This document shows, one piece after another, positions 1 through 64,000 of a stretch of DNA of 64,000 nt; within the stretch, counting starts at the first letter, position 1; each line of letters starts with the position of its first letter. The notes below the pieces were generated by a model. That model was given only the letters and a program-made list of their open reading frames with translations, made no database searches and was not told the origin of the DNA. Made by a program: the position numbers and the translations under genes. The stretch spans positions 3,868 to 67,867 of the forward strand of contig CBDCGU010000003.1 in the NCBI GenBank assembly GCA_965216945.1. The letters run 5' to 3'. Source of the stretch: Acidimicrobiia bacterium (GTDB lineage: Bacteria > Actinomycetota > Acidimicrobiia > Spongiisociales > UBA5794).

Positions 1-1
1 G

Positions 2-277
2 CTGGCAGGCTATTTCGTCGCCATCACGTCCCTCGAGAGCGGCGACAACATCGCGGTGCGCATCATGTCTCTCGTGCCGCCGTTCTCCCCCCTCACGATG
101 CCATTGCGCGAGGCGGCCGGGGATGCCGCACCGTGGGAGGTGGCGGTTTCGGTGGTCCTGATGGTCGCTGCGATCGTCGTGATGCTGCGGATCGGTGGCC
201 GTGCCTATTCGGGCGGGCTGCTCCGCACAGGCGGGAAGATCAGGTTGCGCGAGGCCTTCCGCTCGGCCGACACGTAG
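2..277 (+). CDS. C-terminal fragment of an ABC-2 type transporter permease (5' partial, runs off the window start)
   Basis: Open frame from window start to TAA at 275-277. The translation (LAGYFVAITSLESGDNIAV...VVLMVAAIVVMLRIGGRAYSGGLL) is hydrophobic, TM-like, and typical of an ABC-2 permease C-terminus. Confidence 0.4.
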   Translation: MAGYFVAITSLESGDNIAVRIMSLVPPFSPLTMPLREAAGDAAPWEVAVSVVLMVAAIVVMLRIGGRAYSGGLLRTGGKIRLREAFRSADT

Positions 278-387
278 CCCCGACGGCCGACCCGCAACGG
301 CAGCCGCGCTTTGCGTCATCAGCGCTACCATGCCCCGCCCATCCCCCTGTTGTGGCGACAGCAATCAAACACGGGAGCACAACGACG

Positions 388-1539
388 ATGAACCTGTCCG
401 TGACTCACCGCGGCGCGTATGCCCCGCCGGTGGAGTTCGTAGAGCGCAAAGGGATGGGCCATCCCGACACCATCTGCGACCATCTGGCGGAGGACCTCGC
501 CAGGCGGTTGGCGTCGGACTACCTCACCCACACGGGAAACGTACAGGCCTTCAACGTCGACAAGGCGATCCTGGCCGCCGGTTCGGTCAAGGTCGACTAC
601 GGCGGTGGCGAGCACGTCACGCCGGCCAAGCTCGTCCTCGTCGGCAAGGCCAATTTCTCGACGCACTGGCAGCCCGACGTCGATGCACTGGCGCCCGAGT
701 ACAAGCAGAAGCTGCTCGACCTGCTCCCCGATGCCGACCCCGATGCCTTCAGCGTCGAGATTTGGCTGAGCCAGTCCTCCGCCGACCTCGCCGCCGTGGT
801 CACGCACAGTGACGAAGCCCCGCTCGCCAACGACACGTCGTTCGCCGCCGTATCGCTGCCGCGCTCACCCCTGGAGCGGGCCGTGCACGCCGTGGAGCAT
901 CACCTCAACGGCGATGCGTACCGCAGCGCCGTGCCGGTTGGGCGCGACATCAAGGTGATGGGGGCTCGTGTCGGCCTGGAGGCGCGACTCACCGTTGCTG
1001 CACCGGTGATGGCCAGGGCCGTGTCGAGCCGCAGCGAGTACGACGACGTCGTCACATCCATCCAGGGCACGGCCATCGACGTGGCCACGGAGGCCTTCGA
1101 CGGCCCCGTCGATGTCTTCGTCAACCAGGGAGACCAGGACGACTCCGCATACCTGACGCTCACAGGCACATCCGCCGAGGCCGGGGACGACGGGCAGGTG
1201 GGCCGGGGCAACCGGTTTGGGGGTCTGATCACGCCGTACCGACCCATGAGCCTCGAGGCGGCGGCGGGCAAGAACCCGGCTGCCCACGTTGGGAAGACCT
1301 ACCACGCCATCGGAGCCGACATCTCCGAACGGCTGATCGCCGACATGGATGTCGAGGAAGTCACCATCCGGCTGCTCAGCTCGATCGGCCATCCGGTGAC
1401 GAGCCCGCAGGCGGTGCACCTCGAGATCTCCGGGGGCCCGGTGGACGACGTCGCCATTCTCAAGATCGTCGAGGATGCGTTCGAGGACTGGTCCGGCGTT
1501 CGCGATCGGCTGATCGCCGGCGAGTACGAGCTGTACTGA
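388..1539 (+). CDS. mat: S-adenosylmethionine synthetase, archaeal type (MAT)
   Basis: Internal ATG at 388 of ORF 133..1539. Motifs ERKGMGHPDTICD, LANDTSF, RDIKVMG, YLTLTGTSAEAGDDGQVGRGNR, LITPYRPMSLEAAAGKNPAAHVGK match the archaeal-type AdoMet synthetase family (M. jannaschii MAT-like), not bacterial MetK. Confidence 0.85.
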   Translation: MNLSVTHRGAYAPPVEFVERKGMGHPDTICDHLAEDLARRLASDYLTHTGNVQAFNVDKAILAAGSVKVDYGGGEHVTPAKLVLVGKANFSTHWQPDVDALAPEYKQKLLDLLPDADPDAFSVEIWLSQSSADLAAVVTHSDEAPLANDTSFAAVSLPRSPLERAVHAVEHHLNGDAYRSAVPVGRDIKVMGARVGLEARLTVAAPVMARAVSSRSEYDDVVTSIQGTAIDVATEAFDGPVDVFVNQGDQDDSAYLTLTGTSAEAGDDGQVGRGNRFGGLITPYRPMSLEAAAGKNPAAHVGKTYHAIGADISERLIADMDVEEVTIRLLSSIGHPVTSPQAVHLEISGGPVDDVAILKIVEDAFEDWSGVRDRLIAGEYELY

Positions 1540-1564
1540 GGAGAACCCGCGGCCACGGGCGCCG

Positions 1565-2461
1565 TCAGTTGGCGCGGATGTCGCGGGAGGCGGTCTTCGG
1601 CCCGTACTTCGGGGCGCTGTAGCCGGCACCCTTGAGCAGCAACAGGACTCGCCTGCGGTTCCCGGCGTACGGCTCGAGCAGCTCGAGCATCCTCGCATCG
1701 GTGCCGCGCGGCTCCCCGGCCAGCGCCCAGGTGACCATGTTGGGGATGTGGTAGTCGCCCAAGGGCACCGCATCGGGATCGCCCATGGCCGAGCCCAGCA
1801 CCTGTGCCGCCGTCCACGGCCCGATACCGCGCACGGCGTTGAGTCGGGCATAGGCGTCGTCACGGTTCATCGTCACGACGGCCTCGAGCCGCTTGGCCCG
1901 CCGGGCTGCCTCGATGAGGTTCATGGCCCGGGACCGCTCCACACTGAGCGGGTGGAGATCGGCGTAGCTCAACGGAGCGATCCTGGAGGCCGGGGGCGGC
2001 ACCCAGGCGTCGACCGGTCCCGGTGCCGGGGAACCGTACCTGCGGACGATGCCGCGGTAGGCGCGTTTGGCCTCGATCGACGTGACCCGTTGACCGAGGA
2101 TCGTCGGCAGAAGCGTCTCGAAGACCTTGCCCGTTCGACCGAGCCGCAGGCCGGGACGGCGGCGGTGAAGATCGGCCACGAGCCCGCGTTCGGGACGAAA
2201 CGCCGCTGGGTCGTCGGCGAGTCCGAGAAGGTCAGGCACCGTGTCGAGCACCTCCCGTGCGCCATCTCCCCATGCGGACGCGCCCACCTCGATGCCCCGC
2301 TGCTCGAGCCGCAACGAGGCAGTGCCCGACGAGGTGTTGGTGACCCACCAGACCACACCCGGCTCCGCCGGGAGGCGGCCGACCGCCTTCGCCATCATCG
2401 CCGCGATCGTCGCCCTCACGTCGAGGGGGCCCACAACGACAACGGTGCGCTCCAGAGGCAT
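1565..2461 (-). CDS. alkA: DNA-3-methyladenine glycosylase II (AlkA-like, HhH-GPD family)
   Basis: C-terminal 299 aa of ORF 1565..3637 starting at ATG 2461 (MPLERTVVVVGPLD...). The HhH-GPD region is LRLGRTGKVFETLLPTILGQRVTSIEAKRAYRGIVRRYG...IPNMVTWALAG. The N-terminal 390 aa of the long ORF is an antisense shadow of the enolase gene. Confidence 0.7.
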   Translation of the reverse strand: MPLERTVVVVGPLDVRATIAAMMAKAVGRLPAEPGVVWWVTNTSSGTASLRLEQRGIEVGASAWGDGAREVLDTVPDLLGLADDPAAFRPERGLVADLHRRRPGLRLGRTGKVFETLLPTILGQRVTSIEAKRAYRGIVRRYGSPAPGPVDAWVPPPASRIAPLSYADLHPLSVERSRAMNLIEAARRAKRLEAVVTMNRDDAYARLNAVRGIGPWTAAQVLGSAMGDPDAVPLGDYHIPNMVTWALAGEPRGTDARMLELLEPYAGNRRRVLLLLKGAGYSAPKYGPKTASRDIRAN

Positions 2462-2521
2462 GATGGCGACGGTAGCGGCCCGATCGAGTGGCGGATCACG
2501 AGCACCGTATGATCCGAGCGT

Positions 2522-3595
2522 GTGCGACGGGCAATCCTCCGGGTGATCCGGCCAACTGAGATCGAGGCGTGGGAGCTGGAGCTCCCCCTGCGTCGACCGC
2601 TGATCACGGCCTCCCAGCGGATTGGCGTCCGCCATTCCACCGTGATCCGGGTCGAAACCGCAGATCTCGAAGCGTGGGGGGAGGCGGCGGCGTACCCCGG
2701 CCACACCAGCGACGACTCGGAGGACGTGTGGCAACTCGTTTCCACCGAGGCCAAGCGCCTGCTCGGGGCAGCAGATCCGGTGCTGATCGAAGGCTCTGCG
2801 GCGACATCGGGCGTCGATCAGGCGATGACTGCTCTTCAAGCGGCGGCTGCCGACCAGCCCCTCGCAGTCCATTTGGGTGGTGGCTTGGATCCGGTGCTGC
2901 CCTCGCTCGCCATACCGCTCGCCCCGGCAGGTGAGACCATCCGGATGGTTGCGGACGCGGTCGAGCAGAGGTACCGGCACGTGAAGCTGAAGACCGCACC
3001 CGGCCACCTCGCCGTCGTCGAGCAGGTGAGGCGAGAGTTCCCCGATCTCGGGATCGCCGTCGACGGCAACGGCTCGTTTCGCCGGCCCGATTGGGATGAT
3101 CTGGCCGCTCTCGACACGTTGGGCCTCGACTACGTCGAGCAGCCGCTCGCTGCCGCCAACCTGCAGGGGCATGCCGGGCTGCAAGCCAGGATGGAGACGC
3201 CGATCTGCCTCGACGAGTCGGTGCGCCGGCTCGGCGACGTCGTCACGATCGCCACGTCCGGCGCCGCACGGGCGGTGAGCCTCAAACCCGGCCGGCTGGG
3301 GCCGACGCTGACGTTGCGGGCGCTGACGCTGGCCGTGCGTCACGAATTGGATGTGAAGATCGGTGGGCTCGTCGAGACGGGCGTCGGCAAGCACACCCTC
3401 ACCGCTCTCGCCGCGACGGACGGCGTGACCCTGCCATCCGATCTGGCCGTTTCGGCCCACTTCTTCGACGAGGACGTCGTCATCCCGCCGTGGCGGCTCG
3501 ATCCCGAAGGAATGATGGCCCCCCGCCGAACCCTGGAGGTCGATCGCGATCTGGTCGACGAGACGGCGGTGCGCCATCACCGGTTCCGTCGCTGA
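2522..3595 (+). CDS. Enolase-superfamily enzyme (mandelate racemase/muconate lactonizing, o-succinylbenzoate synthase-like)
   Basis: 357 aa with MR/MLE metal-ligand region IAVDGNGSF...LDYVEQPL...ICLDES typical of OSBS/MenC-like enzymes. Divergent from alkA. Confidence 0.7.
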   Translation: MRRAILRVIRPTEIEAWELELPLRRPLITASQRIGVRHSTVIRVETADLEAWGEAAAYPGHTSDDSEDVWQLVSTEAKRLLGAADPVLIEGSAATSGVDQAMTALQAAAADQPLAVHLGGGLDPVLPSLAIPLAPAGETIRMVADAVEQRYRHVKLKTAPGHLAVVEQVRREFPDLGIAVDGNGSFRRPDWDDLAALDTLGLDYVEQPLAAANLQGHAGLQARMETPICLDESVRRLGDVVTIATSGAARAVSLKPGRLGPTLTLRALTLAVRHELDVKIGGLVETGVGKHTLTALAATDGVTLPSDLAVSAHFFDEDVVIPPWRLDPEGMMAPRRTLEVDRDLVDETAVRHHRFRR

Positions 3596-3879
3596 CGCAC
3601 GCCCCCTGCCCGCGGGTCGGCGTCCGCACCTTTTCACCCTTGCCAGACGGCGATGTGCGGGTTACCTTCGACGTCGACGCGCTCATCCAGAGCGGTGGAG
3701 GGACGGGCCCTTCGAAGCCGCGGCAACCGGCGTTGCGACGCACGGTGCCAATGCCTGAGCGATGAGCTGCAGTGCGGGACACCCGCTTGCGGCGCTCCAA
3801 GAGCGCGTACGCGAGAAGGGGGTGGTCACGTACATGAACGGGCAGGGATTTCGGAGAATCTGCGTTCGTTGGTGGCGCC

Positions 3880-6800
3880 GTGGCTGACTACCGAGCCGCA
3901 ACACGGGACCGTGTCGTGATCTTCGACGGGGCCACGGGCACATCTCTTCAGGCGGTCGATCTCGGACCCGACGACTTCGGCGGGCCCGACTTCGAGGGTT
4001 GCAACGAGATCCTGAACCTCACGCGACCCGACGTCGTGGCCCGGCTGCATGCGGGGTTCCTCGACGTCGGTGTCGACGTGATCGAGACCAACACCTTCGG
4101 CGGTTTTGCGATTCCGCTCGACGAGTACGGCATCGCCGATCGGGCCTACGAGATCGCTCGTGCGGGTGCGGCGATCGCGGCCGGCGTCGCAGCCGACTAC
4201 GCGACCCCGGATCGGCCACGGTGGGTTGCGGGCTCGATCGGTCCCGGGACCAAGTTCCCGTCCCTGGGACAGATCACATACCGCGAGCTGCGCGACGCCT
4301 ACGAGATCGCGGCACGGGGGCTGCTGGATGGCGGGGTCGATCTCTTCATCATCGAGACCATGTTCGACCTGCTCGGGCTCAAAGCGGCGGTGGCCGCATG
4401 CCGGCGGGCCATGACAGCGACCGGGCGCGAGGTTCCGATCCAAGCCCAGGTGACGATCGAGCTCACCGGGCGCATGTTGCCGGGCACAGAGATCGGCGCC
4501 GCCCTCGCCGCCGTCGCCCCACTGGGGCCGGCGGTGATCGGCTTGAACTGCGCCACCGGGCCGGTCGAGATGTACGAGCCGCTGCGCCATCTGTCCCAGT
4601 CGGCTCCCATGCCGATCTCGGCCATACCGAACGCGGGCCTGCCGTCCGTCGTCGACGGGGCCATGCACTACGACCTGTCACCCGATGCCCTGGCCGAGCA
4701 CCACCGTCACTTCATCACCGACCTCGGCGTGAGCGTCGTGGGAGGTTGTTGCGGCACCACTGTGGAGCACCTTGCGGCTGTCGTGGATATGTGTCGGGAA
4801 CTGGAGCCGAAGCGCCGCAAACCCCTGCTGGAGCCCGGAGCCACTTCGATCTACAGCTTCACGCCGTTCCGCCAGGACACGTCGTTCCTCATCGTCGGCG
4901 AGCGCACCAACGCCAACGGCTCGAGGAAGTTCCGCGAGCTCATGCTGGCCGAGGACTGGGACGGGTGCGTGCAGATGGCCAAAGAGCAAGTGAAGGAGTC
5001 GGCCCACATGCTCGACCTCTGCGTCGACTACGTCGGCCGCGACGGTGTGCGCGACATGGACGCCCTGGCGTCTCGGCTGGCGACTCAGTCGTCGGTACCG
5101 ATCGTGCTCGACTCGACCGAGCCTGATGTGATGCAAGCCGGGTTGGAGTGGCTCGGCGGCCGCGGCGTCCTCAACTCGGCCAACCTGGAGGACGGCGATG
5201 CTGCCGGCTCACGCGCCGACCGGGTGTTCCGCCTGGCGAAGGAGCACGGCGCCGCCGTGATCTGCCTGCTCATCGACGAGGAGGGCCAGGCCCGCGATGC
5301 CGACTGGAAGCTGCGGATCGCCCACCGCCTCCACAACCTCGCGGTCGATCGCTACGGCCTGTCCCCCGGCGACCTGATCTTCGACGCACTCACATTCCCG
5401 CTCTCGACAGGTGACGATGATCTCCGGGGTGACGCCATGGCGACACTCGAAGCCGTGCGGCGCATCAAGACGGATCTCCCCGGCGTCTTCACCGTCTTGG
5501 GCGTCTCCAACGTGTCCTTCGGGCTCAAGCCGGCGGCGCGGCACGTGCTCAACTCCGTGTTTCTCCACGAGGCCGCGGCGACGGGGCTGGATGCAGCGAT
5601 CATCCATGCGGGTCGGATCGTGCCGCTCACCAAGATCCCCGACGAGCAGCGTGAGGTCTGCCTGGACCTGATCTACGACCGACGCAGTGGGGGGTACGAC
5701 CCACTGCAGCGACTACTCGAGGTGTTTGCGGACGTGACGGCCGCGGCGACGGTGGTCGAGGACCGCAGCGGCTGGTCGCTCGAGAAGCGGCTCTCCCGCC
5801 GCATCGTCGATGGTGACCGGGATGGTCTCGAGCCGGATCTGGACGAGGCGCTGTCGGCAGGGATGGCTCCGCTCGCCGTCATCAACGACATCCTGCTCGA
5901 CGGCATGAAGGTAGTCGGTGACCTCTTCGCCTCAGGGGAGATGCAGCTGCCGTTCGTGCTGCAGTCGGCCGAGACCATGAAGCAGGCGGTTGCGTACCTC
6001 GAACCACACATGGACCGCAGCGACACCAGCGGCAAGGGCACGATCGTGCTCGCCACGGTGAAGGGCGACGTGCACGACATCGGCAAGAACCTGGTCGACA
6101 TCATCCTCACCAACAACGGGTACGACGTGAAGAACCTCGGCATCAAGGTGGGAATCCAGGAGATGCTCGAGGCCTTCACCACCGAGGAGGCGGATGCGAT
6201 CGGGATGAGCGGACTGCTCGTGAAGAGCACACTCATCATGCGGGACAACCTCGAGGAGCTCAACCGGCGAGGCCTCGGAGCGGTCCCGGTACTCCTCGGC
6301 GGTGCCGCCCTCACCCGCACCTATGTAGAGAAGGACCTACGCGATGTCTACGCAGGCCCGCTCTTCTACGGAAAGGATGCGTTCACGGCGCTCCGGGTGA
6401 TGGAGCGACTCGACGAGATGCAACGCACGGGCGAGTCCGACCCGACGTTCGGCAGGGTGGCCGAGGGGCGCCGGCTACCCGACGTGCCGCGGCGGCAACA
6501 CAGCGCCGCGGCGCTCGTCCCGGCGCCGTCGCCGGACGTGGATTCCACCGCACCGGTGTTCACGCCGCCATCCCTGGGAAGCCGCATCGTCAAGGGCGTA
6601 CCCCTCGACGCCATCGCCGGCTACGTCAACGAAACCGCCTTGTTCCGCAACCAATGGCAATTCCGCCCGGAGAAGGGTGAGAAGGATGCCGAGTTCAAGG
6701 AGCGAGTGCGCACCGTGTTCCGCGAGCAGCTGGCGGCGGCCCGGGAGGATGATCTGCTCGTGCCACAGGTCGTCTACGGGTTCTTCCCCGTTGCCGCGGA

Positions 6801-7347
6801 TGGCAACGATCTCGTCGTGTTCACCGACGACTCCCGATCCACCGAGCGGATGCGCTTCACCTTCCCCCGGCAACGCCGGCCTCCCTGGCTCTGCATCGCC
6901 GACTTCCACAAACCGGTCGGTGCTGCCGAGGGCGACTATGCGGCGTTCCACATCGCAACGATGGGCCGCCGTGTATCGGAGCGCGCCGCCGAGTTGTTTG
7001 CGGCAGATCGCTACCGGGATTACTTGTTCCTCCACGGTCTCGGGGTGGAGATGACGGAGGCGCTGGCCGAGCTGTGGCACCGCCGCATCCGCGAAGAATG
7101 GGGATTCGCCGGCGAGGACGGTCCGACCATCCAGGGGTTGTTCCGCCAGCAGTACCGCGGCGGTCGATACTCGTGGGGGTATCCCGCGTGTCCCGATCTG
7201 GAGGACAACGTCAAGGTCGCCGAGCTGCTCGGCGCCGATCGCATCGGCGTCGATGTCGGTGAGCACACCGCGTTCCAGTACCAGCCGGAGCAAACGACGT
7301 CGGCCATCGTTTGCCACCATCCACAAGCCAAATACTTCATCACGTGA
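3880..7347 (+). CDS. metH: Cobalamin-dependent methionine synthase (5-methyltetrahydrofolate--homocysteine methyltransferase)
   Basis: 1155 aa. Shows the homocysteine-binding domain, pterin-binding domain, B12-binding region (GDVHDIGKNLV) and C-terminal AdoMet activation domain (VGAAEGDYAAFHIATMG...SWGYPACPDLED). Confidence 0.9.
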   Translation: MADYRAATRDRVVIFDGATGTSLQAVDLGPDDFGGPDFEGCNEILNLTRPDVVARLHAGFLDVGVDVIETNTFGGFAIPLDEYGIADRAYEIARAGAAIAAGVAADYATPDRPRWVAGSIGPGTKFPSLGQITYRELRDAYEIAARGLLDGGVDLFIIETMFDLLGLKAAVAACRRAMTATGREVPIQAQVTIELTGRMLPGTEIGAALAAVAPLGPAVIGLNCATGPVEMYEPLRHLSQSAPMPISAIPNAGLPSVVDGAMHYDLSPDALAEHHRHFITDLGVSVVGGCCGTTVEHLAAVVDMCRELEPKRRKPLLEPGATSIYSFTPFRQDTSFLIVGERTNANGSRKFRELMLAEDWDGCVQMAKEQVKESAHMLDLCVDYVGRDGVRDMDALASRLATQSSVPIVLDSTEPDVMQAGLEWLGGRGVLNSANLEDGDAAGSRADRVFRLAKEHGAAVICLLIDEEGQARDADWKLRIAHRLHNLAVDRYGLSPGDLIFDALTFPLSTGDDDLRGDAMATLEAVRRIKTDLPGVFTVLGVSNVSFGLKPAARHVLNSVFLHEAAATGLDAAIIHAGRIVPLTKIPDEQREVCLDLIYDRRSGGYDPLQRLLEVFADVTAAATVVEDRSGWSLEKRLSRRIVDGDRDGLEPDLDEALSAGMAPLAVINDILLDGMKVVGDLFASGEMQLPFVLQSAETMKQAVAYLEPHMDRSDTSGKGTIVLATVKGDVHDIGKNLVDIILTNNGYDVKNLGIKVGIQEMLEAFTTEEADAIGMSGLLVKSTLIMRDNLEELNRRGLGAVPVLLGGAALTRTYVEKDLRDVYAGPLFYGKDAFTALRVMERLDEMQRTGESDPTFGRVAEGRRLPDVPRRQHSAAALVPAPSPDVDSTAPVFTPPSLGSRIVKGVPLDAIAGYVNETALFRNQWQFRPEKGEKDAEFKERVRTVFREQLAAAREDDLLVPQVVYGFFPVAADGNDLVVFTDDSRSTERMRFTFPRQRRPPWLCIADFHKPVGAAEGDYAAFHIATMGRRVSERAAELFAADRYRDYLFLHGLGVEMTEALAELWHRRIREEWGFAGEDGPTIQGLFRQQYRGGRYSWGYPACPDLEDNVKVAELLGADRIGVDVGEHTAFQYQPEQTTSAIVCHHPQAKYFIT

Positions 7348-7360
7348 GGAGCCAGACCTG

Positions 7361-8308
7361 ATGAAGGTCACCGAACATCTGGAGCGGGCCGGCGGACCGC
7401 TCATCAGCTTCGAGATCATCCCACCACGTCGCGGCGGTCAACTCAGCAGCGTGTTGCAACTGGTCGACGAGCTCGCCAAGCACCGTCCTCCGTTCATCGA
7501 CATCACGAGCCACGCCGCCGAGGTCGTCTACGAGGAGACACCAACGGGCTTCAGCAAGCGCATCAAACGCAAGCGACCCGGGACCTTGGGACTCTGCGCC
7601 CTGGTGCAGAACACCTTCGATGTCGATGCGGTCCCCCACGTGCTGTGCGAGGGATTCACGAGGGAGGAGACCGAGGACTTCCTCATCGAGCTGCGCTATC
7701 TCGGCATCGACAACGTGCTGGCCATCCGCGGTGACTCGATCGGGTATGAGAAGTCACTGGAACACGGGCGAAGCCGGAATGAACACGCCACCGACCTCAT
7801 CGCCCAGATCACCGACATGAACAAGGGCGTCTACCTCGAGGAGTTGCTCGACGCCTCCCCGACCGAGTTCTGCGTGGGCGCCGCCGGCTATCCGGAGAAG
7901 CACTTCGAAGCGCCGAATCTCGAGGCCGACGTGGCACGGGTCGCCGAGAAGGTGGCCGCCGGCGCCGAGTACATCGTCACCCAGATGTTCTTCGAGAACG
8001 CTCATTTCTTCAGATTCGTGGATGAGTGTCGCCGGCTGGGTATCTCGGTACCGATCATCCCGGGCATCAAGATCCTGGCATCGAGGCGTCAAGTCACGAG
8101 CATCCCTCGCACGTTTCACTGCGACATCCCGCAGCAGCTGGTCGAAGCCGTCGCCGCCGCACCGGACGACCAGGTCGGCGAGCTCGGTGTGCAGTGGGCG
8201 GTTGCCCAGACGACGGAGCTGCTCGAGCGTGGCGTGCCTTCCGTGCATTTCTACGTGATGCAGAGTGCCCGCCTCGTCAATCGAGTCCTGGCACGGCTCG
8301 ACGTGTGA
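7361..8308 (+). CDS. metF: 5,10-methylenetetrahydrofolate reductase
   Basis: ATG at 7361 follows the metH stop (7345-7347) by 13 nt, with GAGGAG at 7346-7351. MetF family over the full length (ISFEIIPPRRG...YPEKHFEAPNLEADVARVAEKVAAGAEYIVTQMFFE). Confidence 0.85.
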   Translation: MKVTEHLERAGGPLISFEIIPPRRGGQLSSVLQLVDELAKHRPPFIDITSHAAEVVYEETPTGFSKRIKRKRPGTLGLCALVQNTFDVDAVPHVLCEGFTREETEDFLIELRYLGIDNVLAIRGDSIGYEKSLEHGRSRNEHATDLIAQITDMNKGVYLEELLDASPTEFCVGAAGYPEKHFEAPNLEADVARVAEKVAAGAEYIVTQMFFENAHFFRFVDECRRLGISVPIIPGIKILASRRQVTSIPRTFHCDIPQQLVEAVAAAPDDQVGELGVQWAVAQTTELLERGVPSVHFYVMQSARLVNRVLARLDV

Positions 8309-8367
8309 GAAGATCGCAGCGCTCCCGGCGGACGTGAACATTGCACGGGCGTTCCACACCGACCATC

Positions 8368-9300
8368 ATGCGCGACGACATGTCACGCCTTCTCGTCGTC
8401 GGAGCAGGACCGATCGGGACGGCCGCTACGGCAGCGGCCATCGACGACGGAGTCGTCGATCTCGTAGCCGGTGTCGTCGATCCGGACGGGGCGGCTCGGA
8501 TGCGACTCGGCAATCGTTACGACGCTCCGATGTACGCCTCGACGGTCGAAGTTCCCCGCGCCAGTGAAGGCGATCGCGCCCTCGTCGCCATCTCACCGAA
8601 GGTGGATGCCGTCGCCCCCGAGATCCTGCGGCTGCTGGCGCTGGGCTACGACGTGGTCTCGACGTGCGAGGAGCTCGCCTGGCCACCCCGCCACATGTGG
8701 AACGCCCTGCACACGGCAGCCCGCACCCACGGCCGCGTGATCGTCATGACGGGAGTGAATCCGGGATTCGTCATGGACCGCCTCCCCCTGCTCGCCACCT
8801 CGGCGTGCCGCAATGTGAAAGGCGTCATGGTCTCGCGACGCATCGACTCGGCGGCGCGCCGCGAGTCCTATATCGCCAAGACGGGCCGCGGTCTCGCCGT
8901 CTCCGGCTGGGAAGCTGCTGTGGCGGCAGGCACCGTTGGACATCGCGGGCTCATTCCGTCGGCCCGGTTGCTCGCCCACTCGCTGAACTGGCCGAACCGG
9001 GACGTCACCGAGACGTTGGACCCGATCGAGAAGGGCGATCTCGTCTCGGGCTTCCGCCAGCACGTGACGCTCCGGGCCGGGGAGCGCACCATCGACCTCG
9101 ATTTCGTGGTCGATTGGGGGCTGCCGGAGCCGGGTGACCGCATCGTCGTCGACGGCGAACCGCCCCTCCATCTCGAGATCCCCGGGGGCTACCACGGCGA
9201 CTTCGGCGCAAGCGCCCAGATCGTGATGGCGCTGCGGCGCTGCACGGAGCTGGCCCCCTCCTTCTATCGCCCGACCGACCTGCCGTTGCGCTTCGGCTGA
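8368..9300 (+). CDS. NAD(P)-binding oxidoreductase, dihydrodipicolinate reductase (DapB)-like family
   Basis: Rossmann motif LLVVGAGPIGTAA. Length and composition resemble DapB-like / 2,4-diaminopentanoate dehydrogenase-type enzymes. Start is uncertain (ATG 8341, 8368 or 8380). Confidence 0.5.
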   Translation: MRDDMSRLLVVGAGPIGTAATAAAIDDGVVDLVAGVVDPDGAARMRLGNRYDAPMYASTVEVPRASEGDRALVAISPKVDAVAPEILRLLALGYDVVSTCEELAWPPRHMWNALHTAARTHGRVIVMTGVNPGFVMDRLPLLATSACRNVKGVMVSRRIDSAARRESYIAKTGRGLAVSGWEAAVAAGTVGHRGLIPSARLLAHSLNWPNRDVTETLDPIEKGDLVSGFRQHVTLRAGERTIDLDFVVDWGLPEPGDRIVVDGEPPLHLEIPGGYHGDFGASAQIVMALRRCTELAPSFYRPTDLPLRFG

Positions 9301-9337
9301 GGCGGGCTGGCGCGACCGTTCGATTAGCGTCTCTTCC

Positions 9338-10138
9338 ATGAGATTCCTGCGTGTGCTTCCTGCCGCCCTCCTCGTGCTGATCGTGCCTGCGGCGGCTGCC
9401 TCGGCCACGGAGGAGCCGACGGGGCCTGTCGACTGTGGCGTGTTCGAGGGCGTCGTGTGCCAAGGGTGGTTCACCGATGACGCCGGCGTCGTCGACGACG
9501 ACCAGCGGGTCGAGGACGCCATCGATCGCGTCGTGGGTCGCTACGGAAACGAGATCGCCGCAGTGATCGTCACCGACAGCCGGGGCCAGTCCCCGCGTGA
9601 TTTCGCCTTCGGTCTCGGAAACGCGTGGGGCGTCGGGGGCCCCGGGCAGGATGGTGTCGTTGTGCTCGTCGCCCTCGACGAGCGACGGACCGAGGTGGTT
9701 CCGGGCGCCGGGCTCGAGATGAGCGACACTCGTGCGGAGAGTATCGCCGGTGCCGCCAACTCCTTCTTCGGCGTCGGCGATTTCGAGGGCGGAATGCTGG
9801 CGATCGTGGGTAGCCTCGAACAGGAGCTCGCCGCGCTGGGCACGGCTACCGCACCCGCACCGGTCGACACCCCGGTGACACCCCAGCCGGCCTCCGATGG
9901 CGGCAACGTCGGATGGGTGGTGCTGATCCTCGCGGCAGGCATTGGCGTCGTCGGCGCCGGCGCCGGCTACGTCTCCAATCGCCGCACCAAGCACAAGCGC
10001 ATCGCGGACCGCAGAACCGAATTGATCAACGGCGATCTCGGAGCGCTCGAGCCGGCCGGCCACGAGCTGCCTCAGTTCGAGGAGTACGCCCGTCCCCCGC
10101 CCGCCACGGCCCCGGACGTAGGGACCAGCGCGCCCTGA
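9338..10138 (+). CDS. TPM-domain (TLP18.3/Psb32/MOLO-1 type) protein with signal peptide and C-terminal TM helix
   Basis: N-terminal signal peptide MRFLRVLPAALLVLIVPAAAASA. TPM-like core is DDAGVVDDDQRVEDAIDRVVGRYGNEIAAVIVTDSRG...GVVVLVALDERRTEVVPGAGLE. TM segment is GWVVLILAAGIGVVGAGAGYV. Confidence 0.65.
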   Translation: MRFLRVLPAALLVLIVPAAAASATEEPTGPVDCGVFEGVVCQGWFTDDAGVVDDDQRVEDAIDRVVGRYGNEIAAVIVTDSRGQSPRDFAFGLGNAWGVGGPGQDGVVVLVALDERRTEVVPGAGLEMSDTRAESIAGAANSFFGVGDFEGGMLAIVGSLEQELAALGTATAPAPVDTPVTPQPASDGGNVGWVVLILAAGIGVVGAGAGYVSNRRTKHKRIADRRTELINGDLGALEPAGHELPQFEEYARPPPATAPDVGTSAP

Positions 10139-10224
10139 CGCAAGCGCTGTCCGCCGTCGCAGCAGGAAGCGCACCCCGGAGCCCGGACGCAATCCGGTTT
10201 GCCTGGACGGCCGGCCTCGTCGAG

Positions 10225-11670
10225 ATGCTCGAACGGGACCGGCTGGTCGCCGAGAGCGAGGTGCCATTGGAGCTGCGGGCCACCGATGAACGCCCGATAC
10301 TCGAGGGCGCCGTCCAGCAGGCCGCCCGGGATGCTCTGGCCGTTGCGGTGGACGATGACGACACGTTCGATGTTCGTCGCCAGGAGCTGCAGCGGGTCAT
10401 CGCATCACTGCGCCCCCACCGGGTAGCCGCCGCACGCCAGAGAGCTGCCACCGCACTCGCCAACCAGCTGGTGGAGACGGAGGTCGGGGACGCCCTCCTC
10501 ACCGACGAGGGCTCGCGGCTGGTGCGAGCCGCCGGCGCACTCGACCCCGGGGCCCCGGCACAACAATCCATCGACGAGCTCGCCGGGGTGTACGGCACCG
10601 CTCAGGCCAAGACCAGGAAGCTCGAATCGCTGTACGCCGCGCTCCCCGCATCGACGGCCCGCCCGGCGGTCGCCGCCGCTCTCGCCGACGTCACGGACGA
10701 CCCCGACATCGCCGTGGAGCGCTACGAGGAGGTGCGGGTGAAGCTGGAGGAGGAGGGAGCGGCCCTCAAGGCGGACGGGCTGTCGATCCCGGCCATCGCC
10801 GCGCTGCTCCTCATGAACAACGACCAGGACGACCTGGAGGAGTTCGTCGACACCTACCGGGAGAACCGCAATCGTGGCTTCCCGGCAGACGAGGCCGTGG
10901 AGTACGCCCTGGCCGGCCTGCGCACATCGCGCGAGATCGAGTACGTCCGCGAGGAGGCGAAACGGCTCGACCTGCCCATCGCCATCACGGCGGCCCTCTT
11001 GCGGCGCCGCGACGACGGTCCCGAGGTGTATCGCCAACTGCTCGACCGCCTCGCCGGGCAAGGCGTGGAGACCGACGATCGACGAACGATCGCCGGGATA
11101 CTGGCCGTGTCGCTCGAGCCTGCCCTCGCCATCGACCGATGGGTCGAAGCCCGCAACGCCCTGACCGCGTTGGGGCTCCAAGGAGCATACGCCGACATCG
11201 CCGCCGCCTTCGGGGCGTCCGACCCACGCGGTCCCCGGACCTTCGCTCTGGCCTACGCCGCCCAGCGCCAATCCCTGGCGCGCAGCACGATCGACGACGC
11301 CGACCGCTTCGCTCCCGAGCTCGCCCACGAGGGCACACGGCGCCAGGAGGACACGTGGACCGGCGAGCCCATACCTCGTGGTCTGTACAGCTTCGACCCG
11401 TACACGCTGCTCTTCTACCACTGGGTCATCACTCGCGGTCACCACGGCAGCTTCGGCTGGGAGCCCATCTACCGCGACCAGTCCTGGTCGCAGGACCGCG
11501 GTTCGTGGTGGGGCGGCACCGGCGGCTTCGGCGGCTGGGGCGGCGGTGGCGGCTTCGGGGGCGGCGGTGGTGGCTCGTCGTGGGGCGGCAGCTCGTGGGG
11601 CGGCGGTGGTTTTGGCGGGTTCGGTGGCGGAGGCGGGTTCGGTGGCGGAGGCGGCGGCAGCAGCTGGTAG
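10225..11670 (+). CDS. Hypothetical protein with a glycine-rich (GGFGG/SSWGG) C-terminal tail, partner of the TPM-domain gene
   Basis: Long ORF (frame of 9913..11670) with the first ATG after the upstream stop at 10225. CTG 10147 or GTG 10261 are also possible starts. Ends in WGGTGGFGGWGGGGGFGGGGGGSSWGGSSWGGGGFGGFGGGGGFGGGGGGSSW, the tail type known from TPM/YgcG-family proteins. Confidence 0.5.
   Translation: MLERDRLVAESEVPLELRATDERPILEGAVQQAARDALAVAVDDDDTFDVRRQELQRVIASLRPHRVAAARQRAATALANQLVETEVGDALLTDEGSRLVRAAGALDPGAPAQQSIDELAGVYGTAQAKTRKLESLYAALPASTARPAVAAALADVTDDPDIAVERYEEVRVKLEEEGAALKADGLSIPAIAALLLMNNDQDDLEEFVDTYRENRNRGFPADEAVEYALAGLRTSREIEYVREEAKRLDLPIAITAALLRRRDDGPEVYRQLLDRLAGQGVETDDRRTIAGILAVSLEPALAIDRWVEARNALTALGLQGAYADIAAAFGASDPRGPRTFALAYAAQRQSLARSTIDDADRFAPELAHEGTRRQEDTWTGEPIPRGLYSFDPYTLLFYHWVITRGHHGSFGWEPIYRDQSWSQDRGSWWGGTGGFGGWGGGGGFGGGGGGSSWGGSSWGGGGFGGFGGGGGFGGGGGGSSW
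11500..11667 (+). repeat. GGC-rich low-complexity coding repeat (Gly-rich tail)
   Basis: Degenerate (GGCGGYKKC) reiterations encoding the GGFGG/SSWGG tail. It is coding low complexity, not an interspaced array. Confidence 0.6.
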
Positions 11671-11672
11671 CC

Positions 11673-12452
11673 GTGATCACCTCAACCGCCAACCCTCGCG
11701 TCAAGGCGCTCGCCCGGCTGAAACGACGCAGCGCTCGGGACACGACGGGCTCCTTTCCCATCGAGGGGATGCGGGCGGTGCAGCGGGCCGTCGCCGCCGG
11801 CTGGCCCCTGAAAGAGCTGATTGTTGCCCCTGAGCTGATGAGCGCCCCGGTGAGGGCATCGATCTCCACCGTGAGGCCGGCCGGGCTCGCCGTCACCGAG
11901 CTGGGCGAGGCGGCATTCCGCAAGATCGCCTACCGGCAGCATCCAGATGGCGTCCTGGCTGTTGGGCACGCTGTCGACCTGACGCTCCAAAGACTCTCGC
12001 TCCCGCCCCATCCGCTGATCCTCGTCGCGGAGAGCATCGAGAAGCCGGGCAATCTCGGCGCCATGCTCCGCAGCGCCGACGGCGCCGGTGCGGACGCCGT
12101 GATCGCGGCGGATGTCTCCACCGACCCGTTCAATCCCAACGTCGTGCGGGCCTCGCAAGGATCGCTCTTCACGGTGCCCCTTGCCGTGGCGACCGCAGCC
12201 GACACGATTGCCTGGCTCGATGCGCACGCCGTCTCCGTATTGGCGGCGGGCCCAGACGGGTCGACCGCGATCTGGGACACCGACCTCACCGGACCGACTG
12301 CGCTCGTGGTGGGCGGTGAACACGGCGGCCTCACCGATCTCTGGGCGGGACGCACCCGCGTGGCCCTGCCGATGGCGGGTTCCGCCGACAGCCTCAATGC
12401 CGCCACCACCGCAGCAGTGTTGCTGTACGAGGCGGTGCGCCAGCGCCGCTGA
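11673..12452 (+). CDS. TrmH/SpoU-family RNA 2'-O-methyltransferase
   Basis: GTG at 11673 immediately after the upstream TAG (11668-11670). SpoU MTase motifs are LVAESIEKPGNLGAMLRSADGAGADAVI, VVGGEHGGL and LPMAGSADSLNAATTAAVLLYE. Confidence 0.75.
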   Translation: MITSTANPRVKALARLKRRSARDTTGSFPIEGMRAVQRAVAAGWPLKELIVAPELMSAPVRASISTVRPAGLAVTELGEAAFRKIAYRQHPDGVLAVGHAVDLTLQRLSLPPHPLILVAESIEKPGNLGAMLRSADGAGADAVIAADVSTDPFNPNVVRASQGSLFTVPLAVATAADTIAWLDAHAVSVLAAGPDGSTAIWDTDLTGPTALVVGGEHGGLTDLWAGRTRVALPMAGSADSLNAATTAAVLLYEAVRQRR

Positions 12453-12480
12453 GTGGGCCGTCCCGGCATGCGGGCCGGTC

Positions 12481-12711
12481 TCAGCCCGGGGCTCGATCCT
12501 CGTCGATGGCATCGTCGCGCTGGCACCAGCGGCACACCACTCGGTCGATCCTCGACTCGAGGACCTCCTCCTCGTCGATCGTCATACCACCACCGAGGTC
12601 GTAGTGGGCGAACCGGCGACGTCGTACCGTCTCGTACACGTCGAAACGAGTGCGATTGCCGCAGTGCTCACACCGGTAGCTCCGCTCCGTCACGGCTTCA
12701 CGAGACCCCAC
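12481..12711 (-). CDS. Small zinc-ribbon protein (two CxxC pairs)
   Basis: 76 aa with CEHCGN...CRWCQ, a four-Cys zinc-ribbon pattern. Overlaps the upstream minus-strand gene by ~22 nt. Confidence 0.45.
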   Translation of the reverse strand: MGSREAVTERSYRCEHCGNRTRFDVYETVRRRRFAHYDLGGGMTIDEEEVLESRIDRVVCRWCQRDDAIDEDRAPG

Positions 12712-13232
12712 AGCCCGTCGTCTGCCAGCATCTGGTCGATCAGGTCGAGGCGAGGTCTCGCCCTCCCCATCTGGACCGCGGGCGTCGTCGTCACGTGGAC
12801 GGCGGGCCCCTGCCGGGCAATGCTCGGCACTACCGACACCCCGGCCTCCACCGCCGTCCGATGAGCCAGCACGAGGCTGCGATGCCCGACGTCGGGAATC
12901 GCTGCGAGCAGCACATCACCGTCGACGCCCGCCACCTTCGCCGCGGCCCGGTAGGTCAGCTCCGCATCCAACGCATCGCCCTGGCTGTGCCGCAACGTGA
13001 ACAGCGCCTGCCGCAACCGCTGCTGCCGCTCGGGTTCGATGACCGCCGCATGGGCGGCCAGCGCCCGCACTCCCGGCGTCATGTCCCCTGCGCTGCCGGG
13101 GCCGTCCACCGGGAAGCCCACCCACGTGACGTCCAGTGCGGCTCCCTCCTCGGCCGCCGTCGTCAACAACAAGAACAACCGCCAGGAGTCCGCCGACTCG
13201 AAGTCGAAGTACACGGTGCCGCTGAAGCTCAC
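12690..13232 (-). CDS. DsbA-like thioredoxin-fold protein lacking the CxxC cysteines
   Basis: DsbA/FrnE-like fold (VYFDFESADSWRLF...QALFTLRHSQGDALDAELTYRAAAKVAGVDGDVLLAAI), but the active-site position reads ESADSW, not CxxC. Start set at GTG 13232; upstream in-frame ATGs would overlap the LexA box and the divergent gene. Confidence 0.45.
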   Translation of the reverse strand: MSFSGTVYFDFESADSWRLFLLLTTAAEEGAALDVTWVGFPVDGPGSAGDMTPGVRALAAHAAVIEPERQQRLRQALFTLRHSQGDALDAELTYRAAAKVAGVDGDVLLAAIPDVGHRSLVLAHRTAVEAGVSVVPSIARQGPAVHVTTTPAVQMGRARPRLDLIDQMLADDGLWGLVKP

Positions 13233-13291
13233 GTCGGCCGAGGGTACCAGCGGCCAGGCACTGCCCAGCTTTGTCTCGCTGGATGCTTGAC

Positions 13292-13307
13292 TCGAACATA
13301 TGTTCGA
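13292..13307. promoter_or_regulatory. LexA (SOS) box TCGAAC-ATAT-GTTCGA
   Basis: Perfect match to the actinobacterial/mycobacterial LexA operator consensus TCGAAC(N4)GTTCGA. Sits in the divergent intergenic region ~32 nt upstream of the DnaQ-GIY-YIG gene. Confidence 0.75.
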
Positions 13308-13338
13308 TGTAGCGTCGCTGGCCCGAACGAGGACGCAC

Positions 13339-14964
13339 ATGCTCGGCACACAACGCACCTTCGATGATCTGGGTGCTCCGCTCCACTCCGTGCCCTTTTG
13401 CATCCTCGATCTGGAAACGACCGGGGGCTCGCCGCACGACTGTGAGATCACCGAAGTGGGGGCGGTTCGCTACGAGGGCGGCGAGCTCACCGGCACGTTC
13501 CAGACGCTGGTCGACCCGGGAGCCCCGATCCCGCCGTCGATCACGATCCTCACTGGGATCACCCAGTCGATGGTCGTCGACGCCCCCAAGATCGAGGAGG
13601 TGCTGCCTTCGCTGCTCGAGTTCATCGGCGAGGCGGTCATCGTCGGCCACAACGTGCGATTCGACCTCTCCTTTCTCAATGCCGCCGCCCTGCGGCTCGG
13701 GTACGGCCGGCTTCCCAACCGCAGCTCCGACACCGCGGCCTTGGGTCGGCGGCTGCTGGCATCGGAGGTACGCAACTTCCGCCTCGGTACGCTGGCACGT
13801 CACCTCCGGTCGCCGACCAAGCCGAACCATCGCGCCCTCGAAGACGCCAAGGCCACTGCCCACGTCTTCTTCGAGTTGCTGGCACGGGCCGGCGCCATCG
13901 GCGTCACCTACCTGGAGGATCTCCTGGCGCTGCCGACGGCCCGCGGCGCACCGCATTACGCCAAGCTGGAGCTGACGGACGGCCTGCCGCGCCGGCCCGG
14001 TGTCTACCTGTTCCGGGACCGCAACGACCGCGTCATCTACGTCGGCAAGGCCAAGAACCTGCGTGCCCGCGTGCGCTCCTACTTCTACGGCGACAAGCGC
14101 CGCCGCATCGCCGACATGCTGCGCGACCTGGTACGGATCGAGACGAGGGTGTGCCCGACGGAGGTCGAGGCCGGGATCGCAGAACTGCGGTTGATCCACG
14201 CCCACCGGCCCCACTACAACCGCCGCTCCCGCCCCGCCAGGTCCACGCACTGGCTTCGGCTCACCCGTGAGGAGTACCCCAGGCTGTCGATCGTCCGGAC
14301 CCAGCGACCGGAGGTCACACTCGCCCAGCTGGGGCCGTTCCGGCACCGGCGCACCGCCGAGCTCGTCATGCATGCGATCTGGGACGCGATCCCCATCCGG
14401 CGCTGCACGGGACGCCGCGGACACCCGTCGTGCCGGTATGCGCAGCTCGGTGTCGCCCTCTGCCCCTGCGACGGCGCCATCGACGACGAGCTGTACAGGG
14501 CCACGACGGACAACCTCGTATCCGGCATCACTGCGGATCCGGGCCTCCTCCTCGAGCCGCTCGTCGATCGGATGCGCAGTCTGGCCGGTGGAAGCCGATT
14601 CGAGGAGGCCGCCGACGTGCGCGATCGCCACAGGGCCCTGGCGCGGGCGCTCGAGGTACGCAGGATCTGGCAGGCTCTCGCCGGCGCCGGTCTCGTCTGG
14701 GCACAGAGCGACGAGGGCGAGTCCGTGGTCATCGACCACGGATCGCTCGTGGCGTCGTGGGGCCCCGGCGACCCCACGCCATTGCTCCCGGTCGCAGCGG
14801 CCGACGTCGATCTCCCGCCGACGCCCCCGACCGTCGCCGCCGCAGAGGAGCTGTGGCTGCTCTGGCGCTGGCTCGACCGCCCGGGCGTGGCGATCGTCGA
14901 GAGCACCACCCCCATCACGATGCCGGCCCGACCGGTGCGCACGCTCACCACCCTCGCCTCATGA
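13339..14964 (+). CDS. DEDDh 3'-5' exonuclease (DnaQ/epsilon-like) fused to a GIY-YIG nuclease domain (Cho/UvrC-homolog type)
   Basis: N-terminus FCILDLETTG...VIVGHNVRFDLSFL...HRALEDAKAT (Exo I/II/III motifs). Followed by GVYLFRDRNDRVIYVGKAKNLRARVRSYF (GIY-YIG). Architecture matches the LexA-regulated mycobacterial Rv2191-type protein. Confidence 0.8.
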   Translation: MLGTQRTFDDLGAPLHSVPFCILDLETTGGSPHDCEITEVGAVRYEGGELTGTFQTLVDPGAPIPPSITILTGITQSMVVDAPKIEEVLPSLLEFIGEAVIVGHNVRFDLSFLNAAALRLGYGRLPNRSSDTAALGRRLLASEVRNFRLGTLARHLRSPTKPNHRALEDAKATAHVFFELLARAGAIGVTYLEDLLALPTARGAPHYAKLELTDGLPRRPGVYLFRDRNDRVIYVGKAKNLRARVRSYFYGDKRRRIADMLRDLVRIETRVCPTEVEAGIAELRLIHAHRPHYNRRSRPARSTHWLRLTREEYPRLSIVRTQRPEVTLAQLGPFRHRRTAELVMHAIWDAIPIRRCTGRRGHPSCRYAQLGVALCPCDGAIDDELYRATTDNLVSGITADPGLLLEPLVDRMRSLAGGSRFEEAADVRDRHRALARALEVRRIWQALAGAGLVWAQSDEGESVVIDHGSLVASWGPGDPTPLLPVAAADVDLPPTPPTVAAAEELWLLWRWLDRPGVAIVESTTPITMPARPVRTLTTLAS

Positions 14965-15132
14965 GCCGGCCCCAACCGCTGCCTCGCGGCAACGTCCCGC
15001 CGCCGGCGAGCGGCGTCCCCGGGGCGGAGCCGTGCCCACCACCGGAGCGGGCCGCCAGCCTGCGTGGCGCCCGAACGCCCCGTGGAGGGACACCACAGCG
15101 CGAGCGCGGCCGGCAACTAGCCTGCTCCGGGC

Positions 15133-17136
15133 ATGCGCTTCATCGTTCGCCAAGGCACTGATCCTGTCGCACGGGCCGACTCGGCACTGTTGCGTGCGCT
15201 CGGTCTTCCCGGCGGCGGCGTTGTCAGGATCGGCAAGACCCATTGCAAGGTCTCTCCCGGCGACGTCCCGTCGCCGACGGCTCTCCTCCTGGGCGTGCGC
15301 TCGATGCAGAACGCCGGTGTCGAAGTCGGCGACAGTGTCGACGTGGTGCGCGTTCCGCTGCCCGAGGCGTATCGCGTCACCGTCGACGGTGCGGACGCAC
15401 CACTCAACACCCGTCATCTGTCGCGTGCCTTGCAGGGCATTCCCGTCACCGTCGGCGACCGGGTGGTGGCGCAGAGCGCCTACGGGAAGGATGAGGCCGC
15501 TACGGAGATCGAGTTGACCGTCATGGCAGTCGAGCCTGGTGACGCCGGGCTCGTGGGAAGCGCAACCGTGGTGTCGGAGGAGGGCGAGACGCCGACGGCC
15601 GTCGTGGAGCACCCGACCGGAAAGGTGGCGGGCGACGCACCGACCGCAGCCGAGGCGCTGCTCGCCGGGCTCGACACCGAGCTCGACGTGATGACAGGTT
15701 GGTTGTCGCTGCTGACATCTCGGCAGGACCTGCCCGATGCTTGGGGCCTCCCCAAGGTGGCCGGCGTGCTGCTCGAGGGGCCGGCGGGATGCGGCAAGTC
15801 GGAGCTGGTGGCTGCCGCGGCCGCCAATGCCAAGGCTCGTGTGCACGAGGTGTCGCTAGAGCTGGTGTTCAAGCCCGACAAGCTGCTCGAGCGGTTGGAG
15901 AAGGCGGTCAAGAGCGCGGTCGGGCCCACGGTGATCTTCGTCGACCGCCTCGATGCCGTGGCGGGCGACGACGGCATGTTCCGCACCCAGGTGGCCGCCA
16001 TCATGCGATGGTTCCTCGATGCTGTCGCCGACAAGCCCCGCATCGCGTGCGTGCTGGCCGTGTCCGCGGTCGCCAAGCTCCCGGCGTCCGTCACCACGAC
16101 GCCCTTGCTGCCCCGCACGCTGTCGATCCCACCACCGGACGCCGAACGTAGGGCTCTCCTGTTCGAGTCCGCCATCTCCCGGGTCCCTGCCGAGGAGATC
16201 GACTTCGATCAGCTGGCGGCGCGTACCGCCGGGTTCTCCGGGGCCGACATCCTCGCCGCAGTCGTGCATGCTTCGGCGATGATCGCCCCGAAGGGCGGCG
16301 CCTTGACCCAGGACCTGCTGGTGCAGGCGGCGGATGAGACCACGCCGTCTCTCGGCGCCACCGGCATGGGCGAGATGCCCTCGTACGGCTTCGAGCGGGT
16401 GGCCAACCTCGACGAGGTGAAGCAGCGCTTGACGGAAGCAGTGATCTGGCAGATGAGGGAACCGGAACGGTTCTCCCGCCTCGGGATCGAACCGCCGAGG
16501 GGGCTCCTTTTGTACGGCCCACCAGGGACGGGCAAGACGTTCGTGATTCGGGCGCTCGCCAACGAGTCCGGTGCCGCGTTCTTCACGGTGAAAGGCGCCG
16601 AGCTACTGGACAAATACGTCGGCGAGTCGGAGCGAGCGGTTCGCGAGGTGTTTGCGAGAGCCCGCGCCGTCGCCCCTGCCATACTCTTCTTCGACGAGAT
16701 CGACGCACTGGCGCCGGTCCGCGGCAACTCCACCAATTCGGTCACCGACTCGGTCGTGGCCGCTCTTTTGACCGAGATGGACGGCGTCGCAGAACGCGGC
16801 GACGTGTTCACGATCGGTGCAACCAACCGGCGTGATCTGGTCGACCCTGCACTGCTCCGCCCCGGCCGTCTCGAGACCCACCTGTATCTGGGGCTGCCAC
16901 CTCCCGAGTCGCGGCGTGCGTTCTTCGGCATCAGTGACGTCCCCTTCGCCGCTGACGTCGATGTCGAGCGGATCATCGAGGCCACCGACGGGTTGTCGTT
17001 CGCCGAGCTGTCCGGCTTGCTGCGTGAAGCGGCGCTGCAAGCACTACGACGCGACTCCTCGGCGATCGCCGTGACGAATGCCGACATCGACTTTGCATTG
17101 GAGCGCTACCGAATGAACGAGGCACCCGCCGGCTGA
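15133..17136 (+). CDS. AAA+ ATPase, CDC48/VCP-like with two AAA modules
   Basis: 667 aa with an N-terminal double-psi-like domain. D1 is LLEGPAGCGKSE, with a degenerate Walker A. D2 is LLYGPPGTGKT...ILFFDEIDALAP with conserved Walker A/B and a second-region-of-homology. Confidence 0.8.
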   Translation: MRFIVRQGTDPVARADSALLRALGLPGGGVVRIGKTHCKVSPGDVPSPTALLLGVRSMQNAGVEVGDSVDVVRVPLPEAYRVTVDGADAPLNTRHLSRALQGIPVTVGDRVVAQSAYGKDEAATEIELTVMAVEPGDAGLVGSATVVSEEGETPTAVVEHPTGKVAGDAPTAAEALLAGLDTELDVMTGWLSLLTSRQDLPDAWGLPKVAGVLLEGPAGCGKSELVAAAAANAKARVHEVSLELVFKPDKLLERLEKAVKSAVGPTVIFVDRLDAVAGDDGMFRTQVAAIMRWFLDAVADKPRIACVLAVSAVAKLPASVTTTPLLPRTLSIPPPDAERRALLFESAISRVPAEEIDFDQLAARTAGFSGADILAAVVHASAMIAPKGGALTQDLLVQAADETTPSLGATGMGEMPSYGFERVANLDEVKQRLTEAVIWQMREPERFSRLGIEPPRGLLLYGPPGTGKTFVIRALANESGAAFFTVKGAELLDKYVGESERAVREVFARARAVAPAILFFDEIDALAPVRGNSTNSVTDSVVAALLTEMDGVAERGDVFTIGATNRRDLVDPALLRPGRLETHLYLGLPPPESRRAFFGISDVPFAADVDVERIIEATDGLSFAELSGLLREAALQALRRDSSAIAVTNADIDFALERYRMNEAPAG

Positions 17137-17167
17137 GGGTGACTCGCCGGTGCGGCGTGTGCCGGGA

Positions 17168-17851
17168 TCAGAATCCGCGCTGGTGATCGGCGTAAGGTGG
17201 TTCGGCGCCGGCGCGGAACTCCTCGACGTTCGGCCCCCCGAGTCGATGCAGTTTGCGGTTGCCGTACACGTAGCTGACGATGAGCAGCGGGATGATCGTC
17301 GGCCATGATGTGAGCACCTTGGCGATGGCGAGAAGCTCCGGCTCCCCGTTGGTGAAGAGGACCCACTGGACCAGCGCACGCCCCGCGAAGAACGCCACCC
17401 AGATCCACGACACGGAGGTGTAGGCGGGCCGGACGTCGGGCCGCACATACCACTCCATGGGCCACTGCCGAACGAGGCGGCTCGACCAGGCAGCAAGCGG
17501 GCGGCGGACGACGATGCTCACGACCGTACCGATCGCCGCCCCGGCGGCGCCAAGGATGCCGGGTAGGAAATAGCTCTCGGCGCGCCCACTGCGCAGGGCG
17601 AGGAAGGCGGTGAACGCAATGGCCCCGATGCCTCCGATGGCGTAGACGACCTGCTGTCCTTTGCGCAGGCGCCATGCCGCAACGCCCAAGCCGACGAACA
17701 GGGCCGCGGTGGCCGCCCATCCGAGCCCGGCCCAGGCGTTGACCGCGACGAACACGAGCGGAGCAGGAAACGAGTCGCCGATCGTGCGCTCCCCGGTGAA
17801 GAGGTCACGCAGATCGTTGCGGATGTCGGTGCGCAGGGTCGGATCACTCAC
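17168..17851 (-). CDS. DUF3159-family integral membrane protein
   Basis: 227 aa with multiple TM segments. N-terminal DLRDLFTGERTIGDSFPAPLVFVAVNAW pattern characteristic of actinobacterial DUF3159. Confidence 0.65.
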   Translation of the reverse strand: MSDPTLRTDIRNDLRDLFTGERTIGDSFPAPLVFVAVNAWAGLGWAATAALFVGLGVAAWRLRKGQQVVYAIGGIGAIAFTAFLALRSGRAESYFLPGILGAAGAAIGTVVSIVVRRPLAAWSSRLVRQWPMEWYVRPDVRPAYTSVSWIWVAFFAGRALVQWVLFTNGEPELLAIAKVLTSWPTIIPLLIVSYVYGNRKLHRLGGPNVEEFRAGAEPPYADHQRGF

Positions 17852-17878
17852 AGGCCGAGGTTATTGGCGGGCCGACCA

Positions 17879-18598
17879 CTACGGGGACGGCTCTACCGCC
17901 CGCAGTGCTTCCTCGACGGTGAAGGCCCCCTCGTAGAGGGCGCGCCCCACGATGGCGCCCTCGGCGCCCGTCGCCGCGAGCCGCACCAGGTCGGCCACGC
18001 TGCCCACTCCTCCGGATCCGAGGATCGAGAGTTGTGGAGCCGCCGCCTGGACACGTGCGATGACCTCGAGGTCGGGACCCTCCATGGTCCCGTCACGACC
18101 GATGCCGGTGACCAGGACCCGCTCGACTCCCGCCCCCACCAGGCCATCCACGACAGCCTCCAACGGGCGACCGTCGTCCCGCCATCCCTGACCCGTTGCG
18201 CTGTTTCCCCGCACGTCGAGTGCGGCGACGACACGGGACGACCCAACACGAGCAACCGAGCCTGCAAGCAACTCTGGGTGCCACACGGCCGCGGTGCCCA
18301 TGACCACTCTGTGCGCACCGAGGCCGATGGCATGGGAGGCTGCGTCCGGCGTCCGGATACCACCGCCGACCTGGAACGGAACGCCGGCCACGGCCATCGC
18401 CCGCCACAGTCCGTCGGCCGGAACGCCGTCGCGAGCCCCTGCCAGGTCGACGACGTGGACCAGGGCCGCACCGGCTGCACACCACTCCGTGGCCTGCTGC
18501 ACGGGGTCGTCGGCGTACACGGTGACGCGGCCGTAGTCCCCTCGCATCAGCCGCACCACACGGCCGTCGAGCACGTCGACGGCAGGGATCAGCTGCAC
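17879..18598 (-). CDS. hisA: ProFAR isomerase HisA (probably bifunctional PriA-type in an actinobacterium)
   Basis: MQLIPAVDVLDGRVVRL...VGGGIR...VVMGTAAV...VTGIGRDGTMEGPDLEVI...GSGGVGSVADLVRL...GAIVGRALYEG. Encoded on the strand opposite to the rest of the his operon. Confidence 0.85.
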   Translation of the reverse strand: MQLIPAVDVLDGRVVRLMRGDYGRVTVYADDPVQQATEWCAAGAALVHVVDLAGARDGVPADGLWRAMAVAGVPFQVGGGIRTPDAASHAIGLGAHRVVMGTAAVWHPELLAGSVARVGSSRVVAALDVRGNSATGQGWRDDGRPLEAVVDGLVGAGVERVLVTGIGRDGTMEGPDLEVIARVQAAAPQLSILGSGGVGSVADLVRLAATGAEGAIVGRALYEGAFTVEEALRAVEPSP

Positions 18599-18627
18599 CA
18601 GCCGTCCAGCCGATGTTTGTGGTGTGA

Positions 18628-18637
18628 TAGCATGCTA
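18628..18637. promoter_or_regulatory. Perfect palindrome TAGCATGCTA inside a larger GTGGT...ACCAC inverted repeat, in the AT-richer hisA/yerC divergent promoter region
   Basis: The 74-nt divergent intergenic region 18599-18672 contains TGTGGTGTGATAGCATGCTAGAACGTTACCACG, a candidate operator. Confidence 0.35.
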
Positions 18638-18672
18638 GAACGTTACCACGATGAAACGACGGGGGGCGTGCG

Positions 18673-18993
18673 ATGGGCATTCCGATGACGACCGACGACT
18701 GGCGCAACGACGACACTGCGGCACTGTTCGATGCGATCCTGACGCTCGAGAGTCGAGACGGGGCCGCCCACTTCTTTCGTGATCTCTGCACGTACCGCGA
18801 GCTCGAAGAGATGGCTTCACGTTGGGCAGTCGTCCGTCTCCTCGACAAGGGAATCCCCTATCGCGAGATCCGCGACCGCACCGGCGTGTCGACGGCAACG
18901 ATTACCCGAATCAACCAGTGGCTCCAGCACGGCACGGGCGGCTACCGCACCATGCTGGACCGGCTCGCCGGCGTAGACCCGGGCGGACGATGA
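18673..18993 (+). CDS. YerC/YecD (TrpR-related) family DNA-binding protein
   Basis: 106 aa with LFDAILTLESRDGAAHFFRDLCTYRELEEMASRWAVVRLLDKGIPYREIRDRTGVSTATITR, matching the Trp-repressor-like YerC family. Its stop overlaps the hisG start (ATGA). Confidence 0.7.
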   Translation: MGIPMTTDDWRNDDTAALFDAILTLESRDGAAHFFRDLCTYRELEEMASRWAVVRLLDKGIPYREIRDRTGVSTATITRINQWLQHGTGGYRTMLDRLAGVDPGGR

Positions 18994-19847
18994 GCACCCT
19001 TCGGATCGCCCTTCCCAACAAGGGCAGGCTGGATCGACCCGCCACCGACCTGCTGCAACACAGCGGCATGCGATTCGAGAAGACGGAGCGCTCACTGTCC
19101 GTCCCGGTGTCCAACGTCGACATCGAATTGCTGTTCGTCCGCACCGAGGACATCCCCGAGCTCGTCGCCGACGGGGTTGCCGGCATGGGTATCACCGGTC
19201 TCGACCTGGTCCAGGAGGCAGGCCTACCCGTCACGGTCGCACTCGAACTCGGCTTCGGCCGCTGCCGGCTGGCGGCCGCCGTCGCCGCATCGTCGCCGAT
19301 CACCGACGTCTCGGAGTTCGACCGGCTCCGTATCGCGACGTCGCACCCCAACGTGACGGCCCGCTTCTTCGCGGACAAGGGCATCCCGATCACGCCCGTG
19401 CCGTTGCGCGGCTCGGTCGAGGTGGCCCCACGTCTCGATGTGGCCGACGCCGTGGTCGACCTCGTCTCGTCCGGTAGCACCATGCGAGTCAACGGCCTCC
19501 GACCCGTCGCCGTCCTCCTCGAATCACAAGCGGTCCTCATCGAGCGCTGCGATCTCGCCGGCGCCGAGGCCGACCTGGCGGCTCAGGTCGAGACGATGCT
19601 GCGCGCCGTACTCGCCGGGCGCCGGCGGCGCTATCTCCTCATGAACGCCAGGCGTGCCGACGTGCCAACCCTGGCCACGATCATCCCCGGCCTGGAGGCG
19701 CCGACCGTCGTCCCACTCGCCGAGGAGGGCATGGTGGCGCTGCATTCGGTTGTCGACGCCGACGAGGTCTGGTCCGTGCTTCCCCGGCTCGAGGAAGCCG
19801 GAGCGTCCGGGATCCTCGTGCTGCCCATCGAGCAGCTGATCCCGTGA
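18990..19847 (+). CDS. hisG: ATP phosphoribosyltransferase (long form)
   Basis: MSTLRIALPNKGRL...LLFVRTEDIPELVADGVAGMGITGLDL... plus the C-terminal regulatory domain. ATG 18990 overlaps the yerC stop. Confidence 0.85.
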   Translation: MSTLRIALPNKGRLDRPATDLLQHSGMRFEKTERSLSVPVSNVDIELLFVRTEDIPELVADGVAGMGITGLDLVQEAGLPVTVALELGFGRCRLAAAVAASSPITDVSEFDRLRIATSHPNVTARFFADKGIPITPVPLRGSVEVAPRLDVADAVVDLVSSGSTMRVNGLRPVAVLLESQAVLIERCDLAGAEADLAAQVETMLRAVLAGRRRRYLLMNARRADVPTLATIIPGLEAPTVVPLAEEGMVALHSVVDADEVWSVLPRLEEAGASGILVLPIEQLIP

Positions 19848-21145
19848 TGCGGCTGCGTACGATCGACTTGCGCTCCGCAGCTCCGGACGAGCTGGCCGCC
19901 GTGCTGCGCCGCTCGGCCGTCCCCGACCCGTCGATCCGCGGCCGCGCCGCGGAGATCGTGCACGCCGTGCGCACGGGCGGCGACGGTGCGCTCCACGCTG
20001 CAGCAACCCAGTTCGGCGGGAGCCCGGCCGGCGGTGCGATTCACGTCGACCGGAGCCGCCCCGCAGAAGCATGGCGCACCTCCCCCACCGGCCTCCGCAG
20101 TGCTCTGGAGCATGCCGCCCGCAACATCCGCATCGCCCACGAGCCGCAACGTCCCGTCGACGCCGAACTGGAGGTATCGCCCGGGGTCCAGGTCGATCGG
20201 CGCTGGACCCCGCTCAACCGCGTTGGCGTCTACGTCCCCGGCGGAATGGCGCCGTACCCGTCGTCGCTGCTGATGGGCGCCATACCCGCCCAAGTCGCCG
20301 GCGTGACCGAAGTCGTCGTCGCCACGCCGGCCGACGCCTCAGGCCGCGTCTCGGATGCCGTCCTCGCCACAGCAGGGATGCTTGGCATCACCGAGGTGTA
20401 TGCGATGGGCGGGGCACAGGCCGTGGGTGCGCTGGCTTACGGCACGGAAACGATCGACAGAGTCGACAAGATCGTCGGACCGGGCAGCGTCTGGGTGACG
20501 GCGGCCAAGCTCGCCGTGTATGGCGACTGCGCAGTCGACCTCCCTGCCGGACCGAGCGAGGCACTCGTGATGGCCGACGACGCGGCAGACGCTCGGCTCG
20601 TAGCCGCCGATCTGCTGTGCCAGGCCGAGCACGGCCCCGACTCGCCGGTGGTGCTCGTCACGACGTCTGCCGCACTGGCCGATGCCGTCGGCGCACAGCT
20701 CGACGACCTGTTGCCCCGCCTCGCTCGCCGCGACATCTTGCGCAAGGCGCTGGGTGACCACGGGCTCGTCGTCCACACCACCGACATCGCCCAAGCCGTC
20801 GCATTCGCCAACCGGTACGCCCCCGAGCACCTCTCCGTGCACACCCGAGACGCCCGCCGCGTTGCCAGAGGCATCACCGCTGCGGGATCGGTGTTTGTCG
20901 GAACCTGGTCGCCGGAGTCCGCCGGCGACTACGCCACCGGCGCCAATCACGTATTGCCCACCGGTGGCCTGGCGGGCAGCCACGGCCCGCTGTCAGTCGA
21001 GGATTTCGGCTCGTGGCGCCAGGTGCAGGAACTGACCCAAGATGGGCTGGCATCGTTGCGCTCGACGATCGCGACGCTCGCCGAGGCGGAAGGGCTCACC
21101 GCCCACCGGCTTGCGGTCGACATCCGATTCGAGGACAGGCGATGA
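19844..21145 (+). CDS. hisD: Histidinol dehydrogenase
   Basis: 433 aa with HisD motifs (VYVPGGMAPYPSSLLMGAIPAQVAGV, CQAEHGPDS, HLSVHTRDA). Its start overlaps the hisG stop. Confidence 0.9.
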   Translation: MMRLRTIDLRSAAPDELAAVLRRSAVPDPSIRGRAAEIVHAVRTGGDGALHAAATQFGGSPAGGAIHVDRSRPAEAWRTSPTGLRSALEHAARNIRIAHEPQRPVDAELEVSPGVQVDRRWTPLNRVGVYVPGGMAPYPSSLLMGAIPAQVAGVTEVVVATPADASGRVSDAVLATAGMLGITEVYAMGGAQAVGALAYGTETIDRVDKIVGPGSVWVTAAKLAVYGDCAVDLPAGPSEALVMADDAADARLVAADLLCQAEHGPDSPVVLVTTSAALADAVGAQLDDLLPRLARRDILRKALGDHGLVVHTTDIAQAVAFANRYAPEHLSVHTRDARRVARGITAAGSVFVGTWSPESAGDYATGANHVLPTGGLAGSHGPLSVEDFGSWRQVQELTQDGLASLRSTIATLAEAEGLTAHRLAVDIRFEDRR

Positions 21146-22194
21146 CCGTACCGCGCTACAAATGGCAGCCGACCACACCCGAGATCGCACGCAACGCCGG
21201 CATCGCCCCCTCCGCGGTCGTGCGTTTCGACCACAACACCTCGCCGTTCAGCACCGAATGGGCCGTGGACGTCGCCGTCGCTGCAGCCCGGTCCTTGAAC
21301 GAGTATCCCGGCGCCTCCTACCTTCCCATCCGGGAGGCGGCGGGGGCTCTCCACGGGCTTGCGCCGGAACAGGTGGCGGTTGGCGCAGGCGTCGATGAGC
21401 TGTTGCTGCTTGCCGGACGCACCTTCCTCGGGCCCGACAAGCGCAGCCTGGCGATCACGCCCTCCTACCCGCTGTACGAGATCGCATCACTGCAAGCAGG
21501 GGCCGGCTTCACCGAGGTCCCGGCGATCGGGCCCGAGCTGGTCCTTCCCGAGAATGCGCTCATCGAGGGGGCGCGCAACGCCGACGTGACGTGGCTCTGC
21601 GTCCCCGACAATCCCACCGGCAGCCGGATGGCGGACGACGTAGTCCGCGCCGTGATCGCCGCCACCGACGGGCTCGTGGTTCTCGACGCCGCATACGCCG
21701 AGTTCGCCGGAGACCACTGGTCGGAGTGGGTCGAGCGATACCACAACCTGCTCGTTCTCCACACGATGTCGAAGGGATTCGGCCTTGGTGGTCTCCGTGT
21801 GGGATACGGCCTCGGCCACCCCGACCTGGTCGATGCACTCGACGCCATGCGCCCGCCCGGGAGCATCGCAAGCTTGTCCGTCGAGATCGCCGTTGCCGCC
21901 CTGGCCGATCCGCAGCGCATGCGCAGCCAGGTCGCCGCCATCGTGGCGGAGCGTTCTGCTCTGGCGGCGAGGCTGAGCAACCTGGGCATTCATCCGCTGC
22001 CGTCGGACACCAACTTCATCCTGTGCGAAGTCGGCTCGCATGCCAGAGCGACGGCCGAGGCGCTGATGGGCGACGGCCTGGTGGTCCGGATGTATCCCGC
22101 AGACGGTCCCCTCGGTTCTCACCTACGCTTCACCGTCCGATCGCCCGATGAGAACGACCGCTTGATCGACGCCCTCAGGAGGAACCTGCCATGA
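21142..22194 (+). CDS. hisC: Histidinol-phosphate aminotransferase
   Basis: ATG 21142 overlaps the hisD stop (ATGA). Class-II aminotransferase with HTMSKGFGLGGLRVGY (PLP lysine). Confidence 0.85.
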   Translation: MTVPRYKWQPTTPEIARNAGIAPSAVVRFDHNTSPFSTEWAVDVAVAAARSLNEYPGASYLPIREAAGALHGLAPEQVAVGAGVDELLLLAGRTFLGPDKRSLAITPSYPLYEIASLQAGAGFTEVPAIGPELVLPENALIEGARNADVTWLCVPDNPTGSRMADDVVRAVIAATDGLVVLDAAYAEFAGDHWSEWVERYHNLLVLHTMSKGFGLGGLRVGYGLGHPDLVDALDAMRPPGSIASLSVEIAVAALADPQRMRSQVAAIVAERSALAARLSNLGIHPLPSDTNFILCEVGSHARATAEALMGDGLVVRMYPADGPLGSHLRFTVRSPDENDRLIDALRRNLP

Positions 22195-22790
22195 GCCGCT
22201 CGGCAACGAAGCATCGCAAGACCGCCGAGACCGAGGTTTCCGTGACGCTCGAGCTCGATGGCACCGGCAGTGCGACGGTGTCCACGGGAATCGGGTTCTT
22301 CGACCACCTGCTCGCCGCCCTCGCCCACCATGGGTTGTTCGACCTCACGCTGACCACCGTCGGGGACCTCGATGTCGACGACCACCACAGCGTCGAGGAC
22401 ACCGCACTCGTCCTGGGTTCGGCTTTCGCCGAGGCGCTGGGCCGGCGAGAGGGCATTGCTCGATACGGCGATGCGTCGGTCCCGATGGACGAGGCGCTGG
22501 CCACCGCGGTCGTCGACGTCGGTGGCCGGCCCTACGCCGTGATCGACCTTCGGTTCGCCGCCGATCGTATCGGGGCGTTGTCCACGCAGATGGTCCCTCA
22601 CGCCCTCGAGGCGCTGGCCCGCACCGCAGGGTTCACGCTCCACCTGACGGCGACAGGACGCAACGATCACCACATCGCCGAGGCGGCGTTCAAGGCCCTG
22701 GCACATGCATTGCGCAGCGCAGTGGCAGAGGACCCGCGCCGGTCCGGCATCGCATCGACGAAGGGAATCCCGGAGGAGCGATCACCATGA
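22191..22790 (+). CDS. hisB: Imidazoleglycerol-phosphate dehydratase
   Basis: RKTAETEVSVTLELDG...GFFDHLLAALAHHG...DDHHSVEDTALVLG...NDHHIAEAAFKALAHALR (IGPD motifs). Confidence 0.9.
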   Translation: MSRSATKHRKTAETEVSVTLELDGTGSATVSTGIGFFDHLLAALAHHGLFDLTLTTVGDLDVDDHHSVEDTALVLGSAFAEALGRREGIARYGDASVPMDEALATAVVDVGGRPYAVIDLRFAADRIGALSTQMVPHALEALARTAGFTLHLTATGRNDHHIAEAAFKALAHALRSAVAEDPRRSGIASTKGIPEERSP

Positions 22791-23404
22791 CCCGTATCGC
22801 CGTGGTCGACCACGGTGCCGGGAACCTGGTCTCGATCGCTCGCGGTCTGGAGCGAGCCGGTGCGACGGTTCTGGTGGTCGACGGGGCTGCACGATTCGGC
22901 GAAGCCAGCGGCGTCGTTTTACCCGGGGTGGGCACGACCGGTGCTGCGATGGAACGGCTGTCGGCCGCCGGCCTCGTCGAGCCGCTGCGGGAGTGGGCCG
23001 GACCATTGCTGGGAATCTGCGTCGGGCTCCAGCTCTTCTTCGAATCCTCAGACGAACAGGGAGGCACAGACGGACTCGGGCTCATCGGGGGCCGGGTGGA
23101 GCGCCTGGCCGGGGCACCACTTCTCCCCCACATCGGCTGGAACGATGTCACGACCAACGGCCACCCCGTCCTTGCCGGCATCCCCTCGGGGACGCCTTTC
23201 TACTTCGTGCACAGTTACGCACCGGTGCCGGCGAATCCCGATGTCGTGGTGGCAACGGCCGACTACGGGGAGACCTTCGTTGCGGCCGCTGCCTCCGCAG
23301 GACGAATCGGCGTTCAGTTCCACCCCGAGCGTTCCGGGGAGGCCGGGCTCCGGGTGCTGGCGAACTTCGTTGCGATCGCTGCGGCGGCCGAACGTGCTGC
23401 GTAA
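22787..23404 (+). CDS. hisH: Imidazole glycerol phosphate synthase, glutamine amidotransferase subunit
   Basis: [22 protein letters not shown]...GICVGLQLF...VQFHPERSG (class I GATase triad region). Confidence 0.9.
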
Positions 23405-24167
23405 GCGCATCATCCCCTGCCTCGACGTCCATGCCGGAAGGGTGGTGAAGGGAGTCCGGTTCGTCGACCTCGTCGACGAGGGCGATCCCGTCGAGCTGGC
23501 GGAACGCTACGTCGCCGAGGGGGCGGACGAGATCTGCTTTCTCGACATCACGGCGAGCCACGAGGGCCGGGATACGATGACCGACGTGATACGCCGCACC
23601 GCCCAGAACGTGTTCGTGCCGCTGACGGTGGGCGGTGGCGTTCGGTCGGTCGCGGACATGCGGGCGGTGCTCCGTGCCGGCGCGGACAAGGTGTCGGTCA
23701 ACACCGCCGCCGTCGAGCGTCCGGACCTGATCGACGAATGCGCCACTGCATTCGGCACGCAGTGTGTGGTGCTTGCGATCGATGCGAAGCGCAATGAGTC
23801 CGGGGTTGGATGGGAGGTCTATGTGCACGGAGGTCGCACTGCGACCGGACGCAACGCCGTGGCCTGGGCTGCCGAGGGTGTCGAACGTGGCGCCGGTGAG
23901 ATCCTGTTGACATCGATGGACCGCGACGGCACGAAGAAGGGGTACGACCTGGAGCTGCTCGAAGCCGTGCGAAGTGCGGTGACGGTCCCGGTGATCGCAT
24001 CAGGCGGCGCCGGCACCATCCAACATTGTGTGGAAGCCCTGCAACCGGGACGGGCCGATGCGGTGCTGGCTGCGTCGATCTTCCATCGTCGCGAGATCGC
24101 CATTGCGCATCTCAAGGCGGAGCTTGCGGCAGCCGGCGTACCCGTGCGTCAGGAGATGGTGACATGA
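23394..24167 (+). CDS. hisF: Imidazole glycerol phosphate synthase, cyclase subunit
   Basis: GTG 23394 ([12 protein letters not shown]...) overlaps hisH by 11 nt. HisF motifs are [19 protein letters not shown] and VIASGGAG. hisA is not in the expected hisH-hisA-hisF position. Confidence 0.85.
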
Positions 24168-24781
24168 CGGCGATTCGCTTCGACGCCACCGGGTTGGTCG
24201 CGGCCATCGTCCAGGATGCCCACACGGGGCGCGTGCTGATGCTCGGCTGGATGAACGCCGAGGCGATACGCCTCACCGAGTCGACTGGATCGGTGCACTT
24301 CTGGTCGCGGTCCCGCAACGAGCTGTGGAGAAAGGGAGCGACAAGCGGCAACACGCTCGAATTCGTCTCCATGGCTGCGGACTGCGACGGCGATGCGGTG
24401 CTCGTGCAGGCGATCCCGGCCGGCCCCACGTGCCACACCGGATCCGCATCCTGCTTCGACGACCTCCATGGCGCGACGCTGCAGGGCTTCATCGGGCTGG
24501 AGCCGCTCTGGGCCGTCATCACCTCGCGGGCCGCGGAGCGACCCGCCGGCAGCTACACGACGAGCCTCCTCGAAGGCGGCGTCGAGGCCGTCGCACGCAA
24601 GGTCACCGAGGAGGCGACTGAAGTGCTCCTCGCCGCCAAGGATCACGCCGTGGCCCGCGCAGACGACCGGCGTCTCGCCGAGGAGGCGGCCGATCTCCTC
24701 TACCACCTCTTCGTGCTGCTCGCCGAACGGGGGCTCGAGCCGCACAATGTGCTCGAACAGCTTCGTGCCCGGGCCCGCTGA
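24164..24781 (+). CDS. hisI: Bifunctional phosphoribosyl-AMP cyclohydrolase / phosphoribosyl-ATP pyrophosphatase
   Basis: ATG 24164 overlaps the hisF stop. N-terminal HisI region is [24 protein letters not shown]...[26 protein letters not shown]-terminal HisE region is [13 protein letters not shown]...[14 protein letters not shown]. Confidence 0.8.
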
Positions 24782-24926
24782 ATCGAGTAGCCGTTCCGGC
24801 GCTCGCGGCGTCGCCGGCTCCCGCATCACGATCTCGGCTCACTTCGGGTGCTTCATCGCTGCGGCGAGATGCCGTGGAGACCACGCTGCTACATTCTGCG
24901 CCTCGAAGCCACCTGGGGCGTGACGG

Positions 24927-26009
24927 TTGACGGAAGATCTGTCGAACAACGAGGGAACGGCGCCGCCCGGCGAGGCGGTGCAGCCACGATTCGGCAAGGA
25001 GCAGATCGTCGCCGGGGTCATCACCCTCGTGATCCTCGTCCTGGTCTTTGCGGTCGTTCTGCCACAGCTCGGCGACTACGGGGCGGCGTGGGACGCCATC
25101 AGCGGCATGGACACCTGGCAGCTGTCCTTCTTGATCGCGGCGACGCTCGTCATGCTCGTGTTCTACGTCTTCCCCTTCCAGGCGGCGTTGCCCGACTTGA
25201 GCTTCCGCCAGGGATTTCTCGTCCGCCAGACGTCGTTCATGATCAGCAACGTGATACCGGCCGGCGGCGCCTTCGGGCTGGCCGTGCAGTTCGGCATGCT
25301 GCAGAGCTACGGCTTCGGAGCCGCCCCCTCGACGGCGGCGATCGGGATCACGAGCCTGTGGAATGTGCTCATCACGCTCTCGCTCCCGGTCCTCGGCCTC
25401 ATCGCGTTGTTCGTCATCGGCGAAGGTGACGGTACGGCGGTCGGTCTCACCGTGCTCGCAACGGTGGTGATCGTGGTTCTCATCGCTGGATTGGCGCTCG
25501 TACTCCGCAAAGAGTCGACCGCCCGCAAGGTCGGTGCGTGGGGCAACAGCCTGATCCAGTGGGCGGCCCGTGTGGTGAAGAGGGACATCGACTTCGATGC
25601 GGCCGAGGCTCTCGTCGACTTCCGCGAGTCCATCATCGGAGTTGTCGCCGATCGCTGGCTCGTCATCACGCTGGCAAACCTCTTCCAGCACGTGACACAG
25701 TTCTCGATCCTCTACGTCGCCGTGCTCATACTCCAGGGCGGCTTCGACGGCCCGATCAGCCTGGCCGAAGCCTTTGCCGCATTCGCCTTCGGGCGTCTCG
25801 CCACCTTCGTCCCCGTGCCTCCGGGAGGTCTGGGCACGACGGATGCGATCATCGCCGGGCTGCTCACCCAGTTTGGGCTGCCCAACAACGATGCTTTGGC
25901 CGCCACCATGATCTGGAGGGCTGCGACGTTCTTCCCGCAGGTCGTCATCGGATTCTTTGCGTTCCTCGCATTCCAACGCGAGCAGAAGCGGTCGGCGGCC
26001 GCGGCCTGA
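24927..26009 (+). CDS. Flippase-like / lysylphosphatidylglycerol-synthase TM-region family (UPF0104) membrane protein
   Basis: 360 aa with ~8 predicted TM helices. C-terminal FGRLATFVPVPPGGLGTTDAIIAGLL pattern typical of the LPG_synthase_TM family. Confidence 0.6.
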   Translation: MTEDLSNNEGTAPPGEAVQPRFGKEQIVAGVITLVILVLVFAVVLPQLGDYGAAWDAISGMDTWQLSFLIAATLVMLVFYVFPFQAALPDLSFRQGFLVRQTSFMISNVIPAGGAFGLAVQFGMLQSYGFGAAPSTAAIGITSLWNVLITLSLPVLGLIALFVIGEGDGTAVGLTVLATVVIVVLIAGLALVLRKESTARKVGAWGNSLIQWAARVVKRDIDFDAAEALVDFRESIIGVVADRWLVITLANLFQHVTQFSILYVAVLILQGGFDGPISLAEAFAAFAFGRLATFVPVPPGGLGTTDAIIAGLLTQFGLPNNDALAATMIWRAATFFPQVVIGFFAFLAFQREQKRSAAAA

Positions 26010-26052
26010 CGACCCCGTGTGACGGGACCGCCCGGCCCACCGACCTTCGTAT

Positions 26053-27708
26053 TCAGTTCGACGGTACGGCGGCATCCATGCCGTCGGCCCAGGCACCTTC
26101 CTCACCGGCGGCACCGAGTGCGATGTCATGCCCGTTCTCGGTGGCGTCGAATCCATCGTCGGGTCTGTCGTCGATGTCACGCACGTTCATCCCGATGGCG
26201 GACACCGCCTTCCCGGGTCCCGCGTAGCCGCGAAGCCCGGACATCACCGTGCCGTGGGGAGCACGAATCTCGAATGGAACACCGTCGGTGTGCCCAAACG
26301 GTCCGATCGTGTTGCCGGTCACCGTCTCGAACCCCACCGACGTGATGACGGAGCGGTAGGTGCCGAACAGAGCCACGACGTCGTCGTCTCCGCCGAGGCG
26401 GAACGAGATCACGGTGGCGCCGTCATGATCGACGTGATCCGGGGTCACCGCACGATCGACCGGCTCAACCGATTCGAGCCCTGCACCGAGTGTCACGATG
26501 ACCCCCTGGACGCGCTCCAGTCGCTGGTTGAAGAAGCGCCCCGCTTCCCGGCCGAAGACCGGGCCGTAGGCGTGGCCGTGGGAGCGATGCGGTGCGATGT
26601 CGATCATCTTCGGCGACGAGGCGAGCCCGCGGCCATCGAACAACGTCACCGCATACGTTCCAGGAGACAGGATCGTCGGATCGGCCGGGATCGTGATGTT
26701 CAGCTCCCCGTCGCCATGGGCGAACTCGAGCTCGGCGAACCGCTGCTCGACGAGATCCCACGTGCGGGTGCCCCCGGTCTTCACGGCCGTGACCCTGACG
26801 ACGTTGTGCGCATCGGGTGTCGTCAGTGAGACCACGTCGCCGGGTGCCGCACCGGTCGGTCGCAACGATTCGATCCGCGGTGGATTGGCACCGCGTGGCA
26901 CGGGAGCGGCGAGACGGAACGCTCGATCCTTACCCTCCGGATCGACGAGATACGAGCCGTCGTCGAGACGCTCGGCCTGCCCGTGGAGCGGGCGCACGAC
27001 CCAGCCCTCCGCCTTCGACCACTTCTCCGTGTCCGGGTCCCAGATCTCGAGCGAGAGGCCCTCGGGCGTGCTGCGTGACCCTCCGTGACTCCCCACGGCC
27101 AGGATCCGCCCGTCGGCGAGCAGCGTGCCCATGACCCGTGGCGTGTGGCGATGCATCGGTGCCACCTCCCGCACGACGGGGCTCTTGGCGGACGTGTCGA
27201 TCGAAACCGTCCGTGTGGAGTGCCCCCCGAAGACGAGAATGCGATGCGGTGCGTACATGACGGCACCTGCTGCCGGCCCCCCTACTCCGACGTCCAGCTG
27301 CCCCCGCACCCTGAGGCGGAGCAGCCCGTCGAGAATGAGATAGAGCCTGCCCTCCGTGTCGATGCCGAAGATCCTCCCGTCACCGAGATCGAAGTTCTTC
27401 GGCGCTTCCGGGTGAATCGCTGCGGTGCTGAAGGGCAGCGCCACCGCCTCGTCGTCTTTGGTCAGCAGCTCGGCACGTTCATCGCCGTGGAGCCCACCTT
27501 GGACGTACACATCCCCCGTGATCAGTGTGATGGCCGTTTCGTACGGGCGAACAGATCGCCCTCGCGTCACGGCCGCGTCGTACCCCCTCATGCCGGAACC
27601 TGCATGATCCTGGCTCCTCCCTATTGCTCCCCACCCACGATGATACGCGACCCCACCGGCAATCAGAACAGGGAATCTCGACACCGATCGCATCGACGGT
27701 CGACGCAT
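26053..27708 (-). CDS. Galactose-oxidase-like kelch/beta-propeller protein with DUF1929 (E-set) and C-terminal jacalin-type lectin domain
   Basis: 551 aa. Kelch-like repeats, then the segment ELEFAHGDGELNITIPADPTILSPGTYAVTLFDGRGLASSPKMI (DUF1929-like), then VITSVGFETVTGNTIGPFGHTDGVPFEIRAPHGTVMSGLRGYAGPGKAVSAIGMNV (jacalin-like). Start uncertain. Confidence 0.5.
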   Translation of the reverse strand: MRRPSMRSVSRFPVLIAGGVAYHRGWGAIGRSQDHAGSGMRGYDAAVTRGRSVRPYETAITLITGDVYVQGGLHGDERAELLTKDDEAVALPFSTAAIHPEAPKNFDLGDGRIFGIDTEGRLYLILDGLLRLRVRGQLDVGVGGPAAGAVMYAPHRILVFGGHSTRTVSIDTSAKSPVVREVAPMHRHTPRVMGTLLADGRILAVGSHGGSRSTPEGLSLEIWDPDTEKWSKAEGWVVRPLHGQAERLDDGSYLVDPEGKDRAFRLAAPVPRGANPPRIESLRPTGAAPGDVVSLTTPDAHNVVRVTAVKTGGTRTWDLVEQRFAELEFAHGDGELNITIPADPTILSPGTYAVTLFDGRGLASSPKMIDIAPHRSHGHAYGPVFGREAGRFFNQRLERVQGVIVTLGAGLESVEPVDRAVTPDHVDHDGATVISFRLGGDDDVVALFGTYRSVITSVGFETVTGNTIGPFGHTDGVPFEIRAPHGTVMSGLRGYAGPGKAVSAIGMNVRDIDDRPDDGFDATENGHDIALGAAGEEGAWADGMDAAVPSN

Positions 27709-27720
27709 CGAAGGATCGTC

Positions 27721-28779
27721 TCAGTGGGTTCCCGGTTCGCGCTCGTCCCTCAGCTCCCGGGTCATGAGCTCCACGGCGACGACCTCCGGGTCCTTGTCTT
27801 CGTAGAGCACCCGGTACACCTGTTCCGTGATTGGCATGTCTACCCCGAGCCGAGTTGCCAGGGCGTGCGCCGCCTGTGTGGTCTTGACCCCCTCCGCCAC
27901 CATGTCCATCTCCGCCAAGATCTCCTCGAGCCTCTTGCCCCGGCCCAGCTGCTCGCCGACCGTGCGATTTCGCGACAGCGAGCCCGTACAGGTGAGCACG
28001 AGGTCGCCCATGCCCGAGAGCCCGGCGAAAGTGAGCGGATTGCCGCCTCGAGCCACCCCGAGGCGCGTGACCTCGGCGAGACCGCGTGTGATCAGTGCGG
28101 CCATGGTGTTGCTGCCGTAGCGGAGACCTTCGACGATTCCGGCAGCGATGGCGATCACGTTCTTCAGTGCTCCGCCCAGCTCCACACTGAGGACGTCGTC
28201 GGAGGAGTACACGCGGAAACGTGGGGTGGCGAAGAGGTCGCGAACGTCACGGGCATGCCGCGCCACGATGCTCGCCGCGACAACGGCAGTCGGATGCTCG
28301 GCCGCGACCTCCCGGGCGAACGACGGGCCGGAGAGGGTGGTGATGCCTCCGGCGATGGCGCCACCAATCACATCGCCGAAGATCTCGCCGGGAGTGAGCA
28401 GGGTTCCCACTTCGATCCCCTTGGACACCGTGACGAGACGTTGGGCGGCGCCGAAGCTTGCCGCCAGCGGCGCATACGTGTTGCGAATGAACTGGGTGGG
28501 AACGGCATTGACGATGACCTCTGCCGCCGTGAGCCCATCCCGGAGATCGGACACTGCCCGCAGTGACTCCGCAAGCTTGATGCCGGGAAGGAACACCGTG
28601 TTCTCCCTGCGCATGTTGATGCCGTCGACAACGTCGGGTTCGCGTGCCCAGATCGTTGTCGGCACGCCCTTGTGCGCCAGGAGATTGGCGAGCGCCGTGC
28701 CCCACGAGCCCGCTCCCACGACGCAGGTCCGCGCCAACTCCGTCACGTGCTTCCTCCGTCCCTCGGGTGGCCGCATGCT
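27721..28779 (-). CDS. gpsA: NAD(P)H-dependent glycerol-3-phosphate dehydrogenase
   Basis: VVGAGSWGTALANLL...GPSFAREVAAEHPTAVV...GALKNVIAIAAGIVEGL...TCTGSLSRNRTVGEQLGRGK. Start taken at ATG 28779 (MRPPEG...); upstream in-frame ATG at 28863 is also possible. Confidence 0.8.
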   Translation of the reverse strand, partial: SMRPPEGRRKHVTELARTCVVGAGSWGTALANLLAHKGVPTTIWAREPDVVDGINMRRENTVFLPGIKLAESLRAVSDLRDGLTAAEVIVNAVPTQFIRNTYAPLAASFGAAQRLVTVSKGIEVGTLLTPGEIFGDVIGGAIAGGITTLSGPSFAREVAAEHPTAVVAASIVARHARDVRDLFATPRFRVYSSDDVLSVELGGALKNVIAIAAGIVEGLRYGSNTMAALITRGLAEVTRLGVARGGNPLTFAGLSGMGDLVLTCTGSLSRNRTVGEQLGRGKRLEEILAEMDMVAEGVKTTQAAHALATRLGVDMPITEQVYRVLYEDKDPEVVAVELMTRELRDEREPGTH

Positions 28780-28871
28780 GCCACGACCGCGGACCCATCG
28801 TCCCCGACCGGATGTCCCTTCGCCGGTGCCGTCCGTCGGGATTCGAGCCCTTCGTCGATACACTGGACTCG

Positions 28872-29363
28872 GTGATCCGCCGCCGTCTCGCCGCCGTCGC
28901 GCTCGTTGCCCTCGCCGCCTCTGCTTGCTCGCCGAGCGACGTCGACATCGCCGCGGTCCCCGAACTGCCGGCCGTCAGATCCGAGGACGTCGCGACGCTC
29001 CTCGCCGCATCGACCCAGCCGGTCGTGCTGAACGTGTGGGCTTCCTGGTGCATCCCCTGCCGGTCGGAGGCCCCGCTGCTCGATCGAGCCTCGTCCCAGT
29101 TCTCTGACCGCATCCAGTTCCTCGGACTCAACGTACGCGACAGCCAGCCCGGGGCCCGCGAGTTCATCGCCGAGTTCTTGCCCGAGGCACCGTTCGATCA
29201 CCTCTTCGACTCCGCCGGCGACATCCCGGTCGATCTCGGTGGTTCCCGCGCCGTGCCGCTGACATTCTTCTACGCACCCGACGGTGCGCTCGTCGACCTG
29301 CACACGGGGGTGCTCGACGAGCGCACGCTGGCGCTTCAGATCGACGAGCTGCTGGCCCGGTAA
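28872..29363 (+). CDS. TlpA/ResA-like thiol:disulfide oxidoreductase lipoprotein (CxxC)
   Basis: GTG 28872 (VIRRRLAAVALVALAASACS, lipobox). Thioredoxin motif VVLNVWASWCIPCRSEAP. Confidence 0.6.
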   Translation: MIRRRLAAVALVALAASACSPSDVDIAAVPELPAVRSEDVATLLAASTQPVVLNVWASWCIPCRSEAPLLDRASSQFSDRIQFLGLNVRDSQPGAREFIAEFLPEAPFDHLFDSAGDIPVDLGGSRAVPLTFFYAPDGALVDLHTGVLDERTLALQIDELLAR

Positions 29364-30067
29364 TGGAGTTCACCCTGCTGGCTGCGGCGGCCATCGGCGT
29401 CGCGTCGCTCTATGTGATGCTGTGGTGGGAGGCGAAGCGAGGCAATGCCGCCGATTGCACCCGCGATCTGTGGGAGGTCGCCCTGGCCGCCATCATCGCC
29501 GGGGTGTTCGTCGGCAGGCTCGCCGCCATGATCATCGACGGGGTGAATCCGCTCGCCAATCCCGGCGACATCCTCATCGTGCGTGCCGGTGTGGCCACGG
29601 GTTGGGCCTCGGCGGCCGCCCTCCTCACCGTGGTGTGGCTGGCTCGTGATGAGCTGCGGCCCGTCGCCGACGGGCTGGCCGCGGCCGCCCTCGCCGGGTT
29701 GGCCGGCTGGCATGCCGGTTGTCTGCCGCGGGAGGCATGTCTCGGCACGCCGACGGATCTTCCCTGGGCGATGTCCCAACCGGGGTCGAGTGTCGGCCGC
29801 CACCCGGTCGAGCTCTACGCCGCCCTGGGGTTTGCGCTCGCCGCGATCGCACTTGCATGGTGGCGCAAGGTGAGCCCTCCCCCGGCGGGCGTCGCCGCCT
29901 TCGCGGCGCTGGCCGTCGCCGGTGGGGTGAGGCTGGTCACGGAGCCCATACGCCCGGCGCTGTCGCCGGGCCCGGTCTGGTGGTACGTCGCCGGCGTCGC
30001 CGTGGGTGTGGCCGGGCTCGGCTGGTCGTACCGCCAGGTGCGGCGTCGTCCCGGCGCACCCGGCTAG
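29363..30067 (+). CDS. Polytopic membrane protein, possibly prolipoprotein diacylglyceryl transferase (Lgt)-like
   Basis: 234 aa with 6-7 TM segments. GRHPVELYAALGFALAAIALAWW resembles the Lgt signature region. Start overlaps the upstream TlpA stop (TAATG). Confidence 0.4.
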   Translation: MEFTLLAAAAIGVASLYVMLWWEAKRGNAADCTRDLWEVALAAIIAGVFVGRLAAMIIDGVNPLANPGDILIVRAGVATGWASAAALLTVVWLARDELRPVADGLAAAALAGLAGWHAGCLPREACLGTPTDLPWAMSQPGSSVGRHPVELYAALGFALAAIALAWWRKVSPPPAGVAAFAALAVAGGVRLVTEPIRPALSPGPVWWYVAGVAVGVAGLGWSYRQVRRRPGAPG

Positions 30068-30225
30068 TGCTCCGTCTCAAAACATGGCGATGTTCAGGGC
30101 GAGTCAGGGGCGTTGCTGGCAAGGACGCAGGACGCAGGCGCATTCGTGCAATGCGTCAAGGACGAGGACGCCGCCAGCTGCGGTCCTGGCCGTCCCGAAC
30201 GCGGCAAATGTTGTGTGACGGGGCA

Positions 30226-30867
30226 CTAGACCGAGAGTGCCAGCAGATTGTCGATCCGGGTGCGGATCTCGCTCTCGTCGAGAGCGCCGGGCCATCCGTC
30301 GACGATGGTGTCTCCGCCGGTGACGAGGAAGGTCACCGGCTGGTACGGCACGCCGTAGAGATCCCAGATGGAGTCGTCCAGACCCCACAACAGTGCGTCT
30401 CCGAACAGCTCGTCTGCCCGCTCTGCGGTCGAGCCGAGGTCGGACCGGCCCGCTACGGCGACGAATGCTACCTCGTCCTCATAGTCCTGGGAGATGTTGG
30501 CGACGACGGGCAACTCCCGCCGGCAGGTGGGTCACCACTCCGCCCAGAAGACGAGGTACACCGGCCTCTCCTCAGCACTCAGCGAGAACTCCCCGCCATC
30601 GGCGAGGGCCAGCGTGAAATCGGGAGCGGGGTCGCCTTCGGGCTCCGGTTGCGTCCCGCCCGCCGTCGTGGTCGGATCGTCGACATCCGCTGTTCCCCCG
30701 TCCCCGGCTACGGCGGCGGTGGTCGTGGTGTCACCGTCGTCGGTCTGGGCCTCCGCCGTGGCGGCGTCACCGCCGTGGGTCGTCGTGGCCCCGGAGTCGT
30801 CGCTACCGCCGCCGCAGGCCGCGGCGACGATCACAAGAGCGGCCAGAACGGCGATCCATCGCTTCAT
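30226..30867 (-). CDS. TlpA-like thioredoxin lipoprotein with TGA at the first active-site Cys position (putative selenoprotein, UxxC)
   Basis: ORFs 30532..30897 and 30226..30513 are in the same frame, separated only by TGA at 30532-30534. The joined translation reads ...ERPVYLVFWAEW-[TGA]-PTCRRELPVVANISQDYEDEVAFVAVAGRSD..., i.e. the W-C-P-x-C thioredoxin motif with U in place of the first C. Lipoprotein signal MKRWIAVLAALVIVAAACGG. Confidence 0.55.
30504..30522 (-). promoter_or_regulatory. Candidate bacterial SECIS hairpin for the TlpA-like UGA
   Basis: mRNA UGA CCCACCUGC CGGCGGG-AGUUG-CCCGUCG: a 7-bp stem starts 9 nt after the UGA, with a G/U-containing apical loop at about +17 to +21. Confidence 0.35.
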
Positions 30868-30929
30868 GGCGAGGACCTTAGACCGGACTATTCGCAAGCG
30901 AATCCCATTCGGCGCTGTTCACGGAATGT

Positions 30930-31976
30930 TCACCGATCGCGGGAGAAGGCCACCGCCCGCTCGAGGACTGCAAGTGCATCACCCGAGTCGAGCGCCTGGA
31001 TCGCGAGCTCCATGCCTTCGGTGAACCCGTCGGCCAGCCCGGCCGCAACGATGGCGGGGGCAGCGTTGACGAGAGCGATATCCCGCTTGGGACCGGCGTC
31101 ACCATGAAGCACCCCCCTCGTGATGGCGAGGTTCTCCTGGACATCCCCGCCGAGGAGGTCTTCACGGCGGGAGCGCCCGATGCCGAAGTCCTCCGGGGTG
31201 AACTCGGCGTGGGTGATCTCATCGTCGATGAGCCGGTAGATGAATGACGGACCCGTCGTCGTCAGCTCGTCGAGCCCGTCCTCACCGTGGAACACGAATG
31301 CGACCTCGGCGCCCGTGTTGCGCAGCACCTCGATCATCTTCCCTGCAAGTGCGTGGTCTGCCACGCCAACCGCATAACGGCGAGCCCGTGCCGGATTGCA
31401 CAGCGGCCCGAGGACATTGAAGACCGTGCGGATCCCGATCTCGCGCCGCACCGGCCCGGCGTGTCGCATGGCAGGGTGGTACCGCGGCGCAAAGAAGAAG
31501 CCGAACCCGATGGTGCGGATCATCTCGACGGTGGCGTCCGGTGGCAGGTCGATGTCGATACCCAAAGCCTCCAGCAGGTCTGCCGAGCCCGTTTTCGATG
31601 AGGCAGCCCGGTTGCCGTGTTTGGCGACCTTGGCGCCCGCACCGGCAGCGATGAAGGCGGCCGTGGTCGAGATGTTGAAGGTGCCGGAATGGTCGCCGCC
31701 CGTGCCCACGATGTCGACGACACGTTCCCCGACGTCCACCGTCACCGCAGCATCGAGCATTGCCTCGACCATGCCGGTGATCTCGTCGCTCGTCTCGCCT
31801 TTGGCTCGCAACCCCGTGACGAACGCGGCGATCTGCGCCGGCGATGCATCACCGGCCATGACCTGCTGCATCGCCGCCCGAGCCGTCTCCCTGCTCAGCG
31901 CCTCCCCCGCCACCAGAGGCGAGAGCACAACGGCCCAATCGAACGATGCGTCGCCGCCGACATCTCTCTCGGTCAC
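30930..31976 (-). CDS. trpD: Anthranilate phosphoribosyltransferase
   Basis: GTG 31976 (VTERDVG...). TrpD motifs are DIVGTGGDHSGTFNISTTAAFIAAGAGAKVAKHGNRAASSKTGSADLLEALG and NPARARRYAVGV. Confidence 0.8.
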   Translation of the reverse strand: MTERDVGGDASFDWAVVLSPLVAGEALSRETARAAMQQVMAGDASPAQIAAFVTGLRAKGETSDEITGMVEAMLDAAVTVDVGERVVDIVGTGGDHSGTFNISTTAAFIAAGAGAKVAKHGNRAASSKTGSADLLEALGIDIDLPPDATVEMIRTIGFGFFFAPRYHPAMRHAGPVRREIGIRTVFNVLGPLCNPARARRYAVGVADHALAGKMIEVLRNTGAEVAFVFHGEDGLDELTTTGPSFIYRLIDDEITHAEFTPEDFGIGRSRREDLLGGDVQENLAITRGVLHGDAGPKRDIALVNAAPAIVAAGLADGFTEGMELAIQALDSGDALAVLERAVAFSRDR

Positions 31977-32047
31977 GCCGGCAGCGTAGCCACCAATCGG
32001 GCTCGTGCCCCCGTGGCGACTTTCGAGCGAGCTGCGAGCGATACGGC

Positions 32048-32362
32048 TCAGGCGGTGCGGCGGAGTGCGAGGCGACGTTGCTTCTCGGTGCGGCCACCCC
32101 AGACGCCAAACGTCTCGCGAGCGTCCATCGAGTACGACTGGCACTCCCGCATCACGGGGCACATGGCACAGAGAGCGAGCGCAGCCTTCTCATCGGCCTT
32201 GCTGCCGGGGAAAAACAGGTCGGGGTCGGCATCACGGCATGCGGCGAAGACCACCCAGGGGCGTTCGTCGGTGATGGGGGCTTGCAGGAAGGCGGCAAGG
32301 GCCGCCAACTCGTCGGTCAGGGTGTCACTCATGCGGGCGCACTCCTCCTCAAGGGCGCTCAT
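32048..32362 (-). CDS. WhiB-family (Wbl) Fe-S transcription factor
   Basis: Four Cys in C...C..C.....C spacing (FAACRDADPDLFFP...ALALCAMCPVMRECQ) and the C-terminal GVWGGRTEKQRR motif. Confidence 0.7.
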   Translation of the reverse strand: MSALEEECARMSDTLTDELAALAAFLQAPITDERPWVVFAACRDADPDLFFPGSKADEKAALALCAMCPVMRECQSYSMDARETFGVWGGRTEKQRRLALRRTA

Positions 32363-32465
32363 AACCATCAGACGACCAGGACGGCCGCGGAGTTCCCTCG
32401 AATCGCTGCAGCGGCTTGGCGAACTACACTCCATCGACCGACCACGTCATCCAACGACACTCGAT

Positions 32466-32924
32466 GTGAGGGAGGCCGTTCTGCTCTACTTCGCTTACAC
32501 CGCTCGGATCGCCCCCGAGCGCATGTCCGCGGCGGCGCCCGGAGCAGAGTTCCAGTTCATCGCACACCTCCCGCAGTGGGGCCTCGACTGGCCGATCGAG
32601 AACGGCGAGTGGGGCGGTGCACTTCCGACGGTGCGCCCCGACGAGGCGAGCACGGTGTGGGGTGCCGTCTTTGCCGTTCCCGAAGACGAGTTCGACCAGC
32701 TCGATACCATCGAGTCGTCAGAGGGCCGCTCCGCCGCCACGATCGAGGCTATGGACCGCACCGGCAAGCGACATCTCGTGACGGTTCACGTCAGCGAGGG
32801 CAACGGAGCGAGCCACCCCCCGTCGCCGGAATATGTCTCAGTGATGTTGCGTGGTTCCCGGCATTGGAGCCTCCCGGCGGGATGGATCGCCGGGCTCGAG
32901 GAGCATCTCGGCAGCGGCTTCTAG
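32466..32924 (+). CDS. Gamma-glutamyl cyclotransferase-like (AIG2/GGCT fold) protein
   Basis: GTG 32466 (VREAVLLYFAYTARIAPERMS...EFQFIAHLPQWGLDW...VWGAVFAVPEDEFDQLDTIES), the typical GGCT/AIG2 YGSL-like N-terminus. Confidence 0.5.
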   Translation: MREAVLLYFAYTARIAPERMSAAAPGAEFQFIAHLPQWGLDWPIENGEWGGALPTVRPDEASTVWGAVFAVPEDEFDQLDTIESSEGRSAATIEAMDRTGKRHLVTVHVSEGNGASHPPSPEYVSVMLRGSRHWSLPAGWIAGLEEHLGSGF

Positions 32925-33292
32925 TGGTCCGCTCCCCCGGCTCGTGGGGCGCCATCGTCCTGGGGGCCATGGCGGGTCTCGGTCTTTCGCTCAGCGTGTT
33001 CCTCGTGCTCGCAGCCACCGGCATCGTGGATGACAGCGGTGAGCAGGCGATCCTGGTCTTCGTGCAGTTCCTCGGGCTGTTGGTCGCCGGTTTCGTCGCC
33101 GGCCGGCTCGGCGGCGGCACCCCGGCACTCGACGGCGGCCTCGCCGGCATGACCGCATTCGTCATCGCCGTTGCCATCAGCGTCGCAGCTGGGGCGTCGC
33201 TCGGTGTGGGTGCGATCGTGCTCCTCGGCGTGGTGGCGGCGGTGCTCGGGTCCGCCGGCGGCGTGCTGGCCCAGTTCATGAGGGACCGCTGA
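32924..33292 (+). CDS. Small hydrophobic membrane protein (hypothetical)
   Basis: GTG overlapping the upstream TAG (TAGTG). ~120 aa with 3-4 TM helices. Low information. Confidence 0.3.
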   Translation: MVRSPGSWGAIVLGAMAGLGLSLSVFLVLAATGIVDDSGEQAILVFVQFLGLLVAGFVAGRLGGGTPALDGGLAGMTAFVIAVAISVAAGASLGVGAIVLLGVVAAVLGSAGGVLAQFMRDR

Positions 33293-33298
33293 GACGGC

Positions 33299-34162
33299 TC
33301 AGAGCTCGGCCAGATACTCCTGACGCCACCGCTCCGTGCTCTCGACCTGGTTGAACGTGTAGACGTGGACGCCGGCAATGTTCGCCACCGGATCGACGAG
33401 CGTGCCGGCCATGTCCTCGAGCAGCTCGTCGGGGCTGTAGCCGCCCGGCTCGACGAAGGAGCGCAGCAGCCCGCGGTGACGGCTCAGGAACCGCATTGAG
33501 CGTCCGACGCCGATCCGAGCGGAGATCCGCATGAGCTTGAGACGGTCGGCAACTCCCGGAACGCCGATCACCGCCGGCAGGCGGATGCCGCTGGTGCGCA
33601 TGTCACGCAGCCACGTAGTGATCGCCTCCGCGTCGAAACACATCTGGGTCGTCATCGACGTGGCGAAGGGTTGTTTGTCGTGTAGCGCCAGCCGGGCCGT
33701 TTCGTCGTCGAAGATGTGGTGCCCCTCCGGGTAGGACCCGATGCCGATCTCATCGAACTCTGCGCCGAGCTCGGCGATTGCCCGCAGCAGCGAGCCGGCG
33801 TCGAAGAACTCGCCGGCCTCTGCGGCGTCCCCGCCGATGACGAAGATACGCCGGATCTCGAGGTCGTCGATCCGGGCGAGGAGCTTCTCCAGATGCGTCC
33901 GATCGTGGATCATCCGTGCCGACAGGTGCGGGATCACGTCGAAGCCACGGCGCCGCAGCACGGCGGCGAGCTCGATCGTGTCTTCTAGTGGCTTCACCGG
34001 TGACGCCGTCACGGAGACCGCTGCGGCCGGGGGCAGATACGCCACCTGATCGAGCACGTTCTTCAGCGGTATCACCTCGAAGATCGCGTTCTCCAGCACG
34101 CGGCGGATCGCCGCCCGCTGCGCTTCGTTGAGTTCACGTTCCATGGGCGGGGGGCTCCTCAT
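33299..34162 (-). CDS. Methylenetetrahydrofolate reductase-like protein (second MetF paralog, short form)
   Basis: 287 aa MetF-family protein (EVIPLKN...ISARMIHDRTHLEKLLARIDDLEIRRIFVIGGDAAE...). Start abuts the mttB-family stop, making it the last gene of the corrinoid methyltransferase operon. Confidence 0.7.
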   Translation of the reverse strand: MRSPPPMERELNEAQRAAIRRVLENAIFEVIPLKNVLDQVAYLPPAAAVSVTASPVKPLEDTIELAAVLRRRGFDVIPHLSARMIHDRTHLEKLLARIDDLEIRRIFVIGGDAAEAGEFFDAGSLLRAIAELGAEFDEIGIGSYPEGHHIFDDETARLALHDKQPFATSMTTQMCFDAEAITTWLRDMRTSGIRLPAVIGVPGVADRLKLMRISARIGVGRSMRFLSRHRGLLRSFVEPGGYSPDELLEDMAGTLVDPVANIAGVHVYTFNQVESTERWRQEYLAEL

Positions 34163-35697
34163 GTGTCAGAGTCGGGGAACGAGCTCTTGCGACGGTCGAT
34201 CCAATCGACGAGCTCGGCGTCGATCGCCTCATCGAGCGCCGGCGGCTCGTAGTCGGCGAGCATCTGCTTCCACTTGGCGTTGGCGCGCTGGACGGCGTCC
34301 CGACTCCCTTCGAGCTCCCATTGCTCGAAGCTGTTGTTGTCGGCGAGATCGGACCGCCAGAAGGCGGTTTCGAAGTTGGCCAGCGTGTGCTCGGTTCCGA
34401 GGAAGTGCTGCCCGGGCCCCGTCGCGATCATCGCATCGAGGGCAAGGGCGTTGTCGTCCACGGCGACGCCCGCAACCCACCGCTCCATCATCGTCGCTTG
34501 GATGGAGTCGATGATGAACTTCTCGTAGCCGACGGTGAGGCCGCCTTCGAGCCATCCAGCGGAGTGGAGCACGAAGTTCACCCCGGCCTGGACGGTGGGG
34601 AGAAAGGTGAGGGCGCTCTCGTAGGCGGCTTGGGCGTCGGCAACCTTCGACGCAGTGAAGTTCCCGCCGGAGCGGAACGGCACACCCAGCCGTCGCGCCA
34701 GCTGGGCCACGAGATAGAGCATCAGCGCAGGCTCAGGGGTGCCGAAGGTCGGGGCGCCCGATTGCATCGACATGGAGCTGGCGAAAGATCCGAAGATCAC
34801 AGGCGCTCCAGGACGGACGATCTGCGTGAACGCCATGCCTGCCATGGCCTCGGCGAGAGTCTGGGTCGCTGCCCCCGCCACGGTCGACGGCGCCATCGCC
34901 CCCGCCAGGATGAACGGAGTCACCAGCACGGCCTGATTGTTCTCGGCATACACCTTGGCAGAGCCGAGCATGGCGTGGTCCCAGGACATCGGGGAGTTGG
35001 CGTTCGCAAGGGCCAGCACGAACGTTCGCTCCTGCAACGCGTCGTCGCCGAACAGCACCTTGACGATGTCGATCGTGTCCTGGGCACGGTCGGGGTGTGT
35101 CACCGACCCCATGAAGGGTTTGTCGCTGTACTTGATGTGGGTGTACACCATGTCGAGATGACGCTTGTTGACCGGCAGGTCGACCGGCTCACAGAGAGTG
35201 CCGCCCGCATGATGGAGCGCAGGCGACATATACGTCAGCTTGGCGAGGTTGCGGAAGTCCTCGATGGTGGCGTAGCGGCGGCCGCCTTCCAGATCGCGCA
35301 CGAAAGGGGGCCCGTAGACGGGTGCGAACACCAGATGCGGGTCGCCGATGACGACTGAGCGCTCGGGGTTGCGTGCGTGCTGGGTGAACTTCTTCGGCGC
35401 TGTGGCTTGGATGAGCTGCCGGCACATCCCGCGGGGAAAGCGCACACGAGTCCCGTCGACATCGGCCCCGGCCGCGGCGAAGATCCGCACCGCCTCCTCG
35501 TAGCCGACGATGTCGATTCCCACCTGCTCCAGCAGGGTCTCGGCGTTCTCCTCGATGAGGCCGAGAGCTTCGGCCGACAGCACTTCGACCGGAGCCAGGT
35601 TGCGGGTGAGGAACTTCTGCTGCTCGATGGCCTTCGACACCCGCGCCGCCTGGCGTGCCGAGCGACCCCCGCCGCGCCGTCCCCGTCGTTCGCTCAT
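34159..35697 (-). CDS. MttB-superfamily (non-pyrrolysine) quaternary-amine:corrinoid methyltransferase, glycine-betaine (MtgB) type
   Basis: 512 aa trimethylamine methyltransferase (MttB) family over the full length with no in-frame amber codon. The genomic context (corrinoid protein, RACo, MtrH-like, DMGDH) points to a glycine betaine/quaternary amine substrate. Start ATG overlaps the RACo stop (ATGA). Confidence 0.8.
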   Translation of the reverse strand: MSERRGRRGGGRSARQAARVSKAIEQQKFLTRNLAPVEVLSAEALGLIEENAETLLEQVGIDIVGYEEAVRIFAAAGADVDGTRVRFPRGMCRQLIQATAPKKFTQHARNPERSVVIGDPHLVFAPVYGPPFVRDLEGGRRYATIEDFRNLAKLTYMSPALHHAGGTLCEPVDLPVNKRHLDMVYTHIKYSDKPFMGSVTHPDRAQDTIDIVKVLFGDDALQERTFVLALANANSPMSWDHAMLGSAKVYAENNQAVLVTPFILAGAMAPSTVAGAATQTLAEAMAGMAFTQIVRPGAPVIFGSFASSMSMQSGAPTFGTPEPALMLYLVAQLARRLGVPFRSGGNFTASKVADAQAAYESALTFLPTVQAGVNFVLHSAGWLEGGLTVGYEKFIIDSIQATMMERWVAGVAVDDNALALDAMIATGPGQHFLGTEHTLANFETAFWRSDLADNNSFEQWELEGSRDAVQRANAKWKQMLADYEPPALDEAIDAELVDWIDRRKSSFPDSDT

Positions 35698-37706
35698 CGC
35701 TCCTCCTTCTCGATGCGCCGGCGGCGCCGGCGTCCCGTGACGCCGACCGCCTCTTGACGTGCGGAGGCCGGCAGCGTCACGAGTGTCGAGAGATGGGGTG
35801 CCGGCTCGGTGCCGTGTGGGAATGCCATCGCCGCCACGAAGAGATCCTGGAAGCGAGGCTCGGTCGCCGTCTCCACCTTCTCGACATCGGCGGCGACCGC
35901 GGCCATCTCGCTCCGTTCGGTGCCGGAGAGGAGGGCGCGCACCGCACCGAGGCCGGAGGCGTTGCCCGCAGACCGCGCCTGGGAGAGTGGGATGTCCGGA
36001 ATCAGGCCGAGCACCATCGCGTAGAGCGGGTCGATGTGAGAACCGAATGCTCCGGCGAGTCGGATCGTGTCGACGGTCGTGTGCCCGGAACGCTCCCGCA
36101 ACAGGTCGATGCCTGCTCGCAGCGCCGCCTTCGCCAGCTGGATGGCTCGCACGTCGTTTTGCGTGATGCGCAGCTCCGGTTGCCCGCGATGCAGGACGTA
36201 GGCATGGGTGCGGCCGTCGGCGACGATGCGGTCGCTGCGGGCCGTGAGCGCGCCGTTCATCTTCCCCTGGGGATCGATGATGCCGGCGAGGAACATCTCA
36301 CCGATCACCTCGATGATGCCCGAGCCGCACACACCGGCGATGGCGACGCCGGCGCTGCTGTCGCTCCACCCCGGATCGTCGGACCAACCGTCGACGCCGA
36401 TGACAGCAAACCGGGGCTCCAAAGTCGCCGGATCGATTCGCACCCGCTCGATGGCTCCGACGGTTGCCCGCACCCCACAGCTGATCTCGCCACCCTCGAG
36501 GGCCGGACCCGTGGGGCTCGATGCTGCATAGAGACCCGCACTACTGCCGAGGACGATCTCTGCATTGGTGCCCACGTCGACGAGCAGCTGCACGTCATCG
36601 GCGCGATGGGGCCCTTCGGCGAGGATCGCCCCTGCCGTATCGGCACCGACGTGGCCGGCGATGCAGGGACCGAACGTCGCACGAGCGCTCGGAGCGGCGA
36701 TGCCAACCGCGGCGGCAGTCGTCACCACCGGCTCGCTGGTTGCCAGCGTGAAGGGTGCCGTGCCGAGCGGCGTCGGGTCGAACCCGAGGTAGAGGTGGTG
36801 CATGATCGGATTGCCCACGAGGAACACCTCGAGCAGGCGATCGGCGTCGACATCGGCCTGCACGAGCAACTCTGCCACGAGATCCGCCACGGCGTCACGC
36901 ACGGCGGCCGTCAACTCGGTTCGGCCGTCACCGTGCATCATGACGTACGAGACGCGGCTCATGAGGTCTTCACCGAACCGGATCTGTGGATTCATGATGC
37001 CGGCCGTCGCCAGTAGCTCACCGGTTCCGAGGTCGCACAGATAGGCGGCGATCGTCGTCGATCCGATGTCAACTGCAACGCCGACGATGTGGTCGACGAA
37101 CCCCGGCCACACGGCGACGACTTCACCGTCCCGCACCGCAGCCGTAACCTCGAGCTCCCCGCCGGCCAGCACGTCGCGGAGACGGGCCAGCGTCCCGTGC
37201 TCCACGCTCAGATCCTGCAGGTTCCACTGCTCTTCGAGGGCGTTGAGCAGTGCCGTATGGTCGCTGACTGCATCGCCCAGGCTCCGTAGCGCCACCTCCA
37301 CGTAGCGCAGGTCGACCAGGGGATCCAGCACCAGACCGGCGAGGTCGACGTCCTTCCGCACGACTTGTTTGTGGACCTGGCTCTCCGGGGGGATGTCGAT
37401 GATGATGTCGCCGAGCACCACGGCTCCACAACCAAGTCGATGTCCAGGCGGCATACCCCGTTTGGCATCGTATTTGCGCTCGTTGTCCGACCAATCGCCG
37501 AGGGCCCCGGCCGCCGAGCTGATCTCCCATTTGGGAAACTCCCCGAAGGAGGGCACGACACGGCATCGCCCGCAGATGCCACGCCCTCCGCACACCGAAT
37601 CGAGGTCGGCGCCGGCCACCCGGGCCGCGTCGAGGACCGAGATGCCGGCGGGCACGACGGCCTCGAGACCGGATGGCGTGAAAACGATGCGGGGTGTGCG
37701 TGTCAA
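35694..37706 (-). CDS. Reductive activator of corrinoid enzymes (RACo/RamA-like): [2Fe-2S] ferredoxin domain + ASKHA ATPase
   Basis: N-terminal plant-type ferredoxin CGGRGICGRC. Long ASKHA-fold region (DIGSTTIAAYLCDLGTGELLATAG...). Start is uncertain: the long ORF begins inside the upstream gene. The first start after the upstream stop is TTG 37706; GTG 37808 is the alternative. Confidence 0.65.
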   Translation of the reverse strand: MTRTPRIVFTPSGLEAVVPAGISVLDAARVAGADLDSVCGGRGICGRCRVVPSFGEFPKWEISSAAGALGDWSDNERKYDAKRGMPPGHRLGCGAVVLGDIIIDIPPESQVHKQVVRKDVDLAGLVLDPLVDLRYVEVALRSLGDAVSDHTALLNALEEQWNLQDLSVEHGTLARLRDVLAGGELEVTAAVRDGEVVAVWPGFVDHIVGVAVDIGSTTIAAYLCDLGTGELLATAGIMNPQIRFGEDLMSRVSYVMMHGDGRTELTAAVRDAVADLVAELLVQADVDADRLLEVFLVGNPIMHHLYLGFDPTPLGTAPFTLATSEPVVTTAAAVGIAAPSARATFGPCIAGHVGADTAGAILAEGPHRADDVQLLVDVGTNAEIVLGSSAGLYAASSPTGPALEGGEISCGVRATVGAIERVRIDPATLEPRFAVIGVDGWSDDPGWSDSSAGVAIAGVCGSGIIEVIGEMFLAGIIDPQGKMNGALTARSDRIVADGRTHAYVLHRGQPELRITQNDVRAIQLAKAALRAGIDLLRERSGHTTVDTIRLAGAFGSHIDPLYAMVLGLIPDIPLSQARSAGNASGLGAVRALLSGTERSEMAAVAADVEKVETATEPRFQDLFVAAMAFPHGTEPAPHLSTLVTLPASARQEAVGVTGRRRRRRIEKEER

Positions 37707-37716
37707 CGGTCGACGA

Positions 37717-38619
37717 TCAGCCGGCGGCGCGACGTCTGTTGCTGCGACGCCGGCCGCGCTCCTCGCCGCTTGCGGGCGGCGTGCGGTAGTGCCTGATCCA
37801 CGCGGCACAGTCGTTGTCGACGCCGCGCAGGACGTCTGCGGCCCGGATCGACTGCATGATCTCCGGCTCCAGCGGGTTTGTGATGGCCGACGTGAGCCCG
37901 GCGCCGATCGCCATGGCCAGGAAGGCTGCGTTGATGCCGGCACGGTTCGGCAGACCGAAGCTGACGTTCGACGCTCCGCATGTGGAGTTGACCTGCAGCT
38001 CGTCGCGCAGCCGTCCCACGAGATGCAGGACCTGCCGCCCTGCAGTCGCCATGGCGCCGATCGGCATGACGAGCGGGTCGACCACGATGTCCTCGCGACC
38101 GATGCCGTAGTCGTGCGCCCGGTCGACGATCTTCTCCGCAACCGAAAAACGGACATCGGGGTCTTCGGAGATGCCCGTCTCGTCATTGGTGATCGCCACC
38201 ACCGCGGCGCCGTGCCTGGCGACGAGCGGCAGAACCCGTTCGAGTGACTCGTCCTCGCCCGTCACCGAATTGACGAGCGCCTTGCCTTGGTACACGGCGA
38301 GCCCCGACTCCAGCGCCTCGATGATGGAGGAGTCGATGGAGAGTGGCACATCGGTCAGCGACTGGACGAGTTGCACGGCGTCGGCGAGGATCGTCGGCTC
38401 GTCGGCCAGCGGGATCCCGGCGTTGACATCGAGCATGTGCGCCCCGGCGGCCACCTGGGCCAGGGCATCCCTCTCCACACGGCTGTAGTCGCCGTTGCGC
38501 ATCTCCTCGGCGAGCAGCTTCCGGCCCGTCGGGTTGATACGCTCGCCGATGACGACGAAGGGCCGCTCGAAACCGAGCAATACCTCCTTCGTCGCCGAGC
38601 CGATGACGGTGTCGGTCAT
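37717..38619 (-). CDS. Pterin-binding methyltransferase (MtrH/AcsE-like methylcorrinoid:tetrahydrofolate methyltransferase)
   Basis: ATG 38619 (MTDTVIGSATKEVLLGFERPFVVIGERINPTG...). DHPS-like pterin-binding barrel: MLDVNAGIP, LSIDSS, GKALVNSVTGE, NSTCGASNVSFGLPNR. Confidence 0.7.
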   Translation of the reverse strand: MTDTVIGSATKEVLLGFERPFVVIGERINPTGRKLLAEEMRNGDYSRVERDALAQVAAGAHMLDVNAGIPLADEPTILADAVQLVQSLTDVPLSIDSSIIEALESGLAVYQGKALVNSVTGEDESLERVLPLVARHGAAVVAITNDETGISEDPDVRFSVAEKIVDRAHDYGIGREDIVVDPLVMPIGAMATAGRQVLHLVGRLRDELQVNSTCGASNVSFGLPNRAGINAAFLAMAIGAGLTSAITNPLEPEIMQSIRAADVLRGVDNDCAAWIRHYRTPPASGEERGRRRSNRRRAAG

Positions 38620-38969
38620 GATGTCGCTCCCTCGGATCTGTCGATACCGCCTGCGGCCACGAGTCGGCGCAGCACATCCTTCGTGAAGGCCGACTCCAGC
38701 GCCTCTACCGCCGCATCGACCTCGGCCTGCAGATCCTCGCTGCACGGCCGAGAGACACGGCGCCACTCGGCGAGATACTCATTCGTGGTCTTCTTGTCCG
38801 CGTTGACAGCCGCCTGATCAACCGCGATCTGGAAGCGGGAGTGGAGCTGCACGCTGGCTTTGCGACGGCCGGCTCGGGCCGTGACCTGGGCTGGGATGTC
38901 ACGCCAGTAGATGGTGATGAGCTCGGGCCTTGCGGCAGCGTTTCTGCCGTTGTCACGATTACCCCGCAT
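38616..38969 (-). CDS. Conserved hypothetical protein within the methyltransferase operon
   Basis: 117 aa ORF. Its start overlaps the DUF1638 stop and its stop overlaps the MtrH-like start, indicating translational coupling. No recognisable domain. Confidence 0.4.
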   Translation of the reverse strand: MRGNRDNGRNAAARPELITIYWRDIPAQVTARAGRRKASVQLHSRFQIAVDQAAVNADKKTTNEYLAEWRRVSRPCSEDLQAEVDAAVEALESAFTKDVLRRLVAAGGIDRSEGATS

Positions 38970-39606
38970 GCTTCACCTCCGGGCGGACCTCGATCGGGCG
39001 CCCGCGTCGCTCACCGAATCGCACGAGCGTGGTTTCCAAATCGCCGTAGCCGACCCGGCGATGCTCGAAGCGCAATCCGAGCCGATCGGCGGCAGCCCTC
39101 GCCTTCGCCACGAGCGCCTCCGTGGGTCGTTGCGAGAGGTAGACGAGGCGGGTGTAGTTGCCGAAATACGCATCGAGGAGGTGGGGGTGGCGGTCGAGAC
39201 CGAGCCCGGCCCACATGATGCGATCGAAGTGCTTGGTGAGGTAGTCGGTCAGGTAGAACGTGCCGATCTCCTCATCGGCGAGCGCGGCGAACACCGGCGA
39301 GGTGGCGTAGAACTCGTAACAGTGATCTCCGGGCAGACGGGTGGCGCCGTAGCGGGCGACGATCGGGTCGAGCAGACCGCCGGTGCCGCAGTCGGCATAG
39401 CCGACGAGGACCCGTTCGTACACATCGCCGGCTGCCGCCAGCCTCGCCTCGACGGCGCCGGGGATCCGGTCGGGCCGGTTGTGCAGCGAGGCGGGCAGAC
39501 ACTCGAGCTCGACGTGTTTCCAGCCGCTCGCCCTGATGACGTCGGCCAGCTCGCGGGCGAGGGCGCCGCATGCCAGCACCAGGACCCGGGGTGGAGCGTC
39601 AGACAT
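38959..39606 (-). CDS. DUF1638-domain protein (accessory protein of corrinoid methyltransferase systems)
   Basis: 215 aa. N-terminus VLVLACGALARELADVIRASGW and GYADCGTGGLLD, typical of DUF1638, which co-occurs with MttB-family/corrinoid gene sets. Confidence 0.55.
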   Translation of the reverse strand: MSDAPPRVLVLACGALARELADVIRASGWKHVELECLPASLHNRPDRIPGAVEARLAAAGDVYERVLVGYADCGTGGLLDPIVARYGATRLPGDHCYEFYATSPVFAALADEEIGTFYLTDYLTKHFDRIMWAGLGLDRHPHLLDAYFGNYTRLVYLSQRPTEALVAKARAAADRLGLRFEHRRVGYGDLETTLVRFGERRGRPIEVRPEVKHAG

Positions 39607-40309
39607 CCTCGGACGCCAGCAGGCGGCGGCGGGTCACGAGCTCTTTGGCGGTTTCGGCTGCCACTGCGGCATCGCGGCAGTAGGCGTCGGCGCCGACGGC
39701 GTCGCCGAACTCCTCGTTGAGGGGCGCTCCACCGACCAGCACAAGGTAGTCGTCGCGGATGCCTCTCTCTTTCATCGCCTCGATCACGACTTTCATGTAG
39801 GGCATCGTGGTGGTGAGAAGCGCCGACATCCCCAAGATGTCGGGTTTGTGCTGCTCGAGCGCATCCAGGTACTCGTCGACGTCGGTGTTGATGCCGAGAT
39901 CGACGACGTCGAACCCGGCCCCTTCCAGCATCATCGCCACGAGGTTCTTGCCGATGTCGTGAATGTCGCCTTTGACGGTGCCGATCACGACCTTGCCGAC
40001 GTTGGCGGCGCCGGTCTCGGCGAGCAGCGGCCGGAGGATCTCCATTCCCGCCTTCATCGCATTTGCGGCCAGCAACACCTCCGGGACGAAGAGGATGCCG
40101 TCCCGGAAGTCGATGCCGACGATCCGCATGCCTTCGACCAGGGCCTCGTTGAGCACGTCGCCGGCGGTCCACTCCCGCGACAGGAGGATGTTCGTGCCCT
40201 CGACGATCTCCTCGGCGAGGCCGTCGTAGAGGTCGTCGTGCATCTGTTCGACGAGCTCTTCGTCCGACAGGCTGCTGAGGTCGAGTTCTTGGTCGTGTTC
40301 GTCAGTCAT
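39599..40309 (-). CDS. Cobalamin-binding corrinoid protein (MtgC/MtbC-like)
   Basis: ATG 40309 (MTDEHDQ...). B12-binding cap plus Rossmann domain with the DxHxxG motif (KGDIHDIGKNLV) and MSALLTTT. Confidence 0.8.
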   Translation of the reverse strand: MTDEHDQELDLSSLSDEELVEQMHDDLYDGLAEEIVEGTNILLSREWTAGDVLNEALVEGMRIVGIDFRDGILFVPEVLLAANAMKAGMEILRPLLAETGAANVGKVVIGTVKGDIHDIGKNLVAMMLEGAGFDVVDLGINTDVDEYLDALEQHKPDILGMSALLTTTMPYMKVVIEAMKERGIRDDYLVLVGGAPLNEEFGDAVGADAYCRDAAVAAETAKELVTRRRLLASEDV

Positions 40310-40398
40310 GGTGGTCTCGCGGGGCGGGCTGGTGGCAACCAACCGGTGCCGTCCCACGACCTGGTTTGGCTGTCCTTGATCCGGCCCGATGGTTCCAT

Positions 40399-40426
40399 GA
40401 TACGGAACGGTCCTACATGGTGGAAC
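40399..40426. promoter_or_regulatory. Conserved 28-nt cis-element GATACGGAACGGTCCTACATGGTGGAAC (copy 1) in the corrinoid-operon / dmgdh divergent region
   Basis: 24 of 28 positions are identical to 55267-55294 upstream of fhs. The element is built from overlapping imperfect palindromes of the type GTnCCAC-ATS-GTGGnAC. Confidence 0.5.
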
Positions 40427-40574
40427 ACTACAACACCGGCATCCCCCTCGCCACCCGTTCCGCTGCCGCCGGATCGACCCGGAGTCACATTGAACAGCCC
40501 TCTGGCGGGCCAGTAGCGTGGTTCTGGGAATGCGTCACCCGCCGCCGGCAGGTAGTGTTCCACCATGTAGCATC

Positions 40575-40591
40575 GTGCCACATCGTGGTAC
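40575..40591. promoter_or_regulatory. Palindromic site GTGCCAC-ATC-GTGGTAC immediately upstream of dmgdh
   Basis: 7-3-7 inverted repeat with one mismatch. Related to the sites at 55278-55294 and 57595-57611. Confidence 0.45.
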
Positions 40592-40630
40592 GCCGCGCCC
40601 AGCCACCACCCGCATGAAGGAGCAGACGTC

Positions 40631-43141
40631 GTGAGCGATCTACCCACGAAGGCAAAGGTCGTCGTCGTCGGCGCCGGCATCGTCGGGAACTCGGTCGTGA
40701 AGCATCTCGCCGAGCTCGGGTGGCGTGAGATCGTGCAGCTCGACAAAGGCCCACTCCCCAACCCCGGCGGCTCCACAGGACATGCGTCCAACTTCATCTT
40801 CCCGGTCGACCACAACAAGGAAATGGCCTACCTGACGCTGGACAGCCAGCAGCAGTACGAAGAGATGGGCGTCAACACGACGTGTGGTGGCATCGAAGTG
40901 GCCCGGACCGAGGCGCGCATGGAGGAGCTGAAGCGGCGTATGACGTCCGCCACCGCCTGGGGCATCGAGTCCAGGCTGCTCACCCCGCAGGAGGTGAAGG
41001 AGATGGTGCCGTTCATCGACGAGGGCATCATCCTCGGCGGATGGTACACACCGAGCGTCTCGGTCGTCGACTCCCTACGCGCCGGCACGATCATGCGAGA
41101 ACGTGCCATGGAGCTCGGGGCCCTCACCGTCTCCCCCAACACCGAGGTGACCGACGTCACCGTCGAGGACGGCGCCGTGACGGGAGTCACGACGGACAAG
41201 GGCCACATCGAATGCGAGTACGTCGTGATCGCCTGTGGTGTGTGGAGCCCGCGCATCGCGGCAATGGCGGGAGCGACCATCCCACTGACGCCCGCCGTTC
41301 ACCAGATGATCGACGTGGGGCCGCTCGAGCCGCTGCAGTCGACCAACAACGAGATCGGCTACCCGATCGTGCGCGACATGGACACGTTCTGCTACGAAAG
41401 ACAGACGGCGGGTTCCATGGAGGTCGGCTCGTACGCCCACCGACCGATCTTCCACCACCCCGACACGATCCCCTCGATCGAGGAGTCGCGGCTCTCCCCC
41501 ACCGAGCTGCCGCTGACGATGGACGACTTCGACCCCCAACTCGAACAGGCCCTGGAGCTGATGCCGTTCCTCGGCGACGCCGAGATCAAATACGGCATCA
41601 ACGGATTGCTCTCCCTGACACCGGATGCGATGCCCCTCGTCGGCGAGACGGTCGAGGTACGAAACCTCTGGTCGTGTGCCGCCATCTGGATCAAGGAGGG
41701 CCCGGGCACGGGCCGGGCGCTCGCCGAGTGGATGACCTATGGCTATCCGGAGATCGACCCGCACGCCTCGGACATCGCCCGTTTCTACACCTACCAGCGG
41801 AGCGAGCATCACATCCTCGAGCGCTGCGCCGAGCACTTCAACAAGACATACGGCATCGTTCACCCGCGCGAGCAGTGGGACTCGGAGCGGCTGAGCCGGA
41901 TCGCCCCGTTTCACGTGCGGACTCAAGCGCTGGGCGCCGTCTACTTCGAGGCCGGAGGGTGGGAGCGGCCCCACTGGTACGAGAGCAATACCCCGCTGCT
42001 GGAGAAGTACGCCGACCAGATCCCGGAGCGTCCCCACGAGTGGGATGCCCGATGGTGGTCGCCGATTCAGAACGCCGAGCACCTCGCCCTCCGCGAGAGC
42101 GTCGGAATGGTCGACGTGACAGCGTTCGCCATCTTCGACTTCACCGGACCTGGAGTGGTCGACTACATCGAGAAGATGGCGGTGAACAAGTGCGACCGAC
42201 CCGTCGGCGCGGCGATCTACACACCGCTGTTGAACGAGCAGGGAGGGTTCCGCTCCGACCTGACCATCATGCGCCTCGGCGACAGGCACTTCCGGGTCGT
42301 CACGGGTGGATTCGACGGAGGACGCGACAAGTACTGGTTCCGCAAGTGGCTGCCGCACGATGGGTCGGTGGTGATGGAGGACATGACATCCGCGATCTGC
42401 ACGGTCGGCGTGTGGGGCCCCAACGCCCGCAACCTCGTGAGCACGGTCACCCGCGACGACATCTCCAACGAAGGCTTCCGCTACGGCTCCGTCAAGCAGG
42501 TGACCATCGGGTCCATCCCATGCACGATGTTCAGGATCTCCTACGTCGGTGATCTGGGCTGGGAGATCTACACCAACATGGAGCACGGTCTGAAGCTGTG
42601 GGACCTCCTCTGGGAGGCCGGCCAGGAGTTCGGCGTGGTCCCGGTCGGAGCCGGGGTCTACGGGACGACGGGGCGGCTCGAGAAGGGATACCGGCTGATG
42701 GGAGCCGAGCTCGAGTCCGAGTACACGCCGATCGAGGCCGGTCTGGCCCGGCCCAAGGTGAAGGCCGCCGACTTCATCGGCAAGGCGGCCTATCTCGCCG
42801 CCCGCGAGGAAGAGCCCGCCGCCATCTGCTGCACGCTCACGATGGAGTCGCACGTCTCCGACTCCGGTATTGCCCGGTTCCCGATGGGCGGCAACGAACC
42901 GATCCTCACGCTCGACGGCCGGCGCATCGTCGATGGCAAGGGCCGAGTCTCGCGAGTCACCAGCGCCGGCGCCGGTCCCTCGGTCGGCAAATACCTGCTT
43001 CTCGGATACCTGCCGCCCGAGTACGCCGTCGTGGGCACCGAGTTGCAGATCATGTACCAGAACGAGTTGTTCCCGGTGAAGGTGGCCGTAGCCGGGAGCA
43101 CACCGCTGTTCGATCCCGACGACACGCGCATGAAGGCCTGA
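40631..43141 (+). CDS. Dimethylglycine/sarcosine dehydrogenase family (FAD oxidase domain + GcvT-like folate-binding domain)
   Basis: 836 aa. Dinucleotide fold VVVVGAGIVGNS. GGSTGHASN carries the conserved His for covalent FAD. C-terminal aminomethyltransferase-like domain. GTG start with a GAAGGAG RBS. Confidence 0.85.
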   Translation: MSDLPTKAKVVVVGAGIVGNSVVKHLAELGWREIVQLDKGPLPNPGGSTGHASNFIFPVDHNKEMAYLTLDSQQQYEEMGVNTTCGGIEVARTEARMEELKRRMTSATAWGIESRLLTPQEVKEMVPFIDEGIILGGWYTPSVSVVDSLRAGTIMRERAMELGALTVSPNTEVTDVTVEDGAVTGVTTDKGHIECEYVVIACGVWSPRIAAMAGATIPLTPAVHQMIDVGPLEPLQSTNNEIGYPIVRDMDTFCYERQTAGSMEVGSYAHRPIFHHPDTIPSIEESRLSPTELPLTMDDFDPQLEQALELMPFLGDAEIKYGINGLLSLTPDAMPLVGETVEVRNLWSCAAIWIKEGPGTGRALAEWMTYGYPEIDPHASDIARFYTYQRSEHHILERCAEHFNKTYGIVHPREQWDSERLSRIAPFHVRTQALGAVYFEAGGWERPHWYESNTPLLEKYADQIPERPHEWDARWWSPIQNAEHLALRESVGMVDVTAFAIFDFTGPGVVDYIEKMAVNKCDRPVGAAIYTPLLNEQGGFRSDLTIMRLGDRHFRVVTGGFDGGRDKYWFRKWLPHDGSVVMEDMTSAICTVGVWGPNARNLVSTVTRDDISNEGFRYGSVKQVTIGSIPCTMFRISYVGDLGWEIYTNMEHGLKLWDLLWEAGQEFGVVPVGAGVYGTTGRLEKGYRLMGAELESEYTPIEAGLARPKVKAADFIGKAAYLAAREEEPAAICCTLTMESHVSDSGIARFPMGGNEPILTLDGRRIVDGKGRVSRVTSAGAGPSVGKYLLLGYLPPEYAVVGTELQIMYQNELFPVKVAVAGSTPLFDPDDTRMKA

Positions 43142-43143
43142 CG

Positions 43144-43911
43144 ATGCGTGTGCTGGTGTGTGTCAAGCGTGTGCCGGCCCCAGGGGCCAAGATCGCCGTC
43201 ACCCCGGACGGGCGAGACGTCGACACCAATCTCCTCGGGTTCACCGTCAGCCCCCACGAGGAGTGTGCGGTGGAGGAAGCGGTCCGCATCGTCGAGAACC
43301 ATGGCGGCAGCGCCACCGTGCTCACGCTTGGGCCCCCCGAAGCCGAGGAGCAAATCCGCACGGCCTACTCGGTGGGTGCCACACACGGGGTGCTGATCGA
43401 AACGCCCGTCACCGACTGGGAGCCCATCGCCACGGCATCAGCCATCACGGCGACGGTTCAGGAGCTGGAGGCAAGGGACGGACCATTCGACCTGCTGCTG
43501 TTCGGCAACGAGTCGGCCGACTCGGGAGGATTCCAGGTCGGCATCCGCGTCGCAAGAGCGCTTGGTCGCCCCATCGTCTCAGGCATCAAGGGCATCGACA
43601 TCGGCGACGGCACGATCACAGCCCGACGGGAGACACCGCACGGCTCCGAGGTCTACGAGGTACCACTCCCGGCGGCGGTCGCCGTCAAAGAAGGAATCAA
43701 CCTGCCCCGCTACCCGACCCTCAAGACCCGCATGTCGGCCAAGAAGCTCCCGGTGGAGAAGACGGCCGCCGAGCCGGCACCGGGGCCGCAGTCAAAGGTC
43801 AGGTTCGAGGCGCCGCCTCAGGTGGCTTCGTCCGTGGAGATCCTCGGGAACGGGCCGGATGCGGCACGTGCCGTGGTCGACGTGCTGGAAGAGCTGGGGA
43901 TCGTCGGATGA
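43144..43911 (+). CDS. etfB: Electron transfer flavoprotein beta subunit
   Basis: MRVLVCVKRVP...LLLFGNESADSGGFQVG...LPRYPTLKTRMSAKKLPVE. Its stop overlaps the etfA start. Confidence 0.85.
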   Translation: MRVLVCVKRVPAPGAKIAVTPDGRDVDTNLLGFTVSPHEECAVEEAVRIVENHGGSATVLTLGPPEAEEQIRTAYSVGATHGVLIETPVTDWEPIATASAITATVQELEARDGPFDLLLFGNESADSGGFQVGIRVARALGRPIVSGIKGIDIGDGTITARRETPHGSEVYEVPLPAAVAVKEGINLPRYPTLKTRMSAKKLPVEKTAAEPAPGPQSKVRFEAPPQVASSVEILGNGPDAARAVVDVLEELGIVG

Positions 43912-44879
43912 CGTATCTCTATCTCCTCGAGCACGACCGTGGCGAGATGAACGATGCGACATTGGGTGGGCTGACCGCCGCCGTCGAGCTGGCTCGCGGC
44001 CACGGGACGGTGGTCGACGTCGCCGTCTTGGGAAGGAGTGGTGACGCGCTTGCGGCGGACCTCGCCGGCTCGGGAGCCGCCACGGTCCATCAGGTCCACC
44101 ACGAGCTGCTCGCCGACTACGGACCGGACGCTTGGGCAGAGGCCCTGAGCGCCCTGGGAGACGCAGTGGGAGCGACCGCCTATCTCGCCACGGGCACCGA
44201 TCGGGGCAACGAGGTGCTGGCCCACGTGGCGGCGATCGCCGGCACTGCGATGGTCGCCAACTGCCTCGATGTCCACGACACCGGCGAAGCGTGGGAAGTC
44301 AAGCGCCTGCGCTGGGGCGGGAGCCTGCACGAGATCACCCGGCTCGAAGCTCCGCTGAGGATTGCCACATTTGCCCCACACACCACCGAACCCAAGACCG
44401 TGTCGGGTGACGCTCCCACGATCACCACATTCACCCCGGATCTCAGCGAGCGCGCTGCGATCACTCTGGTGCGGGATCGGGTCGTGACCGCCGAGGGTGT
44501 CACCCTGGCCACCGCACCCGTGGTGGTCAGCGGCGGGCGCGGCGTCGGCAGCGCCGAAGGCTTCGCCGCTCTCGAGGAACTGGCGGATCTGGTGAATGGA
44601 GTCGTGGGTTGCAGCCGTGTCGTGACCAACAACGGGTGGCGGCCGCACTCCGATCAGGTCGGGCAGACCGGTACCGTGGTCGCCCCCGATCTGTACATCG
44701 CATGCGGCATCTCCGGCGCCGTCCAGCACTGGGTTGGCATGATGAACGCCAAACACGTCTTGGCCATCAACACGGATCCGGAAGCCCCGATGGTCACCAA
44801 GGCCGACTGGGCGGTGGTCGCCGACCTGCACGCAGTGCTCCCCGCCGTGGTCGAGGAGATCAAGCGCCGCAGGGGTTGA
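43908..44879 (+). CDS. etfA: Electron transfer flavoprotein alpha subunit
   Basis: C-terminal FAD-binding domain [15 protein letters not shown]...[20 protein letters not shown]. Confidence 0.85.
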
Positions 44880-44890
44880 GCGACCCCGTA

Positions 44891-44944
44891 CCCGTTCTTG
44901 CGTAGCTCATGGCGGCATTCCGCCGTGAGCTACGCAAGAACGGG
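44891..44944 (+). terminator. Large hairpin (19-bp perfect stem with a structured 16-nt loop) just after etfA; candidate intrinsic terminator without a U-tract
   Basis: CCCGTTCTTGCGTAGCTCA-[TGGCGGCATTCCGCCG]-TGAGCTACGCAAGAACGGG begins 12 nt after the etfA stop. Confidence 0.5.
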
Positions 44945-45067
44945 CCGCGATCGCCCTCGCTCGACCCAGCACGACGCACAACGGAACGATCAGTCGTCGA
45001 TCACCTGTCAGAATTCCGGTGTAGGCGAACAATCAACAGATGAGACCGACACCGGGGAGCAGATCCG

Positions 45068-45613
45068 GTGCCCGACACCACGAGAACCCGGTTCACCCGC
45101 CTCTACGAGGAGTATTACGACGACGTGCTCGCCTACTGCAGCCGCCGCATCGGCCCAACCGAGGCCGACGACGCCACCGCCGACGTGTTCGCCGTGGCCT
45201 GGCGCCGCATCGATGACATCGAATGGCCTACGGTGCGTCCCTGGCTGTACGGCGTCGCGCGCGGCGTCCTCGCCAATCGTCTTCGGTCGAGTGGGCGACG
45301 GAGGCGGCTGCTGGATCGCATTTCCGGCATGGCTCCCGTCTTCGAGGAGCTGCCCGAGGTGCAGGTGGTGCGACGCGCCCAGGACGAAGCCATCATCGCC
45401 GCCGTGCAGAGTCTCAAACCCACCGATCAGGAGGTGCTCTTGCTCGCCGCATGGGAGGAGCTCAAGGCACCCGAGATCGCACAGGCGCTCGGAATCTCCA
45501 CGTCGGCGGCAGAGCAGCGCCTGCATCGCGCCAAGAGGCGTCTTGCGGCGGCGCTGCCCTCGCACCAGGCCTCCACCAACCAGCCGCTGCGCTCCGGCGA
45601 TGGAGGCCGATGA
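45068..45613 (+). CDS. ECF-subfamily RNA polymerase sigma-70 factor
   Basis: 181 aa. Region 2 (YYDDVLAYCSRR...ADDATADVFAVAW) and region 4 HTH (ELKAPEIAQALGISTSAAEQRLHRAKRRL). Confidence 0.75.
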   Translation: MPDTTRTRFTRLYEEYYDDVLAYCSRRIGPTEADDATADVFAVAWRRIDDIEWPTVRPWLYGVARGVLANRLRSSGRRRRLLDRISGMAPVFEELPEVQVVRRAQDEAIIAAVQSLKPTDQEVLLLAAWEELKAPEIAQALGISTSAAEQRLHRAKRRLAAALPSHQASTNQPLRSGDGGR

Positions 45614-46695
45614 TGTCCGTCGAGGCAGCCTTCCGACAGCTTCAGGAAGCAAACCCGGTGCCTGAGCCCGGGGCGCTCAGACGGCAGCGCCGGGGCGCAG
45701 CCGACTTCCACGCCGAGGCCAAGCGAAGGAGCACGACCTTGCAGACACAGCAGATCCCTCGCGTCGCCACCCGCCCCGACGAGTCACATCGGCACTCGAG
45801 ACGGTGGGCGGCAGCCCTCGCCTCCGGCGTCGGACTGCTGGCCGTGTTCGTCATCTTCTCCGGAATCGGCGACCGTGGATTGGACACCGTCGCCGGGGAG
45901 GGTGTCTTGACGGTCGATGTGCTCACCGACCTCGACATGTCGCCATTCACCGATGCAACCGGGGACGTCGCCACCGGCTTCGACATCGACCTCCTTGCAG
46001 AGATGGCTCGGCGCAGCGGCCTCACCCTCGCTACCTCCGAGAGCCTGAGCGTGTTCTCCGCACAGCCCCAGGCGCACCTCTTCCTGGCGGAGTTCGGGAC
46101 GGTCGACGTGACGACCCGCGGGTACCGGGCGGACATCTACAGGTATGCAGACGCCATCAACGTGAGCGGTGACCGGCTGGAACGCCAAGCCCGATTCACC
46201 GACCCCTACTTCCTCCAGGACTTCGCATTGATCGTCGATCCTCAGGCGTCGCCCGATGTGACGTCTACCGCCGACCTGACCGCCGGCGATGTCGTGGCCG
46301 CTTGGGGTGATGCCAATGCGTCCTTTTGGATCGACGACAATCTCGCACCAAGGGGCATCGTGCCCGGCTACGTATTCGACGCAGGACCACGCCGGCCGGG
46401 CTCGGCGTCTCCGCAGACACCATTGGACTCCGTCGCCGCCGGCGAGGCGGTGGCTGCCATCGTGCACTCCGCCATCGCATCCGACTTGCTGCAGCAGCAT
46501 CCGCACCTGAGCGTCGTCGACGTCATCGACGCCAACGTCCCGCTCGGCTTCGCCGTCGACCCGGACAACCCGGCGCTCCTGATGGCGCTCAACCGAGCGC
46601 TGGCGGAGATGATCGAAGATGGCTCCTATCAGGCGATCTACGACACGTGGTTCGACGATCCAAGCGGGAGCGTGGCCGCAGGAGAACGCAGCTGA
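45610..46695 (+). CDS. Putative anti-sigma factor: N-terminal cytoplasmic segment, single TM, extracytoplasmic family-3 solute-binding-protein-like (SBP_bac_3) domain
   Basis: ATGATG start overlapping the sigma-factor stop. TM segment AAALASGVGLLAVFVIF. Periplasmic region with GFDIDLLAEMARRSGL...AAIVHSAIASDLL, amino-acid-binding-protein-like. Confidence 0.5.
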   Translation: MMSVEAAFRQLQEANPVPEPGALRRQRRGAADFHAEAKRRSTTLQTQQIPRVATRPDESHRHSRRWAAALASGVGLLAVFVIFSGIGDRGLDTVAGEGVLTVDVLTDLDMSPFTDATGDVATGFDIDLLAEMARRSGLTLATSESLSVFSAQPQAHLFLAEFGTVDVTTRGYRADIYRYADAINVSGDRLERQARFTDPYFLQDFALIVDPQASPDVTSTADLTAGDVVAAWGDANASFWIDDNLAPRGIVPGYVFDAGPRRPGSASPQTPLDSVAAGEAVAAIVHSAIASDLLQQHPHLSVVDVIDANVPLGFAVDPDNPALLMALNRALAEMIEDGSYQAIYDTWFDDPSGSVAAGERS

Positions 46696-47153
46696 TGAAA
46701 GCGATCGATGCCGCCGTCTGGAACAGCACGTCGTTCTGGAGTGAGGACGCAGAGCACGAGTTCGCCCGGGCTCGGCGGCGCGCCACCCGAGAACGGTTGC
46801 TCGCCTGGGTGCTGAATCGTTGCGCCCGGTTGGAGTCCTTCGATGCGCTTCGCACCCGGCGCCGGCTGCTGCCGACAGCGGGACGCCGTATCGCCACCGT
46901 GCCGCTGGATCGCATCGTGGGCACATTGGGGAAGGGCGAGTTGTTCACGCGGTCGTTCCATCCGAAGGCGAACCGTCTCAAGGCCCGCTGGAAGAGCGTG
47001 TACGCCCTGGTTCGCGGCCTGCGCGGATCAGATCCTGTCGAGCTGTACGAGGTGGGCGACGTCTACTACGTGGTGGACGGCCACTTCCGCATCTCGGTGG
47101 CGCGTTCCCTGAAGTCGCCGTCGATCGAAGCCAGCATCCGCCGCTGGCAGTAG
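46695..47153 (+). CDS. Hypothetical protein with a ParB/sulfiredoxin-like DGHxR motif
   Basis: 152 aa ending ...VGDVYYVVDGHFRISVARSLK. Its start overlaps the upstream stop by 1 nt. Confidence 0.35.
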   Translation: MKAIDAAVWNSTSFWSEDAEHEFARARRRATRERLLAWVLNRCARLESFDALRTRRRLLPTAGRRIATVPLDRIVGTLGKGELFTRSFHPKANRLKARWKSVYALVRGLRGSDPVELYEVGDVYYVVDGHFRISVARSLKSPSIEASIRRWQ

Positions 47154-47362
47154 CCCGGGCGCACCATTGCCATCGCATGCATCTCTGCTAACTTCCACGT
47201 CAGAAACAGCGCCAGATTTGACTCGTCAGCTTGCGGGCGCTCTAGAAGTACAGCTAAAGCGACACGGCACGAGCCGCTTGCTTTAGCAGCGGCTCTTCTC
47301 TTTGGAGCCTCTGCTTCGGCCCGCACCCCGGCGAGCGAATCTCGAGGGGGATCGGAGACGGT

Positions 47363-48391
47363 ATGAGCAGCGGCACACGACAGACAGCCTTCCAGACACT
47401 GCTCGCCACCGGCAACGTGCTGGTGGCGGATGGCGGGATGGGCACGTCGCTGTTCTCGCTCGGCCTCGCCAACGGCGAGTCTCCGGAGCTGCTCAACGTT
47501 GCCGAGCCCGACATCGTGGTGAAGGCCCACCGCGGGTTCGTCGAGGCCGGCGCCGACATCATCCTGACCAATACGTTCGGAGGGAACCGGCGCCGTCTGG
47601 CACTCCACCAGCTGCAGGACAAGGTGGCAGAGCTCAATGCCGCGGCGGTCGATGTGGCTCGTGAAGCTGCGGCCCTCGGTGACCGCCCGGTGGCCGTTGC
47701 CGGCAGCATTGGACCTACCGGCGATCTCATCGCGCCCCTCGGTGAGCTCTCGTGGGACGAAGCCGTCTCCGTCTTCTCCGAGCAGGCTCGATCCCTTGCT
47801 GGATCCGGAGTCGATGTGCTGTGGATCGAGACCATGTCCAGTGTCGAGGAGCTCTCGGCGGCTTTCGATGCGACCGATGGCATCGATCTGCCCGTGGTCA
47901 CCACGATGAGCTTCGACACGAACGGCAGCACGATGATGGGGGTCGCCCCGGCGCAACTCGCTCGCTGGTCGCGGGACGCCGCGCGCGGCCCGGCGGCGTT
48001 GGGCGCCAACTGCGGCATCGGGCCCGGCGACGTGCTGGCGGCGGTTCACGACATCGTGCAGACGGCACCCGGAAGCGTCGTCGTGGCCAAGGCCAATGCC
48101 GGGATTCCCGCCTACACCAAGACGGGTGGCCTCACGTACCCGACGGCAGCCGTGGACATGGTCGACTACGCCCGGCTGGCGATCGGTGTCGGTGCACGCA
48201 TCATCGGAGGTTGCTGCGGATCGACCCCCGACCATCTCTCATCGATCCGGGAGGTCGTGGACACGGTGGACATGGGAGAGGCGGCCGCCGATCTCACCGC
48301 GATCGAGGCTCGGTTCGGCACCAGCGGCCCGGTGGCGCAGGCGTCGCGGGAGCGGCGCAACCGGCGGCGGACGTCGCGCCGGTCGGCCTGA
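47363..48391 (+). CDS. Homocysteine S-methyltransferase family protein (betaine--homocysteine methyltransferase-like)
   Basis: Pfam S-methyl_trans-type fold: VLVADGGMGTSLF...DIILTNTFGGN...GANCGIGP...GGCCGSTPDHL (zinc/homocysteine-binding Cys triad). GGAGACGG RBS. Confidence 0.7.
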   Translation: MSSGTRQTAFQTLLATGNVLVADGGMGTSLFSLGLANGESPELLNVAEPDIVVKAHRGFVEAGADIILTNTFGGNRRRLALHQLQDKVAELNAAAVDVAREAAALGDRPVAVAGSIGPTGDLIAPLGELSWDEAVSVFSEQARSLAGSGVDVLWIETMSSVEELSAAFDATDGIDLPVVTTMSFDTNGSTMMGVAPAQLARWSRDAARGPAALGANCGIGPGDVLAAVHDIVQTAPGSVVVAKANAGIPAYTKTGGLTYPTAAVDMVDYARLAIGVGARIIGGCCGSTPDHLSSIREVVDTVDMGEAAADLTAIEARFGTSGPVAQASRERRNRRRTSRRSA

Positions 48392-48395
48392 GAGC

Positions 48396-48680
48396 TCAGC
48401 GGTAGAACTCGACGTCGAACAGGACCGGGCCGTCGAATGCGAGGTGGTGTGGCCGGCCTGGGGGAATGTCCACGCAGCGGCCGCTCTCGACTCGGATGAC
48501 GCCCGTTGCGTCATCCTCGAACCGGAAGAGCAACGCTCCGTCGTGGACGATGAGCCGGCCCCACACCCCGTCGGCGATACGGTGCGCCTTGCGGAACCCT
48601 GCGGGGGCGCTGGTTTCGTCGAACCGAGACGTCGTCCGCACATGCTCGAGACCGGGCGGCATCGTGGGATGGTCGCTCAC
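48396..48680 (-). CDS. DUF1971-domain (cupin-like, TehB N-terminal-type) small protein
   Basis: 94 aa (...GVWGRLIVHDGALLFRFEDDATGVIRVESGRCVDIPPGRPHHL...). Confidence 0.5.
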   Translation of the reverse strand: MSDHPTMPPGLEHVRTTSRFDETSAPAGFRKAHRIADGVWGRLIVHDGALLFRFEDDATGVIRVESGRCVDIPPGRPHHLAFDGPVLFDVEFYR

Positions 48681-48687
48681 GGCCCCG

Positions 48688-49637
48688 TCATGCCGATCGG
48701 GCTCGTCGCAGCACGACGTCGATCGGAGTCGCCTCCATGTCGCCGAGCTCCTGGACGTACTCGTAGCCGAAGCGTCCCTTGATGCACAGGTGGCCGTTGG
48801 TCACCGAGTGATCGATCGGTGAGGTGACCTTGACGATCCGGTTGTCTTGCACGTGCAGGTCCAGATTGCACCCGACACCGCAGTAGGAGCACACGGTCCG
48901 GGTCACCGTCTGCTCCTCCTCGTTCCACATGTCCGCTTCACGCAGCTCGTACTCCGATCGGAACATCAATGCCCCGGTCGGGCACACCCCGATGCAGTTG
49001 CCACAGAACACACAGGCAGAATCGGTCAGGCCCGTGTCGAACTCTGTGGAGATACGGGCGTCGAACCCACGGCCGGCAACACCGAGCGCAAAGGTGTTCT
49101 GCGCCTCGGTCCCGCATGCCTGGACACACTTGTAACAGAGGATGCATTTGGAGTAGTCGCGCACATAGAGCTCGTTGTCGATCTTCACCGGCTGCGCGAC
49201 GGAGGCGGCCTGCTCGCCGTCTGGCGGAGCGTGATGACCGGGATGGCGGTGGTCGCGATCGTCCTGGGCGGGCTGTGCCGGGCCAAACCGATCAGGATCG
49301 GCTCCGTAGTCGTCGATCCACGCCTTGGTCGATGCATCGACGAGATCCATGTCGACGGAGGAGCCGAGCAGTTCGAAGACGAGCTTGCGGGAATGCCGCA
49401 CCCGCTCGCTGTCGGTGTGCACCACCATTCCCTCCTCGACGGGTCGGGAGCAGGACGGCACCAGCGCCCGTGAGCCCTCCACCTCGACCACACAGACCCG
49501 GCACACGTTGACCGGCGTCAGGTTGTCGAGGTAGCAGAGCGTGGGCTGCTCGCGGCCCATGCTCCGGCAGGCGTCGAGGATGGTCGAGCCCTCGGGCACG
49601 GCGGTCCCCGCCCCGTCGATGGTGACATGGACTTCCG

Positions 49638-49641
<4 letters not shown>
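48688..49641 (-). CDS. Formate dehydrogenase Fe-S subunit (NuoG/HylA-like): [2Fe-2S] ferredoxin + 2x[4Fe-4S] + Molybdop_Fe4S4 domain, lacking the molybdopterin catalytic domain
   Basis: ATG 49641 (MTEVHVTIDGAG...), overlapping the nuoEF-like stop (ATGA). 2Fe-2S region CYLDNLTPVNVCRVCVVEV. Ferredoxin CxxCxxCxxxCP motifs. C-terminal CSYCGVGCNLDLHVQDNRIVKVTSPIDHSVTNGHLCIKGRFGYEYV equals the N-terminal Fe4S4 domain of FdhF-type enzymes. Confidence 0.75.
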
Positions 49642-51410
<1,769 letters not shown>

Positions 51411-51424
51411 CAGCTTGAGGTCCA

Positions 51425-53317
51425 CTAGGCCACCGTTTCGATGCGCACTGCGGTGGCTTTGAACTCTGCGGTACCCGACTTCGGGTCCCACACGTCGATC
51501 GTGAGCTCGTTGACGTCGGCTTCGTCGGGGAAGTGGAAGGCCATGAACGCAAGCCCGGGGCGAAGCGACTCGTGGAACCATACGGGTACGTCGATGCTGC
51601 CTCGCCGCGATGTCACTCGGACGATGTCCCCTTCGGTCACGCCGAGGGTCGCTCCGTCCTCGGGTGCGACCTCGATGATGCCACCGTGGCGAATCGGCGA
51701 TCGGTAGCGGCCGGACTGAACGCCGGTGTTGTACGAGTCGAGCCGGCGGCCGGTCGTGAGGCGGATGGGGAAGTCGTCGCTCAGCTCATCGACCGGAGGC
51801 ACCCACTCGGTCGGTATGAACGGTGCGGGATCTCGTGGCATCGGATCTTCCCACAGCCACCCATGGAGGTACTGGGTTCCGGGATGACTCTCGTCGGGAC
51901 ATGGCCATTGCAGCCCGCCCAGCTCTTCGAGGCGGCGGTACGACATCCCGCCGTGCATCGGTGACAGGCTGCGACATTCGTCCCACACCTCCTCGGCCGT
52001 CGGGATGCCCCAGCCGACCCCGAGCCGTTCTGCGAGCAGGCTGATGATCTCGAGGTCGTCCTTGGCATCTCCCGGCGGGTCGAGTGCCTTGCGAACGCGC
52101 TGCACCCGTCGCTCGGACGACGTCACGGTTCCCTCGCTCTCCGCCCAGCCGGCGGCAGCAGGGAGGACCACGTCGGCCATCTCGGCGGTCTTGGTGAGGA
52201 ACATGTCCTGCACGATGATGAAGTCGAGGCCGTCGAGGATCTTGCGGATGTGCCCTACGTCGGCCTCCGACTGTGCCGGGTTCTCGCCGATGCAATACAG
52301 CGCGTTGATCTCGCCGCGCTCCATGGCTTCGAACATGAGCGAGATGTGGAGCCCGTTCCGCGGCGGGATGGGATGCCCCCAGAGAGCCTCGAACTTGCCG
52401 CGGATCTCGGCATCTTCGACGTTCTGGAACCCGGGGAGCTTGTTGGGGAGCGCCCCCATGTCCCCGCCGCCTTGCACGTTGTTCTGGCCGCGGATCGGAA
52501 CGAGCCCTGATCCGTAACGTCCGACGTGTCCTGTGAGCATCGCCAGGTTGATGAGCGCCAGGACGTTGTCGGTGGCGTTGTGATGCTCGGTGATCCCCAG
52601 CGTCCAGCAGATCTGTGCGGAGCCTGCGGTCGCGTAGGCATGGGCCATCTCCTTGATGGCCGCAGCCGGCACACCGGTGACCTGCTCGGCCCGGTGCAAC
52701 GTCCACTCGTCGACCGTCGTGCGATACGCCTCGTAGCCAGAGGTGGAGTGCGCGATGAACTCCTCGTTCTGCAGCCCGGCGTCGATGATCTCCCGACCGA
52801 CGGCATTGGCCAGGGCGATGTCCGACCCGACATCCAGCCCGAGCCACATCTCGGCCCAGGCCGACGAGGTCGTGCGCCGAGGATCGACCGCAAACAACCT
52901 CGCACCGTTACGCACACCCTTGAGAAGGTGGTGAAAGAAGATCGGGTGCGCTTCGCGCGCGTTGGATCCCCACAGCAAGATGACGTCTGTGGTCTCGATC
53001 TCCTCGTAGGAGGAGGTGCCTCCTCCTGCTCCCAGCACTGCCGCCAGACCGGCGACGGAGGGAGCGTGTCAGGTGCGGTTGCACGAGTCGATGTTGTTCG
53101 AGCCCATGGCAATCCGGGAGAACTTCTGTGCGAGGAAGTTCATCTCGTTCGTCGCCTTCGAGCACGAGAACATTCCGTAGGACTGGCCGTCGTGCCGCCG
53201 CAATCCCGTCGCTGCGGCATCGAGCGCCTCGTCCCACGACGCGGCCACCAGGTCACCCTTCCGCCGCACCAGCGGGGTGGTCAACCGTCCACGCTGCATT
53301 CCGTCACCTCCTTCCAC
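51425..53317 (-). CDS. fdhA: Formate dehydrogenase catalytic (molybdopterin) subunit, selenocysteine-containing (TGA at 53069-53071 read as Sec)
   Basis: ORFs 53069..53317 and 51425..53038 share one frame and are separated by a single TGA. The joined translation ...FSRIAMGSNNIDSCNRT-U-HAPSVAGLAAVLGAGGGTSSYEEIETTDVILLWGSNAREAHPIFFHH aligns with E. coli FdhF ...GTNNVDCCARV-U-HGPSVAGLHQSVGNGAMSNAINEIDNTDLVFVFGYNPADSHPIVANH. The downstream sequence is a full MopB formate-dehydrogenase domain (VRGQNNVQGGGDMGALPNKLPGFQ...). The N-terminal Fe4S4 domain is absent from this gene. Confidence 0.8.
53040..53056 (-). promoter_or_regulatory. SECIS-like hairpin downstream of the fdhA UGA (GUCGCC-GGUCU-GGCGGC)
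   Basis: mRNA UGA CACGCUCCCUCC GUCGCC GGUCU GGCGGC: a 6-bp stem begins 12 nt after the UGA. The apical loop GGUCU is identical to the GGUC(U) loop of the E. coli fdhF SECIS. Confidence 0.5.
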
Positions 53318-53449
53318 TCTCGACTCTCAGAAATCTAGTGACTCACCTTCGCCGTGCTGGCGAAGCAGGCGCCGACGCCCGCAGCCGGCCCACCCCCTCC
53401 CGGTGCGAAGCGGGGCAGTGTGGGAAAGAGGTGCTGCCGAGGGCGACAG

Positions 53450-55246
53450 TCAGAACAATCCGACGACGTTGCCGTCCTCGTCGATATCGACATTCATGTA
53501 CGCAGGCTTCGTGCCGAGACCCGGCATGGTTCGCATCTCGCCGAGCAGCGGGTAGATGAAGCCGGCACCGACAGATGCGCGCACCTCCCGCACCGGCACC
53601 GTGAAGCCAGAAGGTGCGCCCTTCAGCGCCGGATCGTGAGAGATCGACAGATGGGTCTTCGCCATGCAGATCGGCAGATACCCGAATCCGGACCGCTCGA
53701 ACTCGGCGATCTGCCGCTCGGCGACCGGGGCGTATTCCACCTCGGCGGCTCCATAGATCTGCGTCGCGATCGCCTCGATCTTCTCCTTGATCGACCTGTC
53801 GAGCGGGTAGAGGAATCCGAACTTGGATGGCTCCTCGCACGCCTGCTCGACGGCAGCAGCGAGCTCCAACGCACCTTTGCCGCCCTCGGCCCAGTGGTTC
53901 GATCGCACGGCGGAGGAGGCGCCCGCATCCATCGCCGCCTCTTGGATGAGCTCCATCTCGCGCCGGGTGTCTGTCGGGAACTGGTTCACCGCAACCACCA
54001 CGGGCACGCCAAATCGACGGGCGTTGGCGACATGTGCCTTCAGATTGGAGAGCCCGGCGCGGAGCAGAGCGAGATTCTCCTCCGTGTAGGCCTTGTCGAG
54101 CGGTCTACCCGGCACGACCTTGGGACCGCCGCCGTGCGTCTTCAGGGCCCGCACCGTCGCCACCAAGACCACGCAGTCCGGCTTGAGGCCGGAGACCCGG
54201 CACTTGATGTCGAAGAACTTCTCCATACCCATGTCGGCACCGAAGCCGGATTCGGTCACGACGTAGTCCCCGATGTGGAGCGCCACCCTGTCGGCGAGGA
54301 TCGAGGAGTTGCCGTGGGCGATATTGGCGAACGGACCCGCATGGACGAAAGCGAGCTGCCCCTCGAGCGTCTGCATGATCGTCGGGTGGAGCGTCTCCTT
54401 CATCAGGACGGCGACTGCTCCGGCGACACCGACGTCCTCGAGTGTCACCGGCTCGTTGCTCTTCGAGGTGCCGATGACGACCCGCCCACAACGTTCGCGG
54501 AAGTTGCGCAGCGCCGAGGCATAGTCGGACCCGTCGACGAGGGCCAAGATCGCCATCAGCTCCGAAGCCACGGTGATGTCGTAACCGGTCTCACGCGGTC
54601 GCCCGTCCGCCGAGCCGCCGAGCCCGATGATCGTGTTACGGAGTGCCCGGTCGTTGACATCGACGACACGACGCCACGAGATCCTGTTGGGATCGAGGGA
54701 GATCCGTTCGAGCCCGAGTGCGGCGAGCCGGTCGTCGGTGAGCCTTCCCTCGTGGTACCAGCGGGCATCGATCGCGGCCGCAACGAGGTTGTGGGCCACC
54801 GAGATGGCATGCATGTCGCCCGTGAGATGGAGGTTGAACTCGTCCATGGGGATCACCTGGGAGTAGCCGCCACCGGCGGCACCACCCTTGATCCCGAACG
54901 TCGGGCCCATCGACGGCTGGCGGATGGCGGCGATCGCCTTGTGCCCGCGCCGCCCGAGCCCCTGGACGAGACCGATCGTCGTCGTGGTCTTGCCCTCGCC
55001 GAGTGGCGTGGGAGTGATCGCCGTGACGTCGACGTACTTGCCGTGCGGGTTGGCGCCGATTCTCTTGAGAGCGTCGAGGTGGACCTTGGCCTTTGTCGTG
55101 CCGAAGGCGATCAGGTCGTCGTCCTCGAGACCATGCCGACGGGCGACGTCGAAGATCGGCTCGACGGTCGCCTGCTGTGCGATCTCGAGATCGCTGGGAA
55201 CCCCGCTCATGGTTTCTCCGCGGTTGGTGAATCGGGCCGGGAGCAC
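53450..55246 (-). CDS. fhs: Formate--tetrahydrofolate ligase
   Basis: 598 aa FTHFS over the full length (TPTPLGEGKTTTTIGL...AVNQFPTDT...). Its stop is 130 nt upstream of the fdhA start. Confidence 0.9.
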   Translation of the reverse strand: MLPARFTNRGETMSGVPSDLEIAQQATVEPIFDVARRHGLEDDDLIAFGTTKAKVHLDALKRIGANPHGKYVDVTAITPTPLGEGKTTTTIGLVQGLGRRGHKAIAAIRQPSMGPTFGIKGGAAGGGYSQVIPMDEFNLHLTGDMHAISVAHNLVAAAIDARWYHEGRLTDDRLAALGLERISLDPNRISWRRVVDVNDRALRNTIIGLGGSADGRPRETGYDITVASELMAILALVDGSDYASALRNFRERCGRVVIGTSKSNEPVTLEDVGVAGAVAVLMKETLHPTIMQTLEGQLAFVHAGPFANIAHGNSSILADRVALHIGDYVVTESGFGADMGMEKFFDIKCRVSGLKPDCVVLVATVRALKTHGGGPKVVPGRPLDKAYTEENLALLRAGLSNLKAHVANARRFGVPVVVAVNQFPTDTRREMELIQEAAMDAGASSAVRSNHWAEGGKGALELAAAVEQACEEPSKFGFLYPLDRSIKEKIEAIATQIYGAAEVEYAPVAERQIAEFERSGFGYLPICMAKTHLSISHDPALKGAPSGFTVPVREVRASVGAGFIYPLLGEMRTMPGLGTKPAYMNVDIDEDGNVVGLF

Positions 55247-55266
55247 CCTAGCGCACAGTGTGCTGC

Positions 55267-55294
55267 GATACGGGACGGTCCCGCATCGTGGTAC
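55267..55294. promoter_or_regulatory. Conserved 28-nt cis-element GATACGGGACGGTCCCGCATCGTGGTAC (copy 2) upstream of fhs, divergent from the MFS gene
   Basis: 24/28 identity with 40399-40426. Contains the palindromes CGGGAC-G-GTCCCG and GTCCCGC-ATC-GTGGTAC. Confidence 0.5.
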
Positions 55295-55415
55295 GAACCG
55301 TCAGACCGAGATGGCCGAGAAGGTGTGGACACAGGGTCACCTGCGGCGATAGTCTCCCGGGCCCATCGCAACGACGTGGGACGGGCTCGAGATCCGGCGG
55401 ACCCGAGAGAGCGCG

Positions 55416-56795
55416 ATGACAGGCGTCGTCGTGCGGGCAACCGGCTCCCTGTCCGTGAGGACAGCTCTCTTGTCGCCGGGAGGCGTCGTGGGCATCGACC
55501 AGCGTCCCGCACCGGGCCATCGCAACACAACAACCACTGCCGCCCTCGGCTCGTGGGGCTTGCTGCTGGCAGTGTTGTTCCTCCAGTTGGGGAACGGTCT
55601 CCTGGGCACCGTCATCGGGCTCAGATCTGAGATCGCCGGGTTCGGCGACGGCGCGATCGGTCTCATCCTCTCCGGGTACTACACGGGCTTCCTGCTCGGC
55701 GCCATCGTCGTGCCGAAGTTCGTTGGCTCGGTCGGCCACATCCGCGTGTACGCCGCCCTCGCCTCCCTGGCCAGCACGGCTGCGCTCGTCTATGCGCTGA
55801 GCGACGATCCCATGCTGTGGTTCTTCATGCGGGTCGTGGGCGGGTTCGCCCTCTCCGGGCTGTACATCGTCGCCGAGAGCTGGCTCAACGATCAATCCAC
55901 CAACGAGACGAGGGGACGGCTCCTCTCGGTGTACATGATCGTGGTCATGGGCGGCATCGCCGCAAGCCAGCTCCTGCTCACGGTCGCGGACCCCGAGGGT
56001 GCCAGTCTCTTCATCTTGTCGTCGATCTTGGTCTCCCTCGCGGTCGTTCCCGTCACGCTCTCGGTCGGCTCGGCGCCAAGATTCGAATGGGCACCACGGT
56101 TGCCGGTCCGGGAGATCTGGAAGGCGGCACCCGCCGGCGTCGTCGGCGGCTTCGGCGCCGGAATCACCAACGGCGGCATCATGGCGATCGGGGCGGTCTA
56201 TGCGGCTCGCGTGGGGATGTCGGTCGATCGCATCGCCATCTTCATGGGCCTGCTGATCCTCGGCTCCGTCGTCCTGCAGTGGCCGATTGGTGCGATGTCG
56301 GACCGGATCCGCCGCAGGGTGGCCCTGCTCCTGGTTTCGCTGGCCGCCGCCCTCGTCGCCGCCGCCAATGCGCTGGTGGACCCGCTGAGCTCTGCCGCAC
56401 TCCTGGCGATCTTCACGTTCGGTGGACTCACTTTCCCGATGTATTCACTGTCACTCAGCCACATCAACGACCATGTCCCGGTCGGCACCACGATCTCCGT
56501 CAGCGCGGTCTACGTGTTCATCAGCGGCATCGGGGCGATCGTGGGGCCTCTGGCCGCCTCGGCCACGATGTCGGCCAGTGGCCCCGCCGGGGTGTTCTGG
56601 CTGATGTGTGGCGTTCACCTGGCCGTTGGACTCTTCGCCGCGGGCCGGATCCGTCTGCGGCACGGGCTGCCCGTGGACGCCCAGCGCCGCTATGCCCTCG
56701 TCCCGGCACGTGCGGGAGCGATGATCATCCACCTCGCCCGTCGTCGCCGCCGCTCCCCCGACTCGAACGGTGGAGGGCCGGCAGCCGACGGCTGA
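55416..56795 (+). CDS. MFS transporter
   Basis: 459 aa with 12 predicted TM helices and an MFS-like duplicated 6-TM pattern. Start uncertain. Confidence 0.6.
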   Translation: MTGVVVRATGSLSVRTALLSPGGVVGIDQRPAPGHRNTTTTAALGSWGLLLAVLFLQLGNGLLGTVIGLRSEIAGFGDGAIGLILSGYYTGFLLGAIVVPKFVGSVGHIRVYAALASLASTAALVYALSDDPMLWFFMRVVGGFALSGLYIVAESWLNDQSTNETRGRLLSVYMIVVMGGIAASQLLLTVADPEGASLFILSSILVSLAVVPVTLSVGSAPRFEWAPRLPVREIWKAAPAGVVGGFGAGITNGGIMAIGAVYAARVGMSVDRIAIFMGLLILGSVVLQWPIGAMSDRIRRRVALLLVSLAAALVAAANALVDPLSSAALLAIFTFGGLTFPMYSLSLSHINDHVPVGTTISVSAVYVFISGIGAIVGPLAASATMSASGPAGVFWLMCGVHLAVGLFAAGRIRLRHGLPVDAQRRYALVPARAGAMIIHLARRRRRSPDSNGGGPAADG

Positions 56796-56822
56796 CGGCT
56801 CACGGCTGACGGCCGGAGCCAC

Positions 56823-57572
56823 TCACTGCTCTGCGCGATGCGCATCCGTCAGGCTGGCCGCGACGTCGGCAACCCGCTCGCCGATCGCATCCGGATCGCG
56901 ACCACCGGGGAACCTATATGCGGGTCCGTGAATACCAATGGCGCCGATGATCCCTGTCCTGCCGAGGACCGGCGCCGCGACCGAATGGAGCTCCTCGGTG
57001 AGCTCGCCGTGCGCCCATGCATACCCCTGGCGCCGGACGCTCTCCATGCGGGAGACGATGGCGTCAGGATCGGTGACGGAGTGTGACGTCGCCACCTCGA
57101 GGGGCCCCGCGAGCACACGTTGCACGACGGCGACCGGCGAGTGCGCCAGGATCGCAAGTCCGGCGGGCACGAGGTGATAGGGGGCGACCGTGCCGGTCCA
57201 GTCCCTCACCAGGATCGAGTTGTCGGCCGACTCTTGCGCCACGTAGTGGACACCGGAGCGCACCGGGACGCTCACCCCGGCATCTTCCCCGAACTCCTGA
57301 GCGAGTGTGCGTAGGTAGGGCCGGGCGTGCTGGACGAAGTCCGCAGTCGTCGTGCCGTCGCTGACGAGGCTGCGCACCATGTCCCCGATCCGGTAGGTCC
57401 CGTCATCCTCGTCGCGATCGACGGCGCCGATCGACGTGAGCGTGTTGAGGAGGCGCGCCACCGTCGACTTCGGGAGGTCGACCTCATCGGCGATCTCGGT
57501 GAGACCCTTGCCCGAGGTCGCAACCCGCTCGAGGATCAGAAAGGCCCGATCGATCGATTGCACTCTGCTCAT
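56823..57572 (-). CDS. IclR-family transcriptional regulator
   Basis: ATG 57572 (MSRVQSIDRAFLILERVA...LTEIADEVDLPKSTVARLLNTL...), HTH plus IclR effector domain. The longer ORF from 57632 would run across the palindromic site at 57595-57611. Confidence 0.7.
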   Translation of the reverse strand: MSRVQSIDRAFLILERVATSGKGLTEIADEVDLPKSTVARLLNTLTSIGAVDRDEDDGTYRIGDMVRSLVSDGTTTADFVQHARPYLRTLAQEFGEDAGVSVPVRSGVHYVAQESADNSILVRDWTGTVAPYHLVPAGLAILAHSPVAVVQRVLAGPLEVATSHSVTDPDAIVSRMESVRRQGYAWAHGELTEELHSVAAPVLGRTGIIGAIGIHGPAYRFPGGRDPDAIGERVADVAASLTDAHRAEQ

Positions 57573-57594
57573 TGCGACACCGCCATGCGGCACG

Positions 57595-57611
57595 GTACCA
57601 CATCGTGGAAC
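57595..57611. promoter_or_regulatory. Near-perfect 7-3-7 palindrome GTACCAC-ATC-GTGGAAC at the iclR promoter/5' end
   Basis: Same consensus as the sites at 40575-40591 and 55278-55294. Located 23 nt upstream of the preferred iclR start, a candidate autoregulatory operator. Confidence 0.45.
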
Positions 57612-57700
57612 AGGCCCCCAGGGGGTCTCCACTCGGCCCTCGTGAAGCTCTTCACAAAGAGGACATATGGCCCTAGATGCATATGCACGAGAGGCAGAAC

Positions 57701-57736
57701 ATGCATCAGATGCATCGCATGCATCAGATGCAGCAG
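57701..57736 (+). repeat. Tandem 9-nt ATGCATCRS reiteration (ATGCATCAG ATGCATCGC ATGCATCAG ATGCAGCAG) at the 5' end/leader of the HTH-PocR gene
   Basis: Four head-to-tail units, each containing the palindromic ATGCAT. If translated they give a His/Met-rich N-terminus (MHQMHRMHQMQQ). Confidence 0.5.
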
Positions 57737-57754
57737 AGACTGGACCAAGCCTCC

Positions 57755-58537
57755 ATGAGCACGCTTCTCACCACCAAAGACCTCCAAGCGATGATCCACG
57801 TCGACAAGTCCACGATCTACCGGATGGCGGAGGACGGCAGGCTCCCGGCCATCAAGGTTGGGCGCCAGTGGCGCTTTCCCGCCGACGCCGTCGAGGCGGT
57901 GCTCGGCAACGGCGTTGTCTCCCACGCCGCGACTCGCGAGGTCGATCCACGACCGACCGACCTCGCCGCGCTCCTGGCGCCCGAAGCTGCGCAGGCCATC
58001 GCCGATCTCGCGGCCGACCTGTTCGGGGTCATGGCCATCGTCACCGACATCGACGGCAACCCACTGACCGATGTGGCCAACCCCTGTGGCTACTTCGCCG
58101 CCATACACGATCAGCCCGGGGCAGTGTCCGGATGCATCGACGGTTGGCGGCAGCTGGCGGACGAGATCGACATCGAGCCCCGTTTCATGCCGAGCCAGCT
58201 CGGTTTTCTCTGCGCCCGCACGTTCATTCGCGTCGGATCGGAGCTCGTCGGCATGCTCATCGTCGGCGGCGTGACCCCCGGCAGCTGGCCCCCGGAGCCG
58301 CAGTTCCTCGAGAAGCTGGCCGGCGAGCTGGAGCTTCCCGTCTCGCTTCTCGTCGACCACGTCGACGAGACGTACTACCTCGACGCGGCGCACCAGCAAT
58401 GGGTGGTCGGTCTGCTGCCCCGCTTCAGCGACCTGATCTCGCGCCTCGCCACCGCCCGCAGCCAACTCTTGTCAAAGCTGGATGCCATCGCCGCCCTCGC
58501 CGGGGCAGCGACATCAACACAAAGGAGCACACAGTGA
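57755..58537 (+). CDS. Transcriptional regulator: excisionase/MerR-type HTH (HTH_17) + PocR-like sensory domain
   Basis: LTTKDLQAMIHVDKSTIYRMAEDGRLPAIKVGRQWRF (HTH_17), followed by a PocR-type ligand-binding region. Start is either ATG 57755 or ATG 57677, which would include the His/Met-rich repeat. Confidence 0.55.
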   Translation: MSTLLTTKDLQAMIHVDKSTIYRMAEDGRLPAIKVGRQWRFPADAVEAVLGNGVVSHAATREVDPRPTDLAALLAPEAAQAIADLAADLFGVMAIVTDIDGNPLTDVANPCGYFAAIHDQPGAVSGCIDGWRQLADEIDIEPRFMPSQLGFLCARTFIRVGSELVGMLIVGGVTPGSWPPEPQFLEKLAGELELPVSLLVDHVDETYYLDAAHQQWVVGLLPRFSDLISRLATARSQLLSKLDAIAALAGAATSTQRSTQ

Positions 58538-59775
58538 AGCGACTACTCGTTCTGGGGGCCGGCACGGCCGGCACGATGGTGGTCAACAAGCTCAGACCAC
58601 GCCTCCCTGCCGACGAATGGTCGATCACCGTCGTCGACGAGGACGAGGTGCACCACTACCAGCCAGGATTCCTCTTCATCCCCTTCGGGATGTACCACCG
58701 CCGCGACGTGGTGAAGCCCAAGCGCCGGTTCATCCCTTCCGGGGTCGACCTCGTGATCGGCCAGATCGATGCCATCGACGCCGCCGCCAACCGCGTCGAG
58801 ATGGTCGACGGGAGCACGCTGGACTACGACTACCTGGTCATCGCCACCGGCACCCACCCTCGACCCGATCAGACGCCGGGGCTCGAGAGCTCGGAGTACG
58901 GCAAGACGATCCATGACTTCTACACCCTCGAAGGGGCCGAGGCCCTCGCCGGCACGCTCCGTTCGTGGGACGGTGGCCGGCTGGCGATCAACGTCATCGA
59001 GATGCCGATCAAGTGCCCGGTGGCGCCCCTGGAGTTCACGTTCCTCGCCGACTGGTTCTTCACAGACAAGGGCATCCGCGATCGGGTCGAGCTGGTCTAT
59101 GTCACGCCGCTGGGCGGAGCGTTCACCAAACCCGTCGCATCGAAGGCACTCGGGCACTTGCTCGAGGAGCGCAAGGTCGGGCTGGAGAGCGACTTCTATC
59201 TCATGGAGGTCGATGCCGACAACCGCAAACTGGTCTCCTACGACGAGCGTGAGGTGCCCTACGACCTGCTGGTCACGGTGCCGGTCAACATGGGCGCCGA
59301 CTTCGTCGCTCGCTCAGGTCTCGGCAACGAGCTGAATCACGTGCCGGTGGACAAGCACACGTTCCTCTCCAAAGACCACGAGAACATCTTCGCTCTCGGC
59401 GACGCTGCCGACCTGCCGACGTCGAAGGCGGGCTCGGTCGCCCACTTCGCCGTCGACATGTTCACCAACAACTTCCTCGACTACATCGAGGGACGCCCGA
59501 TGCTCGAGCAGTTCGACGGTCACGCCAACTGCTTCATCGAATCCGGCTACGGGAAGGGCCTGCTCATCGACTTCAACTACGACACCGAGCCCCTGCCGGG
59601 CAAATACCCGCTACCGGGCGTTGGACCCTTCAGTCTGTTGGAGGAGACCGAGATGAACCACTGGGGCAAGATGATGTTCAAGTGGACGTACTGGAACGTC
59701 TTGTTGCCCGGTCGTGAGCTCCCGCTTCCCGCCCACATGTCCCTCGCCGGGAAGAACCTGGAGGCGTCGTCATGA
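58534..59775 (+). CDS. Sulfide:quinone oxidoreductase-like flavoprotein (FAD-dependent pyridine nucleotide-disulfide oxidoreductase, SQR/NDH-2 family)
   Basis: GTG 58534 preceded by AAAGGAGCACACA. LLVLGAGTAGT dinucleotide motif, IKCPVAPLEF, ALGDAADLPTSKAGSVAHF, and a second Cys in ANCFIESG, consistent with the SQR-type cysteines. Confidence 0.65.
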   Translation: MKRLLVLGAGTAGTMVVNKLRPRLPADEWSITVVDEDEVHHYQPGFLFIPFGMYHRRDVVKPKRRFIPSGVDLVIGQIDAIDAAANRVEMVDGSTLDYDYLVIATGTHPRPDQTPGLESSEYGKTIHDFYTLEGAEALAGTLRSWDGGRLAINVIEMPIKCPVAPLEFTFLADWFFTDKGIRDRVELVYVTPLGGAFTKPVASKALGHLLEERKVGLESDFYLMEVDADNRKLVSYDEREVPYDLLVTVPVNMGADFVARSGLGNELNHVPVDKHTFLSKDHENIFALGDAADLPTSKAGSVAHFAVDMFTNNFLDYIEGRPMLEQFDGHANCFIESGYGKGLLIDFNYDTEPLPGKYPLPGVGPFSLLEETEMNHWGKMMFKWTYWNVLLPGRELPLPAHMSLAGKNLEASS

Positions 59776-60518
59776 CCACCAGGACGGCGGACCGCACCGA
59801 GGTGTTGGAGCGCAAGATCGACCTCCTGGCGGAGCAGGTCGCCCTGCTCACCGAGGAAGCCGTCTGGCGAAAGCGGCAGCGGGAGCAGCTCAATGAGCTC
59901 CTCGCCGACGTGACCCCCCTCGCCGGCGAAGCCATGGCAATGGCGACCCATCAACTCGAAGACCTACGCCAGCGCGGCGATCTGGGCAACCTCGTCGGTC
60001 TGGCGGTCCGTCTGGTCGAGGTGGCGCCGGCGCTCGACCGCATGCTCGTGACGCTCGATTCGCTCTCGGAGCTGGCGGCCGATGCGATGCCATTGACGCA
60101 CGACGCCATGGCGCTGGCGACCGACCGGCTGGGCGAGATGCAACGACGCGGCTATTTCGAGTTCGTCAGAGCAAGCGCCGGGGTCGTGGACAGGGTCGTC
60201 ACCAGCTTCAGCGAGGACGACGTCAACCAGCTCGGCGACAACGTCGTCACCATGCTGGAGACGGTCAAGGAGCTCACCCAACCCGAGATGCTGGCGTTGA
60301 TCCAGCACATGATCGAAGGCTTGCAACGCCAGCAACAGACCGTCGTCGACGAAGCGGAAGAGGCACCCAGCCTCCTCGCCTTGGCGAAGCAGCTCCGCAA
60401 CCCCGACGTGCGCAGGGGCATGGCCCGGGCGCTCAACACCCTCGCCGCCGTCTCCGCCGAGACGGGCCCCGAGACCATTCAAGAGATCAACCAGACACAC
60501 CCGAAAGGAGAGGCGTAA
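59772..60518 (+). CDS. DUF1641-domain protein (accessory protein commonly adjacent to SQR-type oxidoreductases)
   Basis: 248 aa, helical, with internal duplication (LVGLAVRLVEVAPALDRMLVTLDSLSELAADAMPL / ...). Its start overlaps the SQR stop. Confidence 0.55.
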   Translation: MTTRTADRTEVLERKIDLLAEQVALLTEEAVWRKRQREQLNELLADVTPLAGEAMAMATHQLEDLRQRGDLGNLVGLAVRLVEVAPALDRMLVTLDSLSELAADAMPLTHDAMALATDRLGEMQRRGYFEFVRASAGVVDRVVTSFSEDDVNQLGDNVVTMLETVKELTQPEMLALIQHMIEGLQRQQQTVVDEAEEAPSLLALAKQLRNPDVRRGMARALNTLAAVSAETGPETIQEINQTHPKGEA

Positions 60519-60832
60519 TGCCGACCACAACCATCGCCGACCGCGAAGTCACCGTCGACGAAGAGGGCTTCATGACCGTGTACGACGAGTGGGACGAGGA
60601 GCTCGGCGCCGTGCTGGCGAGCCAGATCGGCATCGAGATGACCGAGGACCACTGGCGGGCCGTCAAGTTCCTGCGCGAGGACTTCGCAACCGAGGGCGAG
60701 ACCCCCACCATCCGTCGTGTCAGCTCCGTGGGTGGGATTCCCACCAAGCAGCTGTTCATGCTCTTCCCGAAGAAGCCCGCCAAGAAGATGGCGTACGTGG
60801 CCGGGCTGCCCAAGCCTGCCGGCTGCGTATAG
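60518..60832 (+). CDS. TusE/DsrC-family sulfur relay protein (single C-terminal Cys, TusE-like)
   Basis: 104 aa ending MAYVAGLPKPAGCV, the TusE/DsrC signature C-terminus. There is no second Cys 10 residues upstream, so TusE-type rather than DsrC-type. Confidence 0.7.
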   Translation: MPTTTIADREVTVDEEGFMTVYDEWDEELGAVLASQIGIEMTEDHWRAVKFLREDFATEGETPTIRRVSSVGGIPTKQLFMLFPKKPAKKMAYVAGLPKPAGCV

Positions 60833-60882
60833 GGACGGCACTCCACCGAGCATCTCGACTTCCGAACGCGAAAGGACCACAC

Positions 60883-61416
60883 ATGACAACCACCGAGGCA
60901 GCTCCCGCGGTCGTCCCGGACTTCGGCGACGACGCCGAGGAGCGCCAGATCTGCTTCATCTGCTCCAAGGGCGACCTGGACATGGCCTACCCGGCGCTCA
61001 TCATGGCCAACGGGGCCCTCACCGAGGGTGTCGAGGTGGACATCTTCTTCACCTTCTGGGGCATGGACATGATCAACAAAGGTACGTGGGACAACCTGCA
61101 GTTCTCGATGCTCGGCAACACGGCCATGCACATGCCGGGCTCGTCGAAGCACCTGCCCCAGGGCTTGGGCGGACTCCCCGGCATGACGAGCTTCGCCACC
61201 AAGATGCTGAAGAAGCAGATTGCCGATCTCAACGTGCCCGAGGTCCCCGAGTTCCTCCAGTTGCTCCACGACATGGGAGCCCGGTTCTGGGCCTGCAAGA
61301 TGTCCGTCGACATGATGGGGCTCACCAAGGACGACATGTTCGAGGGCGTCGAGGACATCATCAACGTCAACGAGTTCATCGAGCTGTCGAGCGGATCGCA
61401 AGTGATCTTCGTCTAG
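60883..61416 (+). CDS. DsrE/DsrF-like sulfur-carrier family protein
   Basis: ATG 60883 preceded by AAAGGACCACAC. RQICFICSKGDLDMAYPALIMANGAL...IFFTFWGMDMI matches the DsrE2/DsrE-like fold. Confidence 0.6.
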   Translation: MTTTEAAPAVVPDFGDDAEERQICFICSKGDLDMAYPALIMANGALTEGVEVDIFFTFWGMDMINKGTWDNLQFSMLGNTAMHMPGSSKHLPQGLGGLPGMTSFATKMLKKQIADLNVPEVPEFLQLLHDMGARFWACKMSVDMMGLTKDDMFEGVEDIINVNEFIELSSGSQVIFV

Positions 61417-61498
61417 TCCCACGCGCACGTGCCGGGTACCGAACACGAGGTACCCGGTACGTTGGCTCCCCACCTCTCGACGTACGAGGAGAAACACA

Positions 61499-61891
61499 TT
61501 GTCCAACTACACCTTTGGCGTGACACTCGACGACGACTTCGAGCTCGTCGTGGACCGGGTCACCGGAGCACTCGCCGAGGAAGGCTTCGGCGTGCTCACC
61601 ACGATCGACGTCCAAGCCACGATGAAGGCGAAGCTCGACATCGACCGCGATCCGTACATGATCCTCGGCGCCTGTAATCCTCCGTTGGCCAACCGGGCCA
61701 TCTCGGCAGAGCCGTCGATCGGTGCGCTGCTCCCTTGCAATGTGGTCGTTCGCCAAGACGGCCGGCGGGTCGTGGTCGAGTTCATGGATCCGGCGGCGGT
61801 GCTGAGGATCGTCGACAACCCCGACGTCCCCCAGCTGGCCGACGAAGTCCGGAGCCGCCTCGACAAGGTGGCCCGCGCCATCGCCGCCTGA
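61499..61891 (+). CDS. DUF302-domain protein
   Basis: TTG start preceded by GAGGAGAAACACA. 130 aa (FGVTLDDDFELVVDRVTGALAEEGFGVLTTIDVQATMKAKL...), DUF302 being commonly linked to sulfur-oxidation gene sets. Confidence 0.6.
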   Translation: MSNYTFGVTLDDDFELVVDRVTGALAEEGFGVLTTIDVQATMKAKLDIDRDPYMILGACNPPLANRAISAEPSIGALLPCNVVVRQDGRRVVVEFMDPAAVLRIVDNPDVPQLADEVRSRLDKVARAIAA

Positions 61892-62009
61892 GCAAGAGGA
61901 CACTTCCACGACGGCCGGCGGCCGGCCCTCGGGACGGGCCCTCGCCGGTCATCGGCACGTCCACTGGTAGCGTCAAGGCCAAGGGAACACGGGAAGTGGA
62001 GTCGACGCC

Positions 62010-64000
62010 TTGACGACGGGCCGTTCATCCGACGCGGGCGATGGCAATCCTCCGGGCTCGGATGCTCGTATAGCCGAGCTGGCCCGGTATGTGCCTCGCA
62101 TCGCCGCGGGCTGGGACGACATCGCCGGCGGCCGCCAATGGTATGAGGTCGAAGGCTCCCTCTGCCTCATCGACGTTTCCGGGTTCACCAGTCTCTCGGA
62201 GCGTCTGGCGACGCGAGGCCGTATCGGCGCCGAGGAGCTGACCGACGTGCTGGGTGCCGTCTTCTCGCCCATGCTGGGAACCGCATACGCATACGGTGGC
62301 AGCCTGATCAAGTTCGGTGGCGATGCGTTGCTCCTGCTGTTCACCGGTGAGGCCCATGCGATCCGGGCGACCTCCGCCGTCACCGCAATGCAGGCGACCC
62401 TACGCCGGACCGAGTTCCCACCAACGGCCGCCGGCCGAGTCAAGCTCCGCATGTCGGTCGGCGTCCATTCCGGCACGATCCAGCTCTTCTGCGTTGGGAC
62501 ATCACATCGCGAGCTCATGATCACCGGCCCTGCCGGCACCGTGACCACCTCCATGGAGCGCATCGCCGACCCGGGAGAGATCGTGGTGAGCTCAGCGACA
62601 CGAGAGCTGCTGCCCGCAGGGGCGACCTCGGCCCCTCGCCAATCTGGCTGGCGTCTGCGATGGCGCAAGCCCGCAGTCGCACCGGAAGGTTTTGCCGGCC
62701 GCGGCGACCTCGCCCGCCACGACATGAGGATATGGATGTCAACGGGACTGCGGTCGTTTCTCACAGCGATGTCGCCGGAGCCCGAGCACCGCACCGTCAC
62801 CGTCGGCTTCGTGCGGTTCTGCTCAGTCGACGACGTGATCGCGACCGAGGGGCTCGAGGCCGTCGCCGCCCACCTGCAGGAAATGGTCGACGTGATCCAA
62901 GCAGCCGCCGAGGCGGAGAGCGTCACCTTCCTGGCCACCGACATCAACGAGGACGGGGGCAAGGTGATCCTCGTTGCCGGTGCCCCCACCGTCCACGAGG
63001 ACGACGAGGGCCGCATGCTGCGAGCGGCGCGCCGCATCGCCGAGGCGAACACCCGATTCGACCTCCACATCGGCGTCAACCGCGGCCACGTGTTTGCGGG
63101 AGAGGTCGGCACGGAGTATCGCTCGACGTACACGGTGATGGGTGACACCGTGAACGTCGCCGCCCGGCTGTGTGGCGCAGCGTGGGCGGGCAAGATCTAT
63201 GCGACGCCCGATGTCCTCGAGCGCTCCCACACCCGGTTTGCCACCACCCAGCTCGACCCCCTCACGGTCAAGGGCAAATCCGAGCCGTTGCTGGTGTACG
63301 ACGTCGGCGAGGAGTTGGGATTCCGAAGTGCCGCAACGCGCACGGATCTGCCGTTCGTGGGTCGCAACGAGGAGCTTGCCCGCCTGAGAGCCACCCTCGA
63401 TCCGAAGCAGGGCGAGACGGGTGCCGTCACCACCGTGACCGGTGAGATGGGCACCGGCAAGAGCCGGCTCGTCGACGAGGCTTTGAGCAATCGAGCCGAC
63501 CTGCGGACGATCGCTCTTCGAGCCGAACCCTATGGCGCTGCCAACCCGTACCGACCGATGCGAGACCCGTTGCGGGACCTGATCGGCATCACACGCGGCT
63601 CACAAGCCGAGATGACAGCAATGCTGCGCGACAGGATCTCCGCCGTCGATGCCTCATTGCTGCCGGTGGTGCCGCTGCTCGGCGATGCAATGCACATCGA
63701 CGTGGCCGAAACGGACGACACCGGTGCGATCGAACCCCGCTTCCGCCGAGACCGCCTCGCCGACGTCGTCATCGAGGTCATGGATCTTCTCCTCGACGGT
63801 CCGGCACTGCTCCTCGTCGAGGACGCCCAGTGGATGGACGAAGCATCGGCGCACTTGCTGGAACGAATCGCCGCTGCAACCAGAACGCGGCACTGGCGAA
63901 TGGTGGTCACCCGACGTCCCGGCGAAGGCGGCTTCGCACCCCCGGACGCAGCCGAGGTGGTGCTCGGACCGCTCACGCCGGAGGAAGCGACCGAGCTCGT
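62010..64000 (+). CDS. Adenylate/guanylate-cyclase-domain regulator (two CHD domains followed by an AAA/NACHT-like ATPase; 3' partial)
   Basis: Open frame from ~62010 (start uncertain, TTG/GTG) to the window end. First cyclase domain YEVEGSLCLIDVSGFTSLSE...FGGDALLLLF...VGVHSGTIQLFCVG. Second is TVGFVRFCSVDD...GVNRGHVFAGEVG...YTVMGDTVNVAARL. Then P-loop VTGEMGTGKSRLV. Confidence 0.6.
   Translation, partial: MTTGRSSDAGDGNPPGSDARIAELARYVPRIAAGWDDIAGGRQWYEVEGSLCLIDVSGFTSLSERLATRGRIGAEELTDVLGAVFSPMLGTAYAYGGSLIKFGGDALLLLFTGEAHAIRATSAVTAMQATLRRTEFPPTAAGRVKLRMSVGVHSGTIQLFCVGTSHRELMITGPAGTVTTSMERIADPGEIVVSSATRELLPAGATSAPRQSGWRLRWRKPAVAPEGFAGRGDLARHDMRIWMSTGLRSFLTAMSPEPEHRTVTVGFVRFCSVDDVIATEGLEAVAAHLQEMVDVIQAAAEAESVTFLATDINEDGGKVILVAGAPTVHEDDEGRMLRAARRIAEANTRFDLHIGVNRGHVFAGEVGTEYRSTYTVMGDTVNVAARLCGAAWAGKIYATPDVLERSHTRFATTQLDPLTVKGKSEPLLVYDVGEELGFRSAATRTDLPFVGRNEELARLRATLDPKQGETGAVTTVTGEMGTGKSRLVDEALSNRADLRTIALRAEPYGAANPYRPMRDPLRDLIGITRGSQAEMTAMLRDRISAVDASLLPVVPLLGDAMHIDVAETDDTGAIEPRFRRDRLADVVIEVMDLLLDGPALLLVEDAQWMDEASAHLLERIAAATRTRHWRMVVTRRPGEGGFAPPDAAEVVLGPLTPEEATEL

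Follow-up and report, generated by a model that had tools for sequence, protein, structure and literature searches.

The window, that is, the whole 64-kb stretch of DNA analysed here, carries on its forward strand a group of genes that most plausibly forms, judging from the sequence, an autoregulated operon devoted to sulfide oxidation in the cytoplasm, composed of a regulator, a sulfide:quinone oxidoreductase (SQR) of type III, a DUF1641 protein, and TusE-like and DsrE2-like sulfur carriers, with a DUF302 protein as a facultative add-on. All six open reading frames are co-oriented, and the domains stated for them in a preliminary description of the locus were recovered with Pfam and NCBIfam. 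That description was partly confirmed: the sulfide-oxidation and sulfur-relay gene set it proposed agrees with the gene identities and the conserved partners and appears sound, while the shared leader motif and the link to methyl-group (C1) catabolism did not hold.

Gene content, synteny, conserved residues, conservation of the cis-elements and homologies were observed directly, the synteny in 80 related loci from Acidimicrobiia and Chloroflexota; counts of gene presence are restricted to the 61 loci with enough DNA (at least 4.2 kb downstream). The regulator, SQR, TusE-like and DsrE2-like genes occur together in every one of these 61 loci, the DUF1641 gene in 57 and the DUF302 gene in only 20. 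Besides the operon genes, no neighbour is common to more than 14 of 74 loci, and the related loci have no conserved gene for a persulfide dioxygenase, a rhodanese or sulfite handling near the operon.

The SQR (58534–59775, + strand, 413 aa, GTG start) matches NF049943, the NCBIfam model for type III SQR, over its full length with 639 bits (cutoff 525). In the PDB it finds SQR chains to an E-value of 1e-39, human SQOR among them at 1e-39, and NDH-2 chains at about 1e-8; its KCPVAP and NCFIESGY segments align to both active-site cysteine motifs of human SQOR, and an identity as NDH-2 was rejected on these grounds. The flavoprotein described as SQR-like is thus an SQR, of type III by NCBIfam. Inspection of the conserved residues identified the FAD motifs GAGTAG and GDAAD and both redox cysteines, C161 and C333, which are the only two cysteines of the protein and invariant in 74 of 74 sequences. 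Its GTG overlaps the stop codon of the regulator as GTGA, and the two genes overlap in this way in 42 of 68 loci.

Both sulfur carriers have a single invariant cysteine to offer. The TusE/DsrC-family protein (60518–60832, + strand, 104 aa, ending in GLPKPAGCV; Pfam DsrC 2e-30) scores 81.6 bits against TIGR03342 (cutoff 53.5), and its penultimate Cys103, the sole cysteine, is invariant in 71 of 71 sequences; position 92, where DsrC has CysB, is alanine. The DsrE2-like protein (60883–61416, + strand, 177 aa; Pfam DrsE_2 3e-36) reaches 112 bits against NCBIfam DsrE2, under the cutoff of 210 for that model, and its Cys138 is invariant in 69 of 69 sequences. Membership of the pair in a tRNA-thiolation tusBCDE set was rejected, since they are fixed partners of SQR in 61 of 61 loci.

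The DUF302 protein (61499–61891, + strand, 130 aa, TTG start; Pfam DUF302 9e-26), with Cys59 and Cys80 invariant in 20 of 20 sequences, had been counted as a core member of the set, which its presence in a third or so of the loci contradicts. It lies behind a GC-rich, terminator-like or attenuator-like hairpin with a 14-bp stem (61427–61462, + strand) 3′ of the DsrE2 stop codon; the folded stretch 61410–61505 has a minimum free energy of −39.1 kcal/mol (z = −3.3). In 52 of 67 loci a stem of at least eight pairs is found no more than 150 nt from the DsrE2 stop; its sequence differs, and it occurs with or without a downstream DUF302 gene. Six loci have a second DUF302 gene paired with another SQR-like gene, and the sqr operon of Synechocystis also includes a DUF302 gene (PMC5061849).

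The DUF1641 gene (59772–60518, + strand) encodes an all-helical protein of 248 aa without cysteine (Pfam DUF1641 at residues 195–224), and its start overlaps the SQR stop as ATGA, an overlap found in 41 of 58 loci. A profile of 31 orthologues matches ForE1/YjgD (8rqz) with an E-value of 7.5e-7, and YjlC/Ncp weakly. HucM, ForE and Ncp, all of them DUF1641 proteins, serve as scaffolds and as devices for quinone transport (PMC13524794; PMC8808070), and the relationship to ForE suggests that the protein here is a candidate scaffold and quinone-conduit partner for SQR, mirroring the DUF1641 proteins of formate dehydrogenase, Huc hydrogenase and NDH-2. That it is instead an unrelated helical adaptor, such as an assembly factor or a platform on which the sulfur carriers dock, is possible if rather unlikely. 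The gene is dispensable in at least 4 of the 61 loci, one database ORF (P0194) is a DUF1641–TusE fusion, and the AlphaFold2 monomer model is of low confidence and finds no significant structural match with Foldseek. In addition, the aromatic amphipathic C-terminal helix of SQR is equally conserved in loci with and without DUF1641, so SQR may attach to the membrane by itself. However, the profile homology with ForE1 spans about 120 residues and includes the DPE-x-basic head motif, the gene overlap ties DUF1641 to SQR, and all DUF1641 partners solved to date reduce quinone (PMC13524794), as does SQR.

The first gene of the operon encodes the regulator, built from a BldC-like HTH_17 winged helix (Pfam 1e-13), a GAF/PAS-like PocR sensor (3e-12) and a long C-terminal helix. 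The annotated frame (57677–58537, + strand, 286 aa) has a His/Met-rich N-terminus whose 26 codons are a translation of the TGCA array described below; the true start is probably Met27 at 57755, giving a gene at 57755–58537, and homologues of about 255–262 aa cover about 91% of the annotated protein. The gene had been described as the own regulator of the cluster, and its position directly 5′ of SQR in 61 of 61 loci bears this out. Foldseek matches the AlphaFold2 model (mean pLDDT 84.6) to GAF/IclR-type sensor domains. Within the sensor, Cys137, Cys153 and Cys179 are invariant in 80 of 80 sequences; His174 is near-invariant, but is Gln in the protein of the window. The only PDB sequence matches of the HTH domain are the BldC–DNA complexes 6AMA and 6AMK. 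BldC binds 9-bp direct repeats head-to-tail, with Arg30 on a YpG step (PMC5859096); this residue aligns with the invariant Arg49 of the regulator, and TGCA contains a TpG step.

Upstream of the regulator we found a conserved control region, new to this study, formed by two palindromes followed by 3–8 (A)TGCA units with a 9-bp period. Palindrome A (57642–57655; GTGAAG-CT-CTTCAC, of the GTGA-N6-TCAC type) is matched in 22 of 64 related loci by a GTGM-N6-KCAC palindrome just 5′ of palindrome B. Palindrome B itself (57660–57675; AGGACATATGGCCCTA, family consensus GGGACTTwTGGCCCTA) recurs in 64 of 78 loci with 11 or more of the 15 specified positions matched, as a rule 85–92 nt 5′ of the regulator start. 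The Chloroflexota loci have TGTGACAnnTGTCACA at the position of palindrome A and GTGACAnnTGTCACTA at that of palindrome B, and both palindromes could be elements of another factor or of the promoter. The array (57678–57732, + strand) has seven (A)TGCA/GGCA units: six follow one another at exactly 9 bp (57684, 57693, 57702, 57711, 57720 and 57729), and the remaining one precedes them by 6 nt. It is the only such array in the window (0.05 expected by chance). Across 79 loci, TGCA density 5′ of the regulator is 3.7 per 130 nt versus 0.26–0.38 in controls, with spacing peaks at 9, 18/19 and 27/28 nt. In 1.26 Mb of related loci, all 13 arrays of at least four units lie within 200 nt 5′ of a regulator start and none lies elsewhere. 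On this comparative evidence the real control signal is probably this row of repeats, a candidate operator for the regulator, and not the leader motif proposed earlier.

The regulator would thereby set expression of the operon, binding the array, the adjacent palindromes or both, upstream of its own gene, and responding to sulfide or sulfane sulfur through its three cysteines. PocR domains are generally tied to small-molecule sensing, and we consider it unlikely, yet deserving of weight, that the ligand is something else (quinone redox state, O2, a metal or a small organic ligand) or that the array is bound by another protein or belongs to the promoter architecture. The fold resembles the IclR C-terminal domain, CodY and the haem-bound GAF domain of DosT, and a literature search found no connection between PocR and sulfide. 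Distant family members have either a CxxC…C…CH pattern, typical of a metal or cluster site, or no cysteine at all, so that the cysteines may be metal or cluster ligands instead of a persulfide switch. Against this, the SQR-linked clade is strictly coupled to SQR, with overlapping genes, the cysteine triad is invariant exactly within that clade, no second regulator gene is a conserved neighbour of the operon, and the 9-bp period of the array agrees with the binding mode of BldC, the one relative of the HTH domain whose structure has been characterised.

That the cluster has a place in a C1/methyl-group catabolic regulon and shares its control with the divergent IclR gene is very improbable. The divergent arrangement is present in the window as described, but among the 80 related loci only the closest relative (L001) shares it, and the IclR, MFS and FTHFS neighbours are likewise confined to that locus; the link is therefore one of local gene order. 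The palindrome by the IclR start (TACCACATCGTGGAA, 57596–57610) does have relatives in the window at 40411, 40558, 40576 and 55279, the last beside the FTHFS/MFS genes. These five matches at three mismatches or fewer are only modestly above chance (shuffle mean 1.0, five reached in 1 of 100 shuffles), and the element is separate from palindrome B and the TGCA array, the cis-elements that belong to the operon itself and accompany the regulator gene in every lineage.

Finally, the SQR, DsrE2 and DUF302 genes had been said to follow three near-identical leaders, taken to suggest a duplicated leader or coordinated translation signals. Two copies are genuine: AAAGGASCACACA occurs exactly twice in the window, where shuffles predict 0.08. 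One copy (AAAGGAGCACACA, 58521–58533, + strand) is the Shine–Dalgarno sequence and spacer of SQR, within the last regulator codons (Q-R-S-T-Q, then stop; homologues commonly read QRS here), and the other (AAAGGACCACACA, 60871–60883, + strand) is that of DsrE2. They are one base out of register, the first ending at −1 of the GTG and the second including the A of the ATG, and their flanking sequences differ. The DUF302 leader (GAGGAGAAACACA, 61486–61498) agrees with them in no more than 7 of 13 positions, a score that does not exceed the mean of about 8 that such leaders show as background. Speaking for a shared element, a crude list of the window has 72 ORF starts, and only 4 of these have CACA or ACAC in the 10 nt before them, two in the cluster (SQR and DUF302); the DsrE2 gene, which also has it, is missing from that list. 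Across relatives AAGGAG is kept in 61 of 74 SQR leaders and an SD-like sequence in 66 of 69 DsrE2 leaders, whereas CACACA is found in 3 of 74 SQR, 1 of 69 DsrE2 and 0 of 20 DUF302 leaders. SQR and DsrE2 leaders are no closer within a genome (mean 8.06/13) than across genomes (8.22/13), and 12/13 is reached in 0.4% of cross-genome pairs from SD and A/C-rich composition alone. With no Rfam family matched either, a functional shared element, whether for translation control or for sRNA or protein binding, is scarcely credible; the “motif” is an ordinary strong Shine–Dalgarno sequence with a spacer rich in A and C, like that of most genes in this operon family.

From these observations we infer the biochemical steps and the signal sensed. 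SQR, with its FAD and Cys161/Cys333, would oxidise HS− and feed the electrons into the quinone pool of the membrane, with DUF1641, translationally coupled to it, as its scaffold or quinone conduit. The sulfane sulfur left on SQR would move to the single reactive cysteines of the TusE-like (Cys103) and DsrE2-like (Cys138) proteins, and DUF302, with its two cysteines, would join the transfer where present. There is precedent in Methylacidiphilum fumariolicum, where an operon of type III SQR, a TusA-like protein and DsrE2 is about 1.7-fold up in sulfide-adapted cells (PMC10205796). The locus is, as its genes predict, a five-gene sulfide-oxidising and sulfur-carrier operon kept in many Acidimicrobiia and some Chloroflexota.

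Six co-oriented open reading frames on the + strand (57572–61891; Pfam and NCBIfam domain calls) make up the gene set: a regulator (57677–58537 as annotated; HTH_17, 1e-13, and PocR, 3e-12), a sulfide:quinone oxidoreductase (SQR) flavoprotein with a GTG start (58534–59775), a DUF1641 protein (59772–60518), a DsrC/TusE-family protein (60518–60832), a DrsE_2/DsrE2-like protein (60883–61416) and, with a TTG start, a DUF302 protein (61499–61891; Pfam DUF302). The genes are closely packed: GTGA holds both the regulator stop and the SQR start, ATGA both the SQR stop and the DUF1641 start, and a single base is shared by the end of DUF1641 and the beginning of TusE; the two remaining gaps measure 50 nt and then 82 nt. 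The preliminary description read these genes as a sulfide-oxidation and sulfur-relay operon with its own regulator, and this reading stands, in that the genes and their domains are confirmed and the set is kept across related loci; the function assigned to it, like every functional statement made here about the operon, is drawn from homology, synteny and conservation. The module is an SQR and sulfur-carrier operon, a known kind; no description of its type of regulator, its candidate repeat-array operator or its DUF1641 partner turned up in the literature searched.

Exact-sequence look-ups with proteins of the window gave no match, and in a cluster look-up they are singletons; their nearest relatives come from Acidimicrobiia metagenome-assembled genomes. 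Scanning one genome per GTDB species with an alignment of regulator homologues gave 80 loci, mostly from Acidimicrobiia, with eight from Chloroflexota (Caldilineaceae/Anaerolineae), and the gene order found by tblastn with the window proteins is identical in all loci that extend far enough. Presence was counted over the 61 loci with at least 4.2 kb of downstream DNA: SQR, the TusE-like protein and the DsrE2-like protein occur in 61/61 each, DUF1641 in 57/61 and DUF302 in 20/61. The stop/start overlap recurs at 42 of 68 regulator–SQR junctions and at 41 of 58 SQR–DUF1641 junctions. Within 6 kb, no further neighbour (persulfide dioxygenase, rhodanese, sulfite exporter and others) is common to more than 14/74 loci. 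Three loci that carry the module are labelled Gammaproteobacteria or Burkholderiales (L026, L029 and L038); their protein identities are typical of the Acidimicrobiia copies, and the probable explanation is mis-binning of contigs, not horizontal transfer.

The flavoprotein matches the NCBIfam type III SQR family NF049943 over its full length (639.4 bits against a cutoff of 525; residues 2–408 on profile positions 1–406 of 406). A grouping with NDH-2, the alternative named in the preliminary description, was not found: among PDB chains the closest are SQRs, with human SQOR at E 1e-39 and bacterial SQRs at 1e-16 to 1e-11, whereas NDH-2 chains reach only 5e-9 to 5e-8 (about 1e-8). The protein contains exactly two cysteines, C161 (KCPVAP) and C333 (NCFIESGY), which align with both active-site cysteine motifs of human SQOR and are invariant in 74/74 SQR sequences, and the FAD-binding motifs GAGTAG and GDAAD are present. 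The SQR-type best matches, the much weaker NDH-2 matches and the two SQOR-aligned cysteines thus identify the flavoprotein as an SQR, predicted to be a cysteine-containing member of type III. The family name of NF049943, “type III SQR, selenoprotein subtype,” does not describe this protein, which has no in-frame TGA and carries cysteine at both active-site positions, as do all 74 orthologues; selenocysteine-containing relatives presumably exist elsewhere. Selenocysteine was suspected from split HSPs in two of the loci and was rejected, since the splits are frameshifts and no TGA stands at a cysteine codon. In both loci (L051 10873–12098 and L059 6205–7415) the split SQR gene is either a pseudogene or the product of misassembly.

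Of the SQR classes, type III is the least understood (PMC10205796). The closest described system is the Methylacidiphilum fumariolicum SolV operon MFUM_v2_0219-21, encoding a type III SQR, a TusA-like protein and DsrE2, which is about 1.7-fold upregulated in sulfide-adapted cells (PMC10205796). Both operons place a small sulfur carrier and a DsrE2-family protein behind a type III SQR; the M. fumariolicum context is sulfide detoxification/oxidation, to which the operon in the window is likened from its gene content. Unlike MFUM_v2_0219-21, the operon studied here has a TusE/DsrC-family carrier instead of TusA, has a DUF1641 gene between the SQR and the carriers, and starts with its own HTH_17–PocR regulator and a candidate repeat-array operator.

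The TusE-like protein scores above the cutoff of TIGR03342 (TusE/DsrC/DsvC; 81.6 bits against 53.5) and ends in …GLPKPAGCV, with the penultimate Cys103 invariant in 71/71 sequences. The second cysteine of the DsrC C-terminal arm (CysB, about 11 residues upstream of CysA) has no counterpart, position 92 being alanine and the 71 orthologues showing no second cysteine column; with the penultimate cysteine only, the protein is therefore not DsrC proper. Nor does it reach the TusE equivalog NF008562 (62 bits against a cutoff of 191), and membership of a tusBCDE tRNA-thiolation set, raised earlier as the competing role for TusE and DsrE, is opposed by the lack of tusBCD in the cluster and by the partners, SQR and DsrE2, being fixed in 61/61 loci. 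The second carrier falls below the cutoff of NF047629 (112 bits against 210) and well above that of Pfam DrsE_2 (PF13686; 125 bits against 25), which makes it DsrE2-like without an equivalog assignment. Its Cys138 is invariant in 69/69 sequences and, from profile coordinates only, would be the equivalent of DsrE Cys78. Invariant cysteines thus number one in each carrier, TusE-like and DsrE2-like, and two in DUF302. To our knowledge, the sulfur acceptors of type III SQRs are not known. A module that, in two phyla, pairs a type III SQR with two single-cysteine carriers provides concrete acceptor candidates.

The DUF1641 protein scores 23.9 bits with PF07849, whose cutoff is 21. A profile built from 31 of its orthologues finds ForE1/YjgD (8rqz) with E 7.5e-7, in a match that spans about 120 residues and takes in the DPE-x-basic “head” motif; the same profile matches YjlC/Ncp weakly, at E 0.1–0.15. 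The AF2 monomer model is of low confidence (pLDDT 69, pTM 0.27), and Foldseek with this model gave no significant match, the best being YjlC at E 6.4. As recent structures show, the DUF1641 proteins HucM, ForE and Ncp scaffold soluble oxidoreductases and carry quinone between the enzyme and the membrane (PMC13524794; PMC8808070). Like ForE (with the formate dehydrogenase ForC), HucM (with the Huc hydrogenase) and Ncp-YjlC (with NDH-2), the operon protein has the DUF1641 C-terminal head with its conserved DPE-x-basic motif, and its gene adjoins that of a quinone-reducing oxidoreductase, SQR belonging to the same flavoprotein superfamily as NDH-2. Unlike in those systems, the partner is an SQR that retains a putative membrane helix, and the DUF1641 protein, known here from its sequence, exceeds theirs in length at about 250 aa and has an extended helical region at its N-terminus.

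By analogy, a DUF1641 gene translationally coupled to that of a quinone-reducing SQR would most simply serve the same scaffold and quinone-carrier role. Three points temper this reading: the SQR C-terminal helix is kept regardless, at least four loci have no DUF1641 gene, and the AF2 monomer model is too poor for comparison. On the first of these, the aromatic C-terminal helix of the SQR, the putative membrane helix, is present with or without DUF1641, and comparing the C-termini of SQRs with and without a DUF1641 neighbour gave no clear difference, only a few longer tails. One database protein of 299 aa, P0194, encoded on a contig of 546,892 bp, joins in one open reading frame the C-terminal two thirds of the DUF1641 protein to a complete TusE-like protein, either through a frameshift or lost stop or as a genuine fusion hinting at physical association. 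Neither a DUF1641–SQR pairing nor a connection of DUF1641 with sulfide has a prior description in the literature searched, and the pairing offers a new test case for these recently found quinone-transport scaffolds.

Directly 3′ of the DsrE2 stop lies a GC-rich hairpin with a 14-bp stem (61427–61462; the 96-nt stretch that was folded has ΔG −39 kcal/mol and z = −3.3), probably an operon terminator or attenuator with DUF302 beyond it. GC-rich hairpins follow DsrE2 in 52/67 loci, with the structure kept and the sequence differing, independently of whether DUF302 follows, and those of Chloroflexota resemble canonical terminators. As the hairpin is found with or without DUF302, the core transcription unit probably ends after DsrE2, and DUF302 would be a facultative addition, attenuated or separately expressed. 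DUF302 genes also sit in the Synechocystis suoRSCT (sqr) operon and in Acidithiobacillia sox clusters (PMC5061849, PMC5037610). As in those cases, DUF302 is found here beside sulfide- and sulfur-oxidation genes, and its link to sulfide oxidation is recurrent; unlike in those cases, it is facultative (20/61 loci) and set off from the core operon by a hairpin. In six loci (L041, 7815–9782; also L042, L044, L054, L072 and L073) a second module stands directly upstream of the HTH_17–PocR gene, in which a CsoR/RcnR-family (CstR-like) regulator is joined by a further DUF302 and by an SQR-like gene that is shorter and divergent (NF049943, 315 bits, below cutoff), so that two differently regulated SQR systems lie side by side.

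Two further elements of the preliminary description, a leader motif and a link to methyl-group catabolism, are ordinary as first framed. The motif, AAAGGA[GC]CACACA, had been placed before SQR, DsrE and DUF302. The sequence AAAGGASCACACA does occur in exactly two copies in the 64-kb window, against 0.08 expected; the first copy lies inside the last regulator codons, and the two differ by one base in register to the start codon. The third copy is not supported, the DUF302 leader matching the other two at only 7/13. Across loci AAGGAG is kept upstream of SQR in 61/74, followed by a variable spacer (cacaac, cacgac, cgaatc, caaacaa and others), and CACACA itself is rare: 3/74 SQR leaders, 1/69 for DsrE2 and 0/20 for DUF302. 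The leaders resemble each other in composition: A+C makes up 69–74% of the six bases that precede the start in SQR, TusE and DsrE2. A crude list of gene starts in the window, which is noisy, served only as a rough background. Compared directly, SQR and DsrE2 leaders reach a mean best 13-nt match of 8.06 inside one locus and of 8.22 across loci, so the leaders do not co-evolve within a genome, and the 12/13 match in the window is an upper-tail coincidence, as at least 12 is reached in 0.4% of cross-locus pairs. With its Shine-Dalgarno kept, its spacer variable and no closer likeness within a genome than between genomes, the element is a strong Shine-Dalgarno followed by an A/C-rich spacer, and the two exact copies are real but trivial. 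The same signal explains a feature of the regulator: its C-terminal ..QRS.., common to most homologues in the alignment, is encoded by CAA AGG AGC (58519–58527), the codons that form the SQR Shine-Dalgarno, and this “conservation” at the protein level is thus imposed by an overlapping translation signal. A scan of 55000–64000 against Rfam at E ≤ 1 gave no matches.

The proposed connection to methyl-group catabolism proved to be local. Among the 80 loci, the IclR, MFS and formate–THF ligase neighbours are found only in the closest relative (L001), making the connection a matter of local gene order and not a property of the module. Beside the IclR start lies the palindrome TACCACATCGTGGAA (57596–57610), probably the “C1-regulon palindrome” of the preliminary description, with relatives of two to three mismatches at 40411–40425, 40558–40572, 40576–40590 and 55279–55293; one adjoins the FTHFS/MFS genes, and the others are upstream of a large gene starting near 40631. 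These occurrences are only modestly above chance (5 found against 1.0 expected). The IclR-side palindrome, with weak relatives of its own, is physically separate from the cis-elements of the operon, which supports separate control of the two modules.

Those cis-elements emerged when 160 nt upstream of the regulator were aligned in 79 loci, giving three conserved elements. Palindrome A, of the GTGA-N6-TCAC type (GTGAAGCTCTTCAC, 57642–57655), is present in 22/64 loci and replaced in Chloroflexota by TGTGACAnnTGTCACA. Palindrome B (consensus GGGACTTwTGGCCCTA, 57660–57675) matches at 11 or more of 15 positions in 64/78 loci, typically 85–92 nt before the regulator start, a place at which Chloroflexota have GTGACAnnTGTCACTA. 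Directly after palindrome B comes an array of seven (A)TGCA units, at 57678 and then at 57684, 57693, 57702, 57711, 57720 and 57729, the last six exactly 9 bp apart; some units are degenerate, with GGCA or CTGCA. Because the unit consensus, A-TGCA-k-r-A-g, lacks symmetry, the array is one of direct repeats. A three-unit pattern of this kind, with 0.05 expected in the window, is found only at this site. Across loci, TGCA density upstream of the regulator is 3.7 per 130 nt, against 0.26–0.38 in coding and far-upstream controls, and TGCA-to-TGCA distances peak at 9 nt (95 pairs), at 18/19 nt (35 and 35 pairs) and at 27/28 nt. Arrays of at least four units number 13 in 1.26 Mb of locus DNA, 13/13 of them within 200 nt upstream of the regulator start.

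The array also bears on where the regulator begins. The annotated protein opens with 26 His/Met-rich residues, MHMHERQNMHQMHRMHQMQQ… (57677–57754), that are the in-frame translation of the array. That the array encodes a Met/His-rich N-terminus or a leader peptide was considered and rejected: GGCA or CTGCA frequently stands in place of a unit with ATG, the repeat spacing is 9–10 nt, and in the closest relative the array and the regulator are in different frames. Homologues in the alignment start at the equivalent of Met27, and this, with the frame in the closest relative and the many units without ATG, places the start at 57755. The database start is thus probably wrong, and the annotated N-terminus would be a translated candidate operator. 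Scanning upstream of the operon for sigma-70 and terminator consensus sequences yielded nothing useful; a candidate promoter, TTCACA-17 nt-TAGATG, was discarded because conservation fails at the last T of its −10 hexamer.

The regulator itself (numbered as in the annotated 286-aa protein) combines an HTH_17 domain (51.7 bits in Pfam; with the BldC family model NF033787, HTH_BldC, the score is 21 bits against a cutoff of 77) with a PocR domain (PF10114, 46.9 bits against 23.9; residues 102–257 on profile positions 5–160 of 162). The AF2 model (pLDDT 84.6) has a winged helix, an alpha/beta sensor domain and a C-terminal helix of about 45 residues, and by Foldseek the sensor resembles GAF/IclR-type ligand-binding domains, a generic likeness with low TM-scores. 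The only PDB sequence matches of the DNA-binding domain are the BldC–DNA complexes 6AMA and 6AMK (family profile, E 0.004). Streptomyces BldC forms head-to-tail multimers on variable numbers of 9-bp direct repeats, AATTnnnn(C), with Arg30 reading a pyrimidine–guanine step (PMC5859096). Arg30 aligns with Arg49 of the regulator, which is invariant in the alignment, and each TGCA unit contains a TpG step. Like BldC, then, the regulator has as its candidate operator a variable-length array of 9-bp repeats, (A)TGCA in this case, and an arginine aligned with the one that contacts the YpG step. Unlike BldC, a stand-alone domain of 68 residues with no sensor, it is about 260 aa long with a PocR/GAF-like sensor and the long C-terminal helix, and its repeats, known here from genome sequence, are GC-richer and accompanied by two palindromes. 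By this analogy we infer that the regulator may coat the repeat array in the manner of BldC and would thereby autoregulate the operon.

Within the sensor domain, C137, C153 and C179 are invariant in 80/80 SQR-linked sequences. Searching 1.84 billion representative proteins with the sensor region as query gave only 220 clusters, essentially all of about 250 aa. The 21 relatives aligned from these share both the N-terminal HTH_17 domain and the C-terminal helix; the more distant of them carry a CxxC…C…CH pattern or no cysteine. These distant members leave two candidate readings of the triad: by analogy with CstR or SqrR it could be a thiol switch reactive toward sulfane sulfur, or it could be what remains of a sulfide-reactive metal or cluster site. 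A histidine precedes LGFLCAR in at least 90% of homologues and is the counterpart of the “CH” motif of the distant members; at this position, residue 174 (about 58196–58198), the window protein has glutamine.

Persulfide-sensing repressors of sulfide-oxidation operons include CstR (CsoR family), SqrR and BigR (ArsR family), and FisR. As with these, a dedicated regulator stands beside sqr and has conserved cysteines as potential targets of bridging or persulfidation by sulfane sulfur. Unlike them, it joins a BldC-like winged helix-turn-helix to a PocR/GAF-like domain, has three invariant cysteines rather than a pair, and has a direct-repeat array as its candidate operator. It lies outside all known sulfide and persulfide sensor families, and the literature searched holds no prior description of PocR in connection with sulfide. 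Its predicted operator is unusually clear, which makes the prediction directly testable.

Taken jointly, these features lead to a proposal that we put forward tentatively and consider rather doubtful as a whole: that the regulator may found a new sulfide- or sulfane-sulfur-responsive class, BldC-like, polymerising head-to-tail on the array and switched by the cysteine triad, and that the DUF1641 protein may be an “SQR-coupling protein.” If true, the quinone-conduit principle of HucM, ForE and Ncp would extend to sulfide oxidation, and SQR would be the fourth enzyme class served by the DUF1641 superfamily.
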